A stretch of 63,976 nucleotides of DNA, counting the filler, from Octopus bimaculoides (Eukaryota), in assembly GCF_001194135.2 (NCBI RefSeq). It is 6 parts of 5 records of this genome, joined end to end, with 100 filler letters (N's around TTAATTAATTAA, not from the genome) between each part and the next. Parts side by side here need not be neighbours in the genome. Positions count along the whole stretch, not along the records: positions 47,924 to 55,740 come from NC_068992.1; 5 more parts are not named here. The stretch is one strand, 5' to 3'. Positions 1-63,976 of the stretch are shown piece by piece (positions within the stretch are counted from its first letter, which is position 1; every line of letters begins with the position of its first letter). The position numbers and the translations under genes were made by a program. The notes below the pieces were generated by a model. That model saw only the letters and a program-made list of their open reading frames with translations, ran no database searches and was not told the origin of the DNA.

Positions 1-27400: not shown

Positions 27401-27599
27401 TACACCACATGTGTGTGTGTTGTATTGATATTATAAATCTCAAGTAATTTTATGAATAACAACTGATTATTTACTGACGAGATATCTATAAACAAGTTGA
27501 TTGTACGTCACATTACTTAAAGTTTCCTAGACAGAGGTCACTGCCTACAACCACAGATATCTAAGGGATTTACACCAATTTGACATTGACTATTCCCTA

Positions 27600-27967
27600 C
27601 ACCGAATTTGGCTGGTACTTCATTTATCGACCCAGAAAGGATTACAGGCAAAGTCGACCCCGGCAGGATTTGAAATCAGAACGTAAATACTGCCGAAATA
27701 CTTCTAAGCATTCATGCGCTGCATGCTAACAATTCTTATTTCTTTATTGCCTCCAAGGGGCTAAACAAAGAGGAGACAAACAAGGACAGACAAAAAGATT
27801 AAGTCGGTTAGATCGAAACCAGTGCGTAACTGCTACTTAATTTATCGACCGCGAAAGAATGAAAAGTAAAGTCGACCTCGGCGGAATTTGAACTCAGAAC
27901 GTAACGGCAGCCGATATTCCGATAAGCACTTCGCCCGGGGTGCTAACGTTTCTGCCAGCTCGCCGCC
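27600..27967 (-). mobile_element. Two tandem SINE family D copies (27600-27735 diverged; 27739-27967 full, tail 2)
   Basis: Both carry aagtcgacc.cggc.ggatttgaa.tcagaacgta. The second has tail tttctttattgcctccaaggggctaaac. Confidence 0.85.
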
Positions 27968-28669
27968 ATTTCAATACTTCGTAATTTTGATACAAAATAA
28001 AAACGCAATTCCGTTGTTTTGCATTGAAACATATTTTGAGAACATCTTCAAGAGGAAATAAATTAAGAACTGATTTAATAATTTCTTGGAAGATTCTTTA
28101 GTTTTTCATCAACGAGAATATTTTATTCCTCGGGGGGCAGAGAAGCATCTGGCAGCATTGGTTGGCNNNNNNNNNNNNNNNNNNNNNNNNNNNNNNNNNN
28201 NNNNNNNNNNNNNNNNNNNNNNNNNNNNNNNNNNNNNNNNNNNNNNNNNNNNNNNNNNNNNNNNNNNNNNNNNNNNNNNNNNNNNNNNNNNNNNNNNNNN
28301 NNNNNNNNNNNNNNNNNNNNNNNNNNNNNNNNNNNNNNNNNNNNNNNNNNNNNNNNNNNNNNNNNNNNNNNNNNNNNNNNNNNNNNNNNNNNNNNNNNNN
28401 NNNNNNNNNNNNNNNNNNNNNNNNNNNNNNNNNNNNNNNNNNNNNNNNNNNNNNNNNNNNNNNNNNNNNNNNNNNNNNNNNNNNNNNNNNNNNNNNNNNN
28501 NNNNNNNNNNNNNNNNNNNNNNNNNNNNNNNNNNNNNNNNNNNNNNNNNNNNNNNNNNNNNNNNNNNNNNNNNNNNNNNNNNNNNNNNNNNNNNNNNNNN
28601 NNNNNNNNNNNNNNNNNNNNNNNNNNNNNNNNNNNNNNNNNNNNNNNNNNNNNNNNNNNNNNNGTGATT

Positions 28670-29225
28670 TTCGTGATCACGAGCTCGATAGTAATGAGCA
28701 TGTTGATGATAGTGATAGTAATGATGGTTGTGATGATGATGATGATGATGATGAGGAGGAGGAGGAGGAGGAGGAGGCGGAGGAGGCGGAGGAGGAGAAG
28801 GAAAAATGAGGAGGATGACAACGACGACGATGATCATGATCACGATCATAATCTTCCTCCTCCTCCTCCTCCTCATCATCATCATCATCATCATCACGAT
28901 GATGTTCATGATGATGATGATGATGATGATGATGGTTTGTGGCGGTGATAATTCTGATAATGGTGATGACGATTGAAAATAGTAACAAATTGCATTGGTA
29001 ACGGAGGTTAACCAAGATTCATCACAATCGACAACCACGTCAGCATCAGCATCATCATCATCATCAGCATCATCATCATCATCATCATCATCGTCATCTT
29101 CTTCATCATCTTCAGTGTTATCATTATAGTTATCAATATGGTCATCATCACTATCATCACTTCTACTACAATAAAAAGTAATACTACTAAAACTGCTCGA
29201 ATTACCACCGCCTCCTCCACCACCC
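28670..29225. repeat. Compound GAT/GAG/CAT trinucleotide tract
   Basis: Direct inspection. Confidence 0.9.
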
Positions 29226-29526
29226 AGTTAGAAATCTATATTAAAATAGTAATCTTGTATGATATGAAAATGTTATAATCAGAATCAAACGAATGTAAAA
29301 ACGAACAGGAATGCCTCCAATGCCAAGGGTAGGTAATTCAAAGTATGCCAGAGGGAAGCGTTGACCTTGCGTGTCTCTCGATCGATATTCTATCAATTTT
29401 TTTGTTCGACGGAAAACTTCCTAATTGAATCACTTCCTGAAATAGAGCCAATGAAGGAACCTGGACTTGGTTGCTCCATTTTGTTAGAAATAGCAGAAAT
29501 AATAACTTCCTCGAATTACATTTTGT

Positions 29527-29695
29527 GTGAAGACTCATGGCTCAGTGGTTAGGGCATTGCACTCACAATCGTGAGGTAGTGAGTTCGATAACCGGATGAG
29601 GAAGGTAGTGATTTTGGTGATCACGAGAGCAATGGTAATGTGTTCCTGAGCAAGGAACTTTATTTCACGTTGCTGCGCATTACACTCAACTCTAT
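29527..29695 (+). mobile_element. tRNA-derived SINE head (family C-related)
   Basis: tggctcagtggttagggcattgcactcacaatcgtgaggtagtgagttcgat (A and B boxes), then tgtgttcctgagcaaggaactttatttcac. Confidence 0.75.
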
Positions 29696-30221
29696 GGGTT
29701 TTTTTTTTTTCAACTGGAATTTTAAAAAGTCAATGAGACCTTGATTGAAGAGGAAAAGTGTTTGTCTGTCTTTTGCGCTTTCAGTCTTGTCCACTGCGCA
29801 ACCATACAGAGAAAAATAAACTTCTTTCTTTTCCCGATCAAAGGAAGGTGATCAGTCCATCTTCATGGTGGAGCCGGTTCCTGATAGTAGTAGCTGCAGC
29901 GCATAACCTCCATAAAATAGCAATGCTGATATTTCAACTAGTCGTCAGGTAGATTTTTGTTCTTATTGTCGCTGTTATGCATTGCAAACGTGGCCATCCA
30001 ATCAGTTTCGAAGACAGCATTTTGAAGTATATCCATTGTTATTTTAGGCTGTAAAACGTGATTTGCGAAATATATGGCTGTTATTTTAGGTGCTCGAGTG
30101 ACTCACTGAAGGTTAAATTTACTTGTGAAGGATAGATAGAGAAACAGATAAGCATGTGGGTAGGTTTTGAACCTACATTATCTCCCTTTAGCAGCCATAT
30201 TGCCATTCATAATAATTCATT

Positions 30222-30425
30222 CTAATTTTGGTGCAAGGTCAGCAATTATTATTGAGGGCCTGTCGATTACATCGACCCTAGTATTTGACTAGTACTTTAT
30301 TTTATCGACTCCGAAACGATGAATCACAAAGTTGACTTCGATGAACTTTCAACACAGAACGTCAATTCAGTATAAATGCTGTTAAGCATTCTTTCCGACA
30401 TGTTTACGATATTGCAAGCTCATCG
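30222..30425 (-). mobile_element. Old SINE family D copy
   Basis: gtgcaaggtc...gtcgattacatcgaccc...ttttatcgactccgaaacgatgaa...aaagttgacttcg. Confidence 0.65.
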
Positions 30426-31217
30426 CTTTCTAATACCGTTCACAATAATGACGATTACCTTGACAGCAAAGAAAACCCAATAAATAATTTTGGGAAGTTG
30501 TGATGTTCAGTCATTTTCCATAGTGCCGAGGGAATGTATATACGTGTACCGATGCGCAAACAACTGACAAAATAGAACCTGCATGATACAATCAGATCCC
30601 TGAGCAATTATTATTAGAAGTCACTGTTTTCCATTAGCAAATCAATAATGACAAACTCTTATAGCTAATTCACTTTGATCTTTTAGAACTGAGCGAGTAC
30701 AATTGATTTTGTATTGATATTATATAACAGAGCTTTGGTGTGGGGAATACAGATTGTAAAATAATAAAATAACCGAACCAAAAATAGAAAACAGAAATAA
30801 AGAGACACAAATATAACACATGTATCAACGAACAAATCGTTTCATTACTTTACATTAATATTTAATGCTACTTTTTGTTCAGCATTTGCTGAACAAGTGC
30901 TTTAATGTGCTCATATGTTACGAGGATATATACTCCCACTGCGAAAAATAAGACGCTTAAATATAAATGTGTATGTATGTATTTATTTAAAATTTATATA
31001 AATTATAAATTTATATTTGTGCGTATGTGCGTGTGTATATGTACCTAGATAGATAGATAGATAGATAGATAGAAACGTATATACCCGGGAAGCGGAGATA
31101 AATTTAATAAACGAAAAATTTATGATGTATGATATTTGACAAACCTGTTTCTTATATACATATTAGTACTACTTGCTAGATTGTAGTATTTGTCCTTTTT
31201 CTCCTGGTTTATTTTCA

Positions 31218-31298
<81 letters not shown>

Positions 31299-31637
31299 CA
31301 TATATATACTTAAATATACTTATATATATATACATATATACCTATATATACTTTTATATATATATTATGTATGCATACACATACATACATAAATATATAT
31401 ATATACACATACAAATATATATATATATATGTAGGTATGTGTGTAAATATATATATAGAGAGAGAGAAATAAAGAAAGAGAAAGAGACATATATATACAG
31501 ACAAACTTAAAGATATATACATATATATATATATATANNNNNNNNNNNNNNNNNNNNNNNNNNNNNNNNNNNNNNNNNNNNTTAATTAATTAANNNNNNN
31601 NNNNNNNNNNNNNNNNNNNNNNNNNNNNNNNNNNNNN

Positions 31638-31905
31638 GGTATCAAAAAGTTCCCGGACTAGTTCTGTAGCGTACCATTAGATGGCAGTACACGGTTGCCT
31701 ACGCAGAGAGAGCTAGCAGTGGCCTTCCCGAAGCAATGTGCTGAATGTTATTGATATGTTTACTTCGCAGTTTGTGAAATTTGTGTCTTTGTGATCACAT
31801 GTATGCAGTAGTCTACGATTTTGTCGTCGACAGAAACAAAGCGCCAACATGAAATTTTGCGTTAAACTTGAGACGTCTGCTACAGAGACATTGAGTTTGC
31901 TTTTC
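31638..31905 (+). mobile_element. Mariner 5' end (TIR + start of transposase)
   Basis: ggtatcaaaaagttcccggact TIR; QSANMKFCVKLETSATETLSLL matches the mariner N-terminal HTH. Confidence 0.8.
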
Positions 31906-32599
31906 ATCCTGCAAGGTCGATTAAAGAGAGTCCAATGACAATTATTTACACCTGGTGTTAAAAGAAAATGAATCCCAGTTCAATGCGTTATTTACACAAA
32001 TATGCTATTTGCATTTACGTATTTCAAATCAGCGGAATTAAGTTCTAAAAGAGAATTTAAAATCAATTTACAGGAGAACTGCTAGAGTAATCACGTGTTC
32101 GTTATTATCGTGAGTTATTTAACACTGTGATTAATAATTAGTGTAACAGTTTATTTTTGTTAATTTTAAATTATACTTCGAATATTAGTTTTAGTAACAT
32201 GAGCTCACTTTTCAGGTGCTCCAACCCCTAAGAATCTCTTCAGCAGCTGGCATGCCCGCCACCAGTTTTAATTAGCTATTATGAGAGGCAATGAATTGTT
32301 AACTCATGGGTCGTACGGGCGGTGCTTTAGGGTGAACGCCATCTGTGTGAAGGGTGCTTTTGCATCTGCACTGTACAATTAGGTACGAGAAATCATAAAC
32401 TATCTTTAGAACCTAATAAAACCCACGGCAGTCACTAATATCTGAGTCCTTGAGAGTTTGATCAACCATACGTTCGTCATCTCTCCACATTTTCACATCT
32501 TAGTGCATAAACAACGAAAGAACAAGACGGTTTGATAAGGCACATCTTTTATATGTATCTCTTCTCGATCAGTAAATGTTCGTTATTTACACCTTGTTT

Positions 32600-32655
32600 A
32601 TTGTTACCCAAGCGTTTCGGCAGCTGTACTTTCCAGCCTTCATCAACTGTTCTGG
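32600..32655 (-). ncRNA. Degenerate hammerhead-like motif (Penelope pLTR remnant)
   Basis: Minus strand: acag-TTGATGA-aggctg-gaaagta-cagctgcc-GAAA-cgcttggg-TA-acaat. Core C3 is changed to U and stem I is poor. About 350 bp from a PLE RT fragment. Confidence 0.3.
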
Positions 32656-33004
32656 TGGACTTTCGAACCCAACCTTTTTATTTGACTAATGGAGTACTCT
32701 GTTCTCATTCCTAAGGTGTTCTTTTTGCTGATGTTATTTTTTTCCATTGATATTATTTACCCAGTCCTTACCTGGGATTGAACTCAAAATCCGAGAGTTA
32801 GTAGGCCGCGTTCTTATTCACTATGCTATATGCCCGTAGGGAGAATAACCAAAGATGATGGCAGAGAGAGAATCAAACAAGATCTAGAAAATTCGTACAA
32901 GAAAGTATTTTGAGAAGGTGAAAACACGCCAAACTAAGAAGCTTATGAAGCTCAAAAGTCTGTGAATGAACACCGAAATCCGTCACCGACCTGTAAAAGC
33001 AGTA

Positions 33005-33360
33005 ATTAACGTAATTAACGTAAGTAACCTACATCTAGACAACTTTGGAGAAGCAGTACTAAACAAAGGTCTCAACTTTGCGACAACAAACGCATTCCAT
33101 ACTTTGACATAACAGCCCCTATTGACGAGGTATCCATAAAGATACCAAAAGCTCAGGGAGATGAACTAAGGTGGAAAGTGAGACAGGCACTAGAGAAAGC
33201 GAAACTTCCGAAACAAAACATCACTGAGGAAGAAAAGTTCGTTATAAAAACATTACAGAGTGACAGTTCCATCATAATACTTCCGGCGGACAAGGGCAAT
33301 GCTACAGTGGCAAAGAGCAAGTCCGAATACTCTGAAAAACTAGCAAGTCTCATAAGTGAG
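33005..33360 (+). mobile_element. Penelope-like element, RT N-terminal fragment
   Basis: VINVSNLHL...VLNKGLNFA...QNITEEEKFVIKTLQSDSSIIILPADKGNATV..KSEYSEKL (PLE ADKG motif). Confidence 0.85.
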
Positions 33361-33474
33361 ACTAGACTAGAGATGATGTTGGTAATGCTGAAGTATTACT
33401 CAGAACAAAACTACTGCAGACGGCACTCGTTTTCACTGCGGATTCCAGTACCAAACTACTTCTTCCGTTTGGAT

Positions 33475-34064
33475 CGTCACTTTGACTGCGGCCATGCTGG
33501 AGCACCGCCTTTAGTCGAGCAAATCGACCCCAGCACTTATTCTTTGTAAACCTAGTACTTATTTTATCGGTCTTTTTTGCCGAACCGCTNNNNNNNNNNN
33601 NNNNNNNNNNNNNNNNNNNNNNNNNNNNNNNNNNNNNNNNNNNNNNNNNNNNNNNNNNNNNNNNNNNNNNNNNNNNNNNNNNNNNNNNNNNNNNNNNNNN
33701 NNNNNNNNNNNNNNNNNNNNNNNNNNNNNNNNNNNNNNNNNNNNNNNNNNNNNNNNNNNNNNNNNNNNNNNNNNNNNNNNNNNNNNNNNNNNNNNNNNNN
33801 NNNNNNNNNNNNNNNNNNNNNNNNNNNNNNNNNNNNNNNNNNNNNNNNNNNNNNNNNNNNNNNNNNNNNNNNNNNNNNNNNNNNNNNNNNNNNNNNNNNN
33901 NNNNNNNNGTTCCCCCACCATAGCTTGACAACCGGAACTTAGCGGATGGAATATGTAATAGGTTTACAAAGGATAAGTCCTGGGATCGATTTGCTCGACT
34001 AAAGGCGGTGCTCCAGCATGGCCGCAGTGGAGATGACTGAAACAAATAAACGAATAAAAGAATA
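33475..34064. mobile_element. Two SINE A tail halves in opposite orientation flanking a gap (33475-33589 minus, 33909-34064 plus)
   Basis: tttgactgcggccatgctggagcaccgcctttagtcgagcaaatcgacc and its reverse complement gatcgatttgctcgactaaaggcggtgctccagcatggccgcag. Confidence 0.85.
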
Positions 34065-34121
34065 ACTGATTCTGAATTTTTACAAGTGCTTTTGACGTTG
34101 TTGTTATTATTATTGTTCTTT

Positions 34122-34162
<41 letters not shown>

Positions 34163-34654
34163 ATTGATGTTCCTTTCGTTGTTGTTGTATCGTTCATCAA
34201 CTTTGGTCAACCAAAGTACTGACATTGATAGGCAGCAATACCGGTCCGCACAGCTGGCGGTGACCCAGAAAGATCGCATGTCACTTTCTGTCTAGAGAGC
34301 TTGACCAGTCATCCGCATTACTCTAGTACAGTAAGTCCCTTGAGATATCAAATGTCTAAGTCAACCGTGACGAATTCATAAGCAAGAGAACTATTTGTCA
34401 ACTATCCAGCTTAAGAGAAGTTTCAAAATATTATTTTGTTTTTCTTTTAGTTGCTGTGGTCTTTAGATCCATGTCAGTTCCATCAGCCCCCATTCAACAA
34501 ATCAGTGATCAAAGGCGTCTCATCTGGGAATATCACAAGTTATTTTTTTAAGACAGTGTCTTTTGAAATAAATTTGGCTGCTCTTTCCAGGAGAACAAGT
34601 AACCACATAGCAGTATGGTTTTGACTACACGTATGTAAATATGATTTGTCTATA

Positions 34655-34690
<36 letters not shown>

Positions 34691-35077
34691 NNNNNNNNNN
34701 NNNNNNNNNNNNNNNNNNNNNNNNNNNNNNNNNNNNNNNNNNNNNNNNNNNNNNNNNNNNNNNNNNNNNNNNNNNNNNNNNNNNNNNNNNNNNNNNNNNN
34801 NNNNNNNNNNNNNNNNNNNNNNNNNNNNNNNNNNNNNNNNNNNNNNNNNNNNNNNNNNNNNNNNNNNNNNNNNNNNNNNNNNNNNNNNNNNNNNNNNNNN
34901 NNNNNNNNNNNNNNNNNNNNNNNNNNNNNNNNNNNNNNNNNNNNNNNNNNNNNNNNNNNNNNNNNNNNNNNNNNNNNNNNNNNNNNNNNNNNNNNNNNNN
35001 NNNNNNNNNNNNNNNNNNNNNNNNNNNNNNNNNNNNNNNNNNNNNNNNNNNNNNNNNNNNNNNNNNNNNAAAGAAAC

Positions 35078-35150
35078 ACGTCGTGGCTGTGTGGTAAGAA
35101 GCTCGCTTCCAAACCACGTGGTTCCGGGTTCAGTCCCACTGCGTGGCGCC

Positions 35151-35189
<39 letters not shown>

Positions 35190-35424
35190 GTGTGTGTCTG
35201 TCTGTCTGTCTCTGTGCGTGTGCGTATGTCTTTGTGTCTGTTTGTCCCCCGTCCCCCCACCATCGTTTGACAACCGTTGTTGGTGTGTTTACGTCTCCGT
35301 TACTTGGTTGTTCGGCCAAAGAGATCGATAGAATAAGTCTTGGGTTCGATTTATTCGACTAAACCCCTTCAAGGTGGTGCCCCAGCATGGCCATAGTCAA
35401 ATGACTGAAACAAGTAAAAGAGTA
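35078..35424 (+). mobile_element. SINE family A, internally deleted
   Basis: gtggctgtgtggtaagaagc...ggttcagtcccactgcgtggc, microsatellite, tail to caagtaaaagagta. Confidence 0.85.
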
Positions 35425-35455
35425 CACATACACACACACATATACATATATAGCC

Positions 35456-35791
35456 TTACACTCTTTTACTTATTTCAGTCATTTCATTGCGGCCATGCTG
35501 GAGCACCACCTTGAAGGGTTTTAATCAAACAAATGGACGCCAAGGCATTTTTAAAGCCGAGTACTTATTCTATTGGTATCTTAGGGGGGACGTAAGTACA
35601 CCAATACCGGTTGTCAAGCGGTGGGTGGTCAAACACAGGTACACAGGCACACGCACATAGACATATACGACGGGTTTCTTTCAGTTTCCGTTAACCAAAT
35701 TTATTCACAAGGCTTTGGTCAGCCCATGGTGTCACGCTGTGGGACTGAACCCGGAATCATGCGGTTGTGAAGGAAGCTTCTTATCACACAG
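35456..35791 (-). mobile_element. SINE family A, diverged, tail-to-tail with the previous copy
   Basis: ctcttttacttatttcagtcatttcattgcggccatgctggagcacc...gtgggactgaacccggaatcatg. Confidence 0.85.
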
Positions 35792-35809
35792 AAAAAAATG
35801 AACAGAAGT

Positions 35810-35954
35810 GGCTTTTCTGATAATTTTTCCACTTTAATAATTAGAGGTTTATAAATCATTAAGTGTAAACACCTAATGATTTATAAGCATCTAATTACCG
35901 GAAAAATCATTATAAGCATTCAATTATCAAAGTAGAAAAATTATCAGAAAAGCC
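35810..35954. mobile_element. AT-rich nested palindrome, MITE-like
   Basis: Outer arms ggcttttctgataatttttccactttaataatt / aattatcaaagtagaaaaattatcagaaaagcc (2 mismatches in 33 bp). Inner arms tagaggtttataaatcatta / taatgatttataagcatcta (2 mismatches in 20 bp). Confidence 0.65.
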
Positions 35955-36016
35955 GTTTTTGTATTCACTATTGCTAATATATAATACTGTACCGAAGACT
36001 TTCTAATTCTACAATA

Positions 36017-36292
36017 AGCGCAGGAGTAACTGTGCAGTTATTAGCTTGGTTACCAACCACATGATTCCGGGTTTAGACCCACTGCGTGGCACTTTGGGCG
36101 AATGTCTTCTACTAAAGCCTCGAGCCGACCGAAGCCTTGTGAGTGGATTTGGTAGACGAAAATTATTAGAGGTTAGCGTATTCGGCTCACGCTCGTAGGG
36201 TCGCGATTTCGATTCCCGGCATCGCGTTGTGAACTTAACGAAGATACTTTATTTCACGGTGCTCTAGTCTACTCAATTAGCAAAAGTGAGTA
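36017..36292 (+). mobile_element. SINE A head (36017-36163) followed by SINE C-type head (36165-36292)
   Basis: gcgcaggagtaactgtgcag...gccttgtgagtggatttggtagacg, then ggttagcgtattcggctcacgctcgtagggtcgcgatttcgattccc. Confidence 0.8.
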
Positions 36293-36296
36293 TGTG

Positions 36297-36328
<32 letters not shown>

Positions 36329-36544
36329 NNNNNNNNNNNNNNNNNNNNNNNNNNNNNNNNNNNNNNNNNNNNNNNNNNNNNNNNNNNNNNNNNNNNNNNN
36401 NNNNNNNNNNNNNNNNNNNNNNNNNNNNNNNNNNNNNNNNNNNNNNNNNNNNNNNNNNNNNNNNNNNNNNNNNNNNNNNNNNNNNNNNNNNNNNNNNNNN
36501 NNNNNNNNNNNNNNNNNNNNNNNNNATTTCATTTTAACAGATAT

Positions 36545-37290
36545 ATTTACCAAAATTACGTAAAAATATCTTGAAATACTAAAGAGTAAATTTACTCAAT
36601 AAAATCGCCATTGGCTTCAGCCACGACCTCCAGAGGACTTCGGAATTTCCTACAACTCTTCTGGACAGTCTCCTTGTTTAAGTGGGAGAATGCTGACAAT
36701 CCTTGCCTTCAGTTCATCTTTGGTGTTACAAGGAGTTTTGTTAGTCTCTTGCTCAACTGCGCCCCACACATAATAATGAAGGGGGTTGCAGTCTGGGGGG
36801 GGGGGTTATAGATGGCCAGATGTCAGAGATGATGTGGTAGCAAAAATTGACATCTGTGACTGGGCTCTCCTGCTTCTGTGCTATAATGCAGAGTCTTGTT
36901 TCCAGACATAGGGTCTTTCAGCAACCAGCCTCTTGACTCAGGCCGTCACTACCTCCTCCAGGCACTTAACGCAGGCCTCCGTGTTGAGTCTGAGGCCGTG
37001 TGGGAAGTTGAATGGAAGCATTACATCGCCATCACTAACGATCACTCAAGTCACCATAATGTTGACTGAGTGTTTGATGTTTATCACTCTCGGCACATGT
37101 TTTGGGGACACGGCAAGCCAGCGGTTGTTCTGTATGTTCACCATCCGTTCGTATAGGAGGTTCCGGTACGAATGCCAAGCAGTACAGCATGTCGTTTCCA
37201 GATTTCTGGAAGAGTGATTTGCGTCACTATGGTGTTTTTTCTCACAGATGGTGCCTAACTGATCACACTATACTGTGTAGTCAACAAAAC
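36545..37290 (-). mobile_element. Tc1/mariner (DD37D/maT-like) transposase fragment, decayed
   Basis: VIVSDGDVMLPFNFPHGLRLNTEACVKCLEEVV...YVWKQDSA...DCNP..YYVWGAVEQETNKTPCNTKDELKARI...RSPLEVVAEANGDFIE*. Confidence 0.8.
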
Positions 37291-37609
37291 CAAAGACAAT
37301 CAATGCGAATGGACGAAATAAAAAATATGAAATGACGACAATTTACCCATCGCATCCTTTATACGTGTGTGTGTTGTGTGCGTGCGTGTGTTGTGTGTGC
37401 GTGCGTGTGGTGTATATATATATATATATATATCAAACGGATGTGCTAAAAAACTATTCTGCAGATTAAATAACAGCCATACCAATAATCCAGCATACCT
37501 CATTCATCAGCTGCCCCACGCATATATCTGTGGTTTCGACACTTGGGCAGTACCATTCAATCCGGCGGTGTCAACAGTAGTAAAATAAGTGTTGTTTGGG
37601 GAAAAACAT

Positions 37610-38735
37610 ACCTTAGATATTACAGCATTCATTCAATCTTAGTCCGAGGAAGGATTAAACACTAATATTATTATTAAACTACAACAAAGAAACACATTTA
37701 CCCTATGTACAACAGTATTGGAAAATAAATTCAATAAGTAAACCTATAACTAACACCTAAATTATACAACTAAATGGCGAATAATCCTTTAAGTCCATAC
37801 AGATAATATTCTCATCAGTCTACCACAGTTATTAATATAAAAGTGAATGCTTTTATATTCTATTCTCTCCCAACCGAAACAAACGCGATTGCACTTAATT
37901 AATGATATAACTAATTCTAAGTGAATCACACTATTTCATAATACAAAAATTAATAATTAAAACACTACATACGTATTATATATTTGTTATCCTTACATGA
38001 TTTAGTGTTAAACTTATATCAGTAACTTATTAGATAATGCCAAAATCTTTATAAATAGGAACTAATAAAAGAATACCTGTAATTAGCAATTATTATAAAA
38101 ACCTTGTTACGATTAAAGCTAATTATAAAAGTGCTTGAATGATAATATAAAGCACAAAGTTATCCGGACCCACGAGATTCAGTCAACTATATACTCAAAA
38201 GACTGTCTTCACTATGATGACGTAGTACGTAATTACTTTCTCAATTGTCTTATACAATATTGCTGACGTAGTAAGCAATTAAAGTGACTAATAAGCAATC
38301 CAGACTACAAATATTTGCTAAGTCGAAGACTAGATACTATACCATATCAATTTAAAATGTTCAGTCTCCTGCCTAAACAGCGATTAAACGTTTTAACTAA
38401 TCTGCCATATCTATACTCTTGTTTTACTAAATGTCTTAACAGTTTATTTATTCTTTCCCAAAATTTATTAGTATTATTAATAATAGTGCCATTCCTGATA
38501 ACCTGGCCTGAAAAAAAACCCACCATAACCTATAAAAGAAGGAATTCTACTACTGAACCATGGCATTGAAACTACTTGGAAACCGAAATCTTCTTTGTTA
38601 TAAATGTCAGTACATATCACATTATTATCCTTAATTACTAAATTGACATCTACATAATTAATATCCTTTATATTATTACCATTTCTGGTGGCTTTAAGCT
38701 CTTATATATACATATATAAACGTATGAATTGAAAT
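37610..38735 (-). mobile_element. Penelope-like element (Neptune-type), RT C-terminus + 3' region
   Basis: LKATRNGN..KDINYVDVNLVIKD...TDIYNKED.FGFQVVSMPWFSSRIPSFIGYG.F..QVIR...FWERINKLLRHLVKQEYRYGRLVKTFNRCL (PLE thumb region). Confidence 0.7.
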
Positions 38736-38935
38736 TANNNNNNNNNNNNNNNNNNNNNNNNNNNNNNNNNNNNNNNNNNNNNNNNNNNNNNNNNNNNNNN
38801 NNNNNNNNNNNNNNNNNNNNNNNNNNNNNNNNNNNNNNNNNNNNNNNNNNNNNNNNNNNNNNNNNNNNNNTATATATATATATGTAGAAAGTAATGTAAA
38901 AACATTATGGAGGATATATTATAAATAATTAAGAT

Positions 38936-38967
<32 letters not shown>

Positions 38968-39734
38968 AATCTTACCGAGAACTAGAGTCGATAAAATACA
39001 ACATCTGTCAAATACTCAGGTCGATGTTACCAATTAACTGCACTCCTCCAAATTTAAGGCCACGAGCGCAAGCATAGGTAACAGATAGTCATTCTTTGCA
39101 ATTATACTCTTAAAGAAAAATTATTTGATTTGTAAGATTTTATTAAAATATGCAAAGTTTAGAAGTATTTTGTAGACTTTGCCGACACCAGGCTATCGTA
39201 ATCAATTATAGAGGCCTCTAAGAACAGGAAGTAAGCCACCTGTACCTTCTCAATAGCATAAAAGGCATTCTTTTTCCACTCAACTTACTGACAGCTCTGT
39301 TTGACATTTCGTGCGAAATAACCCCTCTTCGTGAGTGGAAGGGCACACGGCACTATATTTATCAATTTAAAACTGTGAACGGAGTTAAGTAAAAACCCAA
39401 ACAAGATATGATCTACCTTGATCTTCAGCTGGTTTCATAATGTTCTTGAAGGAGGAACATAAGCGTCGCCATCAGAGATATCGGTGGCGGTGTTCATTCC
39501 TTGCTAGCAGTCATCTTCGTGGTACCATATACTCAGTGAAGTCGTAACAATTACCAATACCTAGTTAGGTGGAATCATTATAGATATACAATTTCTCGTG
39601 TCGCCATAAAAATATTGTAAATATGTATTGCGGACTTAATTACTTTAAAACTTAATAAAGGACGAATCAAATTATATTAGGCTCACTGAGGAGCTGTAAG
39701 ATGGATACCAGAGTTCCTGAAACAATAATTACTG

Positions 39735-39940
39735 TTTTACTTGTTTCAATCATTTGACTGCGGCCATGCTGGAGCACTGCCTTTAATCGAGAAAATCGAC
39801 CCCAGGACTTATTCTTTGTAAGCCTAGTACTTATTCTATCGGTCACTTTTTGCCGAACCGCTAAGTTACGGGGACGTAAACACACCAGCATCGGTTGTCA
39901 AGCGATGTTGGGGGGACAGGGACAGACACACAAACATATT

Positions 39941-39974
<34 letters not shown>

Positions 39975-39976
39975 CA
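39735..39976 (-). mobile_element. SINE family A tail half (rest in gap)
   Basis: cttgtttcaatcatttgactgcggccatgctggagcac...gggacgtaaacacaccagcatcggttgtc. Confidence 0.9.
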
Positions 39977-40649
39977 NNNNNNNNNNNNNNNNNNNNNNNN
40001 NNNNNNNNNNNNNNNNNNNNNNNNNNNNNNNNNNNNNNNNNNNNNNNNNNNNNNNNNNNNNNNNNNNNNNNNNNNNNNNNNNNNNNNNNNNNNNNNNNNN
40101 NNNNNNNNNNNNNNNNNNNNNNNNNNNNNNNNNNNNNNNNNNNNNNNNNNNNNNNNNNNNNNNNNNNNNNNNNNNNNNNNNNNNNNNNNNNNNNNNNNNN
40201 NNNNNNNNNNNNNNNNNNNNNNNNNNNNNNNNNNNNNNNNNNNNNNNNNNNNNNNNNNNNNNNNNNNNNNNNNNNNNNNNNNNNNNNNNNNNNNNNNNNN
40301 NNNNNNNNNNNNNNNNNNNNNNNNNNNNNNNNNNNNNNNNNNNNNNNNNNNNNNNNNNNNNNNNNNNNNNNNNNNNNNNNNNNNNNNNNNNNNNNNNNNN
40401 NNNNNNNNNNNNNNNNNNNNNNNNNNNNNNNNNNNNNNNNNNNNNNNNNNNNNNNNNNNNNNNNNNNNNNNNNNNNNNNNNNNNNNNNNNNNNNNNNNNN
40501 NNNNNNNNNNNNNNNNNNNNNNNNNNNNNNNNNNNNNNNNNNNNNNNNNNNNNNNNNNNNNNNNNNNNNNNNNNNNNNNNNNNNNNNNNNNNNNNNNNNN
40601 NNNNNNNNNNNNNNNNNNNNNNNNNNNNNNNNNNNNNNNNNNNNNNNNN

Positions 40650-40780
40650 ATGATGGTGATGATGATGTATGATGATGATGATGATGATGATGTATGATGA
40701 TGATGATGATGATGATGATAATGATGAGGATGATGATGATGATGAGGAGGAGGAGGAGGAGGAGGATGATGATAATGATG

Positions 40781-40811
<31 letters not shown>

Positions 40812-41270
40812 GGATGATGATGGTGAGGAGGAGGAGGGGGAGGAGAAAGATGATGATGATGATGATGATGATGATAATGATGATGATGATGATGATGATG
40901 AGGGGGAGGAGGAGCAGGAGGAGCAGGATGATGATGATGAAGTTGATGATGATGATAATGATGAGGATGATGATGATGAGGAGGAGGAGGAGGAGCAGGA
41001 GCAGGATGATGATGATGTAGTTGATGATGATGATAATGATGAGGATGACGATGTTGATGGTGAGGAGGAGGAGCAGGATGATGATGAAGAAGTTGATGAT
41101 GATGATAATGATGATGATGGTGATGAGGATGATGATGATGATGGTGATGAGGATGATGATGATGATGGTAAGGAGGAGGAGGAGGAGGAGGAGGATGAAG
41201 TTGATGATGATGATGATGATGACGATGATGATGAGGACAATGATGATGACGATGATAATGATGATGATGA
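40650..41270. repeat. GAT/GAG compound microsatellite with recurring higher-order blocks
   Basis: gatgatgataatgatgaggatgat and gaggaggagcaggatgatgatga(a)gttgat blocks recur several times. Confidence 0.9.
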
Positions 41271-41923
41271 TACTGGTGGTATTCATGCTGACAATATCGT
41301 AAATACATTTGTTTAACATGCAGGTGTCTGTTTCATAATATGGTTGTGTACACATTTTTTTCTTTTTTCAACGCCGTTCTTTCTTTCTTCAAGTTCCCTT
41401 TTATGTTTTGCTTTCCCTGTGAGTATTTCCTCTCATTTTAGTTAATGTTTTTTTTTATGTTGTTTTTATTTTGTTTGTTTTTTTTCCCCGTTTTTTCGTT
41501 CTTTGCGCGTTTTCTTTCTTTCATTCGTTTGCCCTGTATTTTCGTTCTTTCTTAATATCCGTCATTTTCTACGTGACAAACAGTATTGTCGGTACGAGTC
41601 GAAATCGCCGGCAGCCAAATTCCTGTTGTCGATCATAATAATCATCATCATCAACATCACCATTAGCATCATCACCATTAGCATCATCACCACCACCACC
41701 ACCACCACCATTGTCATTGTCATCATCATCATCATCATCATCATTATCATCATCATCACCATTATCATATCCTCATCATCACCATCAAAATAACTTGACG
41801 ACCTACTCTCTTCGTCTCCTCCACTGCACCTGTTCTCCTTTCTTTTTCTTCTTCTTCTTCTGATGATGATGATGTTGACGACGACGACGACAACGGTGAT
41901 GGTGGTAGTGGTGGAGGTGGTTG

Positions 41924-41970
<47 letters not shown>

Positions 41971-42494
41971 GTAATGATCAGCTTATTAAAAAAAAAAACT
42001 ATTTCCGATGTAGTTTTGCATGTTGATGATGAAAATCGCATACATTTTTAATAGAATTTAATATTAAAGAAGTTACAAGTAGTTAAAATTATGTCATTTT
42101 AGCCGATCGGCAATCTTCAATTAGCGGCATATTGTTTTGTGCTGATCTTCATACAAACCTTTACATGCTCTTTCAGCCTGCTAGAAATTGCAGCCAAATC
42201 GTACTTAAACTACTTTTCATAACGTCTAAAAACACAAAGGGCGCAGTATTGTGCCACGGGTCCATATATTTCCGCTTTTGAGGCTGGACTAAGCACTTTC
42301 TACGTGTCGAGTGTTGCTAATAACATTTAATTTAAAGTGAGTCTCCACGGATATAAAACTTCATCGAACTCATGAAACTCGAAAATTTTAAAGAAAGTTT
42401 AAACACCAAAGAAAATGGACGAAATATTCCGTCTCAGATGTAATCTTTGATCGAACTCACGACCCGCGAAACACTTGGAGTGCACTACACATAT

Positions 42495-42709
42495 TCTTTT
42501 CTACTTTAGGCACAAGGCCCAAAATTTTGGGCGAGGGAGGGCCAGTTGATTAGATCTACCCCAGTACGCAACTGGTACTTAATTTATCGACCCTCGAAAG
42601 GATGAACGGCAAAGTCGACCTCGGCGGAATTTGAACTCAGAACATAAGACAAACGAAATCCCGCTTAGCATTTCGCCCGGCATACTAACGTTTCTACTAG
42701 CTCTCCGCC
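42495..42709 (-). mobile_element. SINE family D, full length (tail 1)
   Basis: ctactttaggcacaaggccc...aaagtcgacctcggcggaatttgaactcagaac...ctaacgtttctactagctctccgcc. Confidence 0.9.
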
Positions 42710-43071
42710 TTAGCGCACCACAGATATTAAATATACTTTCCTCTTACTTATGTTAATATTGTTAACAGTTTGGTGTATAACTTTGTTGTACAAATTTCAC
42801 TGGTCATGAATACGATAAAAGATTTAAATCTGTGAAAACTGACTCCAGTTTGAACATTTTTAATGACTTGTAGAGACACCGTATTGTGTTATGCAACCAT
42901 AATACACTGCAAAGCACATTAAACGTTTTTATAAATCAATACTGTGTTACACTGTGTTAGTAATGCTATTAAATCACTACTTATGGTTATCGCTACTGAA
43001 TTTCTATACAAATTATAGCTAGTGCTGGTTATAATTTCTATAGAAAGTTTGTTGAAATATACTTAACAAGT

Positions 43072-43117
<46 letters not shown>

Positions 43118-43183
43118 CGCGCGCACGCACACACACACACACATACATATATATTTGCCATGTTGGACCGCGGAAATCTACAA

Positions 43184-43221
<38 letters not shown>

Positions 43222-44879
43222 NNNNNNNNNNNNNNNNNNNNNNNNNNNNNNNNNNNNNNNNNNNNNNNNNNNNNNNNNNNNNNNNNNNNNNNNNNNNNNN
43301 NNNNNNNNNNNNNNNNNNNNNNNNNNNNNNNNNNNNNNNNNNNNNNNNNNNNNNNNNNNNNNNNNNNNNNNNNNNNNNNNNNNNNNNNNNNNNNNNNNNN
43401 NNNNNNNNNNNNNNNNNNNNNNNNNNNNNNNNNNNNNNNNNNNNNNNNNNNNNNNNNNNNNNNNNNNNNNNNNNNNNNNNNNNNNNNNNNNNNNNNNNNN
43501 NNNNNNNNNNNNNNNNNNNNNNNNNNNNNNNNNNNNNNNNNNNNNNNNNNNNNNNNNNNNNNNNNNNNNNNNNNNNNNNNNNNNNNNNNNNNNNNNNNNN
43601 NNNNNNNNNNNNNNNNNNNNNNNNNNNNNNNNNNNNNNNNNNNNNNNNNNNNNNNNNNNNNNNNNNNNNNNNNNNNNNNNNNNNNNNNNNNNNNNNNNNN
43701 NNNNNNNNNNNNNNNNNNNNNNNNNNNNNNNNNNNNNNNNNNNNNNNNNNNNNNNNNNNNNNNNNNNNNNNNNNNNNNNNNNNNNNNNNNNNNNNNNNNN
43801 NNNNNNNNNNNNNNNNNNNNNNNNNNNNNNNNNNNNNNNNNNNNNNNNNNNNNNNNNNNNNNNNNNNNNNNNNNNNNNNNNNNNNNNNNNNNNNNNNNNN
43901 NNNNNNNNNNNNNNNNNNNNNNNNNNNNNNNNNNNNNNNNNNNNNNNNNNNNNNNNNNNNNNNNNNNNNNNNNNNNNNNNNNNNNNNNNNNNNNNNNNNN
44001 NNNNNNNNNNNNNNNNNNNNNNNNNNNNNNNNNNNNNNNNNNNNNNNNNNNNNNNNNNNNNNNNNNNNNNNNNNNNNNNNNNNNNNNNNNNNNNNNNNNN
44101 NNNNNNNNNNNNNNNNNNNNNNNNNNNNNNNNNNNNNNNNNNNNNNNNNNNNNNNNNNNNNNNNNNNNNNNNNNNNNNNNNNNNNNNNNNNNGACGACGA
44201 CGATGACGACGACGAAGACCAAGACGAAGACGACGATGATGATGATTATGATGAAGATATTGAGGAGGACGACGACGATGATGAAGTCAGCGGCAGCGGT
44301 GGTGGTGATAGATGCTGATGTGGAAAATGATATTGTGACCGCAATGATGATGATGATGATGATGGTGATGATGATGGCGGAAAAAACAAAACAATGAAAG
44401 AGAATAAGGAGCGGGAGGCACATGTTGACAATATAGTAGGAATATGTCCACCCCATAGTAGGCTCTAGAATACTTTACTTTACTAATAAATAGCACTGGG
44501 TGGTCAAATCCTGCTTTAGTGATAAAACAAACATAAAACATAGAAAAAGTATCACCTTTCTGAATCAGCTTAATGTGGGAGGTCAAGGGAAAGAAAAGAA
44601 AGAAAGAAACTAACAAACAAACAAGGATGATAGAAAGGAAATAAGGTAGAAGACTGTCGGAAGTATTCTCAGCACTTCCAACTCGTCACTCACAAAATTT
44701 AAACAAATATCAAGGTAGAGAGAGAGAGGATATGCTGAAAGCCTTTATAGAAAGACTTTAGATACAAATGGATTTAAGTTACAAAACTACTGAGAACACT
44801 TTGGGAAAGACACATCGGAAAACATGACGGCAGTTTAGGTAAACAGAAATATATAAGACGCTATAGAAACGCCCACGCG

Positions 44880-44933
<54 letters not shown>

Positions 44934-45001
44934 CAATACAGTAACCATAAGAGCATCACAGCAAACCCCAGCNNNNNNNNNNACAAAAAATAATAATAAT
45001 G

Positions 45002-45059
<58 letters not shown>

Positions 45060-45074
45060 TAATAATAATAAATT

Positions 45075-45681
45075 ATGCCCGAATACAGTACCAGGTAGTG
45101 GCTCTCATGGCTCCTGATCTTAATTGATTGGAAGTGTTATCATGTACATTGTTTTGTGTTGGTAAAACAGATGGGCTACAGCAAATATTCTGCTCAATAC
45201 CACAGATTTGCTTGTNNNNNNNNNNTGGGCTACAGCAAATATTCTGCTCAATACCACAGATTTGCTTGTCAGTTGTTTGACCTTAACAAGTTGAGCATGT
45301 TCCTTGGTGGCTGATGATATGTGCATCTCTGATCATGAGCAGAATCAGTGGGGGAGCATCATAGCTATCTGTTGAGAGGAATTCTTTGGGGTTTGAATAA
45401 TTCACCTTTGCAAACATGGGTGTTTTGCTCAACATCCTTAAACGAACCTTATTCGGGGACCTGAGCGGGATGGGCTACTCGACCTGAAGAAAATTCTAAC
45501 TGGGCCCCACCTGCGAGGTCATGCGCTGTTTATCTTGATATGAGATCACCGTGTCGCGTGCATATGGTTGTGATGCATGTGCCTGGTGTACCCTTATCAG
45601 ACGGGTAGTCATGATGGGTATATTGGGCTTCGTATATTTTACCCCAATGTCACTTTGAAGGCATGCACTGCTCTCAAACTC
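45075..45681 (+). mobile_element. TAA-associated element E, longest copy
   Basis: Starts directly after a TAA array (gcccgaatacagtaccaggtagtggctctcatgg) and ends gcactgctctcaaactc-AATAAT. Confidence 0.85.
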
Positions 45682-45739
<58 letters not shown>

Positions 45740-45744
45740 GCAAT

Positions 45745-45861
45745 AGTATGCCTAGCTGACAACAAAGTATGCGATAAAGAAGAAAGAAAAGTCGATAGAT
45801 ATGACAGGTTAGCTTGGGAAGTTAAGCAGCTATGGTCGATGAAAAAAGTAGCAGTGGTACC
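45745..45861 (+). mobile_element. R4/Dong-like RLE fragment (continues into gap)
   Basis: DNKVCDKEERKVDRYDRLAWEVKQLWSMKKVAVV, same subfamily as 8411-9062. Confidence 0.8.
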
Positions 45862-46520
45862 NNNNNNNNNNNNNNNNNNNNNNNNNNNNNNNNNNNNNNN
45901 NNNNNNNNNNNNNNNNNNNNNNNNNNNNNNNNNNNNNNNNNNNNNNNNNNNNNNNNNNNNNNNNNNNNNNNNNNNNNNNNNNNNNNNNNNNNNNNNNNNN
46001 NNNNNNNNNNNNNNNNNNNNNNNNNNNNNNNNNNNNNNNNNNNNNNNNNNNNNNNNNNNNNNNNNNNNNNNNNNNNNNNNNNNNNNNNNNNNNNNNNNNN
46101 NNNNNNNNNNNNNNNNNNNNNNNNNNNNNNNNNNNNNNNNNNNNNNNNNNNNNNNNNNNNNNNNNNNNNNNNNNNNNNNNNNNNNNNNNNNNNNNNNNNN
46201 NNNNNNNNNNNNNNNNNNNNNNNNNNNNNNNNNNNNNNNNNNNNNNNNNNNNNNNNNNNNNNNNNNNNNNNNNNNNNNNNNNNNNNNNNNNNNNNNNNNN
46301 NNNNNNNNNNNNNNNNNNNNNNNNNNNNNNNNNNNNNNNNNNNNNNNNNNNNNNNNNNNNNNNNNNNNNNNNNNNNNNNNNNNNNNNNNNNNNNNNNNNN
46401 NNNNNNNNNNNNNNNNNNNNNNNNNNNNNNNNNNNNNNNNNNNNNNNNNNNNNNNNNNNNNNNNNNNNNNNNNNNNNNNNNNNNNNNNNNNNNNNNNNNN
46501 NNNNNNNNNNNNNNNNNNNN

Positions 46521-46572
<52 letters not shown>

Positions 46573-46621
46573 GAAGAAGAAGAAGAAGAAGAAGAAGAAG
46601 AAGAAGAAGAAGAAGAAGAAG

Positions 46622-46800
46622 AAATTCTGGAAGACTAAGACGAAGATTATTCCGATAATAATTGGTACACTTCACACAACACCCAAAATGCGACGTATGA
46701 GAACCGAACGATATAGAAATTGGGAACTCGCATAGTCGACCAGCAGAAATTCTTATGTTATGCAAGAATCCTAAGAAACATTTGAGGAGACATGTTATGA
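46622..46800 (+). mobile_element. R4/Dong-like extreme 3' fragment after (GAA)n
   Basis: FWKTKTKIIPIIIGTL...ARILR. Inverted homolog at 47490-47583. Confidence 0.65.
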
Positions 46801-46850
46801 GCAAAACGCAAGACACTATCCATTCTAATATATCTTCCTCCTCCTCCTCC

Positions 46851-46900
<50 letters not shown>

Positions 46901-46967
46901 CTACTAGTACTTCTACTGCTGCTTGCTAATGCTGATAACGATAATAATAACATAATAATTAATGATG

Positions 46968-47457
46968 ATAAACGATCCAGGCTAATCGACCAGACATAAT
47001 TATTGAAGACAGAGAAAAAAATACTTGTAGATTAATAGATGTAAGTGTTCCCTCTGATAAAAATATATCTGTAAAGAAATTTGACGAATTAAGTAAATAT
47101 AAGGACCTAGAAATTGAAATACAAAAACGTGGCATCTTAAAGCGAGAATCGTTCCTGTTATTGTAGGTGCCCTAGATATGATAAAAAATGGATATCAGAA
47201 ACATCTAGATAAGATCCCAGGAGAAACATGTCACGGAAAAATCCAAAAGATTGTGCTGACAAGTACTGCCCACATCCTTAGAAAAAAAAAACCTATCCAT
47301 TTAAATGTGTTGTATTACATGAAGATATTTCATTACTGCCCCTGCCAATTCCCCTCCCCAAGATTTCAGTCATACTGTAATATCTCTTATCCTTCACTCG
47401 CCCCAGGGTACTAGGTGTGTCTCGGAAAGTGATTGTAACAAAGATGCAGATTAAAAG
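46968..47457 (+). mobile_element. R4/Dong-like RLE 3' fragment
   Basis: IQANRPDIIIEDREKNTCRLIDVSVPSDKNISVK...KYKDLEIEI..WHLKARIVPVIVGALDMIK...IQKIVLTSTAHILRK. The 3' UTR ends in TAA repeats. Confidence 0.9.
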
Positions 47458-47489
47458 TAAAATAATAATGATAATAATAATAGCTTCGA

Positions 47490-47583
47490 TATCCTTCAAA
47501 TCTCATAGGTACTTTTTGGGTGCTGTGCCAAGTACATCAATTATCATTGGAATAATTTTCGTTTTAGTTTTCCAGAATTCTTT
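47490..47583 (-). mobile_element. R4/Dong-like fragment, inverted relative to 46622-46800
   Basis: Reverse complement reads (GAA)n-EFWKTKTKIIPMIIDVLGTAPKKYL. Confidence 0.6.
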
Positions 47584-47647
47584 TCTTCTTCTTTTTCTTC
47601 TTCTTCTTCTTTTTCTTCTTCTTCTTCTTTTTTCTTCTTCTTCTTCT

Positions 47648-47823
47648 AAGTCGACCTCGGCGGAATTTGAATTCAGAACGTAAAGGCAGACGAAATACCG
47701 CTATGCATTTCGACAGGTGTGCTAACGTTTTTTTAAATTTCTTTATTGCCCACAAGGGGCTAAACATAGAGGGATCAAACAAGGACAGACAAAAGAATTA
47801 AGTCGATTACATCAACCCCAGTG
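47648..47823 (-). mobile_element. SINE family D pieces (head 47648-47730; tail 2 at 47738-47823)
   Basis: aagtcgacctcggcggaatttgaattcagaacgtaaaggcagacg and tttctttattgcccacaaggggctaaacatagaggg. Confidence 0.85.
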
Positions 47824-47923
47824 NNNNNNNNNNNNNNNNNNNNNNNNNNNNNNNNNNNNNNNNNNNNTTAATTAATTAANNNNNNNNNNNNNNNNNNNNN
47901 NNNNNNNNNNNNNNNNNNNNNNN

Positions 47924-47982
<59 letters not shown>

Positions 47983-49325
47983 ATACGTATGTATCCAATC
48001 ACACATAGATATACAAACATATGTGTACCTATATGTATATGTATATACATATATATATGTGTGTGTGTGTGTGTGCGTGTATGTATATATACACACATAC
48101 ATACATACATACATACTCATAATATACTATTATAAAAGACCACAGATATGTGATGGGTATGTGTATGTATGTGTGTGTGTGTATGTGTGTCTGTGTGTGT
48201 GTGTGCAGATACATATATCTCTGTGTATACGTTTAGTGAGAAGACAGAAACGGTAAGTAGTCGTGTGCATTTATACATACATATGAATAAAGTGAGGAGA
48301 AAATTAAGATAAAGAGAAGAATGGAATTAGACTTCTATATATATGTGTGTATATGTCTACATCTGAGTGTTTATGTGTGCATTCGTATGTGTATGCTTGC
48401 GTATATGTAGACAGAGGACAGTGTTTCATATTTGTACGTTCGGTTAAGCAAACAACTAGAAAACATATTAACCAGTTTTGTGTTGAGACGTTCGTATTCT
48501 GTAGAAGGGCGTCAGTTGACGTCCCATGGTACAGGAGAGAAAAGAGGAAAAAAGCTTATTTGTCCTTTCGGTTATCCATACAACTTCTCCAGTCACCGAG
48601 ATAAAGCATTTAAGTAGGCTTCCAATCTACTAAAAATAACAGCCGAATTCTGTCACGTTGCTATAAAAATATTGTTTTCAAATTAAAAGAGAAATGTTAG
48701 TTTCGGTGTCTAAGTAAGCGAATAGATAGACATAAGCGTTGACAGGCATTTGGGCACCATGTCACCACTAATGAAAGTCCATCCTTATGTTTATCCAAAC
48801 GCTCGCTAAAACAAGCATATTTCGAATAGGTGTATCATAGTAGTGTAGATCCAAGCCATCCTCGGTCGAGTAGGACCATTTTCCATCTGTGACCATCTTA
48901 CCATGTCTCACTGACTACACTAACCAATGCATTTTCCCATTTTTTCAAGACGGTAAGGGGTGCAATTTGTCAGAGATTCAGCTACCATTGCTAGCAGGTC
49001 GAGTGATCACACAAGGCTTCCTCTTTGGCTCAAGGAAGTACATGCAAAGAGTTTGTTTACATTAAGGGTCAGTGGTTCACGTTTACATCAAGGGTCAAGT
49101 GGTTCACGTTAAGAGGTAATTTACATATTTAAGTAGTAGTTTGCATAATGTTTACACCAAGAGGTGACCCCCATACAGGGGTGGAAGATCTACTATAATT
49201 GGTGGGTGTTTAGAAGAATCTACTGCACTATTACTGTTGTTTTTTCCCCCACTCCATTTCAACCTTGAATCAACAGTTTTATGATCGAAGACATTCCAGC
49301 AGTGACTACCCCGTATTTTTAGGGT

Positions 49326-49739
49326 TACTCTTTTACTCTTTTACTTGTTTCAGTCATTTGACTACGGCCATGCTGGAGCACCGCCTTTGGTCGAGCAAAT
49401 CAACCCCAGGACTTATTCTTTGTAAGCCTAGTACTTATTCTATCGGTCACTTTTTGCCGAACCGCTTGATTACGGGGACGTAAACACACCAGCATCGGTT
49501 GTCGAGTGATGGTGGGGGAACAAACACAGACACACAAACATATACACACACATACATATATATATATACATATATATGACGGGCTTCTTTCAATTTCCGT
49601 CTACCAAATCCACTCACAAGGCTTTGGCCGGCCCGAGGCTATAGTAGAAGACACTTGCCCAAGGTGCCACACAGTGGGACTGAACCCGGAACCACGTGGT
49701 TGGTAAGTAAGCTACTTACCACACAGCCACTCCTGCGCC
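49326..49739 (-). mobile_element. SINE family A, full length
   Basis: Reverse complement of 985-1390 with few differences. Confidence 0.92.
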
Positions 49740-50186
49740 TAAAGGTTAAGAAGAAGAATATTTTCGGATCTACTCTTGCCTCATTTACGATGATTTGAGA
49801 AATATCTGGCTGTTGTTTCTAACAAAATGAATATCCATAGGAGGAACTCTTGTTGGTCCCGTCTGTGTATTGTGATTCGTAGGTATTTGCGATCAGGTTC
49901 GGTGTTGTTATATTGTTGGTGTGTGGTCATAGTTAATATGCAATGGGCGTAATTATTGTGTAACGTTATATGAAGAAACAAGATAGCGACGATGGGTTTA
50001 GAATAACAAGATTAATTGGATGGTAAATGGGTGGACGGTGGGGTAACAGAGCAGGAGTTTAGAAAAAAAATCTATTTTTTTAATGAGAAACAAACAAAAA
50101 CGAAAATAAGGCTGATTAATGGAGCAATCTTGGCCAATGATGGTACAGAAAGAATGGGTGGAAGAAGGGTAGAGGGGTCGAGAGAG

Positions 50187-50257
<71 letters not shown>

Positions 50258-50335
50258 CACAGAGAGAGAGAGAGAGGCAGAGAGAGAGAGAGAGAGGCAG
50301 AGAGAGAGAGAAAGAGAGAGAGGAATGAGACATAC

Positions 50336-50469
50336 CAGTTCCAAAATCTGGCGGAGTCCGATGTCAACAAAAACTTTGATGGATCCATTATTGGCTTCAC
50401 AGTTTGGTCGAACTTTACTGGAATAGTTTGCAAATATGAAGTTTTTCAATGCCAAGTAATCGTTGTTTT
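50336..50469 (-). CDS. Cys-loop ligand-gated ion channel (nAChR-like) subunit, first mature-domain exon (134 bp, phase 1/0)
   Basis: Acceptor ttctttgcgttccacag|, donor ctg|gtatgt. Encodes (E)NNDYLALKNFIFANYSSKVRPNCEANNGSIKVFVDIGLRQILEL, matching the nAChR pattern L..LF..Y...VRP......V.V.+.L.QI+.+ and ending at the conserved phase-0 intron before DEKNQ. Confidence 0.85.
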
Positions 50470-50567
50470 CTGTGGAACGCAAAGAAGTTCGACTATTAAA
50501 AAAAATGCATGTATACAGACAGACATACACACACACACATAGCCAGGCAGAGAGACACACAGACTTG

Positions 50568-51620
50568 TTGGGTTGGCCAAAAAGTCCGTTCGGTTTTTAA
50601 AGCGAAAATAAGACAAGTTTTAAACAAAAGTGATCTATTTAATTTGGTTACAGTTTCATTCCAGTGTCTTCGGCCATCTTGCTAGCAGATCCATTATTCT
50701 CTGCTCAAAGCATTTCGTGTCTTTAATGGTGTAGAGCTCTTCCANNNNNNNNNNNNNNNNNNNNNNNNNNNNNNNNNNNNNNNNNNNNNNNNNNNNNNNN
50801 NNNNNNNNNNNNNNNNNNNNNNNNNNNNNNNNNNNNATGGTGGGTGTGACAAAACTTCCCAGCCAGGTTCCAGTAACTTCTGCCGTGTCTCCAAAGAAGT
50901 GTGCATTCAGGTATTCTTGAGATGATAAACAATGCCCTTAGGATTAGCAAGTGCTGGACACTTCTGGTGGATCGCTGGGTTTAATTTGTCCAGCTGGTCG
51001 CAGTACACATCCGAACTGATGGTCCTGTCCGTAGGAAGCAGCTCGTAAAAGACAACATCTTTCAAATCCCACCAAATTGAAAGCATAACTTTCTTCGGAT
51101 GAATACCTACTTTGGAGGTTGTTTGTAGTGGTCCACTGCTCTTCCCCTGCGATCGTTTACGCTTCATATTTTAAAAGACTATCCATTTTTTTCGTCCCTT
51201 GTCGCCCTTCTCTTGGCAAAAGTATGATTTACTTCACATTTCTGCAACAAAGCTCAAATGGAAATCCGTGGGGTGAGGCTAGCCTCATTCAATTCATATG
51301 GAACCCAAAACATCGATCCTGCTAACATAACCAAGTCGACACAGATGGTTTTCAACTCTCCATTTAGATATTAAAAGAATAGCTGCGACCATCCTGGTTG
51401 TATAACGAGGATTGATATCGACCAGCTCCTTCATCTTGTCACTGTAAATCTCAGTTGACCATCTGGAGCGAGGTGCATCTTAAACGGAAAACTTTTCTTG
51501 GTCGATATCTTGAAAAGCCACTCCTAGCACATACGTTCCGTAACGGCATCCTTTTCTTGCGCAACTCATACCTTTCTGCAAGTTTTTGTCGCTTTCTTGT
51601 TTTGTTTTTGTTTTTTTTAA
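50568..51620 (-). mobile_element. Mariner (DD34D) element, decayed, in the receptor intron
   Basis: TIR ttgggttggccaaaaagtccgttcggtttt; WVPYEL, KVMLSIWWD, YCDQL and GWEVLSHPP motifs. Confidence 0.9.
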
Positions 51621-52387
51621 CAATAAACAAACATGAGGTGCCGAATTCTGAGTTAATAATGAGAATTATTTTGCTAAATACTTCATTATTTTCTAACTTC
51701 ATTGAAAGACGAAAAATAAAGCAGTGTATTTCAATAGATATAGAATAGCAAAGCGAGTTAAATAAGGAAGATCATTAAACTTGGACTAATACTAATCAGC
51801 AACAGACATTTAAACACGTTAGTAGACTAACATCTTAAACAATATAGGAACAAATTCATCTACGCAGATACAACAGCCACAACGCATACCAGTCCATTGA
51901 CTGAAATCAGTAAAATGAAAGAATGAAAAAATGATATAAAAGTAGTTGCTGGGAAATTTCAATTAAACATTTTTTTTTTCTTTTAGAATCTGGCAATGAT
52001 GATTTGTATAAGTTGGAGTATCATTCCTATGATCCTTTGTTGCCTACAAGAAGAGCACAGCAACAGCAATACCATTATCACTACTTCGTTCAGAAGATGA
52101 GAACAAGATGGTTTTCAAATCGTTAATGAAATTAGCAATTCCATTGCTCCAGACGACACGTAAAGGGTTAATGACGAAATATGAAAAAACATTAATTAGA
52201 AAGACTAAACTCGAACACAGTCAAACAATTTAATATAAATTTTTTCAAAGAAAAGATGCACCTGATGCTATGTATAAATATATGTATGTGTGTGCGTTTG
52301 TATACATATAAATGTATATTTATATACGTACGCATGCACATATATGAATTATATCTTGTGTGTGTGTATGTGTGTGTGTGTTGTGTG

Positions 52388-52439
<52 letters not shown>

Positions 52440-52826
52440 ACTCACAATGTGAGGATGCAATTTCCCCGTAAGGGATTGTTAATAACAATCCAGATGCCAA
52501 CTGGCTTTATCAAATATATTGAAATTTCCTCCATTTTATAAACAGTTTCATAACTTACAAAATTAATTTTTTTTTTTTTTGTTTTGTTGATCCGGTTCCT
52601 TTTATACTTATTTTTATCCGTATCTCTTTTTCTTGGCATTACTTTTCCATTGTGACACAAATAAAATGAACCAAGCATCTATTATATTTTATCTTCTCCA
52701 TTTTCTTTTATTAACTTTATATATATATATATACTTTATTAAAAAGCAGCTACTTATATACCCTGGGTATTCAGGCCTCTTTTCCTTCTTCATAAGCTAT
52801 TTTTGATTTAAGGTTTTCTTCGATAT

Positions 52827-53665
52827 TTATAATAATATGATTTTAAACCGCATTTTGTTATTTCATGCAGGTGGTTATTGAAAAGACCGTTAGTTGGAAA
52901 GACCAATGAAAGAAAACCATTTTCAAATGTGTATATATCGAAGTAATTGTGTTCCTGCATATAACTTTATCTTGGTCCATTCTAAACAAAACTGTCCGAC
53001 GAATGGGAACATGAAACTCTGAGTAACAGTTTTTGTGATATTTTTGCTGCTTTTTAATATAGCATATTACTCTACCTCTGGTATTCGAGTACTATTTTTT
53101 TCCACCTTGTTTCGCATTTATATGCTTATTCTGGTATATATATATATATATATATATATNNNNNNNNNNNNNNNNNNNNNNNNNNNNNNNNNNNNNNNNN
53201 NNNNNNNNNNNNNNNNNNNNNNNNNNNNNNNNNNNNNNNNNNNNNNNNNNNNNNNNNNNNNNNNNNNNNNNNNNNNNNNNNNNNNNNNNNNNNNNNNNNN
53301 NNNNNNNNNNNNNNNNNNNNNNNNNNNNNNNNNNNNNNNNNNNNNNNNNNNNNNNNNNNNNNNNNNNNNNNNNNNNNNNNNNNNNNNNNNNNNNNNNNNN
53401 NNNNNNNNNNNNNNNNNNNNNNNNNNNATATTTATAATAATATGATTTTAAACCGCATTTTGTTATTTCATGCAGGTGGTTATTGAAAAGACCGTTAGTT
53501 GGAAAGACCAATGAAAGAAAACCATTTTCAAATGTGTATATATCGAAGTAATTGTGTTCCTGCATATAACTTTATCTTGGTCCATTCTAAACAAAACTGT
53601 CCGATGAACGAGAACGTGAAACCCCGAGTAACAGTTTTTTGTTATATTTCTGCTGCTTTTAAATA
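52827..53665 (+). repeat. ~235-bp direct duplication flanking a gap (52827-53060, 53431-53665)
   Basis: Identical for ~175 bp up to actgtccga, then clearly diverged for ~60 bp. Confidence 0.85.
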
Positions 53666-53788
53666 AAGTATATATATATACGCATATATATATATATGTG
53701 TGTATATATACATATATATCTTTGTGTGTGTTGTGTGTGTGCGTGCGTGTTTTGGTATGTACTATATCACATTATACCAGAAACTTAC

Positions 53789-53888
53789 CTCCAGCAAGAA
53801 TCATCGTAGGGAAAATGGTCAATAGCATTAAGATACATGAGTATTTCTGCTTCATCGTTATCATCATCGTAGTCGTCGTGATCGCCAT
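53789..53888 (-). CDS. Signal-peptide exon of the Cys-loop receptor subunit (exon 53789-53910, 22 nt of 5' UTR)
   Basis: Acceptor atatttcag|, strong Kozak gcaagATGG, MAITTTTMMITMKQKYSCILMLLTIFPTMILAG+G, donor gag|gtaagt. The phase-1 end joins the 50469 exon in frame (G+AA = Glu). Confidence 0.75.
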
Positions 53889-54084
53889 CTTGCTACTAGT
53901 ACTGCTTCCTCTGAAATATATATTTGTTACAATCATATCATAGCCACCAAAATTAACTATTACATCCGCCGATACTAATTACTATAAGTATAAAGATAAA
54001 TTTTATTCAACGTATAAATACTGAACAGTATAGATATAAAGGATAAAATCCTTTTTTTTTTTTCTTTTTAAAAGCAGAAAAATT

Positions 54085-54165
54085 TGTCGGCAGCCAGCTA
54101 TGAGGATCGAACTCACATCCCGCCAATATCCGGTTGGAATACTTTACCATTTAAGCTAAACCGCC
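54085..54165 (-). mobile_element. tRNA-like SINE head
   Basis: tagcttaaatggtaaag (A box) and gagttcgatcctc (B box). No convincing cloverleaf. Confidence 0.55.
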
Positions 54166-54401
54166 TGACCGCCAAATTCTTCAGCAATTCTATAACTTTT
54201 TAAATACTAACTACTACACTAACTCCTATTCCCATTAATCAGAGACTCTCCTGTCGTATATGATTGATTAGTGTTCAGCACTTTGTTGCTGAACAGCATG
54301 ATCAGATGAATTGCTTACAGGGATCAAACGTTTGTATTGTACTTTTGCTCACTCACTCCAGCAAATCGAATTACCTATACAAATGCTTGGTGACCTACGC
54401 G

Positions 54402-54845
54402 TCGTGAAGGCGCGTGGCTTAGTGGTTAGGGTATTCGGCCCACAATCGTAAGATCATGAGTTCGATATCCGGTGGCGTGTTGTGTCCTTGAGCAAAACAC
54501 TTTATTTTACGGTATTCCAGTCTACTCAGCCGGCAAAAATGAGTTGTTCTTGTATTTCAAATGGCTAGCCTTATCATTTTCTATGTCTTGCTGAGAACTA
54601 CGTTAAGGGCACGTATGTCTGTGGAGTGCACAGCCACTTGCATGTTAAATTCAGGAGCATGCTGTTCCGTTGATCGGATCAACTAGAACAGAATGCCAGT
54701 TCTACACGTCAGACGTCGAAGTGATTGCAAAGCAACACGAAATGAAATGTTTTGCTCAAAAACACAACGCACGGCCCAGTCCGAGAACCGAACTCAGGAT
54801 CTTTCGATCGCGAGTGCAATACCCTAACCAACAGACCAGCGCCCT
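54402..54845. mobile_element. SINE C copy (54402-54705, plus) and inverted SINE head (54725-54845, minus)
   Basis: gcgtggcttagtggttagggtattcgg...gagttcgat...gagaactacgttaaggg, and reverse ttggttagggtattgcactcgcgatcgaaagatcctgagttcggttc. Confidence 0.8.
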
Positions 54846-55840
54846 CAATATTACCACTAATACTAAGAATTATAACCACTATCACTAACTACTATACCTA
54901 CCAATACAAACTACTATTATTAACACGAATACTATTATTACCCCAATATGAACTATCGTGACCGCTAATACTATTATCACAACCATATAAACCACTAACA
55001 CAAACTACAATAATCCTATAACTTCCGATAAATACTATCTTCTACTGCTACACCGAGACAAAGAAAATGAGAACCTTTATATTAGTTAATTGTTCAAGGT
55101 AGCCAAATGCCAGTTGGGTGGAATGCCCATAGACACGATCAGCCCTCAGTAAACATTATTTAGTGTAGTTCATAAATTTTAGTCTGATGTTTCCTGAAAA
55201 GCCCTCCATTGTCGAGACTAATGTGTTTGAATGGTTATTGTAGCACTGGACAATGAAATCTAACAGATAGAATTGTCATAGCCAGAGCATCCTTGAGTAT
55301 AAATCTATTCTATCAGAGCTAACCTGGGATTAAACCAGTAAAGAACTAATCGGCTGGAAACACGTATTTTACCAGTGTGATATTAGTACAAAAGTAGAGA
55401 GGTAAGATAAATAAAATAAATAAATAGAAATGTTTTAGTAAATACGGTGGGGGAGAAAAGAACGAAAGTGAGTGCAAGAGAAAGTGCATCTGCACGCGGG
55501 CGACTTTGTGTTTGTGGTGTGTGTGTATGTGTGTGTGTATGCGTGTGTGTGTGCGTGTATACCGTAGTTCAACTTGGTTCCTGATATTTTTGGCTAAACC
55601 CCAACAGAAATAAAACGGTGGGTGGAGTAAAGAAAACAAGATACATATAAATTTGCGTATATAAACAGATGGATAAATAGACATATCAACAAATAAAGAT
55701 GTCTATACATATCTAAATATATGTACGCATATATTTATATNNNNNNNNNNNNNNNNNNNNNNNNNNNNNNNNNNNNNNNNNNNNTTAATTAATTAANNNN
55801 NNNNNNNNNNNNNNNNNNNNNNNNNNNNNNNNNNNNNNNN

Positions 55841-55901
<61 letters not shown>

Positions 55902-55912
55902 TACTACTACTA

Positions 55913-56248
55913 TTGAGTGAGAGAGCAGTGCATGCCATCAAAGTGACACGGGTAAAATATACGAAGCCCATTATACCCGTCATGACTACCCGTCTGATAA
56001 GGGTACACCAGGCACATGCATCACAACCATATGTGCGCGACATGGTGATCTCATATCAAGATAAACAGCGCATAACCTCCTGGGTGGGGCCCAGCTAGAA
56101 TTTTCTTCAGGTCGAGTTGCCCATTCCGTTCAAAAGGTCCCTGAATAAGGTTTGTTTAAGAATGTTGAGCAAAACACCCATGTTTCTAAAGGTGAATTAT
56201 TCAAACTCCAAAGAATTCCTCTCTACACATGGCTATGATGCTCTCCCA

Positions 56249-56249
<1 letters not shown>
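55913..56249 (-). mobile_element. TAA-associated element E, 5'-truncated
   Basis: ttgagtgagagagcagtgcatgccatcaaagtgac...ttagaattttcttcagg-type sequence, flanked by TTA arrays on both sides. Confidence 0.85.
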
Positions 56250-56330
<81 letters not shown>

Positions 56331-56332
<2 letters not shown>

Positions 56333-56815
56333 CGATGTCGCACAGTATGCAATATCATGAGGCTGTTGATGGAAGACATTGTGTCTACCGGGGGTTTGTA
56401 CTGTTTGTGAAGTCACAAGGATCTCAGACAGTACTTTACGCAATATGCGTACAGTTCCAAGCAATGCCGAATTTTGCAATACATCAAGATTGTAGGGTAT
56501 TTCTAATGTTTTCAGATGTTTTTTTTCAGATTGGGTGGTATTGAACCAAATGCTCCGATGACAATAGAGGTAACCTTTATGTTTGACTCTCGTAGCTGCC
56601 ACATCTTAGTAATCTCAATTCTCAGCTTTCCATATTTATCAACCTTCTCTTTTTCTTTCATGATATGTTGATTTTCTGGCACTGCTACTTCGATTATTAG
56701 CCACTCTTGTTTGTCTCTCCTAAAGGTTACTATATCTGGCCTTCGGTGCTCTAACATCTTGTCTGTCAAGAAATCAAAGTCCCAGAGGATTTTTGGCTTC
56801 CCTTTTTCCGTCTAT
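56331..56815 (-). mobile_element. R4/Dong-like RLE 3' fragment
   Basis: KILWDFDFLTDKMLEHRRPDIV...IIEVAVP...KEKVDKYGKLRIEI...IVIGAFG...LQNSALLGTVRILRKVL, with TTA arrays on both sides. Confidence 0.9.
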
Positions 56816-56865
56816 TACCTTTTCTGGTATGTTGACATTTATTATTATTATCATTATTATTATTA

Positions 56866-56936
<71 letters not shown>

Positions 56937-57657
56937 TAAGGCAAGCTTTCTTTGGCTTATTTCAATTCCCCCAAAACACCTCTCTTTCACAAACGAATTT
57001 TCATATAGGTCTATCAAGTGTGATTCAGCGTTCTCAGCAATGTTGGGGTTAGAAAATAATACCTAGAGACTTATATTATTCATAGAGTTCTTACGTCGTG
57101 TGCCAGCAACAGGAGGAAGGTGTATCATCCTGGCTCTTTTCCCAGTGATACATTTTTCATAATTTCCCCCCTCTATTTTGTTTAAACTGCTGCGTTTTCT
57201 TTATCTTATTTTCTTATTTATTGCTGGTTACAGTGATTATTTTGCCAACGTTTACTGAATAATCACTTTGTACGCGATTCGTGCATGGTTGAGTTATAGA
57301 GCAATAACATTAGTATCTGAAACTCTTAGACGACAGCAGAGACATTTACTGTTAGGTTAGCGTTCTCTGAATTTCGTTTTCCTACGTTTATGCTTATTCC
57401 TCAAAAATTAAACGTTCAATTGATTCAGAAAAATAAGTATTCCTCATAAAGGACGTCTGTGTGTGTATGCATATACATATATATATTCATACATATATAC
57501 ATATATATAAACATACACATATTTGAATAGGTGCATGCTTCCATGCATATAGGTAACTATATATTTATGTGTGTGTGTGTGTGTCTATGTATTTATATGT
57601 ATGTATGTATGTACGTATGTATGCATGTGTGTATGTATGTATGTATATATATATAGG

Positions 57658-57720
<63 letters not shown>

Positions 57721-58540
57721 GGGATTTGATTTGCAAGATTCTTTATTTGAGTTCGTGTGTTGAAGCATCTTTTGTTGTGTCTGGGAAGAGTCAGTCTCTT
57801 TTAGTGCCTTATTATTTATCACACTCACCAGTAAAGTTTCCATTCACTTATTTATTTTTCCTGAAATTTTCGTTGCGTCTTGCAACCTTTTCAATAGTCG
57901 CTGTGTCTGTCCGTTATCGAAGCTGCGTTCTTTTTGTTTGTTTGTGCGCATGTGTGTGAGTGAATGCGTGTGCGCATACACATGTATGTATGTATGCATG
58001 TATGTATGTATGTAAGTGTGTGTATGTATGCATGTATGTATGTGTGCTTATGTATATATATGTGTGTACGTTTGCATGTATGTATTCTGCATATCCATGT
58101 GTTTGTGTTTGCGTGTTCATGTTCCTGTGATTTTATGTGTATGTCTGTTTGCACGTGTGTATGTGTGTGTGTACCTCTGTCTCTTTGTATGTTCATATCT
58201 GAGTGTGTCTGTGTGTGTATGAGGTTGGTCACGAATAAGATTATAGACAAGCTCAGTTTCCTTGATGCTGATGATTAGACCAAAAACCTTCGATGCACAA
58301 AGAGGAATTCCAAACACGTTTCGTTGTTCGCAACCTCAAGAGCTCCTTAATAAGATCCAGTGACTAAGGTCATCATCAAGAGGAACAACGCTTTCAACGT
58401 GGCGCCCCCACCCTTTAGGAGGGGTTAGTGCGTTATTTTCTTTTTTCTTTTGCCTTTTGTTCTTTGGTTTCTTCGATGCATCGTGAACGAATGTCAGCGG
58501 GCAAATGACCAATCCGCCAATTTACACTGTAAATACTCAC

Positions 58541-58791
58541 CGGTAGGCTCCAGCAGCCAGCACCAGCTAACTGCCAGGAGACACCAATTATGCCTCAACG
58601 GACCAATGAAGGGGAATGGCACGTAGTTTTGGCTCGTATCCTCTCTAGACCTACCTTTCAACAGAGTCGTGTTAGTTTCAGCTCCAACAGCCAGAGCAAA
58701 GTGTTTAGAATCCATTTCATATCCATGGTAGTTGTTTAGAATCTATTGCATGTCCTCAACAGGGTCTACTCAAGTGTACCCAATCGTCTTG
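58541..58791 (-). other. Candidate upstream (5' UTR or alternative first) exon of the receptor gene
   Basis: Donor accg|gtgagt at 58540, possible acceptor ttttctcttag| at 58792, and an open frame MDSKHF...WCLLAVSWCWLLEPT ending in phase 1. Separated from the coding exons by a scaffold spacer. Confidence 0.35.
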
Positions 58792-60519
58792 CTAAGAGAA
58801 AATCTTGAACTGTTAGCACCAAAGTCTTAGCTTTTGTTTTCAAGCGCAGTTGGTTCTGCACTCAAACTTCACACATTCTTTAACACACTCGAACGTTACG
58901 GAAAAATACAAAGTAAATAGGAGTGGTGCAAAGACACTGCCTTGTTTTGTCCCATTTTAGTCAGTGAATGAATCGGACACTTTCCCACTATTTCAAACAG
59001 ACGCCATCATCCTTTGATGGAAAAAGATGATGACATTGAGTAAATTTTGGTGAATACATAGCTTTCTAAACATATATATATATATATGTAAGATAAAATA
59101 CTTACATAGTCGACCGTTTTCGCTTGAGCTAATCATGACTTGTATGAAGAGTAATTTCAGTTTCATGCTATCATGTGAGGTTTTTTATTCCATGATTGTA
59201 GGGCGAAGGACATATACTATGTATGTGTGTGTGCGTATGCGTGTGTGTGTGTGCGTATATGCATATTTATATATATTTAATAACTATCTGAAGTCAGTTC
59301 TGTTTCCATCTGAAGTAAAATTATTTAAATCCAAATGATATAACACCGAAGCTAACACCAAACATAACGTCTTGTCGTTTAATATAAATCAACACACGAT
59401 AATTCACAATCACTTCACAAACATTAGTTAAAGACATTTAGACAAATTAATTACTCACTTGATAGATCAAAGTTTACAGATAACGAATTGTATTGAAAAA
59501 CAATAAAAAGAACATTGCATTGGCACATGTCAATGTTTTATGATAGAATCTCCAATAACGCTTCATGTAATGTTAGCGCATTTAATCAATATTTATATCT
59601 CTTCCATTTTAAACGCATTTATAATGTGATTTAATGTATTATTTTACTCTTCTATATCAGTTCGTTTTTAAACACATTTAACGCTTTCAATTCATTTTTC
59701 TGCTGTTTATCTCAACATATAAGTAGTATGTAGTCGTCGGCACATTTGTAAGATGTTGTAAATCGCTTTTATTTTATGCAGAGACATAATATCAAAACAA
59801 AAGGATTTAAGGATGTTCAGAATGAAACAAAATGCTATTGAGAGATAACGGATATAATGTAATAAATATATTATAAACACGCACACAAACGCACAAACAC
59901 AACATACATTTATATACAAGCATACCCAGAATACATACACATACATGAGTGTGTGTGTGTGCGTGTCTGTGCAAACATTGCAAGTACGGATCAGCGAACA
60001 AACCGTTTGCTGAAATAATAAATATTACTATTGACTTTTGTTATGTGTGGGAGTGTTTCTGGCTGGCGTGACACAATGGTGTTGAAACACCGGTGTTGCA
60101 GAATACCTTCTACTAATGAATCGGGTGTATTTTAAGCGTATATTCGTTGGGAAGGAGAAGCGATTAGCATATTAACGTTCGAATCTGCCGGAACGCAGTT
60201 AGAATATATATGCTAATCATCGGTCATCGTAAAACTTACTCTGAAAGACATACAAGAATTGGAAAAGATACAAAAAAAAAAAACTCCGAAGAATGCCACT
60301 GAATCAAAAGAAATATACAAACATACACACATACTAAAACACATATTTATCTTTGTATGTATGCATGTGTGTGTCTGTGTGTATGTGTTCGTGCGTGCGT
60401 GCATGTGTGTGAGTCTGTGTATATGTGAGTGCGCGTATTGATAACACCTAAAAAAGATGCATTTTCATTCACCGTTGGTTATTGCGGTTTTATTGAATAC
60501 ATTTATTTATTCTTTAGTA

Positions 60520-60628
60520 ATTCAAGATATCTTTACGTAAGTTTGGTAAATATAACTGCTAAAATGGGTTGTCACTGTTATTTTCATGTTTGCATTATAT
60601 AGACGACAATATATTCACCGCACCCTAT
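60520..60628 (+). mobile_element. 3' terminus of a DD37D/maT-like transposon
   Basis: tttagtaattcaagatatctttacgtaagtttggtaaatataactg matches the 3' end of the 36545-37290 element. Ends ttcaccgcaccct-ATA. Confidence 0.6.
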
Positions 60629-60730
60629 ATNNNNNNNNNNNNNNNNNNNNNNNNNNNNNNNNNNNNNNNNNNNNTTAATTAATTAANNNNNNNNNNNNNN
60701 NNNNNNNNNNNNNNNNNNNNNNNNNNNNNN

Positions 60731-61030
60731 TATATGGTGGCTGTCTACTCCTTATGCAGACTCTGACCACCTCGTGTACTTACACCTTAGGTCCATCATG
60801 GCGTCTGATGTGGCTTTTTAAACGAAACAATGTTTTGAAAAAGACACCCACATAGATTGCATATCTGCTTTGGACCACCAAAAGCTGCAATTAAGTTCTG
60901 ATCTTTGTGGATCTTAAAATGTCTTTTGAGGCCTCTGTTAGATTTGCAGACCTTATGGCATACATGGCATTGAAAGGTGTGCACAGACATATAGGCAGAG
61001 CAGTAATTGGTGGAGGATCACTTTTGAAGG
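60731..61030 (-). mobile_element. C2H2 zinc-finger-coding fragment, probably the 3' end of an RTE-type LINE
   Basis: CHVCHKVCKSNRGLKRHFKIH then a broken CNLCG...H finger, followed by a short 3' UTR ending in TA. No splice context seen. Confidence 0.5.
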
Positions 61031-61399
61031 GTCTGCAAATGAGATTTAAGCCCAGCAAATATATATGCATGTAGTTCAGATGTACAGAAGACAAAGACAG
61101 GTGAGGGAACAACAAGCAGGTGTATTAGGGTGGCACTTGGGAAGAATGGAAAAGACTTTGACGTTTCAAGCCTATGTTCTTCGACAGAAAGGGATTAGAG
61201 GCAAAAAAATGGAGAGAGAAAGGAAAAAAATCGAGAGAGAAAAAAAAAACATGTTGGGATTAACAGATTAACATGATGGAATGAAAGACTGAATATATAT
61301 ATTTTTTGTTGGTGAACAGGTCATAGATTTGAGCGATGTGAAGTTGATGGTTTTTGTATATTTCTGAACAGCCAACTTATGTCTTCCACACAAGAGTTA

Positions 61400-61520
61400 C
61401 TTTAGTTTCAGCATACAATCTTAGATCAAAATACCTGCTAAGTGTCTTCTGCTATAGCTTCAAGCTGACCAAAGCTTTGTGAGTGGATCTGGTGGATGAA
61501 AACTGAAAGAAGCCCATTAT
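61400..61520 (+). mobile_element. Old SINE A head fragment
   Basis: aagtgtcttctgctatagc...gaccaaagctttgtgagtggat...aactgaaagaagccc. Confidence 0.75.
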
Positions 61521-62004
61521 GTGTGTATATATATGTTTGTGTATATGTGTGTGTGTGAGTGTGTGTATGTATATGTGTGTGTGTGTGTGTATGTATATAT
61601 ATATATGTGTGTGTGTGTGTATAATAATAAAGAGTAAAATTAATTAATTAATAAATAGTTAATAATTTTACCAAGTAGTTCGGTATGTTAAAATAACCTT
61701 TATCGGTAACCTTATACAAAAATTCTATAATTATAAGCATAATTATAATTAGGGTTCAGCAAATTGCTTCACCACATACCGAAATTTAGAAATAGCAGTT
61801 AAATACTATTCCTCTACCATAAGATGTCTCCCAGACAGCAATACTCTTATTTTATGTAGGTAAGGAGAAGAAATAACGAATCCACCCGGTTGATCAAAGC
61901 TTCGGTTTGACTGAGGACTGGTGAGCCAGAGGCTGCACCAGGCTCAATCTGATCTGGCAAAGTTTCTACAGCTGGATGCCATATATATATGTATATGTAA
62001 AAAG

Positions 62005-62245
62005 AAGTAAAGTTTCTTCCCAAATCATGTAGACTCGTAGGGCTGGATTCCCGGTTTCCATGACATGTATATTCCCCACCTGGATGGGATACCAGTCCTT
62101 TGCAGCTTTACTCACTTTGCCAGCTGAGTGAGGTGAAGCAATGTGGAATGAAATGTTTTGTAACGCATTGCCCAGTCCAGGAATTGAAACCATAATCTTG
62201 CAATCATGACTCCAACACACTAACCACTTGGCCACATACCTCCAC
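62005..62245 (-). mobile_element. tRNA-derived SINE with a MetaSINE-like central motif
   Basis: Head tggccaagtggttagtgtg...ggtttcaattcc; body ggactggtatcccatccaggtggggaat...catggaaaccggg. Confidence 0.6.
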
Positions 62246-62369
62246 TTATATACTTTTGAACACATGTGTATATTCCCCAAAGTTTGTATGCTTATTTTCT
62301 GCCTTATCGCATCATGATCTCTTACTTCTCGTTACACATAATGTATATTTAATATCTGTTATCTATATT

Positions 62370-62383
62370 TAAAAGTACTCTGT

Positions 62384-62461
<78 letters not shown>

Positions 62462-62850
62462 TCTATACCCTCTGATTCATTAACTAGAGCTCTCATGTTT
62501 ACAGGTTGTGAAATAAATAAATATATATATATACTTATACACACACATACATACTTACACATACAGTACAGACATACATATACACACATACATACACACA
62601 CGTACATACACATACATATATACACACGTACATACACACATACATACACACACGTACATACACACACACGTACGTACACGTACATATGCACACGTACATA
62701 CACACACACATGTACATATGCACACACGTACACATACGCACACACATACATACGCACACACGTACACATATGCACACATATACATACACACACGTATACA
62801 CATTCACACATATGCACATATGCACATGCACACAAACACATGTAAACACA

Positions 62851-62890
<40 letters not shown>
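62370..62890. repeat. (CA)n / (TACA)n compound microsatellite
   Basis: Direct inspection. A similar TA/TG tract occupies 63400-63976. Confidence 0.95.
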
Positions 62891-62891
<1 letters not shown>

Positions 62892-63696
62892 GCGCGCGCT
62901 CGCTCTGAAGAGTTGTTTGTTGATAAAGTTCTATTTATTTCTAACGTCATTCAACGATTCTTTGAGATCGTATTTCCTCTTATTAACCCATCTTAAGTAA
63001 ACATCATATGCAATAAACCTCCATCGCCTTTGTATATCTTTATGAAAGGCAAGTCTCTTTGCTGTTGAAAAATAAAAAAATAAGAACAAAAAAATTATCT
63101 TTAAAATTTTGCTTGTGTCAGTCTTAACACTGTGGCCATTCTGGGGCTCTGTTTTGATGGTTTAGTTGAACAGATTGATCCCATCACTTATTTTTATTTT
63201 TCAAGTCTGCTGTTTATACTGTTGGTTTCATTTTGGTGTACTGTTAAGTTACAAGGTTGTTAAAAAACAAAAAAAAAAAAAGCTTTTCAAGCTGTGCGTG
63301 GAGCTGCACAAATACAAGTACATCCACAAGTACACATACGTGTGTGTGTGTACGTACAGACATGTGAGGGCATGTAGCCTAGTGGTTAGTGTAATGCACT
63401 CGTATATGTATGTATGTATGTATATACAGGTACGCATGTGTATGTATGGATGTATATGTGTAAGAATGTATATGTGTATGAATGTATACATTTATGAATG
63501 AATGTATATATTTATGAATGTATATATATGTATGAATGTATATAAATATGTATGAATATATATATATATATATATATGTATATGTGTGTGTGTATGTATA
63601 TGTGTGTGTGTATGTATATGTGTGTGTGTATGTATATATGTGTGTATATGTATATATGTGCGTATCTGTATTTATACATATATATATGTATATATG

Positions 63697-63740
<44 letters not shown>

Positions 63741-63976
63741 TAAAAAAATTTTTTTTTTAAGTCTCAGCTTAGAGCTGCGGCCATGCACACATACATACAC
63801 ACATACATACACACACGTACATACACACGTACATACACACACACGTACATATGCACACGTACATATATATATATACATATATATGTATATATATATATAT
63901 TTATATATATATACATATATATGTACATGTATGTATATATATATGTATATGTATATATATATGTATATGTATATAT

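What the first reader, a model, noticed from the sequence alone, without database searches (positions are those of the whole stretch)
50336..53910. Two-exon 5' end of an atypical nicotinic-type Cys-loop receptor, not resolved by the ORF track
Seen: a signal-peptide exon and a 134-bp exon with canonical splice sites join in phase to give MAITTTTMMITMKQKYSCILMLLTIFPTMILAG-ENNDYLALKNFIFANYSSKVRPNCEANNGSIKVFVDIGLRQILEL. Known: the phase-1 intron after the signal peptide and phase-0 intron after QI..+ match alpha7-type nAChR genes, and octopods carry expanded divergent nAChR-like families, including sucker chemotactile receptors. Unusual: a Cys right after VRP that canonical vertebrate nAChRs lack. 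Inference: a divergent lophotrochozoan- or cephalopod-specific subunit, possibly with an extra extracellular disulfide. The ligand-binding loops are not visible, so it cannot be classified here.
Basis: partly seen in the sequence, partly recalled or inferred. Interest (0 to 1): 0.75.

Follow-up and report, generated by a model that had tools for sequence, protein, structure and literature searches.

The report
Octopus nicotinic receptor gene start
The two exons are real, spliced and transcribed, and they encode the start of an Octopus bimaculoides alpha-type nicotinic receptor subunit that RefSeq already annotates with this exact N-terminus, so the finding is correct but largely ordinary.

Summary
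**Observation.** It is confirmed. The signal-peptide exon holds 100 coding nt, with the ATG at 53888. It joins the 134-nt exon (50469..50336) in phase. RNA contigs from three runs carry exactly this junction.

**Identity.** The joined 78 residues equal the N-terminus of RefSeq XP_014778948.1, [quoted passage not shown] (472 aa).

**Correction.** This is not the first exon. Transcripts continue into a non-coding exon upstream of the piece.

**Gaps.** Both assembly gaps lie in the intron and do not affect the reading.

**Family.** The full product is a regular alpha-type subunit:
- It has a Cys-loop.
- It has the vicinal YSCC in loop C.
- It keeps the loop A, B and D aromatic residues.
- It has a GEK cation-type pore.
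- The best solved match is human alpha7 (E 2e-61).

**Not a chemotactile receptor.** The gene is intron-rich, with 45- and 110-nt following exons in the O. sinensis orthologue. Chemotactile receptors are intronless.

**The extra Cys.** The Cys after RPN is real and not cephalopod-specific. It always co-occurs with a second Cys (WxDC) across one mollusc-wide clade: 36 sequences have both, 32 have neither, and one lineage lost both. This suggests a clade-specific disulfide, but its geometry is untested.

**Ligand.** The ligand is unknown. ACh is most likely, and a non-ACh ligand is not excluded.

The parts
53889..53910 (-). 22 nt of 5' UTR at the start of the signal-peptide exon. The acceptor AG lies at 53912-53911, just upstream.
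   Evidence: RNA contigs match up to 53912, then continue into foreign sequence, which is the upstream exon. The sequence reads tttcAG|AGGAAG. The acceptor is conserved in O. sinensis.
53789..53888 (-). Coding part of the signal-peptide exon: ATG at 53888-53886, 33 codons plus 1 base (phase 1), MAITTTTMMITMKQKYSCILMLLTIFPTMILAG. The donor GT lies at 53788-53787.
   Evidence: It is identical to the start of XP_014778948.1. The hydrophobic core spans residues 16-32 and follows K13/K15. An in-frame TAA lies upstream.
50470..53788 (-). Intron (3319 nt as assembled, GT..AG). It holds both assembly gaps, a decayed mariner-type transposon and a duplicated repeat block.
   Evidence: RNA contigs skip it. 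It is collinear with O. sinensis.
50336..50469 (-). 134-nt coding exon (phase 1 in, phase 0 out): (E)NNDYLALKNFIFANYSSKVRPNCEANNGSIKVFVDIGLRQILEL. It covers the N-terminal helix, the RP motif and strand beta1 of the ligand-binding domain.
   Evidence: RNA contigs cover exactly this range. The 55-aa peptide of this exon (Glu34 onward) plus the 10 residues read from RNA scores 22.8 bits (E 7e-5) against Pfam Neur_chan_LBD positions 6-49. The exon is 97% identical to O. sinensis.
50399..50401 (-). Codon TGT for Cys57, the 'extra' Cys after Arg-Pro-Asn.
   Evidence: The column is Cys in all 36 members of the mollusc clade that also have Cys at the WxDC column (Cys98 of the product, encoded outside the piece).
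50837..51644 (-). Decayed mariner-type transposon inside the intron. It is not part of the gene product, and gap 1 abuts it.
   Evidence: ORF 50907-51167 hits Pfam Transposase_1 at E 4.7e-21. The same element sits at the orthologous site of O. sinensis.

Best explanation
**What it is (shown).** These are the second and third exons, and the first two coding exons, of the Octopus bimaculoides gene whose RefSeq product is XP_014778948.1, "neuronal acetylcholine receptor subunit alpha-10" (472 aa).

**How the gene is laid out (shown).**
- A non-coding exon outside the piece is spliced to 53910.
- Translation starts at 53888.
- The signal peptide ends at the phase-1 splice.
- The 134-nt exon supplies the N-terminal helix, the conserved Arg-Pro motif and strand beta1.
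- A 45-nt exon beginning NEQEQVLNSN follows, beyond the piece.

**What the protein is.** The sequence features are shown; the function is inferred. It is an alpha-type subunit of a cation-selective pentameric ligand-gated channel. It has:
- a Cys-loop (C-x13-C);
- the vicinal Cys pair in loop C;
- Tyr, Trp and Tyr of loops A, B and C, and Trp of loop D;
- a GEK ring before TM2.

**Where it sits.** The gene is an intron-rich member of a mollusc-wide nAChR clade.

**The extra Cys.** The clade's hallmark is an added Cys pair: Cys57 after Arg-Pro-x, and Cys98 in W-x-D-C. These probably form a third extracellular disulfide. It would tie the loop before beta1 to the top of beta2, next to the position of the vertebrate main immunogenic region.

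**Ligand.** This is the weakest step. ACh is the most likely agonist, at about 0.55. Loop C after the CC (KYTFSEV instead of PEPYPDV) and the complementary face have diverged, so it may need partner subunits or bind something else.
For: - **Exons and junctions:**
- **Identity to XP_014778948.1:**
- **Family:** Pfam Neur_chan_LBD E 6e-56 and Neur_chan_memb E 1e-13 on the orthologue. Human alpha7 is the best of 348 PDB matches, at E 2e-61 and 211 bits, with aligned WxPD, Cys-loop, GSW, YxCC and SGEK. All 13 weak PDB hits of the window-derived fragment alone are nAChR subunits.
- **Gene structure in the orthologue:** coding exons include ones of 134, 45 and 110 nt, spread over more than 55 kb.
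- **Purifying selection:** the exon is 97% identical against 88-92% for the introns.
- **Cys pair:** both are present in 36 sequences and both absent in 32. The only two exceptions are a mis-annotated N-terminus and a misaligned fragment. In the neighbour-joining tree the carriers form one mollusc clade with one nested joint loss.
- **Clade context:** 104 homologues are mostly named alpha-9/alpha-10-like. Bivalve and gastropod members are 41-47% identical.
Against: - Only 78 of 472 residues are encoded in the piece. Everything about the binding site, pore and partner Cys rests on the database protein and the orthologue, not on the window.
- The window fragment alone does not reach Pfam's threshold: 11.6 bits, or 22.8 with the RNA-derived residues, against 26.
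- No function has been measured.
- The second loop-C Tyr is Phe. The positions aligned to alpha7 L109, Q117 and L119 are R, K and N.
- RefSeq also predicts isoforms that end after TM2.
- The disulfide rests on co-occurrence with only about two independent events (one gain, one joint loss). No distance could be measured, and no solved structure among the best matches carries the pair.
- The "alpha-10" name is automatic. The tree held no vertebrate sequences.
Confidence: 0.9

Rival explanations
1. It is a subunit of a channel in the alpha9/alpha10-like group that is gated by a ligand other than ACh, for example a monoamine. The recently described DopC dopamine-gated cation channels of octopus and other invertebrates are the model.
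For: - DopC channels keep the nAChR aromatic box and YxCC, and are named alpha9/10-like by similarity (bioRxiv 10.1101/2025.04.02.646353).
- A Ser at X of YxCC is reported as a dop-LGIC hallmark (bioRxiv 10.1101/2025.10.31.685654), and this gene has YSCC.
- Its loop C after the CC is unlike all 100 relatives examined.
- Its complementary face carries R, K and N where alpha7 has L, Q and L.
- A second octopus gene, DopC2, is uncharacterised, and I could not map its gene ID to this protein.
Against: - It is not DopC1. Peptides decoded from the published DopC1 probes (FYMPSDSG, FASWxYDA, RFSCC, LAQIIDVD) differ from this protein (FFLPPESG, FGSWAYTD, LYSCC, LRQILELN).
- Other dop-LGIC marks are missing. 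The residue at W-2 is Gly, not Ala or Ser, and W+3/W+4 are Thr-Asp, not Asp-Gly.
- YSCC also occurs in unrelated members of the set, so it is not diagnostic.
Confidence: 0.2
2. It is a chemotactile-receptor-type (CR) sensory subunit of the suckers.
For: Octopus has an expanded set of nAChR-derived CRs. The gene is lineage-divergent in loop C.
Against: - CRs are intronless retrogene derivatives (PMC11526382; PMC13174522). This gene has at least two introns in the window, confirmed by RNA, and at least five between the coding exons mapped in the orthologue.
- It keeps the vicinal CC and aromatic residues that CRs are reported to have modified.
- No chain named as a chemotactile receptor is among the 60 best PDB matches, all at 150 bits or more, while alpha7 scores 211.
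- It has one-to-one relatives in bivalves and gastropods.
Confidence: 0.03
3. The locus mainly yields a truncated, non-channel product (ligand-binding domain plus TM1-TM2), or it is decaying.
For: RefSeq isoforms XP_014778949.1 and XP_014778950.1, and the O. sinensis model XP_029643728.2, all stop just after TM2.
Against: - A full-length 472-aa model exists, and O. vulgaris has the matching TM3-TM4 part.
- The exon is under constraint.
- There are no stops or frameshifts in the window exons.
- Truncated models may reflect assembly or annotation limits.
Confidence: 0.05

Closest known systems
RefSeq XP_014778948.1, neuronal acetylcholine receptor subunit alpha-10 [Octopus bimaculoides]. Orthologues: XP_029643728.2 (O. 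sinensis) and CAI9731186.1 (O. vulgaris).
   Same: The first 88 residues are identical to the window's two exons plus the 10 residues read from RNA. The orthologue's exon is 97% identical, with the same splice sites.
   Different: Nothing differs from XP_014778948.1. The O. vulgaris model and the UniProt A0A0L8GQC0 model have spurious N-termini. The O. sinensis model stops after TM2.
Vertebrate alpha7 nAChR (CHRNA7; for example PDB 7KOO)
   Same: It is the best solved-structure match (E 2e-61). It shares the Cys-loop, WxPD, GSW, YxCC and the SGEK pore ring. From my own knowledge, it has the same intron positions around the 45-nt and 110-nt exons.
   Different: - alpha7 has Ala and His where this clade has Cys57 and Cys98.
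- This protein has a one-residue insertion after Arg-Pro.
- It has Phe for the second loop-C Tyr.
- It has KYTFSEV instead of KEPYPDV after the CC.
- It has R, K and N on the complementary face.
Mollusc-expanded nAChR families (Jiao et al. 2019, PMC6896357; MolluscaGenes preprint, PMC13174522)
   Same: It falls in one mollusc-wide clade with bivalve and gastropod members at 41-47% identity. It is of the intron-rich, presumably ancestral gene type.
   Different: It sits on a single long octopus branch in the tree built here. I did not find the conserved extra Cys pair mentioned in the passages of these papers that my term searches returned.
Cephalopod chemotactile receptors (CRT1 and relatives)
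   Same: They belong to the same superfamily, occur in the same animal and derive from nAChRs.
   Different: CRs are intronless, have a remodelled hydrophobic pocket and do not respond to ACh. This gene is intron-rich and keeps the alpha-type signature.
DopC1 dopamine-gated cation channel (LOC115218923)
   Same: Both are alpha9/10-like by name, have YSCC-type loop C with Ser at X, and have a cation-type pore.
   Different: The sequence differs at every decoded fragment. The loop B marks of dop-LGICs are absent.

Membership tests
Cys-loop pentameric ligand-gated channels, nicotinic type (Pfam Neur_chan_LBD + Neur_chan_memb) | Significant match to the ligand-binding domain profile | tested here: met
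   The window peptide alone scores 11.6 bits, or 22.8 with 10 RNA-derived residues; both are below the 26-bit cut-off. The O. sinensis orthologue of the product scores 189.7 bits, E 6e-56.
Cys-loop pentameric ligand-gated channels, nicotinic type (Pfam Neur_chan_LBD + Neur_chan_memb) | Cys-loop (two Cys 13 residues apart) and a transmembrane domain | tested here: met
   CQIDIKRFPFDQQVC is present in XP_014778948.1. Neur_chan_memb scores 52.5 bits on the orthologue. Both features are encoded outside the piece.
alpha-type nAChR subunit | Vicinal Cys-Cys at the tip of loop C | tested here: met
   LYSCCK aligns to alpha7 FYECCK.
alpha-type nAChR subunit | Aromatic box (alpha7 Y93, W149, Y188, Y195; W55 on the complementary side) | tested here: inconclusive
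   By alignment to alpha7, Y, W, Y and W are kept and Y195 is Phe. Whether this supports ACh binding cannot be read from sequence.
alpha-type nAChR subunit | Gating by acetylcholine | not testable with these tools
   This needs electrophysiology.
Vertebrate alpha9/alpha10 orthology group (the RefSeq name) | Phylogenetic placement with alpha9/alpha10 rather than other alpha subunits | tested here: inconclusive
   The name is automatic. By PDB score alpha7 (211 bits) exceeds the alpha9 ectodomain (151 bits, a shorter chain). My tree held no vertebrate sequences.
Cephalopod chemotactile receptors | Intronless coding region (retrogene origin) | tested here: not met
   Two introns in the window are confirmed by RNA. 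At least five lie between the six coding exons mapped in the orthologue. The criterion comes from PMC11526382 and PMC13174522.
Cephalopod chemotactile receptors | Loss or modification of ACh-coordinating residues | tested here: not met
   The vicinal CC and four of five aromatic residues are retained.
Cephalopod chemotactile receptors | Sucker-enriched expression | not testable with these tools
   Seven RNA runs hold the exon, but run and tissue labels are coded.
DopC dopamine-gated cation channels | Ser at X of the loop C YxCC motif | tested here: met
   YSCC is present. The criterion comes from 10.1101/2025.10.31.685654. It is not exclusive, because other relatives share it.
DopC dopamine-gated cation channels | Loop B: Ala or Ser two residues before Trp, and Asp-Gly at W+3 and W+4 | tested here: not met
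   FGSWAYTDN has Gly at W-2 and Thr-Asp at W+3 and W+4.
DopC dopamine-gated cation channels | Identity or close paralogy with DopC1 | tested here: not met
   Peptides decoded from the DopC1 probes differ throughout. By eye, roughly one third of the positions compared in three fragments match. Identity with DopC2 (LOC115215511) could not be checked.

The most novel reading that the evidence does not exclude
**Disulfide.** Cys57 and Cys98 form a third extracellular disulfide that defines a mollusc-wide nAChR clade. No solved pentameric channel among the best matches has it, and I found no mention of it in the paper passages my term searches returned.

**Ligand.** With its unique loop C (YSCC-KYTFSEV) and basic complementary face, the octopus member may be gated by something other than acetylcholine.
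Probability: 0.2. Interest if true: 0.5.

Novelty: already known. Interest (0 to 1): 0.2.

Why it matters
**Main value: annotation hygiene.**
- It confirms with RNA that the RefSeq model, and not the older UniProt model or the O. vulgaris model, has the right 5' end.
- It adds that a non-coding leader exon exists.

**Small lead beyond that.** The "odd" Cys belongs to a strictly co-occurring Cys pair that marks a whole molluscan receptor clade. If it is a disulfide, it is a structural feature absent from every solved nicotinic receptor examined here. It would sit near the top of the extracellular domain, where assembly and antibody epitopes are determined in vertebrate receptors.

**Limits.** The subunit is an orphan, so its ligand is an open but ordinary question. 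Nothing here bears on chemotactile sensing.

Tried and rejected
- **Word-indexed protein search** with the 78-aa peptide found nothing. PDB phmmer with it also found nothing. The full HMMER scan with the 44 aa of the second exon then found the orthologue. The other six hits of that scan are repetitive proteins and were discarded.
Short exon-centred stretches worked.
- **The next exon and the upstream leader exon** are not in the piece. The leader is also not within 3 kb upstream in O. sinensis.
- **Closing the two gaps** with short-read DNA contigs failed because the flanks are high-copy repeats.
- **Papers.** The two primary chemotactile-receptor papers are not held, so I could not check whether chemotactile receptors carry the Cys pair.
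- **Mapping the protein to DopC2** by accession failed. The alignment supplement of that preprint is gapped and truncated, so it could not be searched by peptide.
- **A profile of the clade's N-terminus against the PDB** was run to find a solved structure with the Cys pair. None was among the best matches.
- **Structure prediction** was not run. The tool returns confidence and secondary structure but no coordinates, so the Cys-Cys distance could not have been read.
- **ARAGORN** found no tRNA in the SINE-like parts.
Full report
**What is in the sequence**

On the minus strand an ATG at 53888 opens 100 coding bases that end at 53789 before GTAAGT. A 134-base exon runs from 50469, after ttccacAG, to 50336, before GTATGT. 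The first 33 residues have the build of a signal peptide: basic K13 and K15, then a hydrophobic core at residues 16-32.

**The gaps, tested first**

Both N runs (50745-50836 and 53160-53427) lie between the two exons, inside the intron, so frame is not at stake.

- RNA settles order and orientation. Contigs from runs X1, X3 and X7 cover 50336-50469 exactly. They overhang on one side with the reverse complement of the end of the signal-peptide exon. The same contigs laid on the other exon overhang with the start of the 134-base exon.
- The piece is collinear with the O. sinensis orthologous locus. Gap 1 (92 N) corresponds to 103 bp there.
- Gap 2 is flanked by two 95%-identical copies of a block that is single in O. 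sinensis. Whether that copy is real or an assembly artefact is open.
- Short-read DNA contigs could not bridge either gap, because the flanks are high-copy repeats.

**Correction to the exon count**

The signal-peptide exon is not the first exon.

- It starts at 53910 behind its own acceptor (tttcAG).
- All three RNA contigs run on for 159-179 bases into an upstream exon that is not in the piece.
- That leader holds a three-codon upstream ORF.
- An in-frame TAA lies eight codons before the ATG, so 53888 is the start codon.
- On the 3' side the contigs continue with AATGAACAAGAGCAAGTCTTAAATTCCAAT (NEQEQVLNSN). This is also absent from the piece, so the next intron exceeds 2.4 kb.

**What it encodes**

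The window peptide alone is only faintly recognisable.

| Query | Pfam Neur_chan_LBD score | Cut-off |
|---|---|---|
| 78-aa window peptide alone | 11.6 bits | 26 bits |
| 55-aa second-exon peptide plus the 10 RNA-derived residues | 22.8 bits (E 7e-5) | 26 bits |

All 13 weak PDB hits of the fragment are nicotinic receptor subunits.

A full HMMER scan with the 44 residues of the second exon found one strong hit, P0001 (95% identical). P0001 is O. sinensis XP_029643728.2, "neuronal acetylcholine receptor subunit alpha-10". Its 90% cluster contains the O. bimaculoides RefSeq proteins. XP_014778948.1 (472 aa) begins with exactly the window's 78 residues followed by NEQEQVLNSN. The window is therefore O. 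bimaculoides, and RefSeq already models the gene with these exons.

Other public models are worse:
- UniProt A0A0L8GQC0 and O. vulgaris CAI9731186.1 have N-termini translated from repeats.
- The O. sinensis model and two O. bimaculoides isoforms stop after TM2.

**The protein**

- The orthologue matches Neur_chan_LBD at E 6e-56 and Neur_chan_memb at E 1e-13.
- Of 348 PDB sequences matched, human alpha7 is best (E 2e-61, 211 bits). Next come alpha4, alpha6, muscle alpha1 and alpha3.
- No chain named as a chemotactile receptor is among the best 60.
- The alignment to alpha7 shows WxPD with the loop A Tyr, the Cys-loop, GSW (loop B Trp), the loop D Trp, LYSCC (loop C Tyr and vicinal Cys) and SGEK before TM2. 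From established knowledge, SGEK is the cation-type ring.
- It differs in several ways. The second loop C Tyr is Phe. The sequence after the CC is KYTFSEV, where all relatives have a PEPYPDV-like run. The positions aligned to alpha7 L109, Q117 and L119 are R, K and N.

**Gene structure**

The following coding exons were mapped in O. sinensis locus L001:

| Coding exon | Size | Notes |
|---|---|---|
| Signal-peptide exon | ~110 nt (3001-3110) | the same exon as in the window |
| Second | 134 nt | the same exon as in the window |
| Third | 45 nt | NEQEQVLNSNIWLRF, phase 0 at both ends |
| Fourth | 110 nt | |
| Two further exons | larger | |

- Together they spread over more than 55 kb.
- The 134-nt exon is 97.0% identical between the two species, against 88-92% for the flanking introns. 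Both splice sites are conserved. The four differing codons are two synonymous and two conservative changes, K to R and E to D.

**The extra Cys**

Cys57 (codon 50401-50399) aligns to Ala in alpha7, and the vertebrate chains shown have no Cys there. It is not a cephalopod oddity.

Seventy homologues have residues in both columns. They divide as follows:
- 36 have Cys both here and at the Cys of W-x-D-C (Cys98 of the product).
- 32 have neither.
- Two are exceptions: the mis-annotated O. vulgaris N-terminus and a misaligned fragment.

In a neighbour-joining tree the carriers form one clade of bivalve, gastropod and octopus sequences. One nested member, Gigantopelta, has lost both together.

This strict co-occurrence points to a disulfide. 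It amounts to about two independent events only, and I could not measure a distance. A profile of the clade's N-terminus still finds alpha7 as the best PDB match, so no solved structure among the best matches shows such a bond. I found no mention of the pair in the passages of the lophotrochozoan nAChR papers that my term searches returned.

**What it is not**

- **Not a chemotactile receptor.** Chemotactile receptors are intronless retrogene derivatives with remodelled pockets (PMC11526382; PMC13174522). This gene is intron-rich and keeps the alpha signature.
- **Not DopC1.** Octopus DopC1 is a dopamine-gated cation channel whose nearest vertebrate relatives are alpha9/alpha10 (bioRxiv 10.1101/2025.04.02.646353). 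Peptides decoded from its published probes differ from this protein at every fragment.
- **Only one dop-LGIC mark is present.** Of the marks listed in bioRxiv 10.1101/2025.10.31.685654, the Ser of YSCC is present. It also occurs in other relatives, and the loop B marks are absent.
- **DopC2 remains unchecked.** I could not test whether the gene equals the uncharacterised DopC2.

**Verdict**

The family call is right. The guess of a lophotrochozoan subunit with an extra disulfide is reasonable and now has a named partner Cys.

The gene and this N-terminus are already in RefSeq.

Function remains inferred: an alpha-type, cation-selective subunit, most likely cholinergic, with a non-ACh ligand not excluded.

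Noticed in passing
window 50837-51644 (minus), ORF 50907-51167: A decayed mariner-type transposon sits in the intron (Pfam Transposase_1, E 4.7e-21). The same element is at the orthologous site in O. sinensis, so the insertion predates the split of the two species. Gap 1 abuts it.
   Followed up: partly
window 52823-53067 and 53428-53673, either side of gap 2: Two 95%-identical copies of one block both map to a single segment of O. sinensis (L001 3348-3788). The block is very high-copy in DNA runs. It may be a real tandem copy or an assembly artefact around the gap.
   Followed up: partly
window 49327-49751: About 425 bp are present here but absent at the orthologous point in O. sinensis (L001 11806|11808). 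The core, 49540-49730, recurs twice elsewhere in L001, so this is probably a lineage-specific SINE-like insertion. ARAGORN calls no tRNA.
   Followed up: partly
upstream of the piece (RNA overhang behind window 53912): The non-coding leader exon (at least 159-179 nt in the contigs) carries a three-codon upstream ORF, ATG AGG ATA TGA. It lies in frame with the main ATG and is separated from it by stop codons.
   Followed up: no
database proteins P0008, P0009, P0001, P0111, P0112: Public models of this gene disagree. The O. vulgaris CAI9731186.1 and UniProt A0A0L8GQC0 models start with repeat-derived junk. The O. sinensis XP_029643728.2 model and two O. bimaculoides isoforms end just after TM2.
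   Followed up: partly
window 50200-50330 and 52360-52460: A long (CT)n run starts 14 bases after the donor of the 134-nt exon, and there is a (CA)n run in the first intron.
   Followed up: no
L001 3001-3006 versus window 53888: The O. sinensis coding sequence starts two codons earlier (ATG ACG ATG GCG) than that of O. bimaculoides (ATG GCG). It also has one more Thr in the Thr run, so the N-terminus of the signal peptide varies in length.
   Followed up: no
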